Source of the DNA: Candidatus Eiseniibacteriota bacterium
Lineage (GTDB): Bacteria > Eisenbacteria > RBG-16-71-46 > JABDJR01
DNA: 64,000 bases
NCBI GenBank assembly: GCA_963762255.1
Contig: CAVXKA010000001.1
Coordinates: forward strand, 1,440,001 to 1,504,000
Direction of reading: 5' to 3'
The translations under genes and the position numbers were made by a program. Each line of letters begins with the position of its first letter. The first letter of the stretch is position 1. Below, in pieces: positions 1 through 64,000 of the stretch. The notes beneath the pieces are model-generated. The model did not search any database and was not told the origin of the DNA. It worked only from the letters and a program-made list of their open reading frames with translations.

Positions 1-73
1 CGAGCCGACCCCGGTGCGCCGCGACGAGGAGGCCCCCGCGGCGCCGGCTCCCATGGAGGACTGGCTGCTCTGA
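1..73 (+). CDS. 3' end of a CDS entering from outside the window (…EAPAAPAPMEDWLL*)
   Basis: Open frame ending at TGA 71-73 with GC3-rich codons; too short to identify. Confidence 0.45.
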   Translation, partial: EPTPVRRDEEAPAAPAPMEDWLL

Positions 74-313
74 CGCCCTCGAATCCCGCCCTTCCGTGAT
101 CACGAAACATCGTTTATACTTCTGGCAGTTCGGTGGAAACGGTTTTTCGCGATCCTGGAGATTGTGAGGGAACCGTCTTTCGCCGAAGGCTCTAGTTAGG
201 GCGGTCCCTACCGGTGGAGGGATCCCGTCCAGGTGGCAAGACAAGACCGTCAACGTCCCAGACCGTCTTTTCTGTCCGTCCCCCCGTGAAGGCGGAGTCT
301 GGCCGACTGTCCT

Positions 314-691
314 ATGGAGCTCTCTGATATGACCTCCAAACGTTTAGGCATCCTGCTATTCATCCTGGCGTTCGCGTGGAGCGTGGTGGGGCTCGGCTGG
401 TTTGCAGCGCTGTCGGGCGCGGGGCCCGAATCCGGGTTGGGTGTTGGCGCGGCTCAAGCGGATCCCCCAGCGTGGGATCAACTGGTCACGCCGTACACCG
501 TTGACGGGGATCCCGACGCCTTCGCCAATAACTCCGGTGATCCCGACGCATTCACCCAGCCACCGTCTTCCAGCGACAGCACGAGTACCGCGGGGACGAG
601 TCCCGGTGTGACCTCCAACCGTGTGCCTCCCCTGCTTCGCGTGATCTTGGCGGCTGGTTCAGCGATCTCCGGGATCTTGGGTTGGAGTTAG
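314..691 (+). CDS. Small secreted/membrane pro-peptide-like protein with two GDPDAF repeats
   Basis: KR plus hydrophobic N-terminus, AQA-D signal-peptidase-like site, GDPDAF twice (506-523 and 536-553) with synonymous codon differences, Ser/Thr linker, hydrophobic C-terminal helix. Start could be ATG 329. Confidence 0.7.
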   Translation: MELSDMTSKRLGILLFILAFAWSVVGLGWFAALSGAGPESGLGVGAAQADPPAWDQLVTPYTVDGDPDAFANNSGDPDAFTQPPSSSDSTSTAGTSPGVTSNRVPPLLRVILAAGSAISGILGWS

Positions 692-758
692 CAGAACACA
701 GAATCCGGTTTGCCCGGCCGGGGCTCGCTGCCGGCTGGGCCTGTCGAGGGCCAACAGC

Positions 759-3700
759 GTGAACCGTTCGAACGAATCAGAACGGCGTCCCCGACGCGGT
801 GCCTCCGCGCTTGAGGGAGAGGTCTGGCAGGATCTCCCCGAGGCGGTGAAGTACGGGGACGTTTGTTACCAAGCGGAGCGCTTTGCCGATGCGCTGGAGG
901 CGTACGGCAAGGCTTTGGAGGCCTCCGCCAAGAACCGGGCGAACGCCCTTCCGGCCGAAGTGCGCGCGCGGCTGCACTACCGCATGGCCTCGTGCTACAT
1001 GCGTCGGGCCAGCTACCGCCAGGCACTCGAACAGCTCGATCTCTCCCGACAGGCCCTCCCTCGGCACCTCGACAAGATCCGCCTTGCCAAGATCTACGCG
1101 CGCCGCGGCTACATCCTCATAGAGATGGGGCAGTACGCTCGCGCAGAGCGGCATCTCGTCTGGAGCAAGAAGCTCCTGAGCGGAACCAACGAGCACGAGG
1201 AACTGGCCAACCTGGAAACCCATCTGGGGACGCTCTACGCGCGCGTGGGGCGGTCGGACGAATCGCGGCAGTCGTTCCTCAGCGCGCTGGCCACCTTCCG
1301 CCGCATCGGTGACCGCGAAGGCGAGGCCCGTTCGTTCAACAACCTCGGCCTTCATTACAAGAACGCTTGCGAATGGCGGGAGGCGGTGCGCTACCTCGAG
1401 GAGGCGCGCACGCTCTGGGGACGTCTCGGCCATCGCAAGTACCTGGTGGTCGTTCAACTCAACCTCGGCATCGTCCACTTCAAGCTCGGCAAGTGGGAGC
1501 TATGCGAAGAGAACCTTGCCGCCGGGGAGTCGCTTGCGCGGGAACTCGCCGAGAGCCAGCAGCTCGTGCGCATCCAGCTCGCGCAGGGCAACCTCGCGCT
1601 GCGGCGCTGTCGTTGGGACGAGGCGAAGCTGCTCTACAACCAGGCGCTCGACGTGGCGCGGACCGAGTCGTACGGCCGAGAATCGGTACTGGCTCAGGAG
1701 TTTCTGGGCGAGCTGCACTTCGAGCGAGCGGAATTCGAGGAAGCATCAACGCTTCTCGAAGCTGCCCTTGGGGCGGCGCGGGCGATCGCTCCCGAGGGCG
1801 ACCTGGTGAGCGAAAGTCTGCGTCGCTTGGCGGAGACCCGTCTGGCCCAGGGGCGCTTCCAGGAGGCGCTGGATCACGCCAAGGAATCGGCGGCTCTCGC
1901 CAGCCGCATGGGCGATCGCTACGAAGAAGCGGTGGCGTTGCGGAGCGTGGGCTTGGCCATGATTCGTCTGGGACGCCGCGACGAGGGCGAGCGACTTCTG
2001 CAGATGAGCCTCGATAGCCTGGGTGAGATTGGAGAGTCCTACCAGAAGGGCGCGACCCACTTCGCCTACGGTGTCTTCCTTGCCGAGTCGGCCATGGAAA
2101 CCCGGTCTACCCAGGAATTGGAGCAGGCCGGAGTCCATCTCCAGCGCGCCTACGGGGCATTCCTCGACCTCGATGCCCGTGTGCGAGCGGCCGATGCTGC
2201 GTACCGACGCGCGGCGCTTGAGAGCCACTTTCATCGCTTCGACGAGGCGGCGACCTTCCGCGGCAAGGCGCGGCAGGTCCTTCCCGCCGGCGCGGCCCCC
2301 GCCCTGGAAGAGAAACTGAACCGCCTGGGCTCCGAACTCGAGGACGCATTCGCGGAGCGCTGGCCTTCGGGAGGCGACGTTCTCGCATCGCTCCGCGAGA
2401 TGAAGCGATTGTTCCAGGGGGCGACCGACTCCGAAGCGGTGCTGAAGGAACTCATCCGCCTGGCGGTGACCCGCTCCGGTTCGACCCGAGGCTGCGTGGC
2501 CCATCTGGGCCGGAACGGGCGCGTGGAGGTCGTCGCCACGTTCGGCTGGACCCCGGCCGACGCGAAGGCGCTGATCGGCGCGCTGGGTGGCGCGCTTCGG
2601 GGCGCTCTGGACGACAACCGTCCGGTGTGGACCAACAACGCGGCCGAGGACGAACGATTCCGCCCGGTGGCCGGCGGGACACGTTTCGGGGTGAGCAGCC
2701 TGGTGCTCCTGCCTCTGACCCTCACCGATCAGGAGCCCGGCTTCCTCTACGTGGACAAGACCCCCGAGAATACCGAGGGCGCCTATCACCAGGGAGAGCT
2801 GCACCTTCTCACCATCCTGGCCAACCTCGCCGCGCTCTCGATCATCGAGCGGTGGAACTCGCGGTTGGTGAAGGAGAACGAGGAACTTCGGGCGCGCATC
2901 GCTCTGGGCGAGGGGGAGGATCGGTTCGTCACCGCGCACCCCGGGCTCAAAGAGACCTTGCGACTCGTCACGAAGGTGGCCAACAGCCCCGTTTCGATCC
3001 TCGTCGAAGGGGAGACGGGGACGGGCAAGGGACTGCTGGCTCAGATCATCCACGACGCATCCAACCGCCGCGACAAGCCCTTCGTCCAGATCAACTGCGC
3101 CGCGCTCCCCGAGCAGCTTCTCGAGAGCGAGCTCTTCGGGCACATGAAGGGTTCCTTCACCGGGGCGGCCTACAACAAAATCGGGCTTTTCAAGGAAGCC
3201 GAGAACGGCACCATCTTCCTGGACGAGGTGGACAAGACCACACTCGCCGTTCAGGCCAAGCTCCTTCACGTGATGGACTCGAAGGAAGTGCGGCCGGTCG
3301 GCTCGGTGAAGCCCTACCGAGTGGACACCCGCGTGATCTGCGCGACCAACTCGAACCTGCGGGAGAAGATCCGGGCAGGGGAATTCCTGGAAGACCTCTA
3401 CTACCGTCTCAACGACTTTATCGTCACGGTGCCGCCTCTGCGCGACCGGCGTGAGGATCTCCCCCTGCTTCTGGACTACTTCATAAAGAAGTTTTCCACC
3501 CAGTACGGGCGGCCGGAAATTCGCCTCTCGCCTGAGGTGAGTCGCGTGCTCCTCGATCACCACTGGCCGGGCAACGTGCGCGAGCTCGAGAAGACGATTC
3601 GCCGGCTGGTCGTGCTGGCGGACGAGGAACTTCCGGTTGGACTCGATCTTCTTCCGGTGGAGATTCAAACCGAGAAGTTAAGTTTCTCCGGGCAGACTCT

Positions 3701-3857
3701 GCGGGAAGAAGTTTCGCGCGTCGAACGCCGGGTCATCGCGGAGGGGCTGCGCGCCAACGACTGGAACAAGGCTCAGGTGGCCCGGGTGTTGAAGGTCTCC
3801 TACCCTTGTCTGCTCAAGAAGATCAAGGAGCATCACCTCAGTCCACCGGAGCGCTGA
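759..3857 (+). CDS. Sigma54-dependent enhancer-binding protein with N-terminal TPR array, GAF domain, AAA+ domain and Fis-type HTH
   Basis: About 540 aa of TPR-like helices (e.g. ARSFNNLGLHY, QLNLGIVHFKLGKW), GAF-like region (SSLVLLPL…GFLYVD), Walker A GETGTGKG, ESELFGHMKGSFTGA, Walker B FLDEV, DLYYRLN, WPGNVRELE, C-terminal NKAQVARVLKVS HTH. Confidence 0.93.
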   Translation: MNRSNESERRPRRGASALEGEVWQDLPEAVKYGDVCYQAERFADALEAYGKALEASAKNRANALPAEVRARLHYRMASCYMRRASYRQALEQLDLSRQALPRHLDKIRLAKIYARRGYILIEMGQYARAERHLVWSKKLLSGTNEHEELANLETHLGTLYARVGRSDESRQSFLSALATFRRIGDREGEARSFNNLGLHYKNACEWREAVRYLEEARTLWGRLGHRKYLVVVQLNLGIVHFKLGKWELCEENLAAGESLARELAESQQLVRIQLAQGNLALRRCRWDEAKLLYNQALDVARTESYGRESVLAQEFLGELHFERAEFEEASTLLEAALGAARAIAPEGDLVSESLRRLAETRLAQGRFQEALDHAKESAALASRMGDRYEEAVALRSVGLAMIRLGRRDEGERLLQMSLDSLGEIGESYQKGATHFAYGVFLAESAMETRSTQELEQAGVHLQRAYGAFLDLDARVRAADAAYRRAALESHFHRFDEAATFRGKARQVLPAGAAPALEEKLNRLGSELEDAFAERWPSGGDVLASLREMKRLFQGATDSEAVLKELIRLAVTRSGSTRGCVAHLGRNGRVEVVATFGWTPADAKALIGALGGALRGALDDNRPVWTNNAAEDERFRPVAGGTRFGVSSLVLLPLTLTDQEPGFLYVDKTPENTEGAYHQGELHLLTILANLAALSIIERWNSRLVKENEELRARIALGEGEDRFVTAHPGLKETLRLVTKVANSPVSILVEGETGTGKGLLAQIIHDASNRRDKPFVQINCAALPEQLLESELFGHMKGSFTGAAYNKIGLFKEAENGTIFLDEVDKTTLAVQAKLLHVMDSKEVRPVGSVKPYRVDTRVICATNSNLREKIRAGEFLEDLYYRLNDFIVTVPPLRDRREDLPLLLDYFIKKFSTQYGRPEIRLSPEVSRVLLDHHWPGNVRELEKTIRRLVVLADEELPVGLDLLPVEIQTEKLSFSGQTLREEVSRVERRVIAEGLRANDWNKAQVARVLKVSYPCLLKKIKEHHLSPPER

Positions 3858-3889
3858 CCCGGTACTCCGCCCCACATTCTCCGTGCTGT

Positions 3890-3969
3890 ATCAAATCCCT
3901 TTATAGCCTGAAACCCAGCAAAACGGCGGTATTTTCCCCTGCGGCGCCGAGGCGATAAAGAATGTTTAT
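3890..3969. promoter_or_regulatory. Pair of palindromic enhancer (UAS)-like sites, consensus ATAAA-N5-TTTAT
   Basis: ATCAAatcccTTTAT at 3890-3904 and ATAAAgaatgTTTAT at 3955-3969; AT-rich in a GC-rich background; 110-190 bp upstream of a -24/-12 promoter. Confidence 0.6.
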
Positions 3970-4077
3970 AGTGGCGACCTGGTACGCTTCCCGCAAGGCC
4001 GTCACCGCCCTACCCACCCGACGCGTAACTCGTTCCCGCAGGATGCATTAACAGTTGATCCGCGGACGGCGCCGTCC

Positions 4078-4094
4078 TTGGCACGGCCTCTGCA
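4078..4094 (+). promoter_or_regulatory. Sigma54 (-24/-12) promoter for the AAA ATPase transcript
   Basis: TTGGCACGGCCTCTGCA versus consensus YTGGCACGRNNNTTGCW (one mismatch); IHF-like TAA-N19-TTA at 4026-4050. Confidence 0.75.
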
Positions 4095-4253
4095 TATATG
4101 AGCCTGCGGAGGGGGGACCTCCGGAGCCGAAAGCCGTCGGGTTCCAAGCGCAACACGCATCGCAGCTCAGTTGTCCCTGCCGGACTTGGAACCCGATGGG
4201 TCGGCCCTCGTCTTCCGCGACCGAGGCGTTCACCAAGAAAGCGGGGGGGGATC

Positions 4254-5720
4254 GTGAGGCGCGAACGGACCGAAGCCTATCGCGATCAGTTCGAATACCT
4301 CGCGGACTGCTTCGACTTCATTCGCAAGCGTGGGGACGCCTACACCATCCGCACCGAGGCGCTGGAGAGCGAGCGGATGTCCCAGTACGGAGAGCGGAGC
4401 GGCTTCGACCTTGAGCGTAGCCGCCTCCTCAGCATCTACCACGGGATCGAGACCGAGGTGGCGCGCAAGGAAGAGGAAATCCACCGACGCCGGCAGGAGA
4501 CCGACGCGCTGGGGATCCACTTTCCCCTCGATACCTTTATCGAACGGTACAGGCTGCGTCCCGAAGAGACGCAGATTCTCCTGGTTCTCCTTCACAACGA
4601 GTCAGTCGGTCGAAGCCATGCGCGCTTCAGCTCCGGGAACGAGATCCTGAATCTCCTGTTTCCCAATCCGGTGAGCGCGTTGAAGGCTTCCTCGTTTCTC
4701 GATGTGGGGGCGACGCTCCTCGAGGAGGGGCTCATCAGGTCATTCTCCGATGACGAGGCCACCAACTTCTTAAGGGCTGCCTACGAAGTCACGGAGAAGA
4801 CCCTGCACGAGGTGTTGGGAGTCCGCGATCGCAGCGCGATCAGGGACCAGCAGCATGCTCCCCGCACTTCCAGCAGTCCTCTCGAGAGCCCTTTCCGGGT
4901 CGTCGCCCCCCGTGTTCGCCTCGAGCAGGTCGTGCTCCCCGAAGCGGTCCGCCAAGGCATCGAAGAAGTCCTGTGGCAGGCCGAGCAGGGGCAGGAGCTG
5001 TTTCGTGAGTGGGGTCTGGACGAGGTCGTGGAGAAGGGGCGCGGGACCATTGTGTTGTTCAGCGGCCTTCCCGGCACCGGCAAGACGATGACCGCCGAGG
5101 CGATCGCCGAGCGCCTCGGCCGTCCCCTCTACGTCGCCGACTACGCCCAGCTCGAGAGCAAGTGGATCGGCGAGACCGAGAAGAACATCGTGGCCGTGTT
5201 CCAGGCCGCGAGCCAGGCCGGGGCGGTTCTCCTCTTGGACGAGGCGGACGCCGTCCTCGCCGCTCGCCTTGACGGAGGCCACTACAACGATCGCGCGTAC
5301 AACCGCCAGGTGAGCATCCTGCTCGGCGAGATGGAGGCATTTCCCGGCACATGCATCCTCACCACCAATCGGGTGGTGACTCTGGACGAAGGATTGGCGC
5401 GGCGCATCGCGGCTAGCTTTGAGTTCACGATCCCGGAGGCGGGGGAGCGGTCGCGCATCTGGAAGGCGCTGCTCCCGGCCAGGGTGCCTCTGGCAGACGA
5501 TGTGGATCTGGATCAGTTGGCCCGACGGTTTCCAATGGCCGGCGGGCACATCAAGAATGCCGTCCTCACGGCGGTCCGCAAGGCGGGCCGGCGTGCGGGC
5601 CGGGGAGCGCGTGTAACGCAGCGGGATTTCATCGAGGCGGCGGCGGCCGAGCAAGACAGCTTCCGCCCGTGTTCCCGACCCATCGGGTTTCAGGAGGCTT
5701 CCTCCGCTTCCTACTCGTGA
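4254..5720 (+). CDS. AAA+ ATPase (SpoVK/Vps4-like, resembling Afp15/Pvc15-type ATPases) with a winged-helix-like N-terminal region
   Basis: VVLP…EWG…GRGTIVLFSGLPGTGKTMTAEAIA, SKWIGETEKN, LLLDEAD, LTTNR, LARRI. GTG 4254 after a G-rich RBS is preferred because ATG 4098 lies upstream of the predicted TSS. Confidence 0.9.
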   Translation: MRRERTEAYRDQFEYLADCFDFIRKRGDAYTIRTEALESERMSQYGERSGFDLERSRLLSIYHGIETEVARKEEEIHRRRQETDALGIHFPLDTFIERYRLRPEETQILLVLLHNESVGRSHARFSSGNEILNLLFPNPVSALKASSFLDVGATLLEEGLIRSFSDDEATNFLRAAYEVTEKTLHEVLGVRDRSAIRDQQHAPRTSSSPLESPFRVVAPRVRLEQVVLPEAVRQGIEEVLWQAEQGQELFREWGLDEVVEKGRGTIVLFSGLPGTGKTMTAEAIAERLGRPLYVADYAQLESKWIGETEKNIVAVFQAASQAGAVLLLDEADAVLAARLDGGHYNDRAYNRQVSILLGEMEAFPGTCILTTNRVVTLDEGLARRIAASFEFTIPEAGERSRIWKALLPARVPLADDVDLDQLARRFPMAGGHIKNAVLTAVRKAGRRAGRGARVTQRDFIEAAAAEQDSFRPCSRPIGFQEASSASYS

Positions 5721-6100
5721 GGTCTCGCTGCGTGACACCGCCGACGGCTCTTGGGCGGCGACAGGAAGCGGTGCCGGTGGACGCCGGCGCCGCCGGGACT
5801 TGCCGGATCGAGTGTCCGTGGTTCGGCAAGGCGTCGCGATACGGTGGGTTAGACCGAGATGGTTATCCCGTCGCAAGCGAGGTGCAAGAGAGAGGGGAGT
5901 GGGAGCACTAACGAGCGCAGGCTCCCGTTCCCAGCCATCCCTCCCGTCCATGACGGGCGGGGTTTCCGGTCAGGCGAGATGGACGCTTGCCGGAAAGTTG
6001 GAACCGTGAGGGTTCCGTTCGGGCATAGGCACTCGGCGCGCAGACCACACATGGGGATGTCCAGGCTCGTGCCGAAGTGAAAACCGAATGCTCGGACCTG
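5721..6100 (+). ncRNA. Candidate structured non-coding RNA / 3' element (at least 8 consecutive hairpins)
   Basis: Stems 5768-5793, 5799-5830, 5842-5873, 5895-5932, 5943-5957, 5963-5996, 6000-6016 and 6017-6097; mismatches are mostly G-U on the + strand; no convincing ORF. Confidence 0.55.
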
Positions 6101-6137
6101 CGCGACGTCGGAGGACACTCCGGCGTCGCGTTTTTTT
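6101..6137 (+). terminator. Rho-independent terminator
   Basis: cgcgacgtcggag/ctccggcgtcgcg 13-bp stem (one G-U) followed by T7. Confidence 0.88.
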
Positions 6138-6231
6138 GTGCCGCGCGGTCGCGGGCGCTGGGCTCGACCGGTTCAGGGCGTTGCCCGCCGAGCGCTTGAC
6201 CTGCTCGCCCCCGCCCGTCGATAGTGGATGC

Positions 6232-7077
6232 ATGACGGTTTCATCCGACGAACCCGCGCACCGCGCATTCCCCGGCTTTGGCCAGGCGATGCTCCTCGTC
6301 GTCTTCATCTGGCTGGCTATCCTCTTCGTCGCAGTCGCCGCCACGGTTGCGCAGTCACTGCGGGCGGGCCAAGTGGAGATGCCCTCCGAGGCGACCCTCC
6401 TTCTTGTCGCCAATACCGCGGGGTTCTTCCTGATCACCGGCCTCGGCTGGCGGTACACCGGAGCGAGGTTCGGCGAGGTGTTTCCCCTGCGCCGGTTCGA
6501 TCCTCGGCTCCTGGCCCCTGTGTTCCTGTTCACCCTGGGAAGTGTGGCCGTCCTGTCGCAGGTCGATTCCGTGCTCCGACTGCTCCCTGCCCCTGACTGG
6601 TGGAACGCGCTCCTGCGCACGATCGATGAGACCATGTTAGACCTGATCCGCGAGTCGTACTGGGCCGCCGCGATCGCCCTGGTGGTGATGGCGCCGGTCA
6701 CCGAAGAACTCTTCTTCCGAGGGCTGGTGCTCCGCGGATTCCGCCTGCGCTATTCCAGGAAGAAGGCGATCGTCCTCTCCGCGCTTCTTTTCGCCATCAC
6801 CCACCTCACCCCGAACCAGTTTCTCTCCGCGTTCGCGATCGGGCTCTTCCTCGCCTGGATCGTGCTCGAGACTGGAAGCCTCTGGCTCGCGCTCTTCGTT
6901 CACGCGGTGGCGAATGGATCCGGCGTGCTCGCGGCGGGCGCGGGGATGATGGTGCCGTCCGGCGCGGAGCAGCCGGAACTCCTGCCGTGGTGGACCACGC
7001 TGGCGGGTCTCGCGGCCCTCGCCGGCGGGTGGCGGTGGCTGCGTCATCTGCTCCCGTCGCGCTCCCCCGCGATGTAG
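6232..7077 (+). CDS. CPBP (Abi/CAAX type II) intramembrane metalloprotease
   Basis: APVTEELFFRG, FAITH and HAVAN motifs; multiple TM helices; TTGACC-18-GATAGT promoter ending 6 nt before ATG 6232. Confidence 0.9.
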   Translation: MTVSSDEPAHRAFPGFGQAMLLVVFIWLAILFVAVAATVAQSLRAGQVEMPSEATLLLVANTAGFFLITGLGWRYTGARFGEVFPLRRFDPRLLAPVFLFTLGSVAVLSQVDSVLRLLPAPDWWNALLRTIDETMLDLIRESYWAAAIALVVMAPVTEELFFRGLVLRGFRLRYSRKKAIVLSALLFAITHLTPNQFLSAFAIGLFLAWIVLETGSLWLALFVHAVANGSGVLAAGAGMMVPSGAEQPELLPWWTTLAGLAALAGGWRWLRHLLPSRSPAM

Positions 7078-7208
7078 CGCCGCCGCTACAAGCGCGTCCC
7101 CCTGACCACGGTTGCCGCATCCGCTCGACGCGCCCCCGCGCAGCCTCCTCGCCCCCTTAATCCATGGAAGACAAAGGGTTGAGTAGTCGGCCGAACCCGG
7201 CGAATCGA

Positions 7209-7225
7209 TTGGCACCCTGCTTGCG
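7209..7225 (+). promoter_or_regulatory. Sigma54 (-24/-12) promoter
   Basis: TTGGCACCCTGCTTGCG; IHF-like element at 7158-7181, 28 bp upstream. Confidence 0.8.
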
Positions 7226-7237
7226 TTATGGGGGGGC

Positions 7238-8101
7238 ATGAGAGACGCAAGCAAGCTTTCAAGATGGGTTCGCATTCGCCGGGCGGGGTTGACGGTGTTG
7301 CTCGCCGGACTCCTCGGCGGGTTCGTCGGCGGTTGCGATGAGGACTGTCTCCTCTGCTCGGACTGCGGTTCGCCCAACGCGCCGGTCGACGTCTACTCGG
7401 TGACCGGCGACGAGGAGATCGCGCTCTACTGGACCCCGGTCAACCTGGAGGCCGTGGACGAGTTCGTGGTCTACCGCTCCGCCAACGCGGAAGGCCCTTA
7501 TGTGGAGATCGATCACACCCGGCGCGACATGTTCGTCGACCGCGACGTGCGCAACGGGCGTACCTACTTCTACGCGGTGACCGCGATCGACGCGTGCGGC
7601 TACGAGTCGGATCTCTCTCGCGAGCTGGTCCACGATACGCCCCGCCCGGAGGGATTCGGGGCGCGCCTCGACGACGCCAACGGCGACGCGTACGCGCGCA
7701 GCGGCTGGGACTTCAGCGCCTATCGCGCGCTCGTGTGGGATCACGACGAGACCGATGTCTACTTCGTGATTTCCGAGGGCGTGCCGTTCCTGGTCGCGGC
7801 CGACCTGGCCACCGATATCCAGGACGCGGGCTACACCGACTTCGACGGCGTGGACTGGGCGCCCGAGCGCGGGTGGAGCCCCTCCGGCTCCGTCGAGCTC
7901 ATTCCCGGGCACATGATCGTGGTGTGGACGCGGGACAACCACTTCGCGAAGGTGCGGGTGGAGTCGGTCGGCGCAGGAAGGCTCACCTTCGACTGGGCGT
8001 ACCAGATCGACACCGGCAACCGCGAGCTGGCGCCGCGGCCGGGCAACGGGCTCCGAATTCAGGCGGCTCCGGGGCTGCGCCCGGCGCCGCGGGCGCTTTG
8101 A
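7238..8101 (+). CDS. Lipoprotein with fibronectin type III-like domain
   Basis: Lipobox-like VGGC; P-x-x-V-Y-S-V-T-G-D…LYW…YRS…YFYAVTAID…ES FN3 pattern. Confidence 0.75.
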   Translation: MRDASKLSRWVRIRRAGLTVLLAGLLGGFVGGCDEDCLLCSDCGSPNAPVDVYSVTGDEEIALYWTPVNLEAVDEFVVYRSANAEGPYVEIDHTRRDMFVDRDVRNGRTYFYAVTAIDACGYESDLSRELVHDTPRPEGFGARLDDANGDAYARSGWDFSAYRALVWDHDETDVYFVISEGVPFLVAADLATDIQDAGYTDFDGVDWAPERGWSPSGSVELIPGHMIVVWTRDNHFAKVRVESVGAGRLTFDWAYQIDTGNRELAPRPGNGLRIQAAPGLRPAPRAL

Positions 8102-8151
8102 CGATGAAGAACGGTCCAACGACGTGGCTTTCCACGAGGAGGTATGACGAG

Positions 8152-8784
8152 ATGAGAAGCGAATCGATCCGAAAGGCGACGGTCCTTCTGGTCGCGCTGG
8201 CGGGCATCGCGGTCGTCTCGACCGCGGCAGCCGACTCGCGCGGCGTGAATCGAGTGGAGCCGAAGCTGGTGCGCATGCCGGAGCCCACGTTGGTCCGGGT
8301 GCCGATCGAGGATGTGAATGACCTCCGTGTACGTGTCTGGACGGAGCCGGGAGAGGGGACGATGGTGTTCCCCGGCGAGAGCGTGAAGGTCCGGTTCCGC
8401 GTGGATGACGATGCCTACGTGGTCATCTATGACATCGACACCATGGGACGCGTGCGGGTTCTCTTTCCCGAGGATCCCTATGACGACGGATTCGTGCGTG
8501 GCGGACAGGTGGTGCGTCTGCCGGGTCGCGGCGCCGGGTATCGACTCATGGTGAGCGGCCCCGCCGGTGTCGAGCGCATCGTGGCCCTGGCCTCGGACAG
8601 GCCGCTGACAGGTCGGTGGCAGCGGTTCGCCGACAACGACCTGTTCCGGCAGGACAGTTCCTTGAGCCCACGGTTGGTGAAGGCGCCGACGAGGCCGAAC
8701 CTCATCCCCGTTCCCGTCGATCGCGACGGGGTGGCGAGGGACGAGACCTGGTTCAGGGTGGGCCGGTCCGGCCGGAGCTACTGA
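8152..8784 (+). CDS. Secreted DUF4384-like domain protein
   Basis: RBS GAGGAGG, signal peptide, PGESVKVRFRVDDDAYVVIYDIDTMGRVRVLFP…GPAGVERIVALAS. Confidence 0.75.
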   Translation: MRSESIRKATVLLVALAGIAVVSTAAADSRGVNRVEPKLVRMPEPTLVRVPIEDVNDLRVRVWTEPGEGTMVFPGESVKVRFRVDDDAYVVIYDIDTMGRVRVLFPEDPYDDGFVRGGQVVRLPGRGAGYRLMVSGPAGVERIVALASDRPLTGRWQRFADNDLFRQDSSLSPRLVKAPTRPNLIPVPVDRDGVARDETWFRVGRSGRSY

Positions 8785-8897
8785 CGTGTTGAGGGGTCCG
8801 GCCTCTCCCGCGGCCTCCCCGGGCCCAAACGGGGGAGGCCGGCGCCCCGACTGAGAATGCCCATCGAGGGGAGATCGGCCCCTCCCTCGGTAGGCGA

Positions 8898-8925
8898 GGG
8901 CCCCCGTCCGGGGGCCCGTTTTATT
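8898..8925 (+). terminator. Rho-independent terminator
   Basis: gggccccc/gggggccc stem followed by gttttatt. Confidence 0.65.
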
Positions 8926-9077
8926 GGAACCGAACGTCGGCCCGGGGGGTCTACCCAAAGCCTCCCGGGCCGCTTTGCGTCGAAGCCTGCATGCGGTACG
9001 GTATTCAGTCCCCCGGCCGCATGCCGTGTGCCGGGTGCTTGATCCATGTGCGCCCTGCGCCGGGCCGAACCACCCTG

Positions 9078-12000
9078 ATGAACATCTCGCCGATCTCCCG
9101 CCAGGCTCTTGCCATGCTGGTCCTTGCCGGCGTCCTTGCCTCCGGCGCAGGCCCGCTCACCATCGTCGCCTCCGCGGCGGCATCCATTCCGTCGGCCCTC
9201 TCCGCAGACGTGCCCCGGCCCTGCTTCGTCCCGGCCCATCCCCTCAAGCAGGGGATCGCCCCGCGACCGGAAGCTCCCAGCTCCCCGCGGGCGGGCGAGA
9301 TCGCGCTCAAGGTGGGGGGCGCCTTCGAGCCCTATCACGACGCGCACTTGCGCGAGGGGATTGCGTCGGGTGCGGAGGACGTCACGCCGAGGCGCTGGCG
9401 CATCGCCGCGATTCTGGTCGACTTTGAGGAACAGGAGATGGGCGCTGGATTCGCCGCCGCCCGCGAGGACTCCATCCGGCTCTACTTCGATCGCGCGCTC
9501 ACGCACCTCGACCAGATGTACCGGTCGATGTCGGATGGGCTTCAAGAACTCACCTGGGATATCACGCCGTCGGTCTATCGCATGCCGCGATCCCTGGCCT
9601 ACTACGGCCTTGACGATTCGATCGCCACGCGCGAGGCCGACCTCTGCCGCGATGCGGTCCAAGCCGCCGACGCCGACGTGGATTTCGGCGACTACGATGT
9701 CTACATGGTCTTCCATGCCGGCCCGGGGCAAGAGGCCGACATCTTGAACGATTCGCAGGACCAGATCTGGTCGGTCTTCTTCCGCCAGGTCGACTTCGGG
9801 TTCTGGCTGAACGCACCGGACGCGGAGCGCGGCATCCGGACCGCGGATCTCACCGCGACCGGGGACACTGTCTTCGTGACCCACACCGTGGTGCTTCCGG
9901 AGACCGAAAGCCAGGATGGATACGAGTTCGGGCTGCTCGGCGTGGTCGCCCACGAGTTCGGCCATCGCTTCGGGCTTCCCGACCTCTACGACACGACCGG
10001 CCCCGCGGACTTCATCTACGCCGACAGCCAGGGGATCGGCACCTTCGGGCTCATGGGAGCGGGGATCTGGAACGACAACGGCTTCTTCCCCGCCGAGATG
10101 GAGGCGTGGAGCAAGTTCTACGTGGGGTGGTTGCGCCCGCGGGTAATTCGCCCCGAGGCCGGCGGGGGCGAGCAGATCGTCTCCCTGGAGGCGGCCGAGC
10201 TCGCGCGCCGGGAGGGCGCGGTGCGGATACCGATGGGAGGGGACGAGTACCTGCTCATCGAGAACCGCGTGCGCGATTACAACTACAACGGCATCGTCGA
10301 TTTCACGGACGCGGACGACGACTCCGTATTCGACTTCTGGACCGACGGATACGGAGCCACCGCCGACGGCGGCGACACCGAATTCGACTGGTATCTGCCG
10401 CAGCCGCTGGACCGACCCCGTAACCCGAAGAAGGACGGTTCCGGACTTCTGATCTGGCATGTCGACGAATCCACGATCAGCGACTTGCTCCTCTACAACA
10501 TGGTGAACGCGGACGCGCTTCACAAGGGCGTGGACCTCGAAGAGGCCGACGGCATCCAGGATCTGGACAAGCTCGTGTTCCAGTTCGAGGCGTTCGGCGA
10601 TTCGCGCGATTCCTACTGGGCCGGCAACGCTACCGAACTGACCCCCGCGAGCACACCGCCATCCGATGCCTACAGCGACGCTCGGACCGGGATCTGGATC
10701 ACCGACATCTCGGAGGCGGGGCGCACCATGAGCTTCCGCCTCCGCTTCACCTCGCCCGACGGGAACGCCGAAGGTGACTTCATCGACGGATGGCCGCGCG
10801 ATCTTCCCGGGCTCGTGCGTGACTTCCAGCCGGTGGCCGGCGATCTGAACGGCGACGGCCGGCTGGAGATCGTGTTGGCCGCCACGGACGAAGACGGCAT
10901 CGGAGGGCCGATCGTCCTCGACGCCGACGGGACGTCCTTCCTGCCCGCGGGGGACACGCCCCGTTACTTCAGTACCGGGCGGCTGCACGCCGAGCCGATC
11001 CTCGTGAACATGGACGGCCCCGAAGGGGAATCGGGCCTGGAGATGGTGTGGGTGAGCGGCGACACCGTGTACGCTGCGCGTGGCGACGGCACCTACCTGA
11101 CTGCGAGTGGTGGGGCGAGCCCCGGCCCGGCGCCGTTCTTCGTTCTGAACATGGAGCCCGGTCGCACGCATCTCGTGGCGGACGACATCGACGGTTTCGA
11201 CGGTCGCCCCGAATTGCTCCTGGGCATCCCGTCGCCGCTGCGCCTGAACGCCAACGACCTGATCGCAATCGCCTACAGACCCGGTCAAGGCACGCGCCTG
11301 CGCGTGCAGGCGACCCTGTTCGGCGAGGCCGATCTTCACTCCACCCTCGCCGATCTCGACACCGTGGACGCCGGCTTGAAGGAGACCATCACGAGCGTGC
11401 GGACACCGGACGGCGGGTGGCTGAGCGTGACGCTCCTTGGCGAGGAACTCGACGAGAGCGGGATGTATCCGGTCTGTTCGCTCAAGTACTCGCAGGGTGA
11501 CACGGTCGCGTTCACCGAACCGGTGACCGGCGATCTCAACGGCGACGGCCTCGACGAGATCGTCGTGGGGGACTCGCGAGGCTTCGTGCATGCGCTGACC
11601 GTTCGCTCCGTCACCATCGACGGCATCAGCAAGCTCTGCGAAGCGCGCAGCGCGGCGGGGACCACGGAGAACGACAACGACCTGTTCACCGAGCTGCCGG
11701 GGTGGCCGATCGAAATCGGGACGCTCGCCGACGATGAGTTGTCGCTGGCCGATTTCGACGGCGACGGCCACCTCGAGGTCTTGGCGTTCGGCCCGATCAA
11801 CCGTCTCTACGCGATCAACTACAACGGAACCTTCGACATGTCCTATCCGGTCCAACTGCCCGGAGAGGATCGGTTCACCGCGTCGTTCCTGTCTCCGTTG
11901 TTCTTCGATCTCCCGGGGCTGGTGCGGTCGGAGGGGTTCTTCGCGCTTCCCCTCCCGGACGGGCAGGTCCGTCTGCACGAATCCGGCGAGAGTCCCTATC

Positions 12001-12587
12001 GTGACGTGAGCTACCTTGGAGGCGGCACCCAACGGAGCTATCCGGTGCTTGCGGCCTTCGACCCGCAAGAGGGCCGTGGTCTCCTCACCGTCGAGGACGT
12101 GAACGTCAGTTTCCCGCCCATGATCGCGAGCGGCGATACGTCGCCGGGGATCACAAAGGTTGGACGGGCGATTCTGCGCTCGGTGGGTTCAGGCCCGTTC
12201 GCGCCCGGCGGCTGGCCGGTCTACCGCCATGATGCGGCCCGCACCGGCCGCGCTCTCGAACCGTCGAGCCCCGGACAGGAGCCCGCGAACGGGCTGCTCG
12301 CGGACACGTTTGTCATGCCCAACCCGGCCGCGAGCACCCAGCCCGGCTTCCACTACCGGGTGAGCTCGGACGTGAGGAGCGTGACCATCGAGGTGCACGA
12401 TCTCAACGGAAGGCTGGTGCGCACGATCGACGGCTCGGTGGACCTGCACACCGACAACATCGTGCGCTGGGATCTGCGCAACGATCACGGGCACGAGGTG
12501 GCCCCCGGGCTCTACGTGGCCAGGCTCAAGGCGGAGACGAGCTCGAAAGCGGGAAGCCGGGTCGTGACCTTTGTGGTGCTGCGATGA
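9078..12587 (+). CDS. Secreted M6 (immune inhibitor A-like) metalloprotease with FG-GAP repeats and FlgD/T9SS-type C-terminal domain
   Basis: FHAGPGQE, AHEFGHRFGLPDLYD, LLIENR, GLLIWHVDE, GDLNGDG repeats, MPNPA…WDLRNDHGHEVAPGLYVARL…VVLR. Confidence 0.88.
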   Translation: MNISPISRQALAMLVLAGVLASGAGPLTIVASAAASIPSALSADVPRPCFVPAHPLKQGIAPRPEAPSSPRAGEIALKVGGAFEPYHDAHLREGIASGAEDVTPRRWRIAAILVDFEEQEMGAGFAAAREDSIRLYFDRALTHLDQMYRSMSDGLQELTWDITPSVYRMPRSLAYYGLDDSIATREADLCRDAVQAADADVDFGDYDVYMVFHAGPGQEADILNDSQDQIWSVFFRQVDFGFWLNAPDAERGIRTADLTATGDTVFVTHTVVLPETESQDGYEFGLLGVVAHEFGHRFGLPDLYDTTGPADFIYADSQGIGTFGLMGAGIWNDNGFFPAEMEAWSKFYVGWLRPRVIRPEAGGGEQIVSLEAAELARREGAVRIPMGGDEYLLIENRVRDYNYNGIVDFTDADDDSVFDFWTDGYGATADGGDTEFDWYLPQPLDRPRNPKKDGSGLLIWHVDESTISDLLLYNMVNADALHKGVDLEEADGIQDLDKLVFQFEAFGDSRDSYWAGNATELTPASTPPSDAYSDARTGIWITDISEAGRTMSFRLRFTSPDGNAEGDFIDGWPRDLPGLVRDFQPVAGDLNGDGRLEIVLAATDEDGIGGPIVLDADGTSFLPAGDTPRYFSTGRLHAEPILVNMDGPEGESGLEMVWVSGDTVYAARGDGTYLTASGGASPGPAPFFVLNMEPGRTHLVADDIDGFDGRPELLLGIPSPLRLNANDLIAIAYRPGQGTRLRVQATLFGEADLHSTLADLDTVDAGLKETITSVRTPDGGWLSVTLLGEELDESGMYPVCSLKYSQGDTVAFTEPVTGDLNGDGLDEIVVGDSRGFVHALTVRSVTIDGISKLCEARSAAGTTENDNDLFTELPGWPIEIGTLADDELSLADFDGDGHLEVLAFGPINRLYAINYNGTFDMSYPVQLPGEDRFTASFLSPLFFDLPGLVRSEGFFALPLPDGQVRLHESGESPYRDVSYLGGGTQRSYPVLAAFDPQEGRGLLTVEDVNVSFPPMIASGDTSPGITKVGRAILRSVGSGPFAPGGWPVYRHDAARTGRALEPSSPGQEPANGLLADTFVMPNPAASTQPGFHYRVSSDVRSVTIEVHDLNGRLVRTIDGSVDLHTDNIVRWDLRNDHGHEVAPGLYVARLKAETSSKAGSRVVTFVVLR

Positions 12588-12718
12588 GGGGGCCTGCAAC
12601 TAGAGGCCTTGCATCGGGCACCGAAGGGGCGCGGCCAAGAACGCCCCGATTAGGATAGAATGAGGCGCCGTCGCTCGCGGGGTATGCCCGCGGCGGGACG
12701 CCGCATGGGAGGTTCGGA

Positions 12719-13681
12719 ATGCGTCGACGCGATTGGTTCCCGGCTCTAGGCCTTCTGCTCGCCGCTGCGACTTTGTTTCCGGGTGCCGCGCGCGCCGCGG
12801 ATCCGGGTCTCACCGTGCTCAATTTCCTGGAGATTGGCGCGGGGGCGCGAGCGGCGGCTCTGGGCAACGCCTTCGTGGCGGTGGCCGACGACGCCAGCGC
12901 GACCTACTGGAATCCCGCCGGGCTCCTGGCGATCCGGCGCAACGACGTGCTCGGCACCCATAACGCCTGGATCCAGGATCTGCGCCACGAGTTCGCGGCT
13001 TTCGGCGCGCGTCGCGGGCGACACGCGATCGGGCTCTCCTTCATCGGCCTCTACACGGACGACATCGACGCGCGCAACGAAGTCGGGGACTACGTCGGCC
13101 AGTTCGGTTACTCCGACAACGCCTTCGCGGCTTCCTACGCGTTCCAGCTCAGCGACGCGTTGGGCCTGGGGGCAACGGCGCGCTACGTGCGCGAGTCGAT
13201 CATCGGTGTGCCGGAGATGGACACAGGGACGGAGATCCCGCCGGACAACGTGCTGAGCGGGTGGGCGTGGGATTTCGGGGGCACGTGGAAGACTCCAGCC
13301 CAGGGACTCACCGCGGGGGTGGCGCTCAGGAACCTGGGGGGGCAACTCTCTTACGATTTCAGTGGCGCGCAGAGTTTCGATCTGCCCAGTGCGATGCAGG
13401 CCGGCCTTGCGTTTCGCCGTCCCGATTTCCGCAACGGGGCTCTCACCCTGAGTGCGGATTTCCTGGCCGCGAGGGGCGCCGACGCGTCCATCCGTATGGG
13501 CGCCGAGTACGCCTACCGCGGGCAGTTCCTGGTCGGCGCGGGCTACAAGACCGGCCTCGAGAACGAGAACGTGAGCTTCGGAATCGGCTACGAGAAGGGC
13601 GTCCGCGTGAACTATGCGTTCACACCGCTCTACAGCGATCTCGGCAATAGCCACCGCATCTCGCTCGGTTACGCCTGGTAG
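12719..13681 (+). CDS. PorV/PorQ-family outer-membrane beta-barrel (T9SS shuttle-like)
   Basis: FLEIGAGARAAALGNAFVAVADDASATYWNPAGL N-terminal signature; LGNSHRISLGYAW end. Confidence 0.88.
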   Translation: MRRRDWFPALGLLLAAATLFPGAARAADPGLTVLNFLEIGAGARAAALGNAFVAVADDASATYWNPAGLLAIRRNDVLGTHNAWIQDLRHEFAAFGARRGRHAIGLSFIGLYTDDIDARNEVGDYVGQFGYSDNAFAASYAFQLSDALGLGATARYVRESIIGVPEMDTGTEIPPDNVLSGWAWDFGGTWKTPAQGLTAGVALRNLGGQLSYDFSGAQSFDLPSAMQAGLAFRRPDFRNGALTLSADFLAARGADASIRMGAEYAYRGQFLVGAGYKTGLENENVSFGIGYEKGVRVNYAFTPLYSDLGNSHRISLGYAW

Positions 13682-13700
13682 GCGAAGGGGCGCGCTCCCC

Positions 13701-16700
13701 GTGCGCGGGCTCGCCCCCATCGTGCTCCTCGCCGCGCTAGCCGCGGTCTTCGTCGGCGGCGGCGGGAATGCTTCGACGCCGCCGGAAGCTCTTGTGGCCC
13801 CCTCCGAAGTCCTCGTGTTGATGCGCGCCGCCGGCGAGGTGCCCGGTGTGTCCGGGTCGGCGGGCGAACCGGGCGGCGAGGGCGAGATCCTCGATCGTGC
13901 CCGGCGCGTCGGCGTGCGGGTGCGGGAGCTGCGACCCCTGGTCCCGGCGGGCGCGACCCGGCGGGCCGGTGACGGGAAAGACGTCCTATCCGCGCGGGCG
14001 TGGGTTCTGCGCTACGAAGGGAGCGAGGCTCCGTCGAAGGTCGCGGCGCGACTCATCGAAGACGCCTCGGTGGAGTACGCCGGGCCGAACCACCTGATCC
14101 CGATCGAGGCGGCCGGGCCGCCGGCCCGCGCGCTCGCTCGCGCCGCCGCGCCGCCTGCTCACGCGACGGATGCACCCGACGATCCGCTCTACGATGAGCA
14201 GATCGCGCTCGCCGCGCTCAACGTCCCGCAAGCCTGGTTGCGCACACGCGGCGCGGGAATCCTGATCGCGATCATCGACACCGGCGTGGAGCTGGATCAC
14301 CCCGACCTCGTCGAGCGCATCGCGGTCAACGCGGCCGAGCGTGACGGCCTCCCCGGTGTGGACGACGACGGCAACGGCTATGCCGATGACGTGTGGGGCT
14401 ATGACTTCACCGATGCCCCCGGCCTCCCCGGCATCGGCGATTACCTCGGCCGCGACGCGGATCCAACCGATGACTTCGGCCACGGGACACAGGTGGCGGG
14501 GGCGGCCGCCGCCACCCGCAACAACGGAATCGGCATCGCCGGCGTCGCGCCGGAATCGAGCATTCTTGCCCTGAGAGCCGGACTGCGCACCTCGTTGCCG
14601 TTCCTTCCCGCGCTCTTGCAAGAGGACGATGCCGCGGCGGCGATCCTCTATGCCGCCGACCGAGGTGCGAACATCCTCAACCTCTCCTGGGGCGACGTCG
14701 TCGAGGCCCCGATCGTCGGCGAGGCGATCCGCTACGCGCGCGCGCGCGGGTGCCTCGTGGTGGCCGGCGCCGGAAACACGCCCGCCGACACGAGCTTCTA
14801 TCCCGCCGCGTATCCGGGCGTCGTTTCGGTGGGAGCGACCGACGGGAGCGGCATGCGCGCAGGATTCTCGACCTTCGGTCAGGATCTCGACGTCGTCGCG
14901 CCCGGCACCGGCGTCTACGTGACCACGCTGGGGGGCGGCTACGGTACCGCCGGCGGCACGTCGTTCAGCGCGCCGCTCACCGCCGGGACGGCGGCCCTGG
15001 TGTGGAGCGTGTTCCCGTCGTGGACGGCGGATCAGGTGGCGTGGCGGCTGCGAATGAGCGCCGGTAGTGCCCGCGAAGGATGGAACGGCGATCTCGGGTG
15101 GGGGTTGGTGGATGCGGCTCGGGCCGTCGCCGAGGGCCCGCTTCCGCCGGTAGCGCAGATCGAGAGCGTGCGGCTCGCGGGCGCGCCGGGTGCGTCCGAC
15201 GGCGCGGATGGCGGGACCGGCGGCGTGCGCGTCTTCACCGGCACGGTGGCGAGCGCCGGGTTATGGGATTGGACGTTGTCGGTTGTGCCGTGGGCCGGCG
15301 CGACGTGGGGATCGAGCGCATTCGCCGCCGAGCTTCCCGGTGAACGCGTGCTCGCACGCGGCGTGCGGTCTCAAGCCGTGGCGGAGAGCCTCGGTGCGTT
15401 CATGCCCGAGCCGGGCGACAGCGGGCAGTGGATCGCGCGGCTGCGCGCGCGCCCCAGTGGATTCCCGCCGATCGAAGAGCGCACGCGGTTCACGGTGACG
15501 CCGTCGGTGCTGGATGTGGCGGACGCACATGTCGAGGCGCAGGCGGCGGGGGACCACTGGGAGATCGTGGCGTGGTGGCGATCGCGGACGCCGTATCGAG
15601 GCTCCGCGAGCACGACGCTGTCGGGGGTGGCCGAGGCTGAGGAGACAAGCGTGTCCACGAGCCATGTCGTGCGCATGCACGGCCCGGTGCCCGCGGGCGC
15701 GGTCACGGTGCGGCTGGGTGGGCGCGCGGAGGGGGAGAGCGCGGTGCGGGGTCTGGGGGAACTGACGGTCGCTGTTCCGGCCCGGTCGACCGGGGGCGTG
15801 CTGGAACCCTACCCCGACGCCCCTGCGGGAACCCCGATGCCGCGCGCCGTGAATTGGAGGGGCATCGGCGACCGTGACCTCTTCATGGAATCTCCTCCCG
15901 TCGGGGAAACCTACGGCGTCGTGAAGTGGCTCACGCTTCAGGTGCGAGGCATGGCACCGCTGGAGCGCGCTTCTTCCGCGGGCCTCTTCACCGGAATCCC
16001 GGTGGATGCCGCCGATGCGGACGGCGACGGGTCGGGCGAGTTGGTCGTCTTCAGGTTGGACGGATGGAGCGTGTGGGAAGCGGATGCCTGGAACGAGTTC
16101 CCGATTCGCCGCGTGCACATGCAGCCCGCCGACTCCAGCGTGCCGGTGCGATTCGTTTCGACGAACGGTGGCGTGCGGTTGCTGGTCGTGTCGGGAAGCG
16201 GCGTGCGCATCTATCGCGCCGGCGAGACCGGATACGAGCTTGCCGGCGAGGCGGACGGCAGCGGGGGCGCGTTGAAGCTGCCGGGAGAGGTGGCGGACAT
16301 CGACGGGGACGGCGCCCCCGAGGCGGTCTTCGCCGACGAGTGGGGCGATCTGGTCGTGTTCCGCATCGGCGCGTCGAGCGTGGAGACACTTGCCATACAG
16401 GCGATGGAGCACCCGCAGAGCGGCAAGTTCCTGAAGATCACCGGCACCGCGCCCGCGGAGGTGTTGGCGGTTTCGCTGGAGGCGTCCGGCTCGGGAGCGG
16501 ATCTGGAGTTCGCGCGTGCGGCCGTGCGGGTGTCGCGCCTGGCATGGCAGGGGGGCGGTTTCGAGGAACTGAGCCACGTCGTTGTTGCCGGGCTAAGCGC
16601 GGAGCGGGACGTGCAGCTTCTCGGCGTAGAGCCCTGGAGTGCCTTCCTTAGGCGCGGGCGTCACCTGGATGCCCTCTTTGTTCGAGACAGCCTGGAGTGG

Positions 16701-17915
16701 GCGGGGGAGTCCGATATCTCGTCGCTGGCACGCGTCGATGGCGCGGTGTGCTATGGCGCCTCAGGATTCAACGTCATCTGGATGGGTGGGGCCGCGGACG
16801 CACGGGGCGAAGAGCGAGTCACCACCGGGTTTCTCACGGCACCGCGAACCGGCTTGCGCCCGCCTCGCGTGGAGTCGGCGAGCCGGATCCCCGAGGGGCA
16901 GAGGCTCGTCTTCGCCTGGGAGGGCGAGGGGTGCGACGCCTTGACGATGACCATGACGCGGGCCGGGGCGCCGCCTCGAAGCGTGAGCGTCGAGGGGCTT
17001 CACGCGGTGGACACGCTCGCGCTCGGCGTGACCGCGACCTATGAGGTGAGGAGCACCGACTGCGTCTGGCCCTCGCTCACCGTCACCGCGCTCGAGCCGT
17101 CGTCGCCACCCGCGCTCGCGTGGGACGGGCCGGCGCGCATCCTGGCTTCGTTCGCGAGGCCGCTCGGTGGGGCCCCGCACGATGTGCGGCTGCGCGGTGA
17201 CGCAGGGGACATCCTTCCATCGGTGGTCCAACTCGATCGCTCGGGGACGAGGCTCGTGGTTTCGCTGGCCGAGGGCGTCGTGCCCGATTCGCTCTTCCTG
17301 ACGGGAGCTGTGGACACGGCCGGCCTGCCCGTGGGGGGGACATGGGATCTGGCGATGGCGCTGCCCGATTCGCCCGTGGACTCGACGGTGACGCTCGCCG
17401 AGGTGCGCTACTTGAGGGACGGATCGGGGGCGCGCATCGTGGCCTCGGTGCGTGGCCCCCTTGCCATGAGAGGGCCCTTTGTCACGAGCTGCTCGAGGCC
17501 GTTCCACCTGGAGCCGAAGGGGCATGAGTGGGTTCGGATGAGCGTGCCGGACTCCGGCGAGGTGACCTTCTTCCTGGTTCGACCCCTCCCCGCCGGAACC
17601 TACACGCTCAGCCTCGATCTCGATTGCCTGCCCGCCGGGGTCTCCCCGCTCGGGCTGTCCCGGAGCTTCCGGGTCGGTGCCCTGGTCTTCCCCAACCCGC
17701 TTCGTCTTGGAGAGCCCCTTATCCTGGAGAACGTCTCGCCGGGCTCCGAGGTCAAGATCCTGGACGTGGCCGGGCGAGTACGAGCCTCCTGGCGGGCGAC
17801 CGGGGATCACGATCAGCGCACCCTGGGCGATCTGGCCCCTGGACTCTATTTCATTCGTCTGCAAGAGATAATAGGTGGAAGCGCGACCACCCGAAAGCTG
17901 GTCGTGCTGAGGTGA
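13701..17915 (+). CDS. Secreted S8 subtilase with FG-GAP-like repeats and T9SS-type C-terminal domain
   Basis: Catalytic triad IAIIDTG / HGTQVAG / GTSFSAP; DDDGNGYADDVWGYDF; VFPNP…LAPGLYFIRL…KLVVLR. Start (GTG 13701) inferred. Confidence 0.9.
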   Translation: MRGLAPIVLLAALAAVFVGGGGNASTPPEALVAPSEVLVLMRAAGEVPGVSGSAGEPGGEGEILDRARRVGVRVRELRPLVPAGATRRAGDGKDVLSARAWVLRYEGSEAPSKVAARLIEDASVEYAGPNHLIPIEAAGPPARALARAAAPPAHATDAPDDPLYDEQIALAALNVPQAWLRTRGAGILIAIIDTGVELDHPDLVERIAVNAAERDGLPGVDDDGNGYADDVWGYDFTDAPGLPGIGDYLGRDADPTDDFGHGTQVAGAAAATRNNGIGIAGVAPESSILALRAGLRTSLPFLPALLQEDDAAAAILYAADRGANILNLSWGDVVEAPIVGEAIRYARARGCLVVAGAGNTPADTSFYPAAYPGVVSVGATDGSGMRAGFSTFGQDLDVVAPGTGVYVTTLGGGYGTAGGTSFSAPLTAGTAALVWSVFPSWTADQVAWRLRMSAGSAREGWNGDLGWGLVDAARAVAEGPLPPVAQIESVRLAGAPGASDGADGGTGGVRVFTGTVASAGLWDWTLSVVPWAGATWGSSAFAAELPGERVLARGVRSQAVAESLGAFMPEPGDSGQWIARLRARPSGFPPIEERTRFTVTPSVLDVADAHVEAQAAGDHWEIVAWWRSRTPYRGSASTTLSGVAEAEETSVSTSHVVRMHGPVPAGAVTVRLGGRAEGESAVRGLGELTVAVPARSTGGVLEPYPDAPAGTPMPRAVNWRGIGDRDLFMESPPVGETYGVVKWLTLQVRGMAPLERASSAGLFTGIPVDAADADGDGSGELVVFRLDGWSVWEADAWNEFPIRRVHMQPADSSVPVRFVSTNGGVRLLVVSGSGVRIYRAGETGYELAGEADGSGGALKLPGEVADIDGDGAPEAVFADEWGDLVVFRIGASSVETLAIQAMEHPQSGKFLKITGTAPAEVLAVSLEASGSGADLEFARAAVRVSRLAWQGGGFEELSHVVVAGLSAERDVQLLGVEPWSAFLRRGRHLDALFVRDSLEWAGESDISSLARVDGAVCYGASGFNVIWMGGAADARGEERVTTGFLTAPRTGLRPPRVESASRIPEGQRLVFAWEGEGCDALTMTMTRAGAPPRSVSVEGLHAVDTLALGVTATYEVRSTDCVWPSLTVTALEPSSPPALAWDGPARILASFARPLGGAPHDVRLRGDAGDILPSVVQLDRSGTRLVVSLAEGVVPDSLFLTGAVDTAGLPVGGTWDLAMALPDSPVDSTVTLAEVRYLRDGSGARIVASVRGPLAMRGPFVTSCSRPFHLEPKGHEWVRMSVPDSGEVTFFLVRPLPAGTYTLSLDLDCLPAGVSPLGLSRSFRVGALVFPNPLRLGEPLILENVSPGSEVKILDVAGRVRASWRATGDHDQRTLGDLAPGLYFIRLQEIIGGSATTRKLVVLR

Positions 17916-18066
17916 TCGACTGGTAACATTCATTCATGTACATTAGTGGTTGTAGCATAACATGCATGAATGATCATCCGATGCGGGGCGTCGCCCTCTC
18001 TGGGCGCTTTCAAGGTGGTTCATCCCAGCGCGCGCGGGGACAACGGTCACCGCTCCTCGCAGTTCG

Positions 18067-18366
18067 CTACCGCAACTTGGATTCCTGGGTCAATTGATAG
18101 AACGCATCCCCGCCAACCAGAAGAAGGGGAAGCACGACGTAGTCACCGGGCAGGTCCTGAGCCTTCGCGTAAGCGCGACCCGCCGCAGACGCAAAACGGG
18201 AAAGCTCCAACCGAGAGCCTTGGATCACGAGGATGTTCGGCACGTGGACTTCGGCGCTGTCCACACGCGCCACGAACCATGAGGGGTCATCGTCGGCCTG
18301 TGCCAGAGCGGGGAAACTCAAGAGAATGAGGAGTGCGCAGAGGCCGAGTGCTAACAGTGTTCGCAT
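18067..18366 (-). CDS. Small secreted hypothetical protein
   Basis: Signal peptide MRTLLALGLCALLILLSFPALAQA; RBS gagg; directly downstream of lpxH. Confidence 0.6.
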   Translation of the reverse strand: MRTLLALGLCALLILLSFPALAQADDDPSWFVARVDSAEVHVPNILVIQGSRLELSRFASAAGRAYAKAQDLPGDYVVLPLLLVGGDAFYQLTQESKLR

Positions 18367-18375
18367 GGCAGCACC

Positions 18376-19161
18376 TCAACCCACCAGCGGCCAGGTGAGC
18401 AACTCGAACGCTCCGCCCCGCAGCCTTGCGCAGGTGTAGTGCTGGAACCAGTCGCCGAGGATCAGGAACTCTCCTTCGGGACGTTGCCAGTGGATCGGCA
18501 CATGATGGTGGCCCATCAGCACCGCCTCGGCGCCCTGGCGCAGAGCCGGAATCGCGACGTGGGTGAAGAGCCCCTCGACATCGATCTCGCGGTTTCCGGT
18601 GTGGTGACGGCTCACGCCGGAGGTGCGCAGAGCGAAGGGGATGCCGAGGTCGGGGTGAACCCACCGGTAGAGACGAGTCGCCAGGGGATTGCGGAGTATC
18701 CGCTTCAGCACCTTGTATCCGGTGTCACCCGGGCCGAGTCCGTCCCCGTGGTAGAGGCGAAGCCGGCGACCCTGGGTCTCGACCCCCACGCCGTCCGCGA
18801 GCACCTCGATGTGGGTTTCCCGCCGAAGGAAGTCGCACAGCCAGTAGTCGTGGTTCCCGCCGAGGTAGCGGACGGGCAACCCGGCTCCGGCAAGCCGGTC
18901 CAGGCGGGCCAGCGCCGAGAAAGCGGTACGCGGGATGACCGTGCGGTACTCGAACCAGAAGTCGAAGAGATCGCCGAGGACGAAGAGAGCGGCCTCGTCG
19001 CGTTCCACCCGATCGAGGAGCGAGCCGAGTCGCTCGCGTTTGACCGACTCAGCCGCAGCGTCGCCCCCGCCCAGGTGCACGTCGCTCAGGAAATAGGCGA
19101 CAGGCCGGGGCTCGACGAGAGAGGCGGTGAAGGGGTTGGACGGGGGTTTGCGCGCATCCAC
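18376..19161 (-). CDS. lpxH: UDP-2,3-diacylglucosamine diphosphatase (LpxH-like metallophosphoesterase)
   Basis: SDVHLG, LGDLFDFWFEY, GNHDYW, HGDGLGPGDTGY, GHHH, LGDW. Confidence 0.85.
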   Translation of the reverse strand: MDARKPPSNPFTASLVEPRPVAYFLSDVHLGGGDAAAESVKRERLGSLLDRVERDEAALFVLGDLFDFWFEYRTVIPRTAFSALARLDRLAGAGLPVRYLGGNHDYWLCDFLRRETHIEVLADGVGVETQGRRLRLYHGDGLGPGDTGYKVLKRILRNPLATRLYRWVHPDLGIPFALRTSGVSRHHTGNREIDVEGLFTHVAIPALRQGAEAVLMGHHHVPIHWQRPEGEFLILGDWFQHYTCARLRGGAFELLTWPLVG

Positions 19162-19283
19162 GCGCCGAGGCTATCACGTCGCCGCGCGGACGGCAGGAAG
19201 ATTTGTGGAACGCTTTGGAAAGCGGCCCGTATGATTGAGGCGCGCCGCATCGACCGCGGCGGCGGACAGGGAAGGATGCCGCG

Positions 19284-19613
19284 ATGAACGACCTTTGGGA
19301 ACGCGTGAAAAAGACCGCCACCGAAATCTACGCGACCGCCTCCGAGCGGACCGTGGAGGGTGTCAATGTCGGGGTCAAGCGCCTGGACCTCGCCGCCATC
19401 CGGCGCGATCTGAGCCGCGAGTTCGCGGGCTTGGGCGGGCGGACGTACCAGCTTCTGCAGAAGAACGAGGGGGATTCGATCCCGAGCGACCCCGTCGTGC
19501 TGCGCCATCTGGTGCGGCTTCGGGAGCTGGAGGAAAGGCTCGAGGAACGAGAGCGGGAGATTCATTCGATCCGCCAGGAAGGACCCACCGGAGGTGAGCG
19601 TGCGCGATCTTAG
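19284..19613 (+). CDS. Small coiled-coil hypothetical protein
   Basis: MNDLWERVKK… helical protein with RBS ggaagga; overlaps the htrA start. Confidence 0.7.
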   Translation: MNDLWERVKKTATEIYATASERTVEGVNVGVKRLDLAAIRRDLSREFAGLGGRTYQLLQKNEGDSIPSDPVVLRHLVRLRELEERLEEREREIHSIRQEGPTGGERARS

Positions 19614-21204
19614 TGCCCTGCTGCGGGCTCTGAAGCTAGGTCTTATCGCCCTGACCCTGATGTCGGTGGGCGTGATGGGCGGGCTCCTGCTCTCCACCTC
19701 CATCCGGGATGGGCGACCCGAGCCCACCTCCACGATGGCGGCGGCACAGCAAGGCGCACCCGCCGCGCGGCAGACGACCGACGCGGTCGAGGACGTCCCC
19801 GCCGCCCTGCTCGTCCATCCGGAGAGCGGTGCGGACCCGCTCCAGAGCCCGTTCGCTGAACTGGCCCGCCGCGTCCTTCCGGCCGTGGTCTCCATCGAGA
19901 CCCGCAAGATGGTCGCGCATCCGCGTGTGACGGGTCCCGAGGGCGAGATGTTCCGCCGGCTCTTCCCCGACCAGGGGGGCGAGGACGGAGGCGAAGGGGA
20001 CGGCGAAATCGAGATGCCCTCCTCCGGCTCGGGGTTCATCTTCGACTCTCACGGGTACGTGTTCACCAACGACCACGTGGTTTCGGGCTCCGAGACGATG
20101 ACCGTGCGCACCGGTGACGGGCGCACCTTCGAGGCGCACCTCATCGGCACCGACCCCGGCACCGACGTGGCGGTGGTCAAGATGGATGTGCCGGCGGGTG
20201 ACGCGCCGCTCCCCACCGTGCCGCTGGGAGATTCGGACGAGATGCGCGTGGGGGACTGGGCGATCGCCATCGGCAACCCCCTCGGCGAGCTGGAGGGCAC
20301 CCTCACGGTAGGCGTGATCAGCGCCAAGGGTCGCAAGGACCTGCGCATCATGGGGGGCGGCCCGGTCTACCAGGACTTCATTCAGACCGATGCCTCGATC
20401 AACTTCGGTAACTCCGGCGGACCGCTCGTGAACGTGCGCGGCGAGGTCGTCGGCATCAACTCGGCGGTGAACCCGACCGGACAGGGCCTCGGTTTCTCCA
20501 TCCCCATCAATCTCGCCCGCAAGGTGGCCATCGAACTCATCCGCACCGGCACGGTGCGCCGCGGGTATCTTGGGATCCTCCCGCAGCCGATCACCGCCGA
20601 AGTGCGCGAGGGATGGGAGATGCCCGGCCTGGCCGGCATCCTGGTGGGAAGCGTCGAGAAGGAGACGCCCGCCGAGCGGAGCGGCCTTCTCGTCGGGGAC
20701 GTGATCCTCGAGTTCAACCGCAAGCCGGTCCGCGATGTCCCGGACTTCCGCGCCCTGGTAGCGGAAGCGGGAGTGGGAGTCAGCGTCCCCATCAAGTATC
20801 TGCGCAATGGCCGCGAGGCGACGCTTCAGGTCGTGCTCGACGAACGGCCGGACACGCCGACGCCCCCCACGGAGTCGGAGGCACCGGCCCCTGAGGAGCC
20901 GCAGGCAGCGAAGGAGCACTGGCTTGGCGCCGTGTTCCAGGACATCGATCAGGATCTGGTCGTGAACCTCGAACTCGCTGTGGACGAGGGCGTGGTGATC
21001 ACCGAGCTGGACGCGATGGGTGCGGCCGCCCGCGCCGGCCTGCGGGTCGGCGATGTGATCCGCGAGGTCAACCGCAAGGCCGTGACCGGCGCCAGGGAGG
21101 CGGAACGCGCTCTGGAGGCCGCCCGTAAGGCCATGAAACCCATCGTGTTCCTGATCCAGCGGGGTACCACGACCACCTTCGTCGCCGTCAGGCCCCCGGG
21201 TTGA
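19594..21204 (+). CDS. HtrA/DegP-family serine protease with two PDZ domains
   Basis: SSGSGFI, TNDHVV, DVAVVK, IQTDASINFGNSGGPL; two PDZ repeats. Confidence 0.93.
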   Translation: MSVRDLSALLRALKLGLIALTLMSVGVMGGLLLSTSIRDGRPEPTSTMAAAQQGAPAARQTTDAVEDVPAALLVHPESGADPLQSPFAELARRVLPAVVSIETRKMVAHPRVTGPEGEMFRRLFPDQGGEDGGEGDGEIEMPSSGSGFIFDSHGYVFTNDHVVSGSETMTVRTGDGRTFEAHLIGTDPGTDVAVVKMDVPAGDAPLPTVPLGDSDEMRVGDWAIAIGNPLGELEGTLTVGVISAKGRKDLRIMGGGPVYQDFIQTDASINFGNSGGPLVNVRGEVVGINSAVNPTGQGLGFSIPINLARKVAIELIRTGTVRRGYLGILPQPITAEVREGWEMPGLAGILVGSVEKETPAERSGLLVGDVILEFNRKPVRDVPDFRALVAEAGVGVSVPIKYLRNGREATLQVVLDERPDTPTPPTESEAPAPEEPQAAKEHWLGAVFQDIDQDLVVNLELAVDEGVVITELDAMGAAARAGLRVGDVIREVNRKAVTGAREAERALEAARKAMKPIVFLIQRGTTTTFVAVRPPG

Positions 21205-21229
21205 CGATTCGGGGTCGGGTTGGTAGCGT
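21201..21229 (+). promoter_or_regulatory. Sigma70-type promoter for the M23/amidase genes
   Basis: TTGACG-17-TAGCGT with extended TG. Confidence 0.55.
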
Positions 21230-21269
21230 CTTGGGGTCTTCCCCCCCCCCGAGAGTTCTGGAGGCCACT

Positions 21270-22190
21270 CTGACCAGCCCGACCCACCCCCACCATGTCG
21301 TACCCATCAGCCGATCGGCCGTCCGCTTGGGGCGGCTCGCCGCCGCAGGGCTCAACATCATGGTGGCTTTCGGGGTGCTGGCGCTGGTAACCGGCGTGCT
21401 GGCGGTGCGGGTTCAGACCCGCGGCCTTGGCGACGAGGCGCACCTCGATGAGATCGCGGCCCACAACGCCGCCCTCAAGGTCGAGATGATCCACATGAAC
21501 GAGAGCATGGAGGAGCTGGTCGACGGTCTCATGGAGACCCGTGTCCTGGCCGGCATGTCTCGGTCGGTGATCGGGCTGGCGTCGCGTTCCGACTCGATCA
21601 GCGGCGGTGGGGTGGCGGTGGAGCCCCCCGACGTGACCGATCTGCAGGATCGCGTCCTGGCCGAAGTCATGGTGAACTCGGCCGAGCAACTCGACGAGTC
21701 ACTCCGGCAGGCGCGCGAGCTCAAGGCGGTGTTCGGGGAGATCGTGGAGAGCATGGAGGCCCAGGGCGACGCGTGGGAGCGCATCCCCTCGGTGGGGCCC
21801 CTCCACGCGGCCCGGATGACGAGCGATTTCGGGCTGCGCCGCGATCCCTTCACCGGACGGCTCGCCTTGCACAAGGGGATCGACCTGGTCGCGCCGGTCG
21901 GAACGCCCGTGCGCGCTACCGCCAAAGGGCAGGTCACCCGGGCGGGGAGGGACGCCGGCTACGGCCTCATGGTCGAGATCGACCATCACAACGGCCTTGT
22001 CACCCGGTACGCGCACAACGCGGGGCTGGCGGTTCGGCCCGGGCAGATCGTGCGCCGCGGGCAGGTCGTGGGCTATGTGGGACGAAGCGGTCGCGCCAGC
22101 GCTCCCCACGTGCACTACGAGGTGCTGCTGCACGGCGCGACGGTGAACCCGGAGCCGTACATTCTTGCCGAGTACGTGACCGGCGATTGA
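21270..22190 (+). CDS. M23-family peptidoglycan endopeptidase (TM + coiled coil + M23)
   Basis: FGLRRDPFTG…HKGIDL, GYGLMVEIDH, TRYAHN, PHVHYEV. Start uncertain (CTG 21270 after GGAGG, or ATG 21360). Confidence 0.88.
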   Translation: MTSPTHPHHVVPISRSAVRLGRLAAAGLNIMVAFGVLALVTGVLAVRVQTRGLGDEAHLDEIAAHNAALKVEMIHMNESMEELVDGLMETRVLAGMSRSVIGLASRSDSISGGGVAVEPPDVTDLQDRVLAEVMVNSAEQLDESLRQARELKAVFGEIVESMEAQGDAWERIPSVGPLHAARMTSDFGLRRDPFTGRLALHKGIDLVAPVGTPVRATAKGQVTRAGRDAGYGLMVEIDHHNGLVTRYAHNAGLAVRPGQIVRRGQVVGYVGRSGRASAPHVHYEVLLHGATVNPEPYILAEYVTGD

Positions 22191-22228
22191 GCCCGATCCT
22201 CGCGACGCGCTAGAGTTACAGGCAACCC

Positions 22229-23446
22229 ATGCTCAGGTCACTGCGGATCCTCATCCTCGCCCTTTCGCTCGGCCTTGTCGCGGCATCGAGCGCCGCCGCC
22301 GTTTCCCTGACCGGCGTGCGCTACTCCTCCAACGCCGAGCGCACGCGGATCGTCCTCGATCTTGACGCGCGCGCGACCTACGAGCACCGCAAGCTGTCCG
22401 ATCCGGCGCGGGTCGTGCTGGAGATCGCCAAGGGCAAACTGGGCTCGCAGGTGGCGCCGGTCTCGGTGGGGGACGGCTACGTGCACCGCGTGCGCCTCAA
22501 CCAGTTAACCGACGGGCGCGTGCAGGTCGTGGTCGATCTCGCGCGGGCACTCGACTACAGCGTGCTCGTCCTGTCGAAGCCGGAACGCCTCGTCATCGAC
22601 GTGAAGCACCAGGGGAAGCCGGCGCCCCCCGAGACGCAGCCGACGCCCGCTGGAAGCGCGCCGCCCGGGGGCGCGGGGACGGGGAACGACGCGGTGACGA
22701 CACCGCCGCCGATCCCGGTGCCGGTGCCGGCGGTGCCGCCCCGCAGAGGCCGCTGGGTGGTGGCGGTGGACGCCGGGCACGGTGGGAAAGACCCCGGTGC
22801 GCAGGGGCATGGCACGGACGAGAAGGACATCGCCTTCGCACTGGCCCGCGAAGTGGTGGCCGAGTTGAATCGCCGCCCCGGCATCACCGCGTTTCCGGTG
22901 CGCGCGGGCAATTACTTCATCCCGCTTGCGCGCCGCCGAGGCATCGCCGAGAAGGACAGCGCCGACGTTTTCGTCAGCATTCACTGCAACGCCAGCGAGA
23001 AGAAGGCGGCGCGGGGGACCGAGGTCTTCTTCCTGTCGCTAAAGGGCGCGAGCGACGAAGCGGCCAAGGAAGTCGCGAAGTTCGAGAACGAGGCCGACTC
23101 GCGCATGGGCATCGAGGCCGAAGCCCCCGAACTCGATCAGATCCTCTTCGACATGATCCAGGCCGATGTCCTCGTGAAGAGCCAGATGCTGGCCCAGAAG
23201 TGCCTGGAGAAGCTCTTCGGCCTCGGCACGGTCTACGACCGCGGCGTCAAACAAGCGGGTTTCGTCGTTCTCAAGTCCCCCCGCATCCCCTCCGTCCTCG
23301 TCGAAGCGGCCTTCATCACGAACCGCGAGGAGAACAAGCTCCTCAAGAGCGGCAAGTGGCAGGGCGATTTCGGGCGCCTTCTCGCCGACGGCGTGGAGGA
23401 CTACTTGCGGGGCATCGAGCGCGCGGAGCACACCGAGCGGCCCTAG
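22229..23446 (+). CDS. N-acetylmuramoyl-L-alanine amidase (Amidase_3) with AMIN domain
   Basis: Signal peptide, TRIVLDL/RLVIDV AMIN motifs, VDAGHGGKDPGA, FVSIHCN, SVLVEAAFITN. Confidence 0.92.
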   Translation: MLRSLRILILALSLGLVAASSAAAVSLTGVRYSSNAERTRIVLDLDARATYEHRKLSDPARVVLEIAKGKLGSQVAPVSVGDGYVHRVRLNQLTDGRVQVVVDLARALDYSVLVLSKPERLVIDVKHQGKPAPPETQPTPAGSAPPGGAGTGNDAVTTPPPIPVPVPAVPPRRGRWVVAVDAGHGGKDPGAQGHGTDEKDIAFALAREVVAELNRRPGITAFPVRAGNYFIPLARRRGIAEKDSADVFVSIHCNASEKKAARGTEVFFLSLKGASDEAAKEVAKFENEADSRMGIEAEAPELDQILFDMIQADVLVKSQMLAQKCLEKLFGLGTVYDRGVKQAGFVVLKSPRIPSVLVEAAFITNREENKLLKSGKWQGDFGRLLADGVEDYLRGIERAEHTERP

Positions 23447-23622
23447 GGCCGGACGGGCGCCGCCCCCACCAGCGGCGGCTTTCGCGCCTTCCCGCGCGCG
23501 CGCTTCCCAGACACTTCCCTTTCTCCTCCCCTTGTCTCAAGTCATCCCGCGCGCGGGCCGATAGCTGGAGCAGCCGCACTACCGCGCGGATCCGCGCACC
23601 AACCACGATGTGGAGCCAAGGG

Positions 23623-24027
23623 ATGAAGATCGCAGTGCACCGCAGAGAACCCTGGACCGTGCTGGCCCTTGAGGGTGATCTGGATCTGGACACGGGCCCC
23701 GGGGTCTACTTGCAGTTCCAGCGCGAGCTGCTGCAGGGACACACGCAGTTCGTCATCGACATGGACGGCGTGGAGATCGTGGACAGCTCCGGGCTCGGCG
23801 TGCTGGTGCGCTGCTACCGCGACGCGCGGAGCCGTGGCGGGGAAGTGGCGCTGCAAAAGGTACGGGAGCCGGTCGGGCGCATCCTCGAGTTCACCCGGCT
23901 GGACTCGATCTTCCGTATCCTCCCTCTCGCGGCGGACGCAAACGCGAGCGCGAGCGCGAACGCAAACGCAAGCGCGAACGCGAGCGCGGACGATCCCCCT
24001 GCGGACGTCCGGCTCGAAGCTGCCTAG
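23623..24027 (+). CDS. STAS-domain anti-sigma-factor antagonist
   Basis: LEGDLD…IDMDGVEIVDSSGLGVLV…ILEFTRLDSIF; low-complexity Ala/Asn/Ser tail. Confidence 0.85.
   Translation: MKIAVHRREPWTVLALEGDLDLDTGPGVYLQFQRELLQGHTQFVIDMDGVEIVDSSGLGVLVRCYRDARSRGGEVALQKVREPVGRILEFTRLDSIFRILPLAADANASASANANASANASADDPPADVRLEAA
23938..23989 (+). repeat. Imperfect 6-bp tandem repeat encoding ANASASANANASANASA
   Basis: gcaaac/gcgagc/gcgaac units in the STAS C-terminal tail. Confidence 0.75.
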
Positions 24028-24028
24028 C

Positions 24029-24478
24029 ATGCGCGGACGCGCCACCCGACTCAAGAACCCGGTCATCGAAGTGCTGCTATTCCAGGTGGCCGGCGTGCGC
24101 TACGGCGTCGCCCTGGGTCATGTGGTCGGTCTCGTGCGCGATCTGAGCGCGGTGACCGGTTGCGGTGTCTTCGACCCGCACGTTGTCTTCTTCGAAGGCC
24201 GCCAGGTGCCGGTGTTCCCCCCCGAGGACTTCCTCTCCGACGTCGGTCCGGGCGGATCGGTTCCCAACGAGGCCATCATCATCGACGACGGCGCCGGGGC
24301 CTACGGCATCGCGGTGGATTGCACGGAGAACGTCGTCGATGTGACGCCCGGAAGCGATCTCTACATCTTCCCGCCCCTCGACGACGCCGAGCCGTGCACC
24401 TGCCGGCCGTGGGGGATGCTCACGGTGGCCGAGCGCCCCGTGTTGCTCCTCGACCTCACTCGCGTCGGCGTGCACTGA
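24029..24478 (+). CDS. CheW-like domain protein
   Basis: LLFQVAGVRYGVALGHV…YGIAVD…PVLLLDL pattern typical of CheW folds. Confidence 0.6.
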   Translation: MRGRATRLKNPVIEVLLFQVAGVRYGVALGHVVGLVRDLSAVTGCGVFDPHVVFFEGRQVPVFPPEDFLSDVGPGGSVPNEAIIIDDGAGAYGIAVDCTENVVDVTPGSDLYIFPPLDDAEPCTCRPWGMLTVAERPVLLLDLTRVGVH

Positions 24479-24507
24479 CCGTCCTGACCCGCGTCGGCGT
24501 GCACTAG
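24454..24507 (+). repeat. Tandem duplication of the 3' end of the CheW-like gene
   Basis: cgcgtcggcgtgcact exact at 24461-24476 and 24490-24505. Confidence 0.8.
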
Positions 24508-24545
24508 ACGGAAGCCCCCGCCTCTTCGGATGGTAGGATTCAGTT

Positions 24546-26966
24546 ATGGAATCCTCGCTTCCCACCGTCCATCTACCCGTCAAAGGCATGACCTGTGCCG
24601 GTTGCGCGGCCACGATCGAGAAGGGGCTGAATGCCCTCGACGGCGTGGAGCGCGCGGCGGTGAACTTCGCCACCCAGGAAGCTCGGGTCGAGGGCCTTCC
24701 CCCGGGCGGCATGGACGCGGTCGTGCACGCGATCCGCGATCTGGGCTACGACGTCGCCACCGAGTCCCGCCGCTATCGCGTGGAAGGGATGCACTGCGCG
24801 TCCTGCGTAGCGAAGGTCGAGGGCGCGGTGAGCGGCGTCCCCGGCGTGCTCTCGGCGACGGTGAACCTGGCGACGGAAGAGCTGCGGGTGGCTGCGGTCT
24901 CCGGTGCGGCGGGCCCCGCCGAGGTCGCGGCGGCGGTCGAGCGCGCGGGCTACAAGCTGGCGGGCGAAGCGGTGGACGAGACGCAAGCCGAAGACGAGGC
25001 GCTACCGTGGAAGCGGCGGTTCCTGGTGAGCGCGCTCTTCACGCTGCCGATCGCGCTCGAGATGCTGCGCCACTGGATCCCGGGGGCCCGCGACTGGCCG
25101 CACCACACGGTGGCGTGGGTGCTGCTCGGCTTGGCCACGCCGGTCTACCTGTGGGCCGGCTTCCCCTTCCATCGCGCCGCGCTGCGCGGCCTGCGTCACC
25201 GCGCCGCCGACATGAACACGTTGATCTCGGTGGGGACCACCGCCGCCTACGCCTATAGCGTGATCGCCACCGTTCTTCCCGGTCTCCTCACCGCGCGCGG
25301 CGCGGCTCCCGGCGTCTACTTCGATACGACCGCGGTCATCATCACGCTCATCCTCATGGGGCGCTGGATGGAAGCGCGCCAGCGTGACCGCACCCGTTCT
25401 GCAATGCGTGCGTTGGTGGGGCTTCGCCCCGATCGCGCGCTTCGCGTGCGCGGCCCCGTCGAGGAGATCGTGGAGGTGTCGGCGCTGCGCGTCGGCGATC
25501 TCGTGCGCGTGCGCCCCGGCGAGCGCGTGCCGGTGGACGGCGCGGTTCGCGAGGGATCGAGTACGGTGGATGAGTCGATGGTGACCGGCGAAGCGATCCC
25601 GGTGGACAAGGGCGAAGGGGACGAAGTCGTCGGCGGCACGATGAACGGGTCGGGCGGACTTGTGGTCGAAGTGCAGCGAATCGGCGAGGACACCGCGCTC
25701 GCCCGCATCATCCGGCTCGTGCGCGAGGCCCAGGGCGCGAAGGCGCCGATTCAGCGCGTGGCCGACCGAGTGGCCGCGGTGTTCGTTCCGGTGGTGATCG
25801 CGGTGGCGGTGCTGACCTTTGCCGCGTGGCTCGTGCTCGACCCATCGCACAGCGTGGCGCGGGCGTTGGTCCCGTTCGTTGCCGTGCTGATCATCGCTTG
25901 TCCTTGCGCGCTCGGGCTGGCCACTCCGGCCGCGATCATGGTGGGAAGCGGCGTGGGCGCGCGGCACGGCATCCTCTTCAAAGGGGGCGACGTGCTCGAG
26001 CGCGCCGGTCGGAGCACGGTCGTCGTGCTCGACAAGACGGGGACGGTCACGCTCGGCCGCCCCACGCTGACGTGGATGGAGCCGGCGGACAACGACGAAC
26101 TCCTCGCCCTGGCCGCGGCGGCGGAGCGCGGTTCGGAGCATCCGATCGCGAGGGCCGTGGTGGCGGCGGCGGTCGAGAAGGGGCTCGCGATCCCAGAGGG
26201 GCGACTCTTCCAGGCGCGCGCCGGTCGCGGGGTGATCGTCTCGGTGGATCGGCTCGATGTGCGCGTCGGGAGCGAGGCGTACCTGCGCGAGGAGCGCATC
26301 GACCCCGGTCCGTGGGCGAAGAAGGCGCGCGAGGCCGCCGCGCGCGGCATGACGCCGCTCCTGGTCGCGCGGCAGAAAGACGTGCTGGGGATCCTCGGCG
26401 TGTCCGACGCGGTGAAGCCGGAGGCGAAAGAGGCGATCGAGCAGTTCCGGCGACTAGGCTTGGACGTGTGGCTCGTGACCGGGGACCGCGCGGAATCCGC
26501 CGAGCGCGTCGCGAAAGAGTTAGGCATCGAGCACGTGCGCGCGGGCGTGCTACCCGGCGAGAAGGCGACGCTGATCGAGGAGCTTCAAGAGCGCGGCGAG
26601 ACGGTGCTCATGGTGGGCGACGGGGTCAACGACGCGCCCGCGCTGGCTCGCGCTGACGTGGGGATCGCGCTCGGAACCGGCACCGACGTGGCGCTCGAGA
26701 CCGCGCCGGTGGCGTTGCTCTCGCGCGATCTGCGCGCCGCTCCGGCCGCCGTGCGCCTGAGCCGGCGTACGCTCTCCACGATCCGCCAGAATCTCTTCTG
26801 GGCGTTCGCCTACAACGTCGTGGGGATCCCACTGGCCGCGGGCGTCTTCTATCCGATCCTCGGTTGGCAGTTGAGCCCGATGATCGCCGCCGGGGCCATG
26901 GCCATGAGCAGCGTCTCCGTGCTGGCCAATTCGCTTCGCTTGCGCCGCTTCGACCCACAGCGCTAG
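24546..26966 (+). CDS. copA: Copper-translocating P1B-type ATPase with two HMA domains
   Basis: GMTCAGC and [39 protein letters not shown]…P and MAMSS. Confidence 0.93.
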
Positions 26967-26975
26967 GCTCCGCGG

Positions 26976-28370
26976 ATGCAACTCCAATTCTTCGGCGCCG
27001 CCCGCACCGTCACCGGCTCCCGCCACCTCCTCACCGTGAACGGGCAGAAGATCCTGCTCGATTGCGGGATGTTTCAGGGGCGCCGCGAGGAATCGGAACG
27101 GCTCAACCGCCAGCTCGGCTTCGACGCCGCCGAGATAGACGCGGTGGTGATGAGCCACGCGCACATCGACCACTCGGGGGCGCTGCCGAGCCTCGTGAAG
27201 GGCGGGTTCAAGGGAACCATTCACGCCACGCTGGCCACCGCCGATCTCCTCGGCGCGATGCTGCGCGACAGTGCCCATATCCAGGAAAGCGACGTCAAGT
27301 TCCTGAACAAGCATCGGCAACGCCGGGGAGAGAGCGAGAAGGCGCCCCTCTACACGCTGGCCGATGCGGAGAAGGCGATCGCGCGGATCCGTGAGCACCA
27401 CTATCACAAGCCCATGCAGGTGGCGCCGGGAGTGGAAGTCACCTACTACGACGCGGGGCACATCCTTGGGTCGGCGGTGGTGCAGCTTGACCTCACCGAG
27501 GGGACGCAGAAGAAGATACTCGTCTTCTCCGGCGATCTCGGGCGCCCCCATCTGCCGATTCTGCGGGATCCCGAGACCCCGCCCGAGGCCGACGCGCTCA
27601 TCATCGAGAGCACCTACGGCGACCGCGAGCATGCACCCATCGAAGCCGCCGACGACCGGCTGGCCGCGCTCATCAACTCGGTCTGCGGAAACCGCGGCAA
27701 GCTCATCATCCCCGCGTTCGCGGTGGGGCGCACTCAGGAGCTGGTGTACGCGATCTCCCGGCTCATCCGCGCGCGCCGCATCCCCGGGTGCAGCGTGTAC
27801 GTGGATAGCCCGCTCGCGCTCAACGTGACCGAGATCTTCGCCCGCCACCCGGAATGCTACGACGACGAGATCCGTGCGGTGCTGCACGACACCGGCGATC
27901 CGTTCGGCTTTCATCTGCTGGAGTACGTGCGCTCGGTCGAGGAGAGCATCGAACTCAACGACAAGCCCGGGCCCTTCATCGTCATCTCGGCGAGCGGGAT
28001 GCTCGAAGCGGGGCGCGTGCTCCATCACCTCAAGAACGCCATCGGCGATCCGCGCAACGTCGTGCTCATCGTCGGGTACCAGGCGGAGCATACGCTCGGG
28101 CGACACTTGGTCGAGGGCGCTCACGAGGTGAAGATCTACGGGGAGCCCCACGAGCGCAAGGCGCGCGTCGAAGTGATGAACGAGTTCTCGGCGCACGCGG
28201 ACCGCAACGAATTGATCGCGTGGGTGCGCGAGTTCAAACGGACGCCCAAGCGCGCGTTCGTGGTGCACGGCGAGGAGACGCAGAGCCGGCCGTTCGCGCA
28301 GCGCTTGCGCGAGATGGCGGGCATCCCCGAGGTGTTCGTGCCGGCGATGCGGGACAAGGGGACGGTCTAG
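26976..28370 (+). CDS. MBL-fold beta-CASP ribonuclease
   Basis: GAARTVTGSRHL, SHAHIDHSG, AGHILGS, FSGDLG, ESTYGDR, SAHAD, VHGE. Confidence 0.92.
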   Translation: MQLQFFGAARTVTGSRHLLTVNGQKILLDCGMFQGRREESERLNRQLGFDAAEIDAVVMSHAHIDHSGALPSLVKGGFKGTIHATLATADLLGAMLRDSAHIQESDVKFLNKHRQRRGESEKAPLYTLADAEKAIARIREHHYHKPMQVAPGVEVTYYDAGHILGSAVVQLDLTEGTQKKILVFSGDLGRPHLPILRDPETPPEADALIIESTYGDREHAPIEAADDRLAALINSVCGNRGKLIIPAFAVGRTQELVYAISRLIRARRIPGCSVYVDSPLALNVTEIFARHPECYDDEIRAVLHDTGDPFGFHLLEYVRSVEESIELNDKPGPFIVISASGMLEAGRVLHHLKNAIGDPRNVVLIVGYQAEHTLGRHLVEGAHEVKIYGEPHERKARVEVMNEFSAHADRNELIAWVREFKRTPKRAFVVHGEETQSRPFAQRLREMAGIPEVFVPAMRDKGTV

Positions 28371-28406
28371 CCGAACCGGATTAGGACGCGCCGGCCGCGG
28401 CGCGCG

Positions 28407-29984
28407 TCAACGTGCGACGGCCTCGATGCGCTCCACCGCGCGGAGCCCGTCCGAGGCGCTCGACATGATCCCGCCAGCATAGCCCGCGCCTTCGCCGACC
28501 GGATAGAGTCCGGCCACCGATACCGACTGGTAGCTCTCCGCATCGCGCAGCACCCGCACCGGCGATGACGTGCGCGTCTCCAATCCGATCAGCACGCCTT
28601 CCGGCCCGTCGTACCCGCGCACCAGGCGGCCGAAGTGCCGAATGCCGCGGCGCAGGAACGGAACCAGGGAGGGGGGAAGAAGACCGGTGAGATCGGTCGG
28701 CCGCACCCCGCGCCGGTAGGAGGTTTCGATGCGCGTGGTGGACGGCCGCGCGGCAAGGAAGTCGGGGATGCGCTGAGCGGGGGCAACGTGGCCGCCGCCG
28801 CCGGCCTCGTAGGCCTTCACTTCCAACCGCCGCTGGAATTCGAGTCCGGCCAACGGCCCGGAAGCGCCGAAGTCCTCCGGGCGCACGGTCACCACCACTG
28901 CCGCGTTGCCGAAGGGCTGTTCGCGATTGCTGTAGGACATGCCGTTGACGGTGAGGCCGTCGACCTCGGTGCCCGCCGCCACCACTTCACCGCCGGGGCA
29001 CATGCAGAACGTGTAGGCGGAGCGATCGCCGCGCGGCGGATTGTAGGCCAGCATGTAATCCGCGGGCCCGGTCTCCGAGGCCTCCGCGCCGAGTTGCGCG
29101 CGGTTGAGAAGCGCCTGCGGGTGCTCGGCGCGCACCCCCACCGCGAAGGGGCGCGCTTCCATCGCGACCCGATGGCTACGCAGCATGCGGAACACGTCGC
29201 GCGCGCTGTGCCCGGTGGCGAGGAACACGGCATCGGTCTCGATGCGCTCGCCGTTGACGATCGCACCGCGCACGCGCCCGCCCTCGATCACGAGGTTCTC
29301 GAGACGTGCCCCGAATCGCATCTCCACGCCCGCCGCGTCCAGGCGCTCGTGCAGCGCGAGCAACGCGCGGCTGAGCCGGTTCGTGCCCAGATGCGGCTTC
29401 CCCGCGGTGACAATCTCCGGGGCCTGCGCGAGCTCGGAGAGGAGGCCCAGGATGTAGGGATTGCGCGGGTCGTTGCGCCGCGTGTAGAGCTTCCCGTCCG
29501 AAAACGTACCCGCGCCGCCGTCGCCGAAGACGACATTCGACTCGGGATCGAGGATGCCGTCGTTCCAGTAGCGGTTGACGTCCTTCCACCGTTCGCGCAG
29601 CGCGTGGCCGCGATCGATGACGAGCGGGCGATAGCCCTTCTCGAGGAGCGCGAGCGTGATGAAGAGGCCGGCGGGGCCGGTCCCCACCACGAGCGGCTGG
29701 CCGCCGATGCGCACCTGCGGTCCCGAGTAGAGCGCATCCTTGGGCGGAGCTTCGGCCACGATGTGCGGATCGCCCGCAAACCGCTGCAACACCGGCTCGG
29801 CGTCGGCGAGCTCCACCTCCACGTTGTAGACGCGCACCGGCTGATGCTTGCGCGCGTCCACCGAGGTCTTGACCACGGCCAGGTTCAGGATCTCTTCGAC
29901 GGGCACCCCGAGGCGCTCGGCCACGGCATGGCGCAGGCGGGATTCGGGCTCGGCATGGCGGAGATTATTGACGCGAATCTTCAT
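28407..29984 (-). CDS. FAD-dependent oxidoreductase (uncharacterised FAD dehydrogenase family)
   Basis: VVGTGPAGL, GDGGAGTFSDGKL, ATGHSARD, FCMCPGG, ETRTSSPVR, GEGAGYAGGIMS. Confidence 0.9.
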   Translation of the reverse strand: MKIRVNNLRHAEPESRLRHAVAERLGVPVEEILNLAVVKTSVDARKHQPVRVYNVEVELADAEPVLQRFAGDPHIVAEAPPKDALYSGPQVRIGGQPLVVGTGPAGLFITLALLEKGYRPLVIDRGHALRERWKDVNRYWNDGILDPESNVVFGDGGAGTFSDGKLYTRRNDPRNPYILGLLSELAQAPEIVTAGKPHLGTNRLSRALLALHERLDAAGVEMRFGARLENLVIEGGRVRGAIVNGERIETDAVFLATGHSARDVFRMLRSHRVAMEARPFAVGVRAEHPQALLNRAQLGAEASETGPADYMLAYNPPRGDRSAYTFCMCPGGEVVAAGTEVDGLTVNGMSYSNREQPFGNAAVVVTVRPEDFGASGPLAGLEFQRRLEVKAYEAGGGGHVAPAQRIPDFLAARPSTTRIETSYRRGVRPTDLTGLLPPSLVPFLRRGIRHFGRLVRGYDGPEGVLIGLETRTSSPVRVLRDAESYQSVSVAGLYPVGEGAGYAGGIMSSASDGLRAVERIEAVAR

Positions 29985-30147
29985 GATGGGCTCCTGCCGG
30001 CGGGTCAGGCCGGAAAGGGGGAGGGGACGCTGGATCAGTACCGCCATTGTAGCAGGAATCCGGGCCCGGCACCCCGCCTTGGCAGGGACGGGCGAGGGCC
30101 TTAGGATAGCCGCCGGATTCCTTCGCCGCACCTGTCAGGAGGTCCGT

Positions 30148-31002
30148 TTGCGCTCACTCTTCGCCGCCCTACTCGCGATGTCGCTTCTCTCTTGCACGAC
30201 ATCCGCGCCCCGGCAGCGCGTCATCGCCGCCAGCATGCCTCCCGTGGGCGCGATGGTGCGACTCGTGACCGGCGATGCGATCCCCGTGGTCACGCTCCTC
30301 CCGGCCGGGCGCAGCCCGCACGATTTCGAGCCGAGCGCGAGCGACGTGAAGCGCATGCAGGGGGCGGAACTCTACGTCTACGTCGGCGAGGACATCGACG
30401 GCTGGATGCGCCGCTCGGCGCAGGCGGTGGCGGGGGAGAGCGCGCCGATCCTCGCGATGCGCACCGTCGCGCCCGAGCCCGATCGCGATCCGCATCTCTG
30501 GCTCGATCTCGACACCGTGCGCAAGTTTCTCCCGGTGCTCGCCGAGCAGCTCGCCGCGGCGGATCCCGAGGGCGCCGCCGCATACCGTGCGCGTGCGGCC
30601 GCCGCGCTGGACAGCCTGACCGCCTTCGACGCCTGGGCGCGCGAGGAATTGGCCGGCGTGCACGATGTCCCGTTCGCGCTGCTCCACTCCGCCTTCACGT
30701 CCTTCTGCCGCCGCTACAACCTGTCCGCGGTGGGCATCCTGATGCTGCATCCCGAGGGGGAGGCGCTCCCGCGCTCGCTCGGCGACGTGGCCCGCGAACT
30801 CGAGACATCGAATGCGCATGTCGTCTTTGCCGAACCGCAACAGCCGCGGCGACTCGCCGAGTCGGTGGCGGCGGAGATCGGCGGCCAAGTCGGAATCGTG
30901 GACCCGCAGGGAGGCCCCGACCTGCCCGGACGCGACACCTACCTCGGACTGCTGCGGTGGAACGTGCGCAGTCTGGCCGAGAGCCTCCGCGGAGCCCGCT
31001 GA
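30148..31002 (+). CDS. znuA: Zn/Mn ABC transporter substrate-binding lipoprotein
   Basis: AGGAGG RBS + TTG, lipobox LLSC, SPHDFEP, DPHLWLD, LH, DP. Confidence 0.85.
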   Translation: MRSLFAALLAMSLLSCTTSAPRQRVIAASMPPVGAMVRLVTGDAIPVVTLLPAGRSPHDFEPSASDVKRMQGAELYVYVGEDIDGWMRRSAQAVAGESAPILAMRTVAPEPDRDPHLWLDLDTVRKFLPVLAEQLAAADPEGAAAYRARAAAALDSLTAFDAWAREELAGVHDVPFALLHSAFTSFCRRYNLSAVGILMLHPEGEALPRSLGDVARELETSNAHVVFAEPQQPRRLAESVAAEIGGQVGIVDPQGGPDLPGRDTYLGLLRWNVRSLAESLRGAR

Positions 31003-31006
31003 TCCG

Positions 31007-31762
31007 ATGGAAGCCTCTCCGCGCGCGCCGGTGATCGAGGTCAGCGGGGTCTCGCTGCGCCGCGCCGGCCGGCCCGTGCTCACCGACGTCTCGTTCAGCA
31101 TCGATGCGCAGGAGCTCGTCGGTCTGATCGGCCCCAACGGCGGCGGCAAGACCACGCTCCTCCAGGTCATCCTCGGGGTGCTGCGCCCCGACACCGGAAG
31201 CGTCCTCGTGTTCGGAAGGGATCCCGCGCGCCGCGGTCAGGATCGCGGCGATATCGGCTACGTGGCCCAGGCCAAGCTCTTCGAGCGCGACTTCCCCGCG
31301 CGCGCCAAGGACGTCGTCCTCATGGGCACCTTTGCCCAGATCGGCATTCTTCGGATTCCCGGCGCCGCGGAGAAGCGGCGGGCGATGGAGGCGTTGGAGC
31401 AGGTGGGCATGGCCGACCGCGCCGACCGTCCGATCGGCCGGCTCTCCGGCGGCGAACAGCAGCGCGTCTTCATCGCGCAGGCGCTCGTCTCGCATCCCAA
31501 GCTGCTCATCCTCGACGAGCCCACCGTGGGGGTGGATCGCGAGGGAGAGGAAGCCCTGCTCCATCTATTGTCGCGGCTCAAAAAGGAAGTCCAGCTCACC
31601 ATCCTGATGGTCAGTCACAACGTGGCCCTCATCCGCTCTCACACCGACCGCATCCTCTGCGTGAACCGCGAACTCTGCTTCACCGGTCCCGCCGTCGGGC
31701 TGACCGACGAGGTGATCGCCGAGGCCTATCACGCCCACCGGACGAGGCACTCCCATGCTTGA
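31007..31762 (+). CDS. znuC: Zn/Mn ABC transporter ATP-binding protein
   Basis: GPNGGGKTT, LSGGEQQR, LILDEP, SH; His-rich end. Confidence 0.88.
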   Translation: MEASPRAPVIEVSGVSLRRAGRPVLTDVSFSIDAQELVGLIGPNGGGKTTLLQVILGVLRPDTGSVLVFGRDPARRGQDRGDIGYVAQAKLFERDFPARAKDVVLMGTFAQIGILRIPGAAEKRRAMEALEQVGMADRADRPIGRLSGGEQQRVFIAQALVSHPKLLILDEPTVGVDREGEEALLHLLSRLKKEVQLTILMVSHNVALIRSHTDRILCVNRELCFTGPAVGLTDEVIAEAYHAHRTRHSHA

Positions 31763-32573
31763 TCATCTTCGCGAGATGCTCGGGCTCGGGTTCATGCAGC
31801 GCGCGTTCCTCGGCGGGGCGATGATCGGCGCCACCTGCGCGTTTCTCTCGGTGTTCGTCGTGCTGCGGCGCATGGCGTTCGTGAGCCAGGGGGTGAGCCA
31901 CGCCGCTTTCGGCGGAGTCGCGCTCGCGGTGCTGCTCGGTCTGGATCCCACCTGGGGAGCCGCCGTCTTCTCCGTCGCCACCGCGTTCGGCATCGGCGCG
32001 GTGAGCCGCCGCCGCCGCGTGGCCGAGGACAGCACGATCGGGATCTTCCTCGCCGTGGCCATGGCCCTCGGCGTGATCTTCCTCGGATTGCGCAAGGGGA
32101 GCACCGCGAACCTCTTCGGATACCTCTTCGGCAGCATCCTCTCCATCCTTCCCAGCGATCTCCCCTGGATGCTCGGAATGACGGGACTCGTCTTCGTGCT
32201 TTTGGTGGCCTTCGTCAAGGAACTCTACTTCTATGTCTTCGACGAGGAGATGGCGAGGGTCGCCGGGATCCCCGTCGACTTCCTCTACTTCGGACTCCTC
32301 GTGCTGCTCGCGGTCACGATCGTGGTCAGCATCAAGCTCGTGGGGGTGATCCTGGTCACCGCGCTGCTCGTCATTCCCGGCGCCGCGGCCCGGCTCGTCA
32401 CCAGCAACATCGTCGCGTTGATCGGGGTCTCGGTCGGGATGGGTGTGCTGAGCGTGGTCATCGGGCTGACCGGGGCCTATCTCCTGGATGTGAGTCCCGG
32501 CGCCGCGATTGTCATCGTCCTCTTCGCCGGCTTCATCGTGTCGCTTCTGGGCACCTCGCGCAAGAACCGCTGA
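31755..32573 (+). CDS. znuB: Zn/Mn ABC transporter permease
   Basis: FMQRA, SHAAFGG, YLFGSIL, VGVILVTALLVIP. Confidence 0.88.
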   Translation: MLDHLREMLGLGFMQRAFLGGAMIGATCAFLSVFVVLRRMAFVSQGVSHAAFGGVALAVLLGLDPTWGAAVFSVATAFGIGAVSRRRRVAEDSTIGIFLAVAMALGVIFLGLRKGSTANLFGYLFGSILSILPSDLPWMLGMTGLVFVLLVAFVKELYFYVFDEEMARVAGIPVDFLYFGLLVLLAVTIVVSIKLVGVILVTALLVIPGAAARLVTSNIVALIGVSVGMGVLSVVIGLTGAYLLDVSPGAAIVIVLFAGFIVSLLGTSRKNR

Positions 32574-32616
32574 CCGAGCGGTTCGCGTCTTCGCCCGCTC
32601 GGGGTACACTCTGGCC

Positions 32617-33849
32617 ATGGCCACCCCCAAGGACACTCCCTTCCCCGCAGCCGCCTTCGCGGAGGCCGCCCGCGTCTACGCGGAAGAGCACGATCTCTTC
32701 GCGCTGGCCGCTCGGTGCGGCGCGCGCAAGAAGGGATATCGCTTGCAGACCCTGGGCGTGGACGCGGTGGCCGATCTACTCGCCGAGCGCGTGGCGGAGC
32801 ACGCCGTCGCACGCAAGCGCGCCCTTTCGCAGATGCTGGAGGATCTCGGGGGAGCGCCGGAACCGCTTGCCGCCGAGGAGCCGGCGGCCCTGCGCAAGCG
32901 ACTGCGCACCGTGCCGATCCCCGACGCCCCGACGCGCGCGCGGTGGATTTTTGCCCTCTTGCTCGATCCGAGGCCGGAGATGTGGCCGCTGGTCTCCGCG
33001 CTGCGCCGACCGCCGCGACGGGCCTCGGTGGGCGCGCGCGCCGAGCAGCACGCGGAGGTTGACGCCGGCCGCCTGGCAAAGGATCTGGATCGCGCCGGAC
33101 ACACGGCGGATGCGCTGCGCGAAGAGCGCGATCGCATGGCCCGGGATGTACGAACCCTCCAGCGGGTCATCGCGCGCGAGACCGATCTGCGCAAGCAAGC
33201 CGAGCGCCGGGCGGAGCGCGCCTACGAGACCGCTAGAAAGAGCGCGGATGAAGCGACCGAGGCCAAAGCGGAGCTTCGACGCCGGGTGCAGCGGGCGGCC
33301 CAGGTGACCGACGGCGCGGCTTCCGCCAGGCAGTGGCGCGACCTGCAGAGCCGCATGACCGAGCTGGCTGAGATGAACGCCGCACTGCGGCGCGATTACT
33401 CGGCGGCGCACAGCGCCCTGCGATCGCTCAAAGATCGCATGGCCGAGCGCTGGACCGAGGGGAAGATCAGGGAGAGGGATCTGAAACCGATCGATCCCGA
33501 CGAGCCCCTGGTGGTGGAGCCGCCGCTCGAGCGTGACCCGCGCCCGGCCGCGGAGAAGGTGCGCATGCCGAGCGATCCCCATCACTGGCCCGGCGGCTCG
33601 GCGCGGTTCCGCGGTTTTCTCGAGCGCATCGCCCGATGCGAGCATGTCACGCGGATCATGCCGCGATCGTTCCAGCATCCCACCCGGCACGGCATCTCGT
33701 TCGTCACCGACGAGGGAGATCTCATCGCGCGCGTCTCGGAGGGAGACCACGCGGCGATCGTCCTGATCCTCACCACCGCCACGCATCGGGGGCAGGGGGA
33801 GCATGTGCGCCGGGAGATCACGCCTCTTTTTGCCGAGAGAGGACTCTAG
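32617..33849 (+). CDS. Hypothetical protein with central coiled coil
   Basis: Long ORF with GC3 bias; TACACT 6 nt before ATG; no family recognised. Confidence 0.7.
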   Translation: MATPKDTPFPAAAFAEAARVYAEEHDLFALAARCGARKKGYRLQTLGVDAVADLLAERVAEHAVARKRALSQMLEDLGGAPEPLAAEEPAALRKRLRTVPIPDAPTRARWIFALLLDPRPEMWPLVSALRRPPRRASVGARAEQHAEVDAGRLAKDLDRAGHTADALREERDRMARDVRTLQRVIARETDLRKQAERRAERAYETARKSADEATEAKAELRRRVQRAAQVTDGAASARQWRDLQSRMTELAEMNAALRRDYSAAHSALRSLKDRMAERWTEGKIRERDLKPIDPDEPLVVEPPLERDPRPAAEKVRMPSDPHHWPGGSARFRGFLERIARCEHVTRIMPRSFQHPTRHGISFVTDEGDLIARVSEGDHAAIVLILTTATHRGQGEHVRREITPLFAERGL

Positions 33850-34069
33850 TCCGCCCGCAACTGCGGCCTCGCCCCTGCCTTCATCGCGAGACGCCTCGCC
33901 CCCGGGATTAGCGACGCCCTCGGCGCGGTACTCGCTCTCGTTGGGGTTCTCCCTCAGACCTGGCCCCACGAGGTCCGGCCGGCGCGGAGCCCGTCGCCGA
34001 CCGACCTCGTAACTAAATGAAACAAAAAGACTTAAACGCGAACATCGGACGTTCGGAGGTCGAGTCATC

Positions 34070-35542
34070 ATGAAGCGCAGGGTTTGGATTGTGTTCAGCG
34101 TCGTGGTCATGGCGGCATTCCTGGCCGGAGGTTGGGCCGTGCCCCAGCTCTTTTCCGCTAGCGCGGCGAAGCCGGTCGACCAGTTCACCCCGGAGCAGAG
34201 GGCGGCCTTACAGGATCTCAAGGCGTTCTCCTCGGGATTCGCCGCGGTGGCCCAGGCGGTGTCGCCGTCGGTGGTAACGGTCACGAGCGAGAAGCTCGTG
34301 CAGCCCGCCGCAAACCCGTTCAGCAACGACCCCATGTTCCGCCGGTTCTTCGGCGACCAGGGGCAGAACGATCAGCCGTTCAAGCAGCGCGGCCTCGGCT
34401 CGGGGGTCATCGTCCGTGAAGACGGCTACGTCTTGACCAACAACCATGTGATCCAGGGCGCAGACGAACTCACCGTGGAACTCTTCGACGGGCGGAAGCT
34501 CCCCGCCAAGGTGGTGGGCGCCGACCCGCGCAGCGATCTGGCGGTGCTACGCGTGGATGCGAGCGGTCTCCCCGCCATGTCTATAGGCGACTCCGAGAAG
34601 GTGCGCATCGGCGAGTGGGTGCTGGCGATCGGCTCGCCCTTCAACGAGAACCTGCAGCACACCGTCACGGCCGGTATCGTGAGCGCCACCGGGCGCTCGG
34701 GGATGAACCTCAACGAGTACGAGGACTTCATTCAGACCGACGCCGCCATCAATCCCGGCAACTCCGGGGGCGCGCTCGTGAACCTGGACGGCGAGATGAT
34801 CGGCATCAACTCCGCGATCGCCTCGCGCACCGGCGGCTCCAACGGCATCGGGTTCGCCATTCCCGCGAACATCGCGGTGGATGTGATGAACGACCTCATC
34901 ACCGACGGGAAGGTCACCCGCGGATGGCTGGGAGTCAGCATCCAGGACGTGAACCAGGATCTCGCCCAGGCCATGGGCTTGAGCACGGAGAGCGGCGTGC
35001 TCATCAACTCGGTGGCGAAAGACGGACCGGCCGAGAAGGCGGGTCTCGATCAGGGCGACGTGATCGTGCGTTTCGACGGCAAGACCATGAAGAACGTGTC
35101 CGAGCTGCGCCTCGCCGTGGCCAAGGCGGACCCGAGCGACGAAGCCGAAGTCGTCGTCCTGCGCGACGGCAAGGAGAAGACCGTCGCCGTTCGACTCGGG
35201 GAGTTTCCCGAGGACGGCTCCGCGGTCGCCGTCGAGAGCGGAGAGGTGCACCAGGACGATCTCGGCATCACGGTGGAGCCGATCACGCCCGATCTGGTCG
35301 ATCAGTTCGAATTGCAGGACGTGTCGAAGGGCCTGGTGGTCACCACGGTCACTCCGGCCAGCCCCGCCCAGGACGCCGGTATCCAACCCGGCGACGTCGT
35401 GCTCAAGGTAAACCGCGTGAGCATCGCCTCGCTCAAGGACTACCGCGAGGCGCTCGCCCGCGCCGAGAAGGGAAGCCCGGCGCTCTTCCTCCTCCAGCGA
35501 GGCACGAACACGTTCTTCATAGCCCTCCGTTCGAAGCCGTAA
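34070..35542 (+). CDS. DegP/DegQ serine endoprotease with two PDZ domains
   Basis: GLGSGVI, TNNHVI, SDLAVL, IQTDAAINPGNSGGAL; two PDZ domains. Confidence 0.95.
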   Translation: MKRRVWIVFSVVVMAAFLAGGWAVPQLFSASAAKPVDQFTPEQRAALQDLKAFSSGFAAVAQAVSPSVVTVTSEKLVQPAANPFSNDPMFRRFFGDQGQNDQPFKQRGLGSGVIVREDGYVLTNNHVIQGADELTVELFDGRKLPAKVVGADPRSDLAVLRVDASGLPAMSIGDSEKVRIGEWVLAIGSPFNENLQHTVTAGIVSATGRSGMNLNEYEDFIQTDAAINPGNSGGALVNLDGEMIGINSAIASRTGGSNGIGFAIPANIAVDVMNDLITDGKVTRGWLGVSIQDVNQDLAQAMGLSTESGVLINSVAKDGPAEKAGLDQGDVIVRFDGKTMKNVSELRLAVAKADPSDEAEVVVLRDGKEKTVAVRLGEFPEDGSAVAVESGEVHQDDLGITVEPITPDLVDQFELQDVSKGLVVTTVTPASPAQDAGIQPGDVVLKVNRVSIASLKDYREALARAEKGSPALFLLQRGTNTFFIALRSKP

Positions 35543-35564
35543 GAAGGCATCCCCATGAGGTGAG

Positions 35565-35596
35565 AACGGGGCTCCGCATCCGGAGCCCCGTTTCTC
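35565..35596 (+). terminator. Terminator-like hairpin after degP/degQ
   Basis: aacggggctccg/cggagccccgtt stem followed by tctc. Confidence 0.7.
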
Positions 35597-35608
35597 TATA
35601 CTTGGCGG

Positions 35609-36778
35609 GTGCGAACCCCACCCATCCGGCTCCTGGTCGCCACGTTCCTCGTCCTCTGCGGCTGCGCGCCCCCCGGAGCGGGGCCGATCTCCGACCGCGA
35701 TCCCGGCTGGCCTTACGCCGGCGTCCAGTCGAGGACGCGCGTTCCGGCGGAGCTGATCGGGCAGCCGATCTTCACCGGACGTTGGATCGCCGCCGATGCC
35801 GAGGGGGTGGCCGCGTACACCGAGACGTCGGAGGCCCGGTATTTCTGCCGGGTCCCCTTCGACGACCCGCACCGGTTGCAGTTCCTCGACCTCGGCGTCG
35901 GCGCCGAAGTCGAGACCATCGGCTTCCTCCCGCGGGATCGCAGCCTGCTCCTGGTGGGGGCTGTGATGTCACCGCATCATCGCGAGGCGGTGGTCGTCCG
36001 CTCGCTTCTCGAAGTGGATTCCGAGACGCTCGCCCTGGTCGGCATGGTTCCTCTACCGCGGGACGGACGCGCCCGCGGTCTCGCGATCGATGCCTACCGC
36101 CGTCGCGTGTTCCTTCTCGATGACACGGCGGGCTCGGGCGAGGTCGTCGCGATCGACCTGTACGGGGGGCGGCGTGTCGCGCGCGCCTCTGCGGGGATCG
36201 TGCCGGCGTCGGTGGAGCGCAAGGGACTGGCGGGCGACGAGGACGGGCGCGTGCTCTTCTGCCTCGCCGGTGGAGAGGGGGTGCGCAGCGATTTCCAGCC
36301 CATCGGGGGGGACACCGCCGACGCGCCGCACCTGGTCGTGTTCGAGGCCGAGGGCCTTACCGTGCGCGCGCGCGTGCCCCTGGATCCCGGCTTCGAGCCA
36401 CGGGCGGTGGCCTACGATGACGATCGTTCCCGCGCGTACGTCCTGGAGGCGCGGCGCGATCGCAGCCGCCTCGTGGTGGTAGACGGCAACTTCGATACGG
36501 TGCGCAGCCGCATCGACCTCCCCGAGGCGACAACCGATCTGGTTCTCTCCGGCGGCTTCGCCTTCATGCCCGGTTCCTACGGCATCTACATCGTGGATCT
36601 CGATCTCGAGTCGCTCATCAGCCGGCCTACGCAGTTCTTCGATCTCACCGGCGAGATGGCGGTCTCCGCCGCGGGCTCGACGGCGCTCGTGCTCTATCAA
36701 TCGGCCCGAAGCGGGGGAATCCCTGGACTTGCCGTTCTGTCCCTGCAAACCGGGGCGCTCCTGGACGTGCTGCAATGA
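35609..36778 (+). CDS. Lipoprotein, YncE-like beta-propeller
   Basis: Lipobox LCGC; repeated P-R-A/G-V/L-A-x-D…R-x-Y/F-V/L blades. Confidence 0.65.
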   Translation: MRTPPIRLLVATFLVLCGCAPPGAGPISDRDPGWPYAGVQSRTRVPAELIGQPIFTGRWIAADAEGVAAYTETSEARYFCRVPFDDPHRLQFLDLGVGAEVETIGFLPRDRSLLLVGAVMSPHHREAVVVRSLLEVDSETLALVGMVPLPRDGRARGLAIDAYRRRVFLLDDTAGSGEVVAIDLYGGRRVARASAGIVPASVERKGLAGDEDGRVLFCLAGGEGVRSDFQPIGGDTADAPHLVVFEAEGLTVRARVPLDPGFEPRAVAYDDDRSRAYVLEARRDRSRLVVVDGNFDTVRSRIDLPEATTDLVLSGGFAFMPGSYGIYIVDLDLESLISRPTQFFDLTGEMAVSAAGSTALVLYQSARSGGIPGLAVLSLQTGALLDVLQ

Positions 36779-37764
36779 GCGAAGCCCTGCTCCAGAACCT
36801 GGACCAGATTCCACAAGCGATGGTCCGACACGGGCTCGACCCCGAGCGCCACGCGGAACTGCTCGTCCATGTGCGCGACTTCTTTCGTCGTTACGCCGAT
36901 CTCGAGCGGCGCCTGCTCGGGGAGGTGTGGGTGACCTATCCTGCTCACCTGCTCGAAGGGCTTCCCACGGACGACCCGATGCAGGCGGGCGAAACGCTGG
37001 CCCGCCGAGAGCGGGCCCGGCTTCATCTGGGCGACGGCGAGAGCGGGGATCTCATGACGCTTCTCGACCGCGAGGGGCTCAAGGTCTACCGGCCGCTCTT
37101 TCCGCAGGACACTCCCCTCGAGGGGATCTTCCTCTTCGATGCGGAGGCCGGTCCGAGCCTCATCGTCAACGGACTGTTGGCGCCCCTGGAGGCGGACTTC
37201 GTCTTCTCGCGCCTCTACGCCCACTACCTCATCGACAACGATCCCTATTCGATTCATCTGTTGGTGCGGGGGGAGGAGCCCTCGGCCGTCGACCTGCGCG
37301 CACAAGCTTTCGCCGCCGCGTTTCTGATCCCCGCGGAAGGCCTCGCCACCTACTTGAAGGCGCTGCATTGGACCCCCGACTCCGTGGTGGACGCCGGCAT
37401 CGCGGTTCAGCTCGCTGCCTACTTCGAGGTCGGCTTTCGGACGCTGTTCGCGCGCCTCTTGAGCCTGAACCTCGTCGGGCCGGACGATGTCTCACCGCTC
37501 CTCATCGCACTCGAATCCGCGGGGGGACCGGTCGTGGCCGAGCGACCGGAGAACGCCATACCCGAGCGGTTCGTGCGGCTCGCGCTGGAGGCGCACGCGC
37601 GCAAGCTCTTCGACGTTCACGCTCTCGCCCTCTATCTGGAGACCGACCTCGCCGCCACGCGGCGCCTGGCCGGACGTTTTCAACTCGGCGACGAAACCTC
37701 CGGCCGCGAAGAACGACCCCGACTCCCGCGCGGCCGTGTCGAGAAAGGAAAGCCGAAACCGTGA
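36775..37764 (+). CDS. ImmA/IrrE (peptidase M78)-like protein with degenerate zinc motif
   Basis: GETLARRERARLHLG…LLDREGLKVY…LIVN…FVFSRLYAHYLID…RAQAFAAAFLIP…LAAYFEVG; HExxH appears as RLYAH. Confidence 0.7.
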   Translation: MSEALLQNLDQIPQAMVRHGLDPERHAELLVHVRDFFRRYADLERRLLGEVWVTYPAHLLEGLPTDDPMQAGETLARRERARLHLGDGESGDLMTLLDREGLKVYRPLFPQDTPLEGIFLFDAEAGPSLIVNGLLAPLEADFVFSRLYAHYLIDNDPYSIHLLVRGEEPSAVDLRAQAFAAAFLIPAEGLATYLKALHWTPDSVVDAGIAVQLAAYFEVGFRTLFARLLSLNLVGPDDVSPLLIALESAGGPVVAERPENAIPERFVRLALEAHARKLFDVHALALYLETDLAATRRLAGRFQLGDETSGREERPRLPRGRVEKGKPKP

Positions 37765-38417
37765 CCCTCGCCCGCCGGCTCCCCGTGATCGGCGCGGATC
37801 CCATCCCGGTGGGGAAGATCCTCGCCGTGGGCCGCAACTACGCGGATCATGCCGCGGAGATGCAGGCGCCAGCCGACCCCGTCATCTTCATGAAACCGAC
37901 GACCGCGCTGCGGCTCCCGGGGGAGGACGTCGTTCTGCCGCGCGATCGGGGGAGTGTCCACCACGAGGTGGAGATTCTGGTGGCGCTCTCTCGCGGCGGA
38001 ACGCACCTCACCGAGGCCGAGGCGGCGCGTGCGGTCGGCGCCTACGGAATCGGGCTCGATCTCACCCTGCGCGATGTACAGGCCGCGGCCAAGGCCAAGG
38101 GTCTCCCGTGGACCCTTGCCAAGGGGTTCGACGGCGCGCTTCCGGTGAGCGAGTTCGTCCCGGCCGCGCGCATTCCCGAACCCCGCGACCTCCGTTTCCG
38201 GCTGGAGCTGAACGGCACGCTGCGCCAGGAAGGGCGCGCAGTGGACATGGTGCTTTCCGTGCCTGCACTCCTCGCGTTCATCTCCACCTGGATCACCCTC
38301 GAGCCGGGCGACCTCGTCCTTACCGGTACTCCCGCGGGAGTGGGGCCGATCGTGGCCGGCGACGAGGCGCACATCGTGCTCGATGGCTGGACGGAAGCGC
38401 GCTTCCGCTTCTCCTAG
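37761..38417 (+). CDS. Fumarylacetoacetate hydrolase family protein
   Basis: GKILAVGRNYADHA, FMKP, HHEVE, DLTLRDVQ, KGFD, TLEPGDLVLTGTPAGVG. Confidence 0.92.
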   Translation: MTLARRLPVIGADPIPVGKILAVGRNYADHAAEMQAPADPVIFMKPTTALRLPGEDVVLPRDRGSVHHEVEILVALSRGGTHLTEAEAARAVGAYGIGLDLTLRDVQAAAKAKGLPWTLAKGFDGALPVSEFVPAARIPEPRDLRFRLELNGTLRQEGRAVDMVLSVPALLAFISTWITLEPGDLVLTGTPAGVGPIVAGDEAHIVLDGWTEARFRFS

Positions 38418-38524
38418 AGGGCACGCGCCCTTGATTCCCTGCGCGCGAGGGCGCTAGACTCGCCGCACTTTCTGGCCGGAGATCGTCGGCCGTTTCCGCA
38501 GCTCCGGCAAGGAGCTGCTCGAAG

Positions 38525-39850
38525 GTGGAGCGCGTGGGTTTTCTCAAGACGCTGTTCGGCCGCGGTGCCGACAAGGATGAAGACAAGGGCGACGAGCTGC
38601 GGCTGGATTTCGAGTATCGCGAAGCCGCGTACTACTACCAGCAGGCGCTGGACAAGCTCGGCTCCGGCGATGAGGACGCGACGGATCGCGTCCGCCGCAA
38701 GCTGCGCGAAGTGCGCCGCCAGGCCCTCGACCAGCTCCTCGAGGAATTCGACGAGCTCATGACGAACGACGCGCTCACGCTCGCCCACGAGAAGCTCGAG
38801 ATGGCGGGCAATTTCGCCGAGGATGACGGCGGGCAGCTCGAAGTGGAGCGTCGCCGGGATCGCTTGAACGAGCTGCAGGAGCATGTCGAGGAGCAACCCG
38901 AGACGCCGGAATCGGTGGATGGCACCGAGGGCGACCTCCTCGAACTGGCGCTCTCCGCGATGGACGCCGAAGACCGCGAGCGCGCGGCGGCGCTGGGTGA
39001 CGGCTTCCGGCTGGGTTTCGAGGCCTGCCAGCGCGAGGACTGGCAGGAGGGACTGGATCGTTTCGAGAAGGTCCTGGGCGATCATCCGGACGACGTGATG
39101 GTGCTCGAACTTGCCGGCATCGCCGCCGAGCATGTAGAGGACAACGAGAAGGCCCTCGCGTACTTTCAGAAGGCGCAGAGCGCGGCACCCAACCGCGCCG
39201 TGACCGTGAGCGGACTCGCCGCGATCTACCGGCGGCTCGACCGCAAGGACGAGGCGCGCAAGCTGCTTGCCGAGGCGGCCGCGGCGCACCCGGTCGGCGA
39301 GGGTTTCGCGCCGGCGTGGGCGGACATCCATCTCGAGCACGCCCTGATGCTCGGCGAAGCGGGGAAGCACGCGGAGGCGGTGAAGATCCTGGTCGAACTC
39401 CTCGACGTCCGCGGCGTGGACCGGGGCTTCCTCCTCTACAACCTCGCCGGCGTTCTCGAGACGATGGGTCGCGATCGCGATGCGATGGCCGCTCTGGAGG
39501 AGGCCATCCAACTCTCGCCGCGCCAGCCGCTCTATCGCGAACGCCTCTCGGATTTTCTCGCCCAGCGCGGGCAGGATCTGGAGCACGCGTTGCGACTCAT
39601 CGAGGAAGCCAACCAGGTGGAGACGACCGGTGCCGCGGGAATGCTCGGCGGCGGCGGATCGCGGGTTTCCATCAGCCCCAACCGCGCGCGCTATCTCTAC
39701 AAGCTCGCGCGCATCTACTTCTTGAAGGGGGACGACCTCGAGGCCGACCGGACCGCCACCGCGGCCCAGCATCTTGCCCGCGATCCGGAGGTCGTGCGCG
39801 CGCTCGAGGAGCTTCGCAAGGATCTCAAGGAGGTCCGCCAGAACCGCTGA
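38525..39850 (+). CDS. TPR-repeat protein
   Basis: Multiple TPR-like units (ALAYFQKA…P, LYNLAGVLE, YLYKLARIY); amphipathic GFLKTLFG start (start could be 38534). Confidence 0.8.
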   Translation: MERVGFLKTLFGRGADKDEDKGDELRLDFEYREAAYYYQQALDKLGSGDEDATDRVRRKLREVRRQALDQLLEEFDELMTNDALTLAHEKLEMAGNFAEDDGGQLEVERRRDRLNELQEHVEEQPETPESVDGTEGDLLELALSAMDAEDRERAAALGDGFRLGFEACQREDWQEGLDRFEKVLGDHPDDVMVLELAGIAAEHVEDNEKALAYFQKAQSAAPNRAVTVSGLAAIYRRLDRKDEARKLLAEAAAAHPVGEGFAPAWADIHLEHALMLGEAGKHAEAVKILVELLDVRGVDRGFLLYNLAGVLETMGRDRDAMAALEEAIQLSPRQPLYRERLSDFLAQRGQDLEHALRLIEEANQVETTGAAGMLGGGGSRVSISPNRARYLYKLARIYFLKGDDLEADRTATAAQHLARDPEVVRALEELRKDLKEVRQNR

Positions 39851-40028
39851 GCGGGCGGTCCTCCTCGATCGCCAACACTGTTAATGGTGTAATCCAAATC
39901 ATTGTAAAGGGTTAGGAGCTGTCCGTCCCGCCCCTCGAAAGGTGCGGCCACCCTATTCCCGCGCCGCCCGCCTCCGCCACGGTAAACACCGCCGCGTTTA
40001 GTCCGATGATAGAGAGGCGATTACAGGG

Positions 40029-41111
40029 GTGTTCGAGGAGGGCCCGCCCGGCGACCGGGCCGTGCTTCCCAACGACACAGACCATGGATTCTCATTCGAC
40101 GAGGGAGATCGCGTGCGGCTCCTGCTCCTGGCCGATTTGCACCTTGGGGCGAGGCTTCCCGAGAGCGATGGGTGGATCTCCGGGAAGGGATCCGGCCGCA
40201 GTCACGCGTGGACCGACGCCGTCGATGTGGCCCTCGACCCGAGGCAACGCATCGACGCGGTCCTCTGCGCCGGCGATCTCTTCGACCATCCGTCTCCCAA
40301 CGCTGAACTCGTCGGGCACGTCGCCGAGGGCGCCGAGGCGCTGCTCGGAGGCGGCAAGAGCGTGGTCCTCCTCCCCGGCGCGTACGACGGCCTCACCCAG
40401 CCGAACGGCGTCTACTCCACGCGAGCTTTCCCCGCGGGAGTCCTGGTCGTGGACTGGGCAGAACCGAGGCGCGTGGAACTTGCCATCGGCTCCACCCAGC
40501 TTCACCTCTACACTGCCGCCTCACGCCCGGGCCGCAACGGAATCGAACCCGCGCAGTTCGCGCGACAGGGGATGGAAGGGCGCCACGTAGGACTGCTGCA
40601 TGGCGTTCTCGGCGGGCCCGGCCCCGGAGATCCCCCTTGTCTGTGGGGACGCCGCGATCTCCCCGAAAGTTTCTTCGCCGGCGGCGATCTCGATCTCTTC
40701 GTGCTCGGGGGTGGGCACAGTTATCTTGCCGCCCGGCACGGTCGCACGCTGGTCGTGCAGCCAGGCGCTTCGCACGGGCTCGACGCGAACGGACCCGGTC
40801 GCAGAGGATTTCTGGTCGCCGATCTCGAAGTCGAGGGGGTGCAGGTCACGCGTGAGGGACGGCCTACCGCTCGTCCCGAGACTCCTCCCGCACCGCGCGG
40901 CCCCCGCCCGGCCGCCGCCGGCGCCGATCTCGATCCGGATGAAGCCGTTCTGGCCGGACTGCGCGCGGAGAACAGCGTGCTCGGCCACTTCGTACGCCAC
41001 ATGGAGTCGCGGTGCGCCGCGGCGGCCGGGAACGCGCGCGAGATGGAAGCCCGAGCCCTCGGGCTGGGTGTCACCGCATGGCGGCGAGTGGAGGCCACGC
41101 ATGTGGATTGA
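40029..41111 (+). CDS. SbcD/Mre11-like metallophosphoesterase with degenerate motifs
   Basis: ADLHLG, AGDLFD, PGAYD (for PGNHD), LLHG, LGGGH (for LGHxH), QPG. Start uncertain. Confidence 0.7.
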   Translation: MFEEGPPGDRAVLPNDTDHGFSFDEGDRVRLLLLADLHLGARLPESDGWISGKGSGRSHAWTDAVDVALDPRQRIDAVLCAGDLFDHPSPNAELVGHVAEGAEALLGGGKSVVLLPGAYDGLTQPNGVYSTRAFPAGVLVVDWAEPRRVELAIGSTQLHLYTAASRPGRNGIEPAQFARQGMEGRHVGLLHGVLGGPGPGDPPCLWGRRDLPESFFAGGDLDLFVLGGGHSYLAARHGRTLVVQPGASHGLDANGPGRRGFLVADLEVEGVQVTREGRPTARPETPPAPRGPRPAAAGADLDPDEAVLAGLRAENSVLGHFVRHMESRCAAAAGNAREMEARALGLGVTAWRRVEATHVD

Positions 41112-43275
41112 GCGGCTGCGCATGCGTGACCCGAACGGGGTGGAGCGCGCCGTCCACTTCGGCCGCGGGCTTGGCGTGATTCTCGGCGGCAGCGAGTCGG
41201 GGAAGACCCGTCTCGCCTCGGTTCTCTTCGAGACGCTCTTCGGGCCTCGCCTCGGGTGCCGCCCCGAGGGCTGCGCGCCGATTCTCGGCGTCGCCGCCTG
41301 GGCGGAGGTGACGTTCCACGTCGGTCCTCGCCGGTTCGTATTGCGCCGCGGTTTCCTTCGGGGAAGCGTGTTGCTCGTCGAGGAATGCGCGGAGGGCGGA
41401 TCCACCAAGACGGTCTGGTTCAAGGGGACCTCGTCCGACCCCGGGCACGAGGCGGCATGGCGCCGTGCTCTGCACGGGCTCCTCGGCGTGTCGCACGGAG
41501 GTGTGTGGGCCGACTCGGGGTTCGTGCTGCAGGGCGAGCTCGCCTTGCGCGCCGGTTCAACAGGGAACCCCGGGGGTGAGGGAGGCGGACACGCGGAGGC
41601 GCGGGAGGCGCTGGCCGTGCTCGAATCCGAGAATCGCGCTCTCGTCGGGGGCGCGGGGAGCGGCCGGCCGGGCACGCTGGACGAGACTCGCGCCGAGCTG
41701 GAACAGCGGCGAGGCGAGGCCGCGCAATGGGAAGAGCGCGCGGCCCGTCTGTGGAGTCTGGAGGAGGAGCGCGAGCGGCTCGAATCGGAGCGGGCTCAGG
41801 CCGAGCAGGAGTCGGCGGAGCAAGAGGAGATGTTGCAGAACCTCAAGCGTTTCGAGGATCTCACCCAGGATCGCACGCGCCTCGAGGAGACCCTCGGCCA
41901 GCTTCGTGGAGAGCAGAACCGGATTCGAAAGCAGGTGGAGGCGGTGGAGGCGGGCGAGACGCGTCTCGAAGCGGACTTCGCCGATTTCCTCGACGCTCCC
42001 GGCGACTTGGAAGAGTGCGTGCACGGGTGGTCGGAAAGCGCGGCGCGGCTGCGCGACGTGGAAGTGGACCTGGCTCGTATCGAGGACGTGATCGCGTCGC
42101 TGCCGCGAAGCCACGCACGCCGGACCGGGCTTCTCGCCGCGGCGGCGCTCGGGGCCCTGGCGTGGCTGGCCTGTCTGGGTGCGGACGCCATGACCGTCGG
42201 GTTCATTCTCGCCCCCTTCCTGGCCGCCGGCGGGTACGGCGCCGTCTGGTACCTCGATCGCAACACGCAGAAAATGCGGCTGCGGCAGGAGCAGGATCTG
42301 GTCCGCCTGAGCGCGGAGCATGACGAGGTGGCTCGGCGCGAGCGCGAAGCCCGAGCCGGGCTGGGACGCCTGAGTCGCCTCGGCGATCCTTCCGCACTGC
42401 GGGCCGCATACCGTCGTTACACCGAGGCTCGCGGAACGCTCGACCGCGCCCGAACCGCTCGCGACAGCCATCGCCCGTTGCTCGAGGTCGTGGACGCGTA
42501 CGAGCAGGTCTTTGCCGATCTCCAGCTTCTCGACACCCAGACCCGCGATCTTGTGGCGCGGGCCAGGTACCTCTCGGGTCTCGACGCGAACGCGCAGGTG
42601 CTGGCGGTCGAGATGGAGAAGGCGCGGGGCCGAGGCGAGGCGGCGGTCGCGCGGTGCGCCCGGGCTGCCGAGGCTCTCGTCGACGTGCAGGGGGAGATGG
42701 CGCGCCTGGAGTCGGAGGTGCCGGCGCCGGGCTGGCTCGCGGAGGATCTCGTGCGACTCGAGGCGCGAGCGGAGCGTCTCGACCGGCGCGCCGAGGCCAC
42801 CCGGATTGCCGTGGGCGTGCTTCAGGAGTGCATTCGCGAGTTCCAGGACGAGTTTCTCGACCGGCTTGCCGAGCGCGCAAGCGTCCACCTCGCCGCGCTC
42901 ACCGACAATCGCTTCACGGAGGTGCGTTTCGGCAGCGTCGAGCGGATAGAGGCCCGGCAGGCGGTCGGGGAGTGGTGCGAAGACGTTCGGTTGAGCGGGG
43001 TGACTCGAAACGCGCTCCACCTGGCGGTGCGAATCGCCATCGCCGAGGGCGTGAGCGGGGACCGGGCACTCCCCATCGTGCTGGACGAGCCCTGCGCGGC
43101 CTGGGATGACGAGCGACTTGCCGCCGCGCACCGTGCCTTCGCCGCGCTCGCTCGCGCCGGCCGCCAGGTCGTCGTGCTCAGCGCGGACGAACGTCTCGCC
43201 GCGTGGGACGTGACCTGGGAGCGCCTTTCCGCTCCGCCGGAGCGGAACGAGGACGCTCACCGCCGCGCCGCCTGA
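41101..43275 (+). CDS. SbcC/Rad50 (YhaN-like) coiled-coil ATPase with central TM hairpin
   Basis: GLGVILGGSESGKT Walker A, long coiled coils, two hydrophobic helices, LSGVTRNALHLAVRIA signature, PIVLDEP Walker B. Confidence 0.8.
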   Translation: MWIERLRMRDPNGVERAVHFGRGLGVILGGSESGKTRLASVLFETLFGPRLGCRPEGCAPILGVAAWAEVTFHVGPRRFVLRRGFLRGSVLLVEECAEGGSTKTVWFKGTSSDPGHEAAWRRALHGLLGVSHGGVWADSGFVLQGELALRAGSTGNPGGEGGGHAEAREALAVLESENRALVGGAGSGRPGTLDETRAELEQRRGEAAQWEERAARLWSLEEERERLESERAQAEQESAEQEEMLQNLKRFEDLTQDRTRLEETLGQLRGEQNRIRKQVEAVEAGETRLEADFADFLDAPGDLEECVHGWSESAARLRDVEVDLARIEDVIASLPRSHARRTGLLAAAALGALAWLACLGADAMTVGFILAPFLAAGGYGAVWYLDRNTQKMRLRQEQDLVRLSAEHDEVARREREARAGLGRLSRLGDPSALRAAYRRYTEARGTLDRARTARDSHRPLLEVVDAYEQVFADLQLLDTQTRDLVARARYLSGLDANAQVLAVEMEKARGRGEAAVARCARAAEALVDVQGEMARLESEVPAPGWLAEDLVRLEARAERLDRRAEATRIAVGVLQECIREFQDEFLDRLAERASVHLAALTDNRFTEVRFGSVERIEARQAVGEWCEDVRLSGVTRNALHLAVRIAIAEGVSGDRALPIVLDEPCAAWDDERLAAAHRAFAALARAGRQVVVLSADERLAAWDVTWERLSAPPERNEDAHRRAA

Positions 43276-43348
43276 GTTGTTGCGCGGCGGTCGTGCCGGC
43301 CGTCTCGCTCTGGTCGCCACTCTGCCGCCCGGATAGAATCACGAGCCT

Positions 43349-44206
43349 ATGCGTTCAACCATCCGAGCACCGCTCACCCTCCTCGCCGCCCTGTGTTTGA
43401 TCCACCTGCCCGCCCGTGCCGCGGCTCGCACGGAGGAGCTTTACCTTTCCCTCGCGCCGGGCCCGCTTCGCCTCGCGCTGCCGTCGCCCGACGGAAGTCG
43501 GCTGGCCGTGATCGGCGGTCCGGGTGAGGAAGGGCGCGAGCACACCGTGCTCGTGGTGGACGGTTCCTGCCGTGGCGACTCCCTCCGCGTGGTCACGCTC
43601 TCGCGGAGCGCCTCCTATCTCAACCGGCCCGAGGAAATGCCCGTCGATTATCTGCGCCTGCAGTGGTCGCCGGATGGAACGCACCTCTACGCGTTGGGTT
43701 CGGTGTACCGGTTGCGAGAGGATGGAGGCGCCCTCGTCGCGCGCGCGCTACGCACCGTGCCCAAGCCCGTGCTCGATTTCCGCTTCGGCCCGGCCGATCG
43801 CGCGGCCGGTATCGGCGTGAGCGAGGCCCGCCGCCGCGAGGTGCGCAAGGGCGAGCAGGGCTTCATCGTCATCATGGAGTACGCGATCTACGCGCTCGAC
43901 GGCGATCTCGTCATCCCCATCCCGCCCCGCGAGAAGTACGGCGTTGCCTGGTTGCCGAAAGAGTATCCGGATGCGCCGGCTCTGGAGTGGGAGCCGGACG
44001 GCAAGCTCCTCCTCTTCTACCCCTATCACTACATCACCGAGCGGTTCGAAGCGGGGAAGGAACGAGACGAGATCAAGGACCGGCGTCCGACGCCACGGGC
44101 GGAGCCGGGGATGGGGCCGTTCGCCTTCTCCAAGCCCTGCGCGCGAACCTGGACGCTCGTTTCCGACGGGCGGTCGGATCGCGTGATCCTCGATCGGCGG
44201 GATTGA
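43349..44206 (+). CDS. Secreted hypothetical protein with WD40/TolB-like SPDG motifs
   Basis: Signal peptide; PSPDG, WSPDG and WEPDG repeats. Confidence 0.65.
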   Translation: MRSTIRAPLTLLAALCLIHLPARAAARTEELYLSLAPGPLRLALPSPDGSRLAVIGGPGEEGREHTVLVVDGSCRGDSLRVVTLSRSASYLNRPEEMPVDYLRLQWSPDGTHLYALGSVYRLREDGGALVARALRTVPKPVLDFRFGPADRAAGIGVSEARRREVRKGEQGFIVIMEYAIYALDGDLVIPIPPREKYGVAWLPKEYPDAPALEWEPDGKLLLFYPYHYITERFEAGKERDEIKDRRPTPRAEPGMGPFAFSKPCARTWTLVSDGRSDRVILDRRD

Positions 44207-44982
44207 TGCTCGAGACTCGGGGCCTGACCAGGGACTACGGCGCCTTCCGCGCGGTGGATCATCTCGATCTGCATGTGGAACGCGGCGAGCTGTTCGGATT
44301 CCTGGGACCCAACGGCGCAGGCAAGACCACTACGGTGAAGATGATGGTCGGATTGCTGCGCCCCACCGAGGGGACCGTCCTCGTGGACGGCCTCGACGTG
44401 CGCACCGAAACCGGCAAGGTCAAGGCGAAGGTCGGCTACGTGGCCGAGGAGCCTCAGCTCTACGACAAGCTCACGGTGCGCGAGTTCCTCACCTTCTGCG
44501 GCGAGCTGTACGGCGTTCCCGTACCCGAGGCCCGCCGCCGCGGAGATGACTGGCTCGACTTCATGGCCCTGGCGGATCAGGCCGACAAGCTGATCGAGAC
44601 CCTCTCCCACGGTCTTCGCCAGCGGGTGGCCTTGGGGGCCGCCCTCATCCATCGCCCCCCGGTGCTCTTCCTGGACGAGCCCACGGTCGGTCTCGACCCG
44701 CGCAGCGCCCGTCAGGTGAAGGACTACCTGCGCGCGCTCTGCAAGGAAGGCACCACCGTCTTTCTCACCACGCACATCCTGGAGATCGCCGAGAAGATCT
44801 GCGACCGGGTGGGCATCCTGGATCGGGGCCGTCTCCGCGCGCTCGGTTCGCTCGAGACCCTTCGAGGCGAGGCGCGCGACCGAAGCCTCGAGGACATCTT
44901 TCTCGAACTCACCGCGGGGACGCGCGAACCGGAAGACGCGCAGTCTCCGGTCGACCCTCGGCCGCCCGCCCCGTCGTCATGA
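44206..44982 (+). CDS. ABC transporter ATP-binding protein (exporter type)
   Basis: GPNGAGKTT, LSHGLRQR, FLDEPTVGLDP, TTH. Confidence 0.92.
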   Translation: MLETRGLTRDYGAFRAVDHLDLHVERGELFGFLGPNGAGKTTTVKMMVGLLRPTEGTVLVDGLDVRTETGKVKAKVGYVAEEPQLYDKLTVREFLTFCGELYGVPVPEARRRGDDWLDFMALADQADKLIETLSHGLRQRVALGAALIHRPPVLFLDEPTVGLDPRSARQVKDYLRALCKEGTTVFLTTHILEIAEKICDRVGILDRGRLRALGSLETLRGEARDRSLEDIFLELTAGTREPEDAQSPVDPRPPAPSS

Positions 44983-46553
44983 TCCCGTTCCATCGGCTGC
45001 TCCGGTACCGCTTCATCGCGCTCTGGAACGGATCCCTCTCGAGTCAGTCGCGCCACCGGACCATGAATTGGGTCATGGTCGTGTTCGTGATCCCCTGGAT
45101 GTTCCTCTTCTTCGGGGGGGTGGGGATCGGCATGGGGCGCGCGGCGCGCGATGCACCAGCCGCCCCGCTCCTGCTCGCGTGGATCGTGACCGGACTCCTC
45201 GCCAGCGAGTTCCTCCTCATGCTGGTGGGGGAAGTCGGAGGATTCGCGAACCTCCTCTTCTTCTCCGGGCGCGGCGAGTGGCTGCGGCGGGCGCCGATAT
45301 CCGGCCGACGTTTTCTCCTGTACCAGGTCATGGAGGGGACGCTGGTCATGGCGGCGGTGCCGACGATGTTCCTCTTCGTCGTCTTTCTATGCGTCCTCGT
45401 GGGATACAAGGCCTCGGTCGCGGTCATTCTCGGGGGGGTGCTTGCCTTTGCGCTGGTGCGGCTCATGCCGCTCGGGCTCTCCCTGGTCACCGTGTGGCTT
45501 CTCGCCCCGCGCACGAGCCGGGAGACCTTCCGATGGCTGGACGCGATTCTCGGCCTCATCTTCGGCTTTCTCATGCTCGCCCTGTGGCGGGTGAACATCG
45601 ATCCCGACGCGATGCTGGGCCTCATCGAAGGGCGCATCGTGCCACCGATTCCGCCGATCCTGATCGCGCTCTTTCCCCCCGCAGCGGTGGGAAGCATCAC
45701 GAGCACGCTCCTGGCCGGCGGCGCCTTGCCTCTGTACACCGTGCTTCTCGCCGTCACCCAGACCGCGCTTCTCGTCGGTTTGCCTCTGGCGCTGGCGGAC
45801 CGATGGCTCGCCGAGGGGCGCTATCCCGAGCCGGGTTCCTCCGCGGTTCGTTCGCGCACTTGGTGGGGTGGTCCCTCCGGCCCCTTCTTTGCGATGCTCC
45901 GCAAAGACACGCTGGTGTTTCTTCGCGAGGGGCGCCTGGGATTGAGGCTTGCCGCGTCGGCCGTGACCACGCTCATGGTCATCTGGTTCGTGTTTGCCCA
46001 TCAGGGGTCCGCGGGGGGGAGTCCCGCCCTGCTGGTGCTCTTCCTCATCTCATCGGAGGCGGGGATGCTGGTGATCCCCAGCGAGGGGAAGGGGATGGTA
46101 TGGGTGGCAGGATCGCCGTTCTCGCCACGTGCCTTCGTGCTGGCCAAGCTCGGAATCGCGCTCTTCTTTACCGCGGTCACGGCCTCCGTCCCGCTCCTCA
46201 TTCTGGGGCTCGGCCACGACTGGCCCGCCCGGGCGTGGGGGGTGGCGTTCCTCGCCGGGCCGCTGGTGGCGCTCATGGGGGCGTCGGTGGGAGTCCTGCT
46301 CGCCGCCCGTTGGGGGCGCCTCGACTGGGACGATCCCCGGCGCATGCTCCAGCCCGCCGCCCATCTCTTTCACGGGGTCTTCATCATCGTCGGGTTTATC
46401 GCGGTGGCCACTGCGGGCGCGTTGGCCAGCGAGGATGCCCTCGCGGTGCGAGGTTGGGCCCTGACCGCGCTCGCGGCGGCGAGCGCTCTCGTCACCTGGG
46501 CGAGCCTCGCTCTTGCCATCCGCGCCGCCGCGCGTAAAGAATGGCTGGTCTAG
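44979..46553 (+). CDS. ABC-2-type exporter permease
   Basis: About 12-14 TM helices, coupled to the ATPase gene; KD…FLRE motif. Confidence 0.75.
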   Translation: MIPFHRLLRYRFIALWNGSLSSQSRHRTMNWVMVVFVIPWMFLFFGGVGIGMGRAARDAPAAPLLLAWIVTGLLASEFLLMLVGEVGGFANLLFFSGRGEWLRRAPISGRRFLLYQVMEGTLVMAAVPTMFLFVVFLCVLVGYKASVAVILGGVLAFALVRLMPLGLSLVTVWLLAPRTSRETFRWLDAILGLIFGFLMLALWRVNIDPDAMLGLIEGRIVPPIPPILIALFPPAAVGSITSTLLAGGALPLYTVLLAVTQTALLVGLPLALADRWLAEGRYPEPGSSAVRSRTWWGGPSGPFFAMLRKDTLVFLREGRLGLRLAASAVTTLMVIWFVFAHQGSAGGSPALLVLFLISSEAGMLVIPSEGKGMVWVAGSPFSPRAFVLAKLGIALFFTAVTASVPLLILGLGHDWPARAWGVAFLAGPLVALMGASVGVLLAARWGRLDWDDPRRMLQPAAHLFHGVFIIVGFIAVATAGALASEDALAVRGWALTALAAASALVTWASLALAIRAAARKEWLV

Positions 46554-46584
46554 ATCGGCGGTTTTGGCTGCGGAGAGCATCACG

Positions 46585-47955
46585 ATGACCTCGATGGAGC
46601 GCCCGCGCGCGGTAGTTGTCGACAAAGATGACGTGCGTGGGCGGGAGATGGCGAGCTTCCTCGAGAACTCCCTGGGTTGCGAAGTGACCTGGGTGCGTGA
46701 CGGGGAGGCGGCGTACAACGTCCTCGACGGAGAGGTCGTGGACGTGCTTGTCACCGACCTCCGCGCCCAGCGCATCGACGGGTTGCGCTTGCTGGAGATC
46801 GCCCGCGCGCGCAACCCCGAGGCGGCGGTGATCCTGATCGCTCCCGACGCCGAGCTTGCGACCGCCACGGAGGCCATGCGTCGCGGCGCCTACGACGTGC
46901 AGACCCGCCCCATCAATCTGGAGCGTCTGGGCGCGGTGGTGGAGCGGGCGCTTTCGCACCAGCGTCTGGTCGTCGCGGTGAGCGACTTGCAGGCGCGTCT
47001 CGACCATCGCTACGGCATCCAGCACCTCACCGGCATGGCGCCGCAAATGGTCCAGATCTACGACCGCATCCGCCAGTTGGCCAATGCCCGCACGACCATC
47101 CTCGTCACCGGCGACACCGGCACCGGCAAGGAATTGGTGGCCAAGGCCATCCACCACTTGAGTCCGCGACGCAACGAGCCGTTCGTGGCGCTGAACTGCA
47201 GCGCTCTGGCCGAGGGGGTGGTGGAGAGCGAACTCTTCGGCCACGAGCGGGGAGCGTTCACCGGCGCGGTCAGCGAGCGCAAGGGGCGGTTCGAAATAGC
47301 CGACGGCGGCACCCTCTTCCTGGACGAGATCTCGGAGGTGAGCGCGGCGGTGCAGGTCAAGCTCCTGCGCGTGATCCAGGAGCGGGAGTTCGAGAGGGTG
47401 GGAAGCGCCCGCTCCATCAGCGTGGACGTGCGCCTCATCTGCGCCACCAACCGAGACCTGGGAGCCATGGTCCGCCAGGGGAGCTTCCGCGAGGATCTCT
47501 ACTACCGTCTGAACGTCGCCTCCATCCATCTGCCGCCCCTGCGTGAGCGCAAGTCGGACATCCCGATTCTTGTCGACGAGTTCATCAAGCAATTCAACGA
47601 AGAGAACAAGCGCCGGGTGAAGGGGATCACTCGCGGAGCGATGGAGTTGCTCATGCAGTACGACTGGCCGGGGAACGTGCGCGAGCTGCGCAACCTGGTC
47701 GAGGGGATGGTCGTGTTCGGCCGGGATGCCATGCCGCTCGACGTGGGGGATCTTCCTACCCACCTCCGCACGCAAGCTCCCACCTCGCGCGATCTGAGGC
47801 TACGAATCGGGATGACCATGCAGGAGATCGAGATCCGTGCGATCGAGGAAACGCTGAAGGCGACCGGCTACGACAAGCAGCGCACGGCGCAGATTCTCGA
47901 GATCGGGCTGCGCACGCTCTATCGAAAGATGAAGCAGTATCAGATCGGGGGTTGA
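46585..47955 (+). CDS. Sigma54-dependent response regulator (NtrC/AtoC family) with atypical receiver domain
   Basis: REC-like N-terminus, GDTGTGKE, ESELFGHERGAFTGA, FLDEI, WPGNVREL, HTH LEIGLRTLYRK. Confidence 0.92.
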   Translation: MTSMERPRAVVVDKDDVRGREMASFLENSLGCEVTWVRDGEAAYNVLDGEVVDVLVTDLRAQRIDGLRLLEIARARNPEAAVILIAPDAELATATEAMRRGAYDVQTRPINLERLGAVVERALSHQRLVVAVSDLQARLDHRYGIQHLTGMAPQMVQIYDRIRQLANARTTILVTGDTGTGKELVAKAIHHLSPRRNEPFVALNCSALAEGVVESELFGHERGAFTGAVSERKGRFEIADGGTLFLDEISEVSAAVQVKLLRVIQEREFERVGSARSISVDVRLICATNRDLGAMVRQGSFREDLYYRLNVASIHLPPLRERKSDIPILVDEFIKQFNEENKRRVKGITRGAMELLMQYDWPGNVRELRNLVEGMVVFGRDAMPLDVGDLPTHLRTQAPTSRDLRLRIGMTMQEIEIRAIEETLKATGYDKQRTAQILEIGLRTLYRKMKQYQIGG

Positions 47956-48075
47956 CCGCCGAGGCCTCGGCGGGCGCCACCACGCTGTCCCGTTCGGTTC
48001 GACATCACCCGAACCGGCTGTCCCTCCCGGTACGATTCTCGCCGTCGGGTCTCGGTACCCCGGTTCGAGTGATGT

Positions 48076-48145
48076 TGTAACTCATTTGTTTACAATTAGT
48101 TACAGTCAATACGATCCCCGGATTTCCCTTGGCATCGGAGTTGCG
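48076..48145 (+). promoter_or_regulatory. IHF-like site plus sigma54 (-24/-12) promoter
   Basis: TGTAACT-N15-AGTTACA at 48076-48104; TTGGCATCGGAGTTGCG at 48129-48145. Confidence 0.8.
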
Positions 48146-48207
48146 ATACATGGCGCCCGTGCTCGGGCGGACCGATGAACACAGGGCCAGGACAGGAGGA
48201 TTCGACG

Positions 48208-49390
48208 ATGCGACAGAGTGGATGGCGGCTTTCTGCCGTCGCGCTGATGGGAGCGGCAACGCTCGCCCTTCTACTTTTCGGGTGCGGCGACGATAAGTCG
48301 ATCACATCCGGCTTCGATGGCTTCGAGAATGAGACCGCCGAGATGTCCATCGACCTCGGTATAGAGGACGGCGGAGTCGGGACGTCGGCCGAGCAACCGG
48401 GCTTCGGCGAAAGCTACTTCGACCGGTACCTGCAGGGCGGGGAGCCGGTCGTCGATGCGTTGAACGCGGATCCGAGAATGAATCCTCTCGAGCGGCGTCC
48501 CGGTACCTCCGTGCAGTACCTGCGCGTCACGTGGGGAAACCTGCGGCGCGGGCCCGAAGCGGTCGACGACACGACGCGGGGGCCGGTCCTCGACTGGAGC
48601 GGCAAGGCGGTCGTCTCCGATGGGCTCCTCCTGCCGCTGCAGGTGCTCCGCTTCGAGCGCGGTGACTTTCTCGTGCGCCCCACGAAGCCGGAGCCGGGCC
48701 AGCCTGCCAACCGCCAGGTTGTGGAGTGGGTCTCCAAGACCGCGGGCGCGTGGGACGGTGTCCTGCTCAAGATCGTGGTGCCTCCGGCGGGTGACTCCAC
48801 GTTCGCCGCCTATCGCTTGAACGTCAATGGGGACGGGCTCACCGTCGACGACCTCTTCACATTCGACACCGAGCTTCTCGACGTGAGCTTCCCGCTGAAC
48901 GGGATCGCTGATCTCGACACCGTGATCCTGCTCGACGAAGAGAACGGGGTCTCGTTCACCGGCTTCAGCCGGGAAGACGTGGAACTCTGCCCGCGGGGCG
49001 CCCTCGTCGGCGCGTGGGTGAAGGTGGACACCGACAGCGCGAACGGCGGGTTCTTCCGCGCGGTGTGGGAAGGTCCCCTCGGCGACGTGCGCGGCCATCT
49101 GCGAGGCCGCTGGGGTGTTCTCGAGGACGGCACCCAGGCCTTCGTCGGCAAGATCATCGACCGCAAAGGCGGCTATGCCGGCTTCGTGCGCGGGACGTGG
49201 GAGGCGGATGCCGCCGATCCCACCCAGGGGACATTTCACGGAATCTGGAAGCGGCGAGCCGGCGACGGACCGCCGGCGGTGGTCGGGACCGTGCGCGGTG
49301 TGTGGGGCCTGAGCGACCGCATCCGAGAAGGGTGGACTCCTTCGCGGGGTGTGGAAGAAGGACTGCGGGGAAGCGAACGGCGCCGACTGA
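48208..49390 (+). CDS. Lipoprotein with C-terminal G-x-x-x-G-x-W repeats; apparent +1 frameshift near 49324
   Basis: AGGAGG RBS, lipobox LFGC; the repeat continues as GGLLRGVWKKDCGEANGAD* in a shifted frame ending at 49390, just before a terminator. Confidence 0.7.
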
Positions 49391-49426
49391 CCGACGCGAG
49401 TCACGCAGATCCTAACCGGACCAGGA

Positions 49427-49461
49427 AAGGCGGGGCGGTCTCGTGGAGGCCGCCCCGCCTT
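49427..49461 (+). terminator. Terminator-like hairpin
   Basis: aaggcggggcggtctc/gaggccgccccgcctt 16-bp stem. Confidence 0.65.
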
Positions 49462-49506
49462 GCTGCGTGATATCCTGACCCGTCTCAAACCAGGAGGGTC
49501 CGTCTC

Positions 49507-49986
49507 GTGTCCGATGCGCATCCCCGCCTCGATTGGGATCAGTACTTCATGCAGATCTGCCGGGTGGTGGCCCAGCGTTCCACCTGTAACCGGGCCGCGG
49601 TGGGTGCGGTGATCGTGCGAGCGCGCGCGATCCTGGCCACCGGGTACAACGGCTCTCCTGCGGGCATGCCGCACTGCACGGAAGTGGGGTGCCTCGTCAC
49701 CACATCGCGCACCCCCGACGGCGAGGAAGAGGAGAACTGCTTCCGGACCATCCACGCGGAAATCAACGCCATCGCCCAGGCGGCCAGGCACGGCGTGATG
49801 ATCGCGGGCAGCGACATCTACATCACCCACAGCCCCTGCATCCACTGCCTGAAGACGCTCATCAACACGGGCATCCAGCGCGTCTGCTACGAGAAGCCGT
49901 ACAAGCTCGACCGCGTCGAGGAGCTGGTGCGCCTGAGCGGGATCCGGATGGTGCAGGTGAGCATGGACGAGATCGCGAGACCCTGA
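49507..49986 (+). CDS. dCMP deaminase / ComEB-family deaminase
   Basis: WDQYFM…RSTC…VGAVIV…TGYNG…HAEINAI…SPCIHC. Confidence 0.9.
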
Positions 49987-50017
49987 ACTCCACGGTCTGC
50001 TCGCGTCCCGGGCTTTC

Positions 50018-51331
50018 CTACTCCCCGACGCGCGGCGGCGCGTACTCCTCGTCGAGCCGCACCGGGTACGCGTAGGGACTTCCCCAGAGCGTGCGGAAGT
50101 CGCGGTCGAGCGCGGCGGTGAGTTCTCGGCTCTGTGCCACCAACCCCACGTTGCGCGTCGTGTAGAAGTAGCTCTTCTCCCAGTTGCTCGTCCCCACCCA
50201 GCATGTCGTCCCGTCCACGGTCATGTACTTGGCGTGGGTCACGCGCGCGAAGGGGATGAAACCCGTCGAGGCCTCGGGGATCGTGACGAGGCGCACTTCA
50301 ATCCCCGGCACGCAGGTGAGGCTCTTGAGGAAGTCGATCGCCGGTTTGCGCTTGCTCCAGTCGGCGACCATGAGCCGCACGCGAACGCCTCGCACCGCCG
50401 CCCGCCGCAGCGCGTCGTCGAGCTCCGGCCAATAGGTCTTGTCGCGCGAGACCGGGTTGTACGTGAGGACGGTGACCTGGATCGAGTCGCGCGCGCCGTC
50501 GATGGCCGCAACGATCTGCGGGAGATCCCACGAGGTGGGGTCGGGGAGGCGGCCGGTCGGGCTCATGGCAGGGCGGAAGCGCGCGGTGTCTCCGGACGCC
50601 TCGATCCACGCGAAGGGGAGATGGGCTCTGTAGGTCAGAATGGGGCCCGTCACCTCCGGGAGCGGCCGCGCTGCGTCCAGCGGACTCGCGTCGGCCCAGT
50701 CCGCCTCGAATACCCGATCCAGCTCGACCGCGTACTCTGGGAAGGGGACGCGCACCCCGATCTCGTGGATGTGCTCGAGCGCGCGCCAGTCGAAGTTCTG
50801 GCTCCCGAAATACGCCTCCCACGCATCGACCACAAAGTACTTGGCGTGCATGACGCCGCCGGTGAGCGCGCGGTAGTCGATGAGCCGCACCTGCACGTTC
50901 TTCGCCCGCGACAGCCGGTCGAGCGTGGCGGGGTAGGTCTTGTAGAACCCGGCGTCGCCGAGCACCCGCACCCGCACGCCTCGCTCGCCGGCCGCCTCGA
51001 TGGCGACGATCGTCGGTTCGAGGCGGCTCCCCGGCTCGTCCGAGAAGTAGAAGCTCGGCGACGTCGAGCGTGCTCCGGGCCCGGCCGATCATCTCCGGCC
51101 ACACCTGCCACGCATCGGGCACCTCCGGGTGGTCGAGGATCGTCTCCACAGGCGCGGTCTCGACGACCGTGATCGATGCCGGGGGGTCAGAGGAAACCTC
51201 TCCCGCGTGTGCGGGACACCAGGATGCCACGGCCAGCGCTGCCGAGAACAGGCCGACGCGGCGGAGAAGCGGGCGCAGTGACCGAACGAGAGCGGGCGCA
51301 GTGACGCGAGCGAGAGCGGGCTGGTTTTCAC
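50018..51331 (-). CDS. Secreted phospholipase D-family protein (two HKD motifs); frameshift near 51053
   Basis: MHAKYFVVD…GSQNFDWR and THAKYMTVD…GTSNW; the N-terminus (VETAPVET…WPEMIGRARSTLDVAE) joins FYFSDEPG after removing one base. Start uncertain. Confidence 0.8.
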
Positions 51332-51398
51332 GGGCGGCCTCCGCTAGATTGAGCTTTGCTGCGGGAAACGTCCTGGATCTTACGCCCACGCCCCGCGC

Positions 51399-52727
51399 AT
51401 GAGGAACCCGCTCGTGATGCGTCTTCGCCCCGCTCTCAGAACGGGATCTCCGCGCCGGCCGGTCATGCTCCCGGTTGCGTCCGCGCTTGTGGCTGTCACC
51501 ATGCTCCTGACGGTGGGGACGGCTCGAGCGCAGAGTACGATGTGGGACGCCTTCCGCAAACGTCCGTCCGAGCCGGTCGTCTATCCGGAGATCCTGCGCG
51601 ACGCGGCGTGGGTCAAGGTTCATGCGGCGGATCGCAACGTGATCGTCGTGGACGCGCGCCCCGCCGCCGCGTTCGCTGCGGGGCACGTGCCGGGAGCAAG
51701 ACGCGTCGATCCCACCGCCTGGGACGGTCGCATCGACGCTCTGGCCGCCTGGTTCGCAGGCGCGGGCGTGTCCAGCGACGGCGAGGTCGTGTGCGTCTCC
51801 GATCGCGCGAACCCAGCCGCATCGGGCGCGCTCTTCTGGCTTCTCGAATTGGCCGGCCATCCGCACGTCACCCTGCTCAACGGCGGCATGGAGGCATGGC
51901 GGGGTGCCGGCGGCGCAATCGAGGACGGTGAGGCCTCGGCGCGCGCGGCGCACTTTGCCGCCGCTCCCGACACATCCAGGATCTGCGACTACGCCTTCGT
52001 GCGCGCCCGCTTCGGAACGCGGGGGACCAGCATCCTGGACTGGCGCTCGGCGGAGGCGTGGGCGACAGGCCACATCCCGCACAGCCTGCCCTTTCCGCTC
52101 GAGACGCTCGTCACCGAGGACGGGCTCACTCGCACGGGCCCCGACATGCGCCCTCTCTTCGAGCAGTGGGGGCCGCGCGAGCGGGAGTACGTGGACCTGA
52201 GCGACGAGATCGTCGTGTGCGGCGACCTGCGTCCGAGCGACGCGCCGATCCACCCGTACTTCGCCGCGCGCCTTGCCGGGATTGCCCGCGTGCGCGTCTA
52301 CCCCGAAGGGTTCTCGGGATGGCGCGCGCATGCCGACGCCCCCGTCGTCCGCCTGATCGGAACGGAGGAGCTGCGCGGCATGCTCCACGCGGCGTGGGGC
52401 CGGACCTTGCCGGACATCCCTCCGCCGCGCTTCATCCTGCTCGACCTGCGTGGGGAGAACGATTTCAGACGGGGGCATCTGCCCGGCGCCCTGAGCCTGC
52501 AGCCCCACCTGTTCGAGAAGTACCTCGACTACCTGGCGGGTGAGTACTGGCCGGGGGCCGACCGGGCCCGTATCCCCCTGGTCGTCTATTGCTACGGACC
52601 CACCTGCACCCGCAGCCGGAACGGCTCGACCCAGGCCGCCCGGCGCGGCTTCCTGAACCTCTTCTGGTACAAGGAAGGCACGCAGGGATGGCGAGCGGCG
52701 GGCGAGACCTGGATCGAGGGCGAGTGA
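51399..52727 (+). CDS. Secreted multi-domain rhodanese/sulfurtransferase
   Basis: Three rhodanese units (DAR…GHVPGA, DWR…GHIPHS, DLR…GHLPGA); last has VVYCYGPTCTRS. Confidence 0.82.
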   Translation: MRNPLVMRLRPALRTGSPRRPVMLPVASALVAVTMLLTVGTARAQSTMWDAFRKRPSEPVVYPEILRDAAWVKVHAADRNVIVVDARPAAAFAAGHVPGARRVDPTAWDGRIDALAAWFAGAGVSSDGEVVCVSDRANPAASGALFWLLELAGHPHVTLLNGGMEAWRGAGGAIEDGEASARAAHFAAAPDTSRICDYAFVRARFGTRGTSILDWRSAEAWATGHIPHSLPFPLETLVTEDGLTRTGPDMRPLFEQWGPREREYVDLSDEIVVCGDLRPSDAPIHPYFAARLAGIARVRVYPEGFSGWRAHADAPVVRLIGTEELRGMLHAAWGRTLPDIPPPRFILLDLRGENDFRRGHLPGALSLQPHLFEKYLDYLAGEYWPGADRARIPLVVYCYGPTCTRSRNGSTQAARRGFLNLFWYKEGTQGWRAAGETWIEGE

Positions 52728-52736
52728 GGCTCTGCG

Positions 52737-53270
52737 CTAGCTGAGCCCCGCTCCCGGATCGATCCCCAAGAGTCCGATCACGACTCTCCTGATGAGGTGA
52801 TGACGATCCAGCCCAACAAGACAGTGATCACCGCGCGGCGGGTGCTGAAATCCAGGGCTTGGCGAATGGCCACGACGCCGGCGACGAGAGCCCAAACCCC
52901 GCCGATGAGCCCCAGCCACCCTCCCACCTTCGGGATGAAGACGAAGAAGGAGAGCAGAGTCGGAGTGTGGGCGTAACCCAGGACGCGCAGCATCTCGCCC
53001 ATGTTCGATTCCGTGTCCGGTCCCTTGGTGACGCGGGTTCCGATCAGGAGCGTGATCCCCGACCAGATCATCCAGCTGATGAAAGAGGCGATCACGCCCA
53101 CGATGAGGGTCTTCACGTCCCCTCCGTGGCCGATCATGAGTCCCAAGACCCCAAGCCAGCGAGGCCAGGAGCACCACGATCGCCGACTCCCTCGTGTAGG
53201 ACGAGTCGGTCTCCACCATCTCGTAGAACTGCGTGTCGAGCCGCGCTGCACGCATCATCCGAGTGAGCAT
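52737..53270 (-). CDS. Yip1-like membrane protein with two compensating frameshifts (about 53155 and 52797)
   Basis: RMMRAARLDTQFYEMVE start, then LRVLGYAHTP…AIRQALDFSTRRAVIT in a second frame. Confidence 0.65.
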   Translation of the reverse strand: MLTRMMRAARLDTQFYEMVETDSSYTRESAIVVLLASLAWGLGTHDRPRRGREDPHRGRDRLFHQLDDLVGDHAPDRNPRHQGTGHGIEHGRDAARPGLRPHSDSALLLRLHPEGGRVAGAHRRGLGSRRRRRGHSPSPGFQHPPRGDHCLVGLDRHHLIRRVVIGLLGIDPGAGLS

Positions 53271-53307
53271 GAATCCCCCCTTGTCGGTCCCTCGATCGCC
53301 GGACGGA

Positions 53308-56130
53308 TCAGCGGGGCGCTGTCCCCACCGGCGTCTCCGGCATCAGCCGGATGACGGTGTGATTGTCGTCCGGGTAATACCGGGCGAACGTCTCCTGTAG
53401 CTTCTTGGCGGTGATGTCGTCGATGCGCTCCCGCCGCGCCAGGATTCGCCGAGGATCCCATCCCAGGGCGTCCACGGTGCTGAAGCTCGATAGCCAGTAC
53501 CGGTTCTGCTTGGCCGATGTCTCGAGCTCGCGGATCTGGATCTCCTGGACCTTCGACACTTCCTCCGCGGTCGGGCCGTCGCGCTTGAATCTCGCGATCT
53601 CCTCAAAGACCTTCGCGGTGAGCGTGTCCGCGCTCTCCGGCGCCGAGCCGAAGCTGATCGAGGTCTCGCCGTACCCCGGGTAGGGGGACAGGTTCGACTC
53701 GCTCACGCCGACCGAGTACGTCCCGCTCAACGCCTCGCGCAACAGCTCGCGGAGCCTCGTCTCCAGGATGTCGTTCGCTCTGCGGAGCATGAACATTTCT
53801 ATCTCATCCAACCTGGTGAGGGCGGGCCAGGTGATCAGGGTCTGGCTCTTGGGCTCGGTCCCCGCGTTCACCGTGCGCTCGATCACCCCATCCGGAAAGC
53901 GCACGCCCGGATCGGTGTACGTCGAGCGGGGGCCGGGCCGGGCCGGCAGCGAACCCAGGTAGCGGGCGACGAGCGGTTCCATGGACTCCACCGTGAACGC
54001 ACCCACGAAGTAGAAGTGGAAATCCGCCGCGTTGGCGAAAAGTCTCCGGTAGAACGTGTAGGCCACTTCACGATCCACGGTGTCCAGTATCTCGACCGTC
54101 CACGGTCGGAACATATAGTGATTGCGATGGTTCACAATCCCCGCCTCGTCCGCGAACCGCATCTCGGGCACGGCCCTGAGGCTCTGGAGGAGCGTGCGCC
54201 ATTGCCCCATCACGACCTGGAACGCATCCGGGCGGTCGTTGGGAGCGGTGAAGACGAGGTGGGTGAGCTGGAGCGCAGTCTCCAGCTCGCGGGGAGTCGC
54301 CTTCCCGCTCACACCGTGCTGAAAATCAGTGACGAATGGAGCGGCCGAGGCGATCTTGCCGGAGAGCATCTTCTGCAGATCGACGGGGGTGAATCCGCCG
54401 AAGCCCGCCTGCTGGATGTAGCTGTCGGCGAAATTGACCGAGCGGTACACGCCGCTGTCGGCGAGCGAGAATCCTCCCGAGGCAGCCGCGGAAAACAGGA
54501 TCTCGTCGTTCTTGAAATCGGTCGGCTTGAGCCAGACCTCGACCCCGTTCGAGAGCGTGAGGATCGTGAGGTCCATCTCGGGGATCGTGCGCCGCGCGGA
54601 GATCACGCCCGGCTCCGGAAGTTGCGCCAAGAGTCCGGTCGCGGCGGGGGCATCCTCGTAGGCCGAAGGGCTCGTTCCCTCGGCCTCTGTCACTACCGCC
54701 ACCAGCGCGGAAGAATCGGGAAACGCCGCGCCGCTCTTCTCCGGGGCGGTGGCGAGTACGATCGAGTTATCGGCGTGGACGAGCCGCGAAACCGCGACGT
54801 TGACCTCGTCCAGCGTGATGGCGGCCATGATCTCGCCGGCCAGCGCGAACTCAACGGCGATGCCGGGAATCGGTTCCCCATCCAGGAAGTTGTTCGTGTA
54901 CTCCTTCACGTAGGCGCCGCTCTCGGTCTTGTCGCGTTCGTTGAAGGCCCGCTCCAGCGAGGCCAGGAAACGCGCCTTGGCCCGCTCCAGCTCGCCGGCG
55001 GTGAACCCATGCGATCGCACACGCGCGGTCTCTGTGACGATCGCCTGCAGGCCGCGGGTCGTCCCCCCCTCCGGCACCATCGCGCCCACCCGGAACATGT
55101 CGAGCGCGCGCACGAAGGAACCCGCGCCGCTCCCGGCAAAGGTGAACGGGGCGTCGGGCTTCTGGGCGATCTCCTCGAATCGCGCGTTGAGCATGCTGCT
55201 GAAGAGGATGTCGACCATCGCCCGCCGGTAGTCTCCCACCGTCCCTTGAGGCAGGCGCGGGTGCGCGAAGAGGAGGCTCACCTGGGTCACCGGCTGCTCG
55301 GGGTCGACGGCAGGCGCGGCGCGCAGACCGGGGTGCGACGGGACATCGAACGTCGGTCGACCCGCGGGATCCGCCGGACGCGGGATGCCTCCGAAGTGCT
55401 CGCGGATGAGCTCTTCGACCGCGGTGGCATCGAAGTCGCCCACCGCCACCACCGCCATGAGGTCCGGGCGATACCAGCGCCGGTAGAACTCCCGCACGCG
55501 CTCTGCGGTGGCGCCTTCGATCACTTCAGGGCGGCCGATCGGGAAGCGCTCAGGATAGAGCGATCCCTCCAGCAATACCGGCCATTGCTTGCGCCGGATG
55601 CGCTCATCGGCACCGCGCCCGAGCCGCCACTCCTCGAGGATCACCCCGCGCTCCTTTTCGACCTCCACCGGGTCGAACGTGATGGCGTGAGCCCAGTCGC
55701 TCAGCACGAGGAACCCGGTATCGAGGAGCCCCTCCCGATCGGTGGGGATCTCGAGCATGTAGACCGTCTCGTCAAAGCTCGTGTACGCGTTGAGATCGGG
55801 CCCGAAGCGGGAGCCGATCGACTCCAGGAACGAGATGAGTTCGTTGGCCGCGAAGTGCTCCGTGCCGTTGAACGCCATGTGCTCCACGAAATGGGCGTAC
55901 CCCTGCTGGTCGTCCCGTTCGAGCAGCGAGCCTGCGTTCACCGCCACCCGCAGCTCGGCGCGATGCTCCGGCTTGTGGTTTTCGCGAACGTAGTAGGTGA
56001 GCCCGTTCTCGAGCCGGCCGATGCGTACCCCCGGGTCTACGGGGAGCGGATCCGATGCGGGGGGAAGGGCCAGAGCCGGATGGACCAAGCAGAGGCCGAG
56101 GAGGAGGGCGAGGGTCAGACGCAGTGACAT
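53308..56130 (-). CDS. M16-family zinc protease (PqqL-like)
   Basis: GRLENGLTYY, AHFVEHMAFNGT inverted zinc motif, LNAYTSFDETVY, ERGVILEEWR, LSNGVEVWLKPTDF. Confidence 0.93.
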   Translation of the reverse strand: MSLRLTLALLLGLCLVHPALALPPASDPLPVDPGVRIGRLENGLTYYVRENHKPEHRAELRVAVNAGSLLERDDQQGYAHFVEHMAFNGTEHFAANELISFLESIGSRFGPDLNAYTSFDETVYMLEIPTDREGLLDTGFLVLSDWAHAITFDPVEVEKERGVILEEWRLGRGADERIRRKQWPVLLEGSLYPERFPIGRPEVIEGATAERVREFYRRWYRPDLMAVVAVGDFDATAVEELIREHFGGIPRPADPAGRPTFDVPSHPGLRAAPAVDPEQPVTQVSLLFAHPRLPQGTVGDYRRAMVDILFSSMLNARFEEIAQKPDAPFTFAGSGAGSFVRALDMFRVGAMVPEGGTTRGLQAIVTETARVRSHGFTAGELERAKARFLASLERAFNERDKTESGAYVKEYTNNFLDGEPIPGIAVEFALAGEIMAAITLDEVNVAVSRLVHADNSIVLATAPEKSGAAFPDSSALVAVVTEAEGTSPSAYEDAPAATGLLAQLPEPGVISARRTIPEMDLTILTLSNGVEVWLKPTDFKNDEILFSAAASGGFSLADSGVYRSVNFADSYIQQAGFGGFTPVDLQKMLSGKIASAAPFVTDFQHGVSGKATPRELETALQLTHLVFTAPNDRPDAFQVVMGQWRTLLQSLRAVPEMRFADEAGIVNHRNHYMFRPWTVEILDTVDREVAYTFYRRLFANAADFHFYFVGAFTVESMEPLVARYLGSLPARPGPRSTYTDPGVRFPDGVIERTVNAGTEPKSQTLITWPALTRLDEIEMFMLRRANDILETRLRELLREALSGTYSVGVSESNLSPYPGYGETSISFGSAPESADTLTAKVFEEIARFKRDGPTAEEVSKVQEIQIRELETSAKQNRYWLSSFSTVDALGWDPRRILARRERIDDITAKKLQETFARYYPDDNHTVIRLMPETPVGTAPR

Positions 56131-56217
56131 ACGCGTTCCTTTCGACGGGGGGCTGGTCCGAACGCGCAGAGTCTATAGGAACCGGCCGGGACCGGCCAGC
56201 GGGGGCAAGACAGGTCG

Positions 56218-57135
56218 TCAGGCGGCCCGACTACCCGATTCCTGCTGGATCTGCAGCGCGTCATCGAGGCGGCGGATGGTCTGGCGCATCCACTCCGCCT
56301 GCTCGGCATGCCGGCAGGTGATGCCTGCGTGCTCGGCGAAGACTTGCGCCGCCTGGAGGTCGTCGGGTCCGTACTGCTTCCCGTCGTTGGGATTGGTTAC
56401 GTTGAGCACACCCACCAGCTCCCCGCGGACCTCGATCGGAACGATCATCGAAGCGTTGATGGAGTAGTCCCTGGGCTTGAAGCCGACGTACTGGGACGTG
56501 TCGACCGTCGGGCCGAGGAGGAGCGGCTCGCGATGCTGTGCCACCCAACCGGCGATTCCCTCGCCGATGTGGGTGCGCAGTCCGACCAGTTTCTCGGAGC
56601 TCTCCTCGCCGGTGACTGCACGCAACTCGAGATCCCCGGTTGCGCGGTCGACGAGCATGAGGGAGACCTGACGGCAGTCGAAGGTGTCCAGGCACGCCCG
56701 GGTAATGATGTCGAAGATGGCCTGTCGACTGGTCTCGGTGCTCACCGCCCGGCTCACGGTGAGTAGGGCGTAGAGATGATCGCAGTGACGCTGCATGCGT
56801 TCGGCACTCTCCTGCCGCGATGCGCGTAGCCGGCGGCGGAGGCTCGCGACTTGAAACTGCTGGCGGGTCAGGTGCGCGGTGAAGAGGAACACCATCAGAG
56901 ACAGCCCCACCATCAGGATCGTCTCGGTCTGCGCCCACGGCCAGAGCGTCCCGACCCTGTCCCGTAGCTGCGGCAGAAGGCCGGTGACCAGGCCCGAGGT
57001 TGTGAGGATCATCACGCCGGCGATGAGAAGCCAGTTGTGCCAACTCAGACGGTCCAGCGCAGCGTCCTCTGCGTTGGGATCCGCAGGGTTGACGCAGACG
57101 AGTACGTCGTTCGGATCATGTCGGCTTGGCGGCAT
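56218..57135 (-). CDS. Membrane protein with coiled coil and C-terminal GAF domain, no output domain
   Basis: Two TM helices; VSLMLVD…GEGIAGWVA…SMIVPI…VGVLNV…Y…DL GAF signature; stop shortly after. Confidence 0.8.
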   Translation of the reverse strand: MPPSRHDPNDVLVCVNPADPNAEDAALDRLSWHNWLLIAGVMILTTSGLVTGLLPQLRDRVGTLWPWAQTETILMVGLSLMVFLFTAHLTRQQFQVASLRRRLRASRQESAERMQRHCDHLYALLTVSRAVSTETSRQAIFDIITRACLDTFDCRQVSLMLVDRATGDLELRAVTGEESSEKLVGLRTHIGEGIAGWVAQHREPLLLGPTVDTSQYVGFKPRDYSINASMIVPIEVRGELVGVLNVTNPNDGKQYGPDDLQAAQVFAEHAGITCRHAEQAEWMRQTIRRLDDALQIQQESGSRAA

Positions 57136-57324
57136 CTCGGCTCCTTCGATCGGGGAAAACCCCGCGTCTTCCGTATATCGGCGGCCGAGGGGTGCGTCAT
57201 CGGCGCGGCGGAGGGCAGGCCGCGGGGGGGGCATGAGCTTGGGGCGAAAACCCCGCGGGGGCCCTTCCGGGGGGCCGATTCTCATAGAGTCCCGCCTTCA
57301 GTCGAGCCTGATTCGTATCTCCGC

Positions 57325-58047
57325 TCAGACTTGGGTGACTCTAGCCTCGCGGCGAAGGAACGCGTAGGCCAGGAGGCCGCTGTTCAGGTCGATGAAGGCG
57401 TGCAGGAGCATCGGGACCCAGAGGCTTCCGCTGACGGTGTAGAGGATGGCCATGCCGAGGCCCACCAGCGCCGTCTGTCCAACTCCCCGCGTTCCCTGAT
57501 AGGCGTGGGCCATTCCGAAGAGAAGCGAAGCCAGGAGGATCGCCGGGATCGGCGGGACGAGGGCCCGCAGATACCAGATCACGAAACCTCGGAAGAGAAC
57601 CTCCTCGCAGATGCCGGCGGTGACCGAGAGGGCGCTGAAGTGAACGAGTTCGCGGCGCGTGTGAGGAAGCAGCGGACGCAAGGGCTCCAGGTGAGCGAGC
57701 ACCGTCGCGCGCGCCTCGTCGTCGACCTCGCGCACGAGATTCACCCGCTGACGCCCGACGAAAACTGCGAAGCCCGCCGCCAGAACGAGGGCGGTCCAGA
57801 ACCCCCAGCCGGAGGGCGCGCGAAACCCCAGATCCGACCACCCTCGACTCTGGATCGCCCAGGCGGCGAGCGTCGCGGCCAGGAGCGCCCACTCCGTGGT
57901 CAGGCTCTGGAAGTAAGCCCGATGGCGCGCGTTCCGTAGCCGCTCGGCGGCGGCCCGCACGAGGCGGGGATACCAGAAGAGGAGGTCGTGTACCGGCAGC
58001 AGGATGGTGATGAGGGCCACCACCACATGATCGAGCGGGGTCAGCAT
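57325..58047 (-). CDS. CPBP (Abi/CAAX type II) intramembrane metalloprotease
   Basis: TAGICEEVLFRG, FGMAHAYQG, GSLWVPMLLHAFID. Confidence 0.9.
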   Translation of the reverse strand: MLTPLDHVVVALITILLPVHDLLFWYPRLVRAAAERLRNARHRAYFQSLTTEWALLAATLAAWAIQSRGWSDLGFRAPSGWGFWTALVLAAGFAVFVGRQRVNLVREVDDEARATVLAHLEPLRPLLPHTRRELVHFSALSVTAGICEEVLFRGFVIWYLRALVPPIPAILLASLLFGMAHAYQGTRGVGQTALVGLGMAILYTVSGSLWVPMLLHAFIDLNSGLLAYAFLRREARVTQV

Positions 58048-58076
58048 CGGGTGGGGATTCCAGGCGCGCGCGTCGT

Positions 58077-60119
58077 CTAGTCCACGCCGCCGCTCTCGCT
58101 TCTCTGCAGCTCGAGCAGCCGCTCGATCTCCGCCTTCACGAACGGCGTGGGCGGATCCTCGAGCGCGCGGGTGAGGTAATCCGTCGCTTCTTCGGGGCGG
58201 TCCATCAGGCGGTAGAGATAGCCGAGGTGGTAGTAGATCTCCGAGAGATCCGTGCGCTCCTGCTCGCGAGCGAGCCGCAGGGTTCGCAGAAAAGTCTTCT
58301 CCGCCTCCTCGTAGCGATGGAGCCGGACCAGCGTCCAACCGAGGGTATCGAGGTGCCCGGGATCGTCGGGGGTGAGGCGGTTGGCCTTCTGCGCCAGATC
58401 GTTCGCCCGTTCCGGGTTCTCGCCCGCGTCGGCGTAGCTCATGGCGAGGTTGTTGTTGTAGATCGCGTTCTCGGGATCCCGAGTGAGAAGCATCTCGCCG
58501 ATGAAGATGGCGTCGTCGAAACGGCGCACGGTGGCCAGGAAGAGGCTCGTCATCTCCAGGAGTTGCGCGTCGCTCATCCGCGCGGTGTCGGAAGGGGCGA
58601 GCGCGCTGTCCATCTCCACGACACGGCGTAGCGCCGAGTACCCCTGCTCGTCGCGTCCCACCCGCAGGTAGTCCACCCCGAGGCGAAAGAGCACCGCCGG
58701 ATCCGGCTTGGTGATCTGGAGGTAGCGCTCGAGTCGCATGATCGCTTCACCCCGGCGTCCGTCCTCGTCGGCAATGATGCCGAGGCCGAGCTGCGCGCCG
58801 GGAAAATCGGGGTAGGCTTCCGCGCATTCGGTGAACGCATGCCGCGCCTGGTCATTGTGGCCCAGGCGCAACTCCAGCGATCCGAGAACGCACGGGAGGT
58901 TGTCGATCTGCGCCCCCTGGTCGCGCGCCCGCTCGAGAATCTCGACCGCCTCCGCCTCCTGTCCGGGCTGGTCGGCCAGGGTGAGACCCAGGAGACGCAG
59001 CGCGTTGCCGTCCTCGGGATCGAGGGCCAGCGCGCTGCGTAGGCGGCTTTGCCCATCCTCGATGTGACCGCGGCGCAGGGCGCTCGCGGCCAGGTAGTAG
59101 AGCACCTCCGGATCCTGAGGGTTCTCCTGGTTCACACCGGTGAGAAGACTCTCGGCCTCGGCGTCCTTGGACAGAAAGAACTTGGCGATGCCCAGCGCCT
59201 TGCGGTTACCGGAAATCGGATCGTGCGCCGCCGCGTCTTCCAGCACCGGTTCCGCCTTCGCGTACTCGCCGGCCGAGAGGTAGGCGCGGCCGAGTAGCGC
59301 GAGATCGGCGGGATCCTGGCTCTTCGGATCGCGTCCACCGAGAATGAGAATGATCCCCTCGAAGGTCGGGCGGTATGCGTCCTCCAGGGCGAAGGCGCGG
59401 CGGAAGTGAACGAGGGCGGCCGTGGTGTCTCCGCTCGCGGCAAGAATCTGGCCCAGCGCGGCCTGCGATTCGTGGTCGGTCGGGTTCAGCTCCAGCGCGC
59501 GCGTGTACGCGGCGAGGGCGTCGTTCGGACGTCCGGCCATGCGGAGGGCGCCGCCGAGCGCGCGATGCGCATCCGCAACCTCGGGCTCGGCGTCCACGGC
59601 GGCAGTAAAGGCCTCGGCCGCGGCCGGGCCGTCGTTCTTGCGCAGGGCTTGTTCCCCCGCTGCCCAGGCGCGCCGTCCGCGGTCGGTCTCCATCGGCATG
59701 CCCCGCCCGCCGACGTAGCGATCCAGCAGGAGTCGGATGCCCCGCTGCGCTTCCGAGTTGTCGGGGTCGCGGGCGAGAGCCCACCGGTACTGCCTGAGGG
59801 CCTCGGCGGCGGCGGCCCGCACGTCCTTCACCTGGTCGTTTAGGATGCCGGTGGTGAGGGCGCGGGCGAGGAGGATATGCCCCTCCAACCGCTCCGGATC
59901 CATCGCGATGACCCGAGTAAACGCGGCGGCGGCGTTCGCCATGTCGCCCGAGTCGAGGTACAGCTCCCCGTCGAAGATGATGAGATCGACGGCGTCCGAG
60001 TCCGGAGCGGCGGGCGCGCCCTCCAGCGCAAGCGGGATCGACACGTCTTGAGCCGCCAGGGGCGAGGCCGCGGCAGATGACAGCAGCAGGGTGAGGACGA
60101 ACAGGGTTCGAGTGTGCAT
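58077..60119 (-). CDS. Secreted/periplasmic multi-TPR protein
   Basis: Signal peptide; more than 10 TPRs; NNLAMSYA…LDTLGW…EIYYHLG terminal motif. Confidence 0.85.
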   Translation of the reverse strand: MHTRTLFVLTLLLSSAAASPLAAQDVSIPLALEGAPAAPDSDAVDLIIFDGELYLDSGDMANAAAAFTRVIAMDPERLEGHILLARALTTGILNDQVKDVRAAAAEALRQYRWALARDPDNSEAQRGIRLLLDRYVGGRGMPMETDRGRRAWAAGEQALRKNDGPAAAEAFTAAVDAEPEVADAHRALGGALRMAGRPNDALAAYTRALELNPTDHESQAALGQILAASGDTTAALVHFRRAFALEDAYRPTFEGIILILGGRDPKSQDPADLALLGRAYLSAGEYAKAEPVLEDAAAHDPISGNRKALGIAKFFLSKDAEAESLLTGVNQENPQDPEVLYYLAASALRRGHIEDGQSRLRSALALDPEDGNALRLLGLTLADQPGQEAEAVEILERARDQGAQIDNLPCVLGSLELRLGHNDQARHAFTECAEAYPDFPGAQLGLGIIADEDGRRGEAIMRLERYLQITKPDPAVLFRLGVDYLRVGRDEQGYSALRRVVEMDSALAPSDTARMSDAQLLEMTSLFLATVRRFDDAIFIGEMLLTRDPENAIYNNNLAMSYADAGENPERANDLAQKANRLTPDDPGHLDTLGWTLVRLHRYEEAEKTFLRTLRLAREQERTDLSEIYYHLGYLYRLMDRPEEATDYLTRALEDPPTPFVKAEIERLLELQRSESGGVD

Positions 60120-60254
60120 GGGTCGATGATTGTATACCCTCGGGCCGGGGTCGATTCTCCCAAGCCGTGGAGCCGGTCCAGGAATCCTCATCCGGGGCCA
60201 GGGGTATCCGCGGTGCTATAGTGCCGGTTGGACCGTAGGGCGATGAGGGATTGA

Positions 60255-61103
60255 ATGTTGCGTCGATCTATCTGGCTCGTTCTTCTGGGGCTTCTCATGG
60301 CAGGTCGCAGCGAGGCCGCCGGAGGGGACTTCTATGCACGGCTCCGCGTGGACGACGGCCCGGTCGCGGGCCGCTTCACCGTCTACGCCTACTTCCTCGA
60401 CAGCCTCGACACGGCCGTGTCCTCGCCCGCTCCCGGACGGATCCTGCTCCTCAACTTCGGCGAGGCCAACGGGGACAACTCGTTCATCGTGCCGGGCGAT
60501 CTCCACATCCAGGATCGCCGCGGCCGCGCGTGGACCCGCGGTTTCAACACGCTCGAGACGGGTCGGCTGGCGGGCTTTCTGGACAGGGACGAGGCGCGCT
60601 GGGCTCTGTGGTGGGTGCCTGCGGAGGTCGATTCCCTCGTCTGGTCGACGCCCCTCGATCTCTCCTTGTGGTACGGGTTCGGCAAGGCGTCGTTCGCTCC
60701 GCTCAAACCGGAAGACGCGCGCGCCGTGGCCGAGGCGTTGCCCTGGGAGCGCGTCGACACCGTCGAGGTGAGCGCGGATCGCTCGGTCGCCGACCTCGGC
60801 GATGCGATCGACCCGGCCGCGTTCGATGTTCCCCCCTCCGTGCGGGAGCGCGTGAATCCCGTCTATCCGAAATCCGCGCGGCAGTACGATTTCGTCGGCA
60901 CGGTGAACGTCGTCGCGGTGGTGGATGAGCGCGGCGACGTCGCCGATGTCTTCGTGCTGCAGTCGAGCGCGACTCACGACCTGAACGCGGCCGCCCTTGC
61001 GGCGGTGCGGCGATGGAAGTTCAAGGCGGGGACCAAGGGCGGCATGTCGGTCAAGGGCGGGTTCCTGATTCCCGTCAGCTTCGGCCGCGGCTCCGACCGA
61101 TGA
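60255..61103 (+). CDS. Signal-peptide protein with C-terminal TonB domain
   Basis: PVYPKSAR…GTVNV…VDERG…AALAAVRRWKFKAG…PVSF. Confidence 0.8.
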   Translation: MLRRSIWLVLLGLLMAGRSEAAGGDFYARLRVDDGPVAGRFTVYAYFLDSLDTAVSSPAPGRILLLNFGEANGDNSFIVPGDLHIQDRRGRAWTRGFNTLETGRLAGFLDRDEARWALWWVPAEVDSLVWSTPLDLSLWYGFGKASFAPLKPEDARAVAEALPWERVDTVEVSADRSVADLGDAIDPAAFDVPPSVRERVNPVYPKSARQYDFVGTVNVVAVVDERGDVADVFVLQSSATHDLNAAALAAVRRWKFKAGTKGGMSVKGGFLIPVSFGRGSDR

Positions 61104-62473
61104 CGGCCCCGCGCCTGCGCGCCGTTCTGCTCAACCTCGCGGTGGTCTTCGGGTCGGTCTTGCCCGGGAGCGTGCCGTGGACCGCCGCTCAGCCCGCAGA
61201 GGCTCTTCGCGGCGCCGCAGAGGACGTCCCAGCGGCGACGGCGTTTGCAGCCGAGGTCGTCGTCACCGAGGTCGGCTTCGACGCGCGCCTGCGCGTGCGG
61301 CTCTATCACGATCCCGCGTTCGTCAGCGTCCCCGGTTCCGCGGGAACCCTGTTCCTCGTGGCTGCCGACAGCTCCGCCGGGCGCGACGCGTTCTTCATCG
61401 CGTCCGATCTCGCGTTCGAGCTCGGTGATCGCCAGGAATACCGCGTCGAGTTCGAGCAGGCCTCGGATCTCCTCGGCCAGGCGCTGGGCGGCCGATTGCG
61501 GCCGGGTGAGGTGCAGCTCGGATTCGTGCTCGTGCCCTCGGCGGTCGACTTCGCCCGCTACTTCCCCGCGCATCCCGAGTCGGTGGTGGTGCGGTACGCG
61601 AACCACCGGTCTCGTTTTCACCGCGCGGACGCCGCCGAGTCGCTCACCTGGCGCGACGCACTCGCCCCCTCCATTCTCGCCGGCGGGCTGAACGCGTGGT
61701 GGGATTGGACGGTGGCGATGTCCGATGCGCCGGACATGAACGAGGGCGAGAAGCAGTTCTTTCAGGAGCGGCTCTTTCCCGCGCAGGGGCACCTGCTGGT
61801 GGAGGAGGGGATTAACGCCGAGGCGCTGCGCGACGCGATCCTGCGTGTGGGGGAGCGCCGGCTGCTCGAAGGGCCGGCCATCCAGCGCGTCGCGCCCCGC
61901 TATCCCGCCGCGGCGCGGCAGCTCGGAGTCGGAGGGCTCGTCATCGCGCTCTGCTACGTCGATGAAGCGGGCGAGGTGGCGGACGCCGTTCTGCTCGCTT
62001 CCAATACCGCCCACATGCTCAACCTCTCCGCGCTGAGTGCGGCGATGGAGTGGCGCTTCCCGCGCCGGCGCGACCAGAGCGGGGTGTTCAGCGACGGATG
62101 GAGGCTCCTCCCCTTCCAGTTCAAGCTCGCGGCGTCCGCGGCCGCCGATTCGACAGCGGCCGCGAGCGGGGACTACGTCCCGCCGCGCATCGTTCGATCG
62201 GTGGAGCCCGAGTACCCGGAAGCCGCGCGCAAGCGCCGCATCGAGGGGACGGTCATCTACCGGGCCACCATTGCCGCGGATGGGAAGCTGATCGAGGCAT
62301 TGCTGGAAGCGGGCGCGCACGAGTTGCTGAATCAGGCGGCATTGGAGGCGCTGGAGCGCATGCTCTTCATTCCCGCCAGCCGCAACGGCAGGGCGGTACA
62401 GGGGCAGATCAGCGTGCCGTTCACGTTCGGAGCGCCGAAGGAAGAGAAGAAGAAGAACTGGAAGACGGACTGA
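61100..62473 (+). CDS. Protein with two tandem TonB C-terminal domains
   Basis: PRYPAAARQLGVGG…WRF and PEYPEAARKRRIEGTV…FIPASRNG…VPFTF. Confidence 0.8.
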   Translation: MTAPRLRAVLLNLAVVFGSVLPGSVPWTAAQPAEALRGAAEDVPAATAFAAEVVVTEVGFDARLRVRLYHDPAFVSVPGSAGTLFLVAADSSAGRDAFFIASDLAFELGDRQEYRVEFEQASDLLGQALGGRLRPGEVQLGFVLVPSAVDFARYFPAHPESVVVRYANHRSRFHRADAAESLTWRDALAPSILAGGLNAWWDWTVAMSDAPDMNEGEKQFFQERLFPAQGHLLVEEGINAEALRDAILRVGERRLLEGPAIQRVAPRYPAAARQLGVGGLVIALCYVDEAGEVADAVLLASNTAHMLNLSALSAAMEWRFPRRRDQSGVFSDGWRLLPFQFKLAASAAADSTAAASGDYVPPRIVRSVEPEYPEAARKRRIEGTVIYRATIAADGKLIEALLEAGAHELLNQAALEALERMLFIPASRNGRAVQGQISVPFTFGAPKEEKKKNWKTD

Positions 62474-62512
62474 CGGCCGCAGCGGGACCCGGCGGGCGCG
62501 CTCCCGCGACGC

Positions 62513-63649
62513 TCAGCTCAGCGGAACGCGGACCCACAGGGACCACTTGTCCACTCGCGGCAGCCCCCAGCCTTGAGGAATGGAAGCGTAGTCGAGCCCG
62601 CCCAGCCGGAAGAGCGACAAGCCCATTCCCTGGGTCCATGCCTCGATGCCGCCGCTCTCGTCGTGCACGTAGCCAACGCGCAAGGCGATGTAATCGAGGA
62701 GGCGCAGTTCTCCACCCACGCTCAGAATGATGTCGTGCCGTTCGAGATAGCTCAGCCGGTCCGCGACCGAGTCCGGGAGATCCGATGAGATCAGGCTCTT
62801 CTCGAACCCCATCGCGACGGATGCGCCGAACACGCTCGTGTCGCGGATGAGGGAGCTTGGACCGGCCCCTTGGAACCAACCACCCTCGGCCACGGGGAGC
62901 GCGGAGAGATCGAACCCGACCGCGGCCCGGAGGTTCCGGGGCAAAGGGTCGCCATCTCCCCAGCCGGTGGGGTTGATGTTCGAGCCGAGATTCTTGACCG
63001 TGACTCCGGCCAGGACGTTCGTCTTGACCTGACCCGGCTCGCCCACGCTCACCGGGAATCGTCCGAGCGCGCCGAGATCGAACGCAACGGACGATCCCTC
63101 AGCGTCTTCGAGTCCCAACTGGTTCTCGATCGTTTCGCTGACCCCGTTCAAATAGTCGACCTTTACGTTCTTGACGCCGAAACCGATCCCCACCCGCCGG
63201 CCGATCTGCAGGGCCGTGGCCACGCCGAAGACGTGTTCGTATGATGAGAAAGTCCCGAGTTGGGTCGAAGAACCGTCGGTGAGCTGAGACTCTCCGTAAT
63301 CCAACCGGGTGAAATTGAAGTCAAACGTCATCGGCAGGTGTTTCAGAAGCGCGACCTGCATCGACGCAGTGCCGTAGTAGTAACGGACTCCGCCGTCGCT
63401 CGGGCCCTCCCTGAGCCGGGAGTAGGTGGCCGCGCCCTGCACGCCGTCGGCGAAGGCCAGCCCCCCCACGTTGCCCCAGGCGGCCATGGGCCCTTGGTCC
63501 AGCACGTAGTAGGCCCGCCCCATACCCTCGCTGCGGGCGCCAGGTGGGATCTGAAGAGAAAAGGCCCCGGCCATTGATCCGGCTTCCGCGGCGGAACCGG
63601 TCCATAGGAGCGCCAGAGTCAACCCGAAACCAAGTCGAGATAAGCGCAT
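62513..63649 (-). CDS. PorV/PorQ-family outer-membrane beta-barrel
   Basis: AFSLQIPPGARSEGMGRA…WGNVGGL, RLDYGE…GTFSSYE, LRVGYVHD, DYASIPQ. Confidence 0.75.
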   Translation of the reverse strand: MRLSRLGFGLTLALLWTGSAAEAGSMAGAFSLQIPPGARSEGMGRAYYVLDQGPMAAWGNVGGLAFADGVQGAATYSRLREGPSDGGVRYYYGTASMQVALLKHLPMTFDFNFTRLDYGESQLTDGSSTQLGTFSSYEHVFGVATALQIGRRVGIGFGVKNVKVDYLNGVSETIENQLGLEDAEGSSVAFDLGALGRFPVSVGEPGQVKTNVLAGVTVKNLGSNINPTGWGDGDPLPRNLRAAVGFDLSALPVAEGGWFQGAGPSSLIRDTSVFGASVAMGFEKSLISSDLPDSVADRLSYLERHDIILSVGGELRLLDYIALRVGYVHDESGGIEAWTQGMGLSLFRLGGLDYASIPQGWGLPRVDKWSLWVRVPLS

Positions 63650-63758
63650 GTCCGTCACGGCAAGCCCCCCTCCACGCGAAGGTCCGATCACCGCCTCCAA
63701 CACCTGCCGCGCGCTCGCAGTTCCCGGGTACCCGCTCAGCCCAGTGCGGCCGCGGGGG

Positions 63759-64000
<242 letters not shown>

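What the first reader, a model, noticed from the sequence alone, without database searches (positions are those of the whole stretch)
314..6137. Candidate peptide-sensing sigma54 circuit: pro-peptide, TPR-GAF activator, enhancer/promoter, AAA ATPase and structured RNA
Seen: in one co-oriented block, a small secreted ORF with a repeated motif, a TPR-GAF-AAA+-HTH activator 67 bp downstream, two palindromes, an IHF-like site, a -24/-12 promoter, a structured leader, an AAA+ ATPase, about 370 nt of hairpins and a strong terminator. Established: Firmicute RRNPP systems (Rap-Phr, NprR-NprX, PlcR-PapR, AimR-AimP) pair a TPR receptor with an adjacent secreted pro-peptide, and bEBPs usually activate nearby sigma54 promoters through UAS and IHF sites. 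Inference: an RRNPP-like or peptide-gated signalling system in a diderm, with a sigma54 activator as output. I do not know this architecture as a described system.
Basis: partly seen in the sequence, partly recalled or inferred. Interest (0 to 1): 0.9.

Follow-up and report, generated by a model that had tools for sequence, protein, structure and literature searches.

The report
Sigma-54 switch with RNA and peptide
An uncultured soil and sediment phylum keeps one conserved gene switch: a small exported protein, a large sensor-activator, its DNA binding sites and special promoter, and an undescribed structured RNA as output, which makes an unknown signalling route open to test.

Summary
Only the IHF-like site could not be substantiated. 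Comparison with about 200 genomes labelled Candidatus Eisenbacteria changes the picture.

- **Cis wiring.** The TPR-GAF-AAA+-HTH activator (759-3857), two palindromic enhancer sites (3887-3907, 3952-3972) and the -24/-12 promoter P1 (4079-4094) are conserved across the phylum.
- **Main output.** P1 mainly drives a structured RNA, not the AAA ATPase. The RNA starts with the hairpin GGAGGGGGGACCUCC. In many families it ends in a covarying three-tier hairpin with GGGGGAUGUCC in its loop. Most families have no ORF between these two modules. Only this genome's order carries the AAA ATPase ORF (4254-5720) there.
- **Second promoter.** A sigma-54 promoter P2 (7210) precedes a conserved operon: FN3 lipoprotein, DUF4384 protein and M6 peptidase.
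- **Small exported ORF.** It is a real, unnamed family. It lies directly upstream of the activator in 71 of 71 loci, of a second TPR-activator paralogue in 17 of 17, and of a third in 8 of 8. In this genome no non-TPR activator (0 of 20) has one.

The cognate small-protein/TPR pairing is strongly supported. RRNPP-style peptide re-import is untested. Verdict: a new variant of a known kind, of high interest.

The parts
329..691 (+). Small exported protein (120 aa from ATG 329; the ORF opens at 314). It has a signal-peptide-like N-terminus, GDPDAF twice, and a hydrophobic C-terminal tail.
   Evidence: No Pfam or NCBIfam family. G60 is invariant and D63 is kept in at least 90% of 61 homologues.
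759..3857 (+). Sigma-54 activator (bEBP), 1032 aa: TPR array (about residues 30-540), GAF (556-695), AAA+ sigma-54 interaction domain (725-887), lid, and HTH_8 (987-1024).
   Evidence: Pfam; GETGTGK, GSFTGA, DEV. A full-length orthologue is found in 41 of 41 related genomes.
3887..3907 (.). Enhancer site UAS1, TGTATCAAATCCCTTTATAGC, 192 nt upstream of P1.
   Evidence: The family consensus is CTATMAA-N5-TTKATAG.
3952..3972 (.). Enhancer site UAS2, GCGATAAAGAATGTTTATAGT, 127 nt upstream of P1.
   Evidence: A second site scores above 8 bits in 54 of 106 loci, mostly around -140.
4079..4094 (+). Sigma-54 promoter P1, TGGCACGGCCTCTGCA. The inferred transcription start is near 4106.
4108..4122 (+). 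5' hairpin GGAGGGGGGACCTCC at the start of the transcript. It is single-copy in the genome.
4106..4253 (+). 5' leader: the 5' hairpin, a long conserved stem (CCGUCGGGUUCCAAG / CUUGGAACCCGAUGG), and a last hairpin that pairs with the G-rich ribosome-binding site.
4254..5720 (+). Classic-clade AAA+ ATPase, 488 aa from GTG 4254: N-terminal winged-helix domain (PF22977) and one AAA module (GLPGTGKT, VLLLDE). It is an order-specific insert between the two RNA modules.
5721..6137 (+). Non-coding, structured 3' region. It is conserved in blocks within the family, and no ORF in it is conserved.
6018..6106 (+). 3' RNA module matching covariance model R1. The loop motif GGGGATGTCCAGGC lies at 6053-6066.
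   Evidence: 18.6 bits, E = 1.4e-4 in a 3.5-kb search, best hit..
6100..6137 (+). Intrinsic terminator: a 14-pair stem followed by a T run.
7210..7225 (+). Second sigma-54-like promoter P2, TGGCACCCTGCTTGCG, in front of the FN3 lipoprotein gene.
   Evidence: A site is present in 67 of 88 loci. Background elsewhere is 0.016 sites per kb.
7238..8101 (+). Lipoprotein-like protein with an FN3-type region (287 aa). It is the most widely conserved downstream neighbour of the activator.
   Evidence: No Pfam or NCBIfam hit.
8104..8784 (+). DUF4384 protein.
   Evidence: PF14326, E = 6.8e-21..
8991..12587 (+). Large M6-family (immune inhibitor A-like) peptidase with FG-GAP repeats and a FlgD Ig-like end. 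It follows on the same strand in 22 related loci.

Best explanation
This is one copy of a regulatory module conserved across the phylum Candidatus Eisenbacteria. The phylum name comes from the record titles.

The cytoplasmic TPR-GAF activator binds the two palindromes CTATMAA-N5-TTKATAG about 190 and 130 nt upstream of P1. With sigma-54 RNA polymerase it switches on P1. It probably also switches on P2, which drives an operon for an FN3 lipoprotein, a DUF4384 protein and an M6 peptidase.

The conserved product of P1 is a structured RNA. It begins with the hairpin GGAGGGGGGACCUCC. In many families it ends in a three-tier hairpin with GGGGGAUGUCC in its apical loop, followed by a terminator. Most families have no ORF between these two modules, so there it is a sigma-54-dependent small RNA of about 125-430 nt. 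In this genome's order a Cdc48-like AAA ATPase gene sits between the modules. The transcript is therefore an mRNA framed by the RNA modules, and the 3' module may be released as a 3'-UTR-derived RNA.

The small exported protein encoded just upstream is the cognate partner or input of the activator's TPR array. How it reaches or informs the cytoplasmic TPR domain is open.

Shown: the anatomy, the conservation, the covariation and the gene linkage. Inferred: that the activator binds these sites, that P1 and P2 fire, that the RNA acts in trans, and that the small protein contacts the TPR domain.
For: **Linkage of activator, P1 and hairpin**
- P1 lies 220-350 nt after the activator's stop codon in 33 of 36 fetched loci and in the window.
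- An exact pattern of promoter plus hairpin occurs once in each of 172 of 206 genomes of the phylum (103 of 121 high-quality genomes). The reversed-pattern control gave 0 hits in every genome.
- A blind scan of 185,579 species genomes stopped at its limit with 117 or more stretches. Of the 80 listed, 57 are titled Eisenbacteria or Eiseniibacteriota. Of those 80, 77 have the activator just upstream and 66 have the FN3 gene downstream.

**Enhancer sites**
- 105 of 106 loci have a site, against 2 of 106 shuffled loci. Positions cluster at -192 to -205 and at -127 to -140.
- The strict motif is about 500-fold enriched over the rest of the loci.
- It occurs only 4 times in this genome, and 2 of those are here.

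**RNA**
- No ORF between P1 and P2 is conserved in the 20 AAA-less loci examined (of 25 with a mapped P1).
- On a sequence-only alignment of 40 copies of the 3' module, 89.1% of cells are paired, against 30-42% when partners are slid. 17 of 24 pairs show changes on both sides, and 0 of 500 shuffles reach this.
- Model R1 finds one copy in 72 of 151 genomes: f10 57/60, f16 6/6, f2 2/2, f6 2/2, f4 1/1, f1 2/6.
- R1 finds the window's copy at 6018-6106.
- The 5' hairpin and the 3' motif are single-copy in this genome.
- The 3' region folds far better than shuffles (z = -6.13).

**AAA gene as an insert**
- An orthologue is present in 10 of 10 genomes of families f1 and f2. Only partial AAA-domain hits appear in 2 of 31 other genomes.

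**P2**
- Present in 67 of 88 loci, where about 0.005 per locus is expected by chance.

**Small protein**
- Present in 71 of 71 loci, with the motif in 66 of 68 distinct sequences. Control: 29 signal-peptide-like ORFs, 2 with the motif, at 400 random positions.
- Second paralogue family: 17 of 17. Third, GAF-less TPR family: 8 of 8.
- In this genome, 3 of 3 TPR activators have one and 0 of 20 other activators have one with the motif.

**Complex prediction** (TPR residues 1-560 with small protein residues 45-120)
- Verdict: weak support. Score 0.40, best control 0.01.
- The mark was reached by 58 of 80 solved complexes and 2 of 110 mismatched pairs. At 0.60 or under, only 7 of those 80 and both mismatches reached it.
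- The runs agree in at least 34% of contacts. The partner's pLDDT is at least 33.

**Genome and precedent**
- rpoN is present.
- A known precedent has the same layout: pxr lies downstream of the sigma-54 regulator gene nla19 and has its own sigma-54 promoter (passages of PMC5568312).
Against: - No transcription data of good quality. The four RNA runs laid are assembled contigs from relatives about 92% identical, and one is an 18.7-kb contig that could be DNA.
- No DNA-binding or promoter assay exists, so the activator-to-UAS-to-P1 link rests on position and conservation.
- P2 has no palindromes of its own in the window. It lies 3.2 kb from the UAS here, so another activator could serve it.
- The 5' hairpin barely varies. 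An RNA hairpin therefore cannot be told from a DNA inverted repeat. Only one compensatory variant was seen, GGAGA/TCTCC in L045.
- The 3' module is missing or different in several families: f9 1/32, f12, f14, f15 and f17 0. The window's own copy scores only 18.6 bits.
- No Hfq or CsrA gene was found in this 93.6%-complete genome. No target has been identified.
- The small protein looks Sec-exported while the activator has no membrane segment, so direct contact needs an extra step.
- The complex score is in the band that is 'more often wrong than right' without a strong prior.
- Relatives are not independent samples.
- One unpublished genome (G045) is among the genomes counted.
Confidence: 0.7

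Rival explanations
1. RRNPP-like quorum or peptide signalling. The small protein is exported and cut outside the cell, perhaps by the co-regulated M6 peptidase. A fragment is taken up by an Opp-type importer, binds the TPR groove and gates the activator's ATPase.
For: - Strict adjacency of a signal-peptide ORF to every TPR activator family.
- Several paralogous cassettes per genome, as with Rap-Phr (recalled).
- Residues after the (G/A)DPD core differ between paralogues within one genome: GDPDAF against ADPDTF.
- Weak complex support: score 0.40 against 0.01 for the best control, with the counts given under the best explanation.
- The genome has 7 matches to family-5 solute-binding proteins of the Opp/Dpp type.
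- A secreted metalloprotease lies in the downstream operon. This recalls NprR-NprX and nprA (recalled).
Against: - The proteins have a median length of 105 aa, about twice the usual RRNPP pro-peptide length (the comparison is recalled).
- The only conserved element is central and nearly the same across the phylum, not a variable C-terminal peptide.
- No processing site, importer linkage or sequence homology to RRNPP receptors was shown. Pfam gives only generic TPR families.
- A diderm envelope adds a barrier.
Confidence: 0.2
2. Export-coupled control. The unexported precursor, or its basic aromatic C-terminal tail, binds the TPR array in the cytoplasm as an anti-activator or co-activator. Its export through Sec changes activator activity, so the module reports export or envelope state. 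In logic this resembles FlgM with sigma-28, or NifL with NifA (recalled).
For: - The activator has no membrane segment, whereas the partner has a signal peptide.
- The partner gene sits directly upstream and in the same orientation, as nifL does relative to nifA (recalled).
- The tail is conserved in character: net positive in 52 of 68 and with at least 3 aromatic residues in 53 of 68.
- The outputs are envelope or secreted proteins.
- Weak complex support (counts as above).
Against: - Nothing shows a cytoplasmic pool of the precursor.
- The invariant G-(D/E)-P-D motif lies in the part that would be exported.
- No interface was returned by the prediction.
Confidence: 0.2
3. The small protein is only a co-located product with no signalling role towards the activator. 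It could be an envelope or surface protein, or a precursor of an amphipathic, antimicrobial-like peptide with an acidic pro-region. The genes stay together because they are co-transcribed.
For: - The acidic middle (net negative in 46 of 68) combined with a cationic aromatic tail resembles pro-peptide/peptide pairs (the resemblance is recalled).
- The paralogue's small ORF has a 9-of-12 sigma-54-like site upstream, so it could be a target.
- Only weak complex support.
Against: - Linkage holds in three anciently diverged TPR-activator families and never at non-TPR activators. That is hard to explain by co-transcription alone.
- The small gene lies upstream of the activator, not behind a sigma-54 promoter, in the window.
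Confidence: 0.2
4. The RNA elements are no more than untranslated regions of the AAA ATPase mRNA: a leader controlling its translation, and a long terminator region. There is no trans-acting RNA.
For: - In the window the last leader hairpin pairs with the G-rich ribosome-binding site.
- No promoter was found inside 5721-6137.
- No target and no Hfq or CsrA gene were found.
Against: - The same 5' hairpin and 3' module are conserved where no ORF lies between them.
- The AAA gene is limited to families f1 and f2.
- The 3' module shows covariation typical of a functional RNA.
Confidence: 0.1
5. The RNA is a protein sponge of the CsrB/RsmZ kind. It would present G-rich GGA-containing loops (GGGGGA twice) to an RNA-binding protein.
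For: - Both invariant elements place GGGGGA in or at a hairpin loop.
- GGGGGAUGU resembles the recalled CsrA SELEX core ARGGAUGU.
Against: - No CsrA gene (PF02599) in this 93.6%-complete genome.
- There are only two such sites, not the many of CsrB-type RNAs (recalled).
- No Rfam match.
Confidence: 0.1

Closest known systems
Myxococcus xanthus nla19 (sigma-54 response regulator) and the Pxr small RNA
   Same: The activator gene is followed, after a 262-nt intergenic region, by a small RNA gene with its own sigma-54 promoter and enhancer site. The RNA folds into several stem-loops and has a processed shorter form (passages of PMC5568312). Here P1 lies 220-350 nt after the activator's stop codon.
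   Different: - The Myxococcus activator is described as a response regulator. This one senses through TPR and GAF domains and has a cognate small exported protein.
- The RNA has no Rfam match at all.
- The RNA is longer in most families.
- In this order it carries an ATPase ORF.
Vibrio LuxO with Qrr small RNAs, and enterobacterial GlrR with GlmY (recalled, not from a call)
   Same: Sigma-54 activators whose direct and main targets are small RNAs, with the RNA gene beside the activator gene.
   Different: - Those activators are phosphorylated response regulators.
- Their RNAs act with Hfq or by mimicry. No Hfq gene was found here.
- There is no sequence or Rfam relation.
RRNPP receptor-peptide cassettes (Rap-Phr, NprR-NprX, PlcR-PapR, PrgX, AimR-AimP; recalled)
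   Same: A TPR-type receptor is encoded next to a small ORF with a Sec signal peptide, and several paralogous cassettes occur per genome.
   Different: - The output is a sigma-54 AAA+ activator, not a plain HTH or phosphatase.
- The host is a diderm phylum.
- The partner is about 105 aa, with a phylum-wide central G(D/E)PD motif and an aromatic basic tail.
- Processing, import and binding are untested.
- No specific sequence homology was shown.
NifL-NifA and PspA-PspF (recalled)
   Same: A sigma-54 activator (GAF-containing in NifA) is controlled by a partner protein. In nifLA the partner gene lies directly upstream.
   Different: Those partners are cytoplasmic proteins from known families. 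This partner is small, looks exported, belongs to no family, and tracks the TPR array rather than the GAF domain. The third paralogue family has no GAF.
3'-UTR-derived and dual-function regulatory RNAs such as CpxQ, SgrS/SgrT and RNAIII/hld (recalled)
   Same: In this order one transcript would combine a protein-coding part with conserved regulatory RNA modules.
   Different: - Here the coding part (a 488-aa ATPase) appears to have been inserted into an older non-coding RNA gene.
- Release of a 3' fragment is only hinted at.

Membership tests
Bacterial enhancer-binding proteins (sigma-54 activators) | AAA+ sigma-54 interaction domain with Walker A/B motifs and a GAFTGA-type loop | tested here: met
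   PF00158 E = 6.4e-64. GETGTGK at residue 751, GSFTGA at 798, DEV at 822.
Bacterial enhancer-binding proteins (sigma-54 activators) | C-terminal Fis-type HTH, and sigma-54 encoded in the genome | tested here: met
   HTH_8 at residues 987-1024. Sigma54_DBD hit at 216 bits in contig C2.
Bacterial enhancer-binding proteins (sigma-54 activators) | Activates a -24/-12 promoter from upstream enhancer sites | tested here: inconclusive
   The promoter and palindromes are conserved in position. No binding or transcription assay is possible with these tools.
RRNPP receptor-peptide systems | TPR-type receptor domain with an adjacent small ORF bearing a secretion signal | tested here: met
   (TPR). (small ORFs). 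The signal peptide was judged by a hydrophobicity heuristic only; no dedicated predictor was available.
RRNPP receptor-peptide systems | Exported pro-peptide is processed and a short mature peptide is re-imported and bound in the TPR groove | not testable with these tools
   Only weak complex support for the 76-residue mature part: 0.40 against 0.01 for the best control. Opp/Dpp-type binding proteins exist in the genome.
RRNPP receptor-peptide systems | Sequence or structural homology of the receptor to Rap/NprR/PlcR/PrgX/AimR | not tested
   Pfam shows only generic TPR families. No structure comparison was run.
Known sigma-54-dependent small RNA families and any other Rfam family (including Pxr, Qrr, GlmY, CsrB/Rsm) | Match to the family's covariance model | tested here: not met
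   Window 1-9000: only two chance-level hits below gathering, ncS01 E = 0.22 and sX13 E = 0.1. Six related loci gave no hit at E <= 1.
CsrA-sequestering RNAs | A CsrA/RsmA protein in the genome and many GGA loops | tested here: not met
   PF02599 gave 0 hits in the 93.6%-complete genome. There are only two conserved GGA-containing loops.
Classic-clade AAA ATPases (PF00004) | AAA module with Walker A/B motifs | tested here: met
   PF00004 E = 1.4e-24. GLPGTGKT and VLLLDE. Nearest solved relatives are Cdc48/p97 D2 domains, E = 1e-35.
IteA anti-phage ATPase (NF042959) | Score above the curated cut-off | tested here: not met
   98.4 bits against a cut-off of 510.

The most novel reading that the evidence does not exclude
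Eisenbacteria run several orthogonal signalling cassettes. In each, a Sec-exported G(D/E)PD protein or a fragment of it is the specific ligand of the TPR array of its own sigma-54 activator. This would be an RRNPP-like receptor-ligand family in a diderm, with an AAA+ enhancer-binding protein as its engine. In the best-conserved cassette the first output would be a previously unknown regulatory RNA, into which one order has inserted a Cdc48-like ATPase gene.
Probability: 0.25. Interest if true: 0.9.

Novelty: new variant of a known kind. Interest (0 to 1): 0.75.

Why it matters
- **A usable regulatory circuit for an uncultured phylum.** Eisenbacteria have no cultured member that I know of (recalled) and no described regulation. 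Searches for 'Eisenbacteria' with 'sigma-54' found 0 papers. This work gives defined enhancer sites, two promoters and an RNA family with a working covariance model. All can be tested in a heterologous host.
- **The activator-plus-RNA layout is wider than thought.** A sigma-54 activator gene next to its small RNA is known from Myxococcus, Vibrio and enterobacteria. Finding it here suggests it arose repeatedly or is old.
- **A recurring, exclusive pairing.** Three paralogous TPR-activator families each have a small exported protein partner, and non-TPR activators have none. This is the kind of pattern that marks receptor-ligand pairs. I did not find the pairing described: 'RRNPP' with 'sigma54' gave 3 papers, none on this by title, and the TPR/GAF/enhancer-binding search listed none.
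- **A rare evolutionary event.** An ATPase gene lodged between the two modules of an older RNA gene is a case of a non-coding RNA gene turning into an mRNA.

Tried and rejected
- **Known RNAs.** Rfam at permissive thresholds on the window and on six related loci, and ARAGORN, found no known RNA.
- **CsrA and Hfq.** Not found in this genome. The sponge and Hfq-dependent readings were therefore lowered.
- **IHF-like site.** Only a two-mismatch match to the recalled consensus, and not conserved. A different short element, AAC-NN-GTT, lies 40-60 nt upstream of P1 in 21 of 106 loci. I did not pursue it.
- **ORFs inside 5721-6137** (80, 69 and 73 aa). No conservation by tblastn, best E = 0.03. Rejected as genes.
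- **First sigma-54 scan**. It had the -12 GC one position off and found nothing. Corrected.
- **My terminator finder and motif offsets**. Too strict and wrongly offset. Replaced.
- **The DNA search with a degenerate first base.** The count was done by script instead.
- **ESM Atlas on the small protein.** No usable hit.
- **The search of earlier findings.** Closed, so no earlier notes were seen.
- **C-rich target idea.** A hairpin in the small gene's leader shows GUCCCCCC, complementary to the RNA's 5' loop, in 7 of 7 family-f1 loci. Overall only 15 of 68 loci have a C run of 5 or more. It is a family-level lead, not the conserved target.
- **RNA runs**.
  - Only contigs of about 92%-identical relatives could be laid.
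  - Uncovered parts, depth differences and the single 87-nt skip (5940 to 6028) in one low-depth contig are not used as evidence.
- **Paralogue's downstream region.** No sigma-54 site at 10 of 12 or better within 15 kb.
- **PADLOC and PHROGS.** Not searched.
- **Paper supplements.** Closed and not consulted. They could hold Pxr promoter details but do not bear on the claims made here.

Full report
**What is in the window**

On the + strand, in order:

| Coordinates | Feature |
|---|---|
| 314/329-691 | Small ORF |
| 759-3857 | 1032-aa activator: TPR repeats, GAF, sigma-54 AAA+ domain (GETGTGK, GSFTGA), HTH_8 |
| 3887-3907, 3952-3972 | Two AT-rich palindromes |
| 4079-4094 | -24/-12 promoter P1, TGGCACGGCCTCTGCA |
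| 4106-4253 | 148-nt leader |
| 4254-5720 | AAA ATPase; the ORF opens at 4098, the likely start is GTG 4254 |
| 5721-6137 | 417-nt non-coding stretch ending in a 14-pair terminator |
| 6232-7077 | CPBP-type membrane protease gene |
| 7210-7225 | Second sigma-54-like promoter P2 |
| 7238-8101 | FN3-type lipoprotein gene |
| 8104-8784 | DUF4384 protein gene |
| 8991-12587 | M6-family peptidase gene |

The genome encodes sigma-54. The leader folds slightly better than shuffled sequence (z = -2.01). The 3' stretch folds far better (z = -6.13).

**Which organism**

Of the 80 listed, 57 are titled Candidatus Eisenbacteria or Eiseniibacteriota, 17 have generic titles, and 6 carry other labels.

**The cis-regulatory core is conserved across the phylum**

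- A full-length orthologue of the TPR-GAF part of the activator is found in 41 of 41 related genomes.
- In the fetched loci P1 lies 220-350 nt after the activator's stop codon: 33 of 36 loci, plus the window.
- The exact promoter-hairpin pattern occurs once in each of 172 of 206 genomes of the phylum (103 of 121 high-quality ones). The reversed-pattern control gave 0 hits everywhere.
- The families without an exact match carry visible variants of the hairpin or promoter: f12 0/5, f6 0/2, f11 0/3, f3 0/1, f15 4/13.
- Of the 80 loci found by that DNA pattern alone, 77 have the activator just upstream and 66 have the FN3 gene downstream.
- The two palindromes belong to a family with consensus CTATMAA-N5-TTKATAG. 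A refined matrix finds a site scoring above 8 bits in 105 of 106 loci, against 2 of 106 shuffled ones. Sites cluster at -192 to -205 and at -127 to -140.
- A strict form is about 500 times more frequent there than elsewhere in the loci. It occurs only 4 times in this whole genome, and 2 of those are here.
- P2 is present in 67 of 88 loci that have the FN3 gene, where about 0.005 per locus is expected.

That the activator binds these sites and fires P1 and P2 is an inference from position, from conservation, and from the established behaviour of enhancer-binding proteins.

**The conserved product of P1 is an RNA, not the ATPase**

- The AAA ATPase orthologue is present in 10 of 10 genomes of families f1 and f2, which make up this order. 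Otherwise only partial AAA-domain hits appear, in 2 of 31 genomes.
- In the other families P1 is followed by 125-430 nt with no conserved ORF, often ending in an intrinsic terminator before P2.
- Two elements recur.
  - The first is the hairpin GGAGGGGGGACCUCC, 13-15 nt after the -12 element, so at the very start of the transcript.
  - The second is a 3' module whose loop reads GGGGGAUGUCCAGGC. It is found in about two thirds of 114 loci by motif: 70 hits, 3 or 4 of them spurious.
- The 3' module folds as a three-tier hairpin.
- On a sequence-only alignment of 40 copies, 89.1% of cells are paired, against 30-42% when partners are slid. 17 of 24 pairs change on both sides, and 0 of 500 shuffles reach these values.
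- The covariance model R1 built from that alignment finds one copy in 72 of 151 genomes. It concentrates in f10 (57/60), f16 (6/6), f2, f6, f4 and f1. It is nearly absent from f9 (1/32) and several others, where the RNA is shorter and ends differently.
- In the window R1's best hit is 6018-6106 (18.6 bits, E = 1.4e-4 in a 3.5-kb search), just before the terminator.
- Closer relatives with the ATPase score higher: L015 36.8 bits, L020 38.7 bits.
- In f2 the module begins about 70 nt after the ATPase stop codon. In f1 it begins about 300 nt after.
- The extra f1 sequence is conserved in blocks, with indels that are not multiples of three and with no conserved ORF.
- Both elements are single-copy in this genome.
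- No Rfam family matches.

The simplest reading is that an older sigma-54-dependent RNA gene acquired an ATPase ORF between its 5' and 3' modules in the ancestor of this order.

**Expression data are thin**

Only assembled contigs of metatranscriptome runs, from relatives about 92% identical, could be laid. One run has a 672-nt contig covering 5423-6072 that ends in sequencing adapter exactly at the foot of the 3' hairpin. Another run has a 245-nt contig covering 5811-6055. These are hints of stable 3' fragments and nothing more. An 18.7-kb contig in a third run may be DNA.

**The small ORF is a real gene family tied to TPR activators**

- tblastn recovers it only in close relatives: 5 of 36 loci.
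- A search by position and features finds a signal-peptide-like ORF ending 13-227 nt upstream of the activator in 71 of 71 loci. Lengths run 60-126 aa, with a median of 105.
- Of 68 distinct sequences, 66 carry G(D/E)P(D/I/N/E/G), GD(G/N)DG or (V/D)PD(E/P)(I/T).
- The same detector run at 400 random positions of this genome gives 29 signal-peptide-like ORFs, and 2 with the motif.
- In an alignment of 61 members one glycine is invariant, and the aspartate three residues later is kept in at least 90%.
- None of the 61 has a credible Pfam family.
- The middle is mostly acidic (net negative in 46 of 68). The last 22 residues are mostly basic (52 of 68) and aromatic (at least 3 of W/F/Y in 53 of 68).
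- The signal peptide is judged by a hydrophobicity heuristic. No dedicated predictor was available.

**The pairing repeats in paralogues and is exclusive**

- A second TPR-GAF activator clade, about 26-29% identical, has such an ORF directly upstream in this genome. Its motif there is EADPDTF. The same holds in 17 of 17 other genomes examined.
- A third clade of about 803-834 aa has TPR, the sigma-54 domain and HTH_8 but no GAF. It has such an ORF in 8 of 8 loci.
- This genome has 23 activator-like genes. The 3 TPR-type ones each have such an ORF. The third has a weaker motif, GAPD. None of the other 20 has one with the motif.

So the small protein tracks the TPR array, not the GAF domain or the promoter. 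It duplicates together with its activator, which is the pattern expected of cognate partners.

**Complex prediction**

I predicted a complex of TPR residues 1-560 with the mature part of the small protein (residues 45-120). The verdict was 'weak support': score 0.40, best control 0.01. The mark was reached by 58 of 80 solved complexes and 2 of 110 mismatched pairs. At 0.60 or under, only 7 of those 80 and both mismatches reached it. The runs agree in at least 34% of contacts, and the partner's pLDDT is at least 33. By the tool's own wording, such a pass is informative only if the guess was already likely. The gene linkage supplies that prior.

**How it may work**

*Well supported.* A cytoplasmic TPR-GAF activator, its own enhancer sites, a sigma-54 promoter and a structured RNA form one unit. 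A second sigma-54 operon for envelope or secreted proteins follows.

*Open.* The route from an apparently exported protein to a cytoplasmic TPR domain is not known. Three readings remain:
- export, processing and re-import of a fragment, the RRNPP logic. The genome has Opp/Dpp-type binding proteins, and a secreted metalloprotease lies in the downstream operon;
- binding of the unexported precursor or its tail, so that export itself is the signal;
- no signalling at all, only co-expression.

I rate these at about 0.2 each. I rate 'cognate functional partner, mechanism open' at about 0.6.

*The RNA's mode of action is also unknown.* No Hfq or CsrA gene was found. In family f1 only, a hairpin in the small gene's leader shows GUCCCCCC, complementary to the RNA's first loop, in 7 of 7 loci against 15 of 68 overall. 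This would make a feedback loop, but it cannot be the conserved target.

**Comparison with what is known**

- *Closest layout.* In Myxococcus, pxr lies downstream of the sigma-54 regulator gene nla19, after a 262-nt intergenic region. It has its own sigma-54 promoter and enhancer site, and a processed short form (passages of PMC5568312). LuxO-Qrr and GlrR-GlmY are further recalled examples.
- *Closest logic for the input side.* The RRNPP cassette (recalled). The adjacency and secretion-signal features are met. The peptide-maturation and binding features could not be tested. Homology was not tested.
- *The ATPase.* A single-module classic AAA protein, nearest to Cdc48/p97 D2 domains. It falls far below the cut-off of the anti-phage IteA model.
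- *Literature.* 'Eisenbacteria' with 'sigma-54' gave 0 papers. TPR/GAF/enhancer-binding terms gave 44 papers, and none of the 15 listed is on such a system by title or abstract start. 'RRNPP' with 'sigma54' gave 3 papers, unrelated by title. Of these papers I saw only the search listings.

**Caveats**

- Related genomes are not independent samples.
- One unpublished genome (G045) is among those counted.
- Start codons of several genes are inferred.

**Verdict**

What is really there is wider than the finding. It is a phylum-wide sigma-54 module whose conserved output is an undescribed structured RNA. It also includes a recurrent, exclusive pairing of TPR activators with small exported G(D/E)PD proteins.

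Noticed in passing
window 6196-6232: The CPBP/Rce1-like protease gene (Pfam PF02517) most likely starts at ATG 6232. The only sigma-70-like promoter match in 1-7500 (TTGACC-18-GATAGT, 6196-6225) ends 6 nt before it, so the mRNA may be leaderless. The gene is present only in family f1 loci.
   Followed up: partly
window 1-72: This is the 3' end of a gene whose relatives (for example L014 910-1335) look like ArsR/SmtB-type HTH regulators. It is conserved upstream of the small ORF in family f1 and in a few other families. In several other families (6 of the 8 loci printed) a Ppx/GppA-like gene sits there instead. The family names were judged by eye, not by a search.
   Followed up: no
window 7210-7240: The ATG of the FN3 lipoprotein gene lies only 13 nt after the -12 element of P2 and right behind a G7 run. 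In close relatives P2 is about 90 nt from the start. Either this mRNA is leaderless or the start is misplaced.
   Followed up: partly
L034 about 5750-5790, and the same place in many f10 loci: Just after the RNA's 3' module there is a conserved inverted repeat GGTGTRGCGC...CACACCTG, between the RNA gene and P2. It could be another regulator's site or a further RNA hairpin.
   Followed up: no
G000 contig C3, about 615-630 kb, minus strand: This is the paralogous cassette: a small exported protein (EADPDTF motif), then a 1012-aa TPR-GAF activator, then a 734-aa TPR-like protein 14 nt later. A 9-of-12 sigma-54-like site lies about 45 nt upstream of the small ORF. No site at 10 of 12 or better occurs within 15 kb.
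   Followed up: partly
window 276-290, and family f1 relatives: The leader of the small ORF forms a hairpin with covarying stems and a loop reading GUCCCCCC, complementary to the loop region of the P1 RNA's first hairpin. It is seen in 7 of 7 f1 loci. Elsewhere it is rare: 15 of 68 loci overall have a C run of 5 or more.
   Followed up: partly
window 8856-8976: A GC-rich hairpin region lies between the DUF4384 gene and the M6 peptidase gene. It gives a weak, sub-threshold Rfam hit to sX13 (26 bits against a gathering score of 50, E = 0.1). This is probably chance.
   Followed up: no
window 8991-12587: The 1198-aa M6-family peptidase also has FG-GAP repeats and a FlgD Ig-like C-terminus, plus a sub-threshold TcdB_toxin_midN hit (E = 0.015, below the cut-off). 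It follows the module on the same strand in 22 related loci.
   Followed up: partly
window about 4022-4039, and 40-60 nt upstream of P1 in relatives: A short element AAC-NN-GTT, with a flanking T or A (GTAACTCGTT in the window), recurs in 21 of 106 loci, mostly at -40 to -60. It is not the IHF consensus.
   Followed up: no
window 5423-6072 (run X16): A metatranscriptome contig of a relative about 90% identical ends in Illumina adapter exactly at 6072, the 3' foot of the GGCAC...GUGCC hairpin that carries the conserved loop. Its depth figure (122.9) is higher than that of the contig over the ATPase gene (46.6).
   Followed up: no

Follow-up and report, generated by a model that had tools for sequence, protein, structure and literature searches.

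Does the densely folded stretch of about 400 nt lying between the stop codon of an AAA+ ATPase gene and the following terminator, in a genome of Candidatus Eisenbacteria, represent an RNA in its own right and, if so, to which kind of RNA does it belong? The initial annotation of the 64,000 nt of DNA analysed here (hereafter, the window) had interpreted this stretch as an undescribed ncRNA, co-transcribed with the ATPase and loosely reminiscent of sigma54/RtcR-controlled operons. According to our data, the region is probably the 3' part of a sigma-54-controlled regulatory RNA conserved across Ca. Eisenbacteria, a group for which we know of no cultured representative, and the apex of its last hairpin would dock a partner. 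The features of the region are as follows:

5721 to 6137, + strand: the whole folded region, between the ATPase stop codon and the terminator
5721 to 6016, + strand: an array of seven hairpins in the MFE fold (5768-5793, 5799-5830, 5831-5883, 5892-5936, 5937-5961, 5963-5996 and 6000-6016)
6017 to 6097, + strand: the core hairpin, with variable outer helices (P1 and P2) and an invariant apex
6041 to 6067, + strand: the invariant apex, CAGACC-ACAC-AUGGGGAUGUCCAGGCU, recognised by an exact pattern and by a covariance model
6100 to 6138, + strand: a predicted intrinsic terminator, with a 14-bp stem (6100-6131) followed by T7 and conserved compensatory changes (helix 16)

The dense fold was borne out by comparison with dinucleotide shuffles. 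The MFE of 5721-6137 on the + strand is -218.7 kcal/mol, versus -185.0 ± 5.5 kcal/mol for 100 shuffled sequences (z -6.13), none of which matched the native value; the reverse strand yielded a z of -3.79. Eleven windows of 417 nt taken from the ATPase ORF, with a nearly equal G+C content (64.6% vs 65.5%), ranged from -159 to -198 kcal/mol, with a mean of -182. The part between 5760 and 6016, folded alone, has a z of -4.41, and none of 200 shuffles equalled it. All the stems listed in the initial annotation are present in the MFE fold, that is, those at 5768-5793, 5799-5830, 5842-5873, 5895-5932, 5943-5957 (inside 5937-5961), 5963-5996 and 6000-6016 (loop GUGAG), together with the helix 6017-6026/6088-6097 enclosing 6030-6040/6068-6079; G-U pairs account for 20 of the 144 pairs. 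The region is single-copy in its own genome, the sole other match being a 33-nt piece with 88% identity.

We then checked the region for known RNA families and for coding capacity. Neither the window nor any of eight homologous loci contains a match to an Rfam 15 family at or above the gathering score; the top sub-threshold matches in the region were ncS01 (26.6 vs 58 bits) and RsmW (18.9 vs 52 bits). A literature search for small or regulatory RNAs of Eisenbacteria retrieved no paper, so that the term "undescribed" could be retained. That the region encodes a small protein, or that its fold is due to chance in a G+C-rich spacer, is barely credible. Many ORFs of 66-89 aa do overlap the region on both strands, but no conserved ORF was found in 5721-6137, since no frame is open throughout seven homologues; moreover, the similarity among these homologues is visible in all six frames, 39 of the 61 gap runs in their alignment are of 1 or 2 nt, most gaps thus not being multiples of three, and the G-run of the apex consists of 4, 5 or 6 G depending on the genome. 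As for a chance fold, it is countered by the z-score reported above and by the conservation of the region across the phylum.

This conservation has two levels, the first of which is limited to the window's own family (f1). When the 417 nt were used as a BLAST query, 10 of the 41 genomes searched (the own genome and 40 relatives) had matches, the syntenic ones being confined to f1: G001 shares 75% identity over the full 417-nt length, G004-G007 share 70-71% identity over the last 225-260 nt, and G003 matches in pieces, while the remaining matches are 30-50-nt pieces of a single G+C-rich stem. The hairpin array is kept in these six relatives (G001 and G003-G007) with compensatory changes, and it was not retrieved by BLAST from any of the 41 genomes outside the family. 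RNAalifold assigned 109 pairs to the alignment of seven sequences, and paired cells amount to 89.9%, versus 81.9% with shuffled partners and 41-51% with slid ones. Compensatory changes occur in 42 of the 109 pairs, versus 21.6 ± 2.9 in the shuffled controls (none of 500 reached 42) and 8-15 in the slid ones, in a test that comprises seven sequences, two of which (G005 and G007) are nearly identical, and a structure derived from the same alignment. The covariation in homologues that the initial annotation had called for is thus found among relatives of the same family.

The second level concerns the core hairpin and extends far beyond this family. In the sister family (G008 and G009), the 3'UTR following the orthologous ATPase contains only about 100 nt of RNA, folded into a single long hairpin, the apex of which is CAGACC-N-AUGGGGGAUGUCCAGGCU. 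Judging from the sequences compared, the first 300 nt or so of the region (the seven hairpins, 5768-6016) are an addition specific to the window's family, and its last 80 nt characterise a predicted phylum-wide RNA family. The apex CAGACC-N4-AUGGGGAUGUCCAGGCU is nearly invariant across Ca. Eisenbacteria: its exact pattern was found in 20 of 206 genomes of the phylum, one copy each, with no match for the reversed control. With one genome per species, the pattern scan gave 18 loci, seven lying behind an ATPase, eight lacking the ATPase, and three being unrelated, coding-looking matches in other phyla. A covariance model of 57 positions (R1) matched 34 of 151 genomes, a tally that takes in one unpublished genome (G081), on which no conclusion depends by itself. 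We inspected 15 extra R1 matches, down to an E-value of about 0.003; outside this set there are weak matches in G105, G117, G039 and G176 and second matches in G003 and G064 (E 0.0025-0.009).

The hairpin bearing the apex measures 30-40 bp in 33 homologues, and its outer-helix sequences are unrelated to one another. When only the flanks of the apex were shuffled, the median z was -3.0, and 22 of the 33 homologues fell below -2. A MAFFT alignment of the core with wide flanks, which is not structure-aware, gave a poor RNAalifold result; therefore, per-sequence folds and a model-based alignment were used. In the latter, the covariation score of the core is 0.182, versus 0.093 ± 0.014 for shuffled and 0.05-0.10 for slid partners, with double changes in all five pairs of P2. 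The innermost UGG/CCA helix exhibits no covariation and is broken in three genomes of one genus. The variants of the apex fall on its 5' strand (AGGCC, AUGCC, UGACC, CGACC, AGACU), and GGGGAUGUCCAGGCU remains unchanged. Across the family, the 3' hairpin apex may be described as CAGACC, a bulge of 4-10 nt and (A)UGGGGGAUGUCCAGGCU, a predicted arrangement that hardly varies.

The genes and signals surrounding the region, which are required in what follows, are listed below:

759 to 3857, + strand: bEBP gene, coding for a TPR-GAF-sigma54-activator-HTH_8 protein of 1032 aa
4079 to 4094, + strand: predicted sigma-54 (-24/-12) promoter, TGGCAC-N5-CTGCA
4108 to 4122, + strand: predicted 5'-terminal hairpin H1, GGAGG-GGGGA-CCUCC
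4126 to 4205, + strand: long-range helix in the MFE fold of the leader, GCCGUCGGGUUCCAAG / CUUGGAACCCGAUGG
4254 to 5720, + strand: AAA+ ATPase ORF, GTG start, 488 codons; Pfam AAA (1.4e-24) and WHD PF22977 (7.2e-13)
7210 to 7225, + strand: second predicted sigma-54 promoter, TGGCAC-N5-TTGCG, before the lipoprotein gene
7238 to 8101, + strand: lipoprotein gene, with a lipobox followed by a Cys/Asp-rich CDEDC motif

The bEBP harbors the Pfam domains Sigma54_activat (6.4e-64), TPR_12, GAF_2, AAA_lid_14 and HTH_8, and rpoN is present in the same genome (DNA-binding domain, 4.3e-64). The pattern TGGCAC-N5-YTGC occurs twice in the 64 kb, versus 0.21 occurrences expected, and both matches (4079 and 7210) are at the RNA locus. 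Apart from the site at 4079, the only other promoter-like element found was a sigma-70-like one at 6196, beyond the terminator, none being internal. The likeness to sigma54/RtcR operons advanced in the initial annotation therefore holds for its first half: sigma-54 control is indicated by the -24/-12 promoter at 4079 and by the bEBP gene upstream. It fails for RtcR, the sensor consisting of TPR and GAF domains; the RtcR model NF038308 scores 291.8 bits against the activator, versus a cut-off of 650 bits, and its match is confined to the AAA and HTH portion. Among the five proteins scanned, none had an RtcB or RtcA domain.

H1 (GGAGGGGGGACCUCC) begins 29 nt past the promoter start, which places it approximately at +2 to +4 of the predicted transcript; it is formed in the MFE fold of the leader and exists as a single exact copy in the own genome. 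The sigma-54 element lies at the same offset in all nine ATPase-type loci, each of which also possesses H1; among the 23 loci without the ATPase (hereafter, free-standing loci), H1 is present in 20, and promoter and H1 were recognised together by pattern in 18, with an offset of 28-30 nt in 16 of these. In the eight loci of this kind retrieved by the apex pattern, a bEBP gene (42-52% identity) ends about 400 nt upstream, and the sigma-54 promoter, located 150-185 nt upstream of the apex, is followed by the GGAGGGGGGACCUCC hairpin, in one case by a variant of it; the 15 extra R1 matches lie 400-800 nt behind a bEBP orthologue. Overall, the orthologue is on the same strand and directly upstream of the RNA in 8/8 pattern and 15/15 model free-standing loci. 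There, the promoter precedes the core hairpin by approximately 115-435 nt (135-434 nt to the model match), and the free-standing RNA, including core hairpin and terminator, would measure roughly 0.2-0.5 kb. Sequence comparison thus shows three hallmarks of the family, i.e., a predicted -24/-12 promoter behind a TPR-GAF bEBP gene, the 5' hairpin GGAGGGGGGACCUCC and the apex of the 3' hairpin.

The leader helix is conserved in sequence in six members of the window's family, and an equivalent self-complementary pair, judged by eye, follows H1 in the free-standing loci; the two are putatively homologous. The leader alone folds no better than shuffles (z -1.15). Downstream, an orthologue of the lipoprotein gene directly follows the core in 23 of 25 loci across the phylum, and a sigma-54-like site precedes it in 10 of 23 other loci.

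This arrangement raises the question of whether the apex might work as DNA, that is, as an enhancer (UAS) or another protein-binding site through which the bEBP would act on the sigma-54 promoter downstream. An imperfect dyad, CAG(A)CC ... GGCUG, is recognisable in the motif, which in some loci is placed 200-400 bp upstream of the lipoprotein promoter. On the other hand, the spacing of the dyad halves differs by 6 nt; in the window, the motif is 1.15 kb away from the second promoter, with a gene between them; and the regions upstream of the two sigma-54 promoters have no word of at least 8 nt in common. Furthermore, the flanking helices covary, and in 28 of the 33 homologues the core hairpin is more stable on the + strand. 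In several lineages a U-run follows directly 3' of the core hairpin, which is therefore the terminator itself. Taken together, these data render a DNA-level element highly improbable.

The comparison of the two types of loci also bears on the relationship between the RNA and the ATPase. In most orders the predicted RNA is free-standing, and in the window's order an AAA+ ATPase ORF is located between the predicted 5' and 3' modules; the free-standing, non-coding state is accordingly found at the loci of other orders and not in the window, where an ORF lies inside the unit. The 150-nt leader of the ATPase (4105-4253) corresponds to the 5' module and 6017-6097 to the 3' module. Since the promoter at 4079 and H1 precede the ORF and the core hairpin follows it, the ATPase mRNA would carry both halves of the RNA as UTRs.

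The ATPase has a classical AAA+ domain with an N-terminal winged-helix variant, and its closest solved relatives are the D2 domains of Cdc48/p97. Full-length orthologues were found in only 9 relatives of the same order, out of 40 searched. A tree of the bEBPs, based on their C-terminal 311 aa, comprised 31 loci, G005 and G081 being excluded, and was rooted with four paralogues from the own genome. In this tree the nine ATPase-type loci are monophyletic (100/99), and their sister group (85/83) is a clade of free-standing loci, with other free-standing lineages branching below; the base is a polytomy, and the outgroup branches are long. Because of this topology and of the lack of ATPase orthologues elsewhere in the 40 relatives, it seems fairly likely that the ORF was inserted into the RNA, i.e., that the ORF-bearing form is the derived one. 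The initial annotation had also pointed out a word, tgccgga..ttggaacc, shared by the leader (4178-4193) and the 3' region (5988-6005). We verified both occurrences, and the CCGGA..GGAACC word is kept in leader and 3'UTR alike in most members of the window's family; it may be the trace of a duplication that occurred when the ORF was inserted.

The same comparison allows a purely cis-acting 3'UTR to be evaluated. According to this explanation, which we consider unlikely, the hairpins have no role in trans and serve only to protect the ATPase mRNA from 3' exonucleases or to shield it from the downstream gene. A dense hairpin array would block 3'-5' decay, the region does sit between stop codon and terminator, and the seven extra hairpins occur only in the family having the ORF. 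However, other families possess at least 23 loci in which the same core hairpin, with an identical apex, stands without any ORF; moreover, a stabiliser needs structure, not 15-16 invariant nucleotides, which disfavours this explanation.

Returning to a regulatory RNA acting through its apex, we can depict the following mechanism. The bEBP would switch on the promoters at 4079 and 7210. A single transcript, running from about position 4105 to the terminator at 6131-6138, would include the ATPase, in agreement with the co-transcription proposed at the outset. The effector site, to which a conserved partner would dock in trans, would consist of the invariant apex together with the 5' hairpin loop, which is similarly G-rich; it might act either within the mRNA or after the release of a 3'UTR fragment. 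In this respect, a conserved structured element is located between the stop codon and the mRNA's own terminator, as is typical of 3'UTR-derived sRNAs. A docking partner is suggested by the identity of 15-16 nt in the apex while the adjacent activator is about 50% identical, and by the apex's 3' strand, which is conserved also in genomes with a changed 5' pairing partner. As to the nature of this partner, a protein or RNP appears the leading candidate, at slightly less than an even chance; an RNA target is somewhat less probable, and anything else is less probable still.

Metatranscriptome assemblies contain two contigs from the region, one of 245 nt (run X4, 5811-6055, with 13 differences) and one of 85 nt (run X13, 6011-6089). 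Further contigs fall on portions of the ORF, and one of 1590 nt, belonging to a relative (run X2), spans promoter, leader and ORF. These assembled contigs cover small shares of the stretch, do not allow RNA ends to be resolved and might stem from DNA in the RNA libraries, so that they represent a weak hint of expression; neither the uncovered portions nor the habitats of the runs count as evidence.

Several candidate partners were searched for. CsrA might be one, in that a CsrA/Rsm-type sponge would titrate the protein through its GGA loops (the GGGGA of the 5' hairpin, AGAUGGA in the 5980s and GGAUGU in the apex). The SELEX consensus of CsrA is RUACARGGAUGU, which the apex loop resembles; the RsmW match mentioned above covers 5749-5880 (E 2.9), and CsrA is present in 103 of the 121 genomes of the phylum searched. 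The RsmW score, however, is far below the gathering score. Moreover, CsrA (PF02599) was not found in the own genome (G000, 93.6% complete), in any of the six other f1 genomes or in G009, and yet the apex is unchanged there; conversely, the CsrA-positive G084 has the apex loop GGGCAAAUGU, without GGA. A sponge of this type is thus very improbable, and it was dropped since csrA was not found in the window's family. Hfq was likewise not found in the own genome.

Concerning RNA targets, the best pairing energies of the apex or of the 5' hairpin with the 16S and 23S rRNAs coincided with the average of 60 shuffled probes. When the apex was searched genome-wide as its reverse complement, with up to three mismatches, 288 matches were obtained, none of them perfect, versus 125 for the reversed control; these matches were treated as codon noise, because the word reads as Leu-Asp-Ile codons. 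The gene call available for the own genome was a crude one (2651 ORFs), with unreliable start sites.

A more specific target would be the mRNA of the activator itself, the G-rich loops pairing with a C-run at its start, in a feedback comparable to that of the Qrr sRNAs on luxO. Some genomes do possess near-perfect complements of the 5' hairpin (GGAGGUCCCCCC-like) at or near the start of the bEBP gene: G012 and G015 are in the top 5% of their own locus, the lowest energies of the locus in G065 and G068 (-31.7 and -33.9 kcal/mol, respectively) lie slightly beyond the interval from -70 to +30, and G006 and G062 are weaker cases. Nevertheless, within this interval the top 5% was reached by only 2 of 15 genomes with the 5' hairpin and by 1 of 15 with the apex, while the own genome, G004, G003, G007, G008, G009, G061, G063 and G020 were at background; in addition, both one-mismatch complements of the hairpin in the own genome are inside coding regions. 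In the own genome, feedback on the bEBP mRNA finds no support, pairing being at background level, and across the phylum we regard it as quite improbable.

A bolder version of the regulatory reading, which we judge rather doubtful, would have the AAA+ ATPase ORF captured between the two modules of an ancient, phylum-wide sigma-54 riboregulator, which then remained under purifying selection as UTRs, with one family growing a multi-hairpin 3' domain of 400 nt and with invariant G-rich loops docking a conserved cellular machine other than CsrA or Hfq. Such a machine might be, for instance, the transcription apparatus or the activator itself, and the mRNA would be at once message and regulator.

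As regards known systems, the RNA would belong to a kind that has already been described, i.e., the bEBP-adjacent, sigma-54-dependent regulatory RNAs; the RNA family itself was previously undescribed. The bEBP gene adjoins the gene of a sigma-54-dependent sRNA in the cases of Pxr and PxrR (Nla19) of Myxococcus xanthus and of Qrr1 and LuxO of Vibrio. Pxr and the Qrr RNAs are about 100 nt long, and the latter are Hfq-dependent, with known mRNA targets. The Eisenbacteria RNA shares with them a highly conserved stretch and the adjacent bEBP gene; unlike them, it would measure 0.2-0.5 kb when free-standing or about 2 kb as an mRNA, and it exhibits no homology to them. CpxQ, SroC and MicL are 3'UTR-derived sRNAs that arose within an mRNA. 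As in these, a conserved putative effector hairpin in the 3'UTR shares the terminator of the mRNA, whereas the Eisenbacteria modules are free-standing in related lineages and the ORF was apparently placed between them.

The likeness to CrcZ of Pseudomonas, a CbrB/RpoN-dependent RNA, involves the position of the gene right behind a bEBP gene, the sigma-54 promoter, the size of a few hundred nucleotides, and the multi-hairpin structure with repeated motifs. CrcZ uses A-rich motifs bound by Hfq/Crc, whereas the Eisenbacteria motifs are G-rich and Hfq was not found; there is no sequence or Rfam similarity between the two, and the ORF inside the Eisenbacteria unit is not the activator. CrcZ, located behind cbrB, is described as an RNA that can also arise as a 3'UTR processed from a longer mRNA (PMC5113210). 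Similarly, a study on Desulfovibrio vulgaris lists sigma-54-dependent ncRNAs beside EBP genes, for instance downstream of DVU0653 and DVU0679, each as the regulon of its EBP (PMC4641369); they belong to another phylum, have no apparent sequence relation to the RNA analysed here, and none of those listed is described with an ORF.

Through this locus an RNA family is defined whose regulatory address is clear, consisting of one bEBP and two predicted sigma-54 promoters, and whose motif is conserved far beyond the neighbouring proteins, which points to a conserved molecular partner. The covariance model and the defining features can be used for annotating the family in metagenomes. Lastly, the ATPase-bearing form has the appearance of a natural case in which a protein gene lies inside an sRNA gene, and it offers a testable case of the possible origin of dual-function RNAs and of 3'UTR regulators.

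The genes surrounding the sigma-54-linked RNA were compared across the phylum; one of them encodes a lipoprotein and comes after the RNA in 23 out of 25 loci. In the window, the region downstream of the RNA contains the following features:

6196–7077 (+): gene for a CPBP/Rce1-like intramembrane protease, with its own sigma-70-like promoter (TTGACC-18-GATAGT)
7210–8101 (+): second sigma-54 promoter, with the lipoprotein gene that it drives (a lipobox, followed by a Cys/Asp-rich CDEDC motif)
8104–8784 (+): gene for a DUF4384 protein, 3' of the lipoprotein gene
8991–12587 (+): gene for an M6-peptidase/FG-GAP/FlgD-Ig protein of 1198 aa, after the lipoprotein and DUF4384 genes

In the genera to which G000 (the genome of the window) and its relatives G001 and G004–G007 belong, the protease gene separates the RNA from the lipoprotein gene; in G003, a weaker match was found about 1.4 kb further downstream. 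One orthologue of the lipoprotein gene gave a weak match to fn3, and in other families the next gene after it is a UPF0164 outer-membrane-like one.

On the other side of the RNA, the gene of the enhancer-binding protein (bEBP, the activator) is directly preceded by a small ORF:

314–691 (+): ORF of 125 aa, with no match in Pfam

This ORF is probably co-transcribed with the activator gene. Its relatives, which contain repeated GDPD-x-Y words, precede the bEBP gene in G004, G006, and G007, and more weakly in G012. Small ORFs resembling it are also visible in other families.

Probing all contigs of G000 with the sigma-54-interaction domain by tblastn retrieved at least 22 further matches (33–50% identity), which point to a large bEBP repertoire in this genome. 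CsrA was not found in G000, G002–G007, and G009, a set that includes all the searched genomes of the window's family; it is present in 103 out of 121 genomes of the phylum, including the families with the free-standing RNA.

Lastly, the comparison of the bEBP start regions of loci L116, L117, L119, and L120 (G065, G068, G012, and G015, respectively) revealed, at or near the start codon of all four, a stretch that is almost perfectly complementary to the RNA's 5' hairpin (GGAGGUCCCCCC..). This complement could form a C-loop hairpin of its own, able to kiss the G-rich loop of the RNA.
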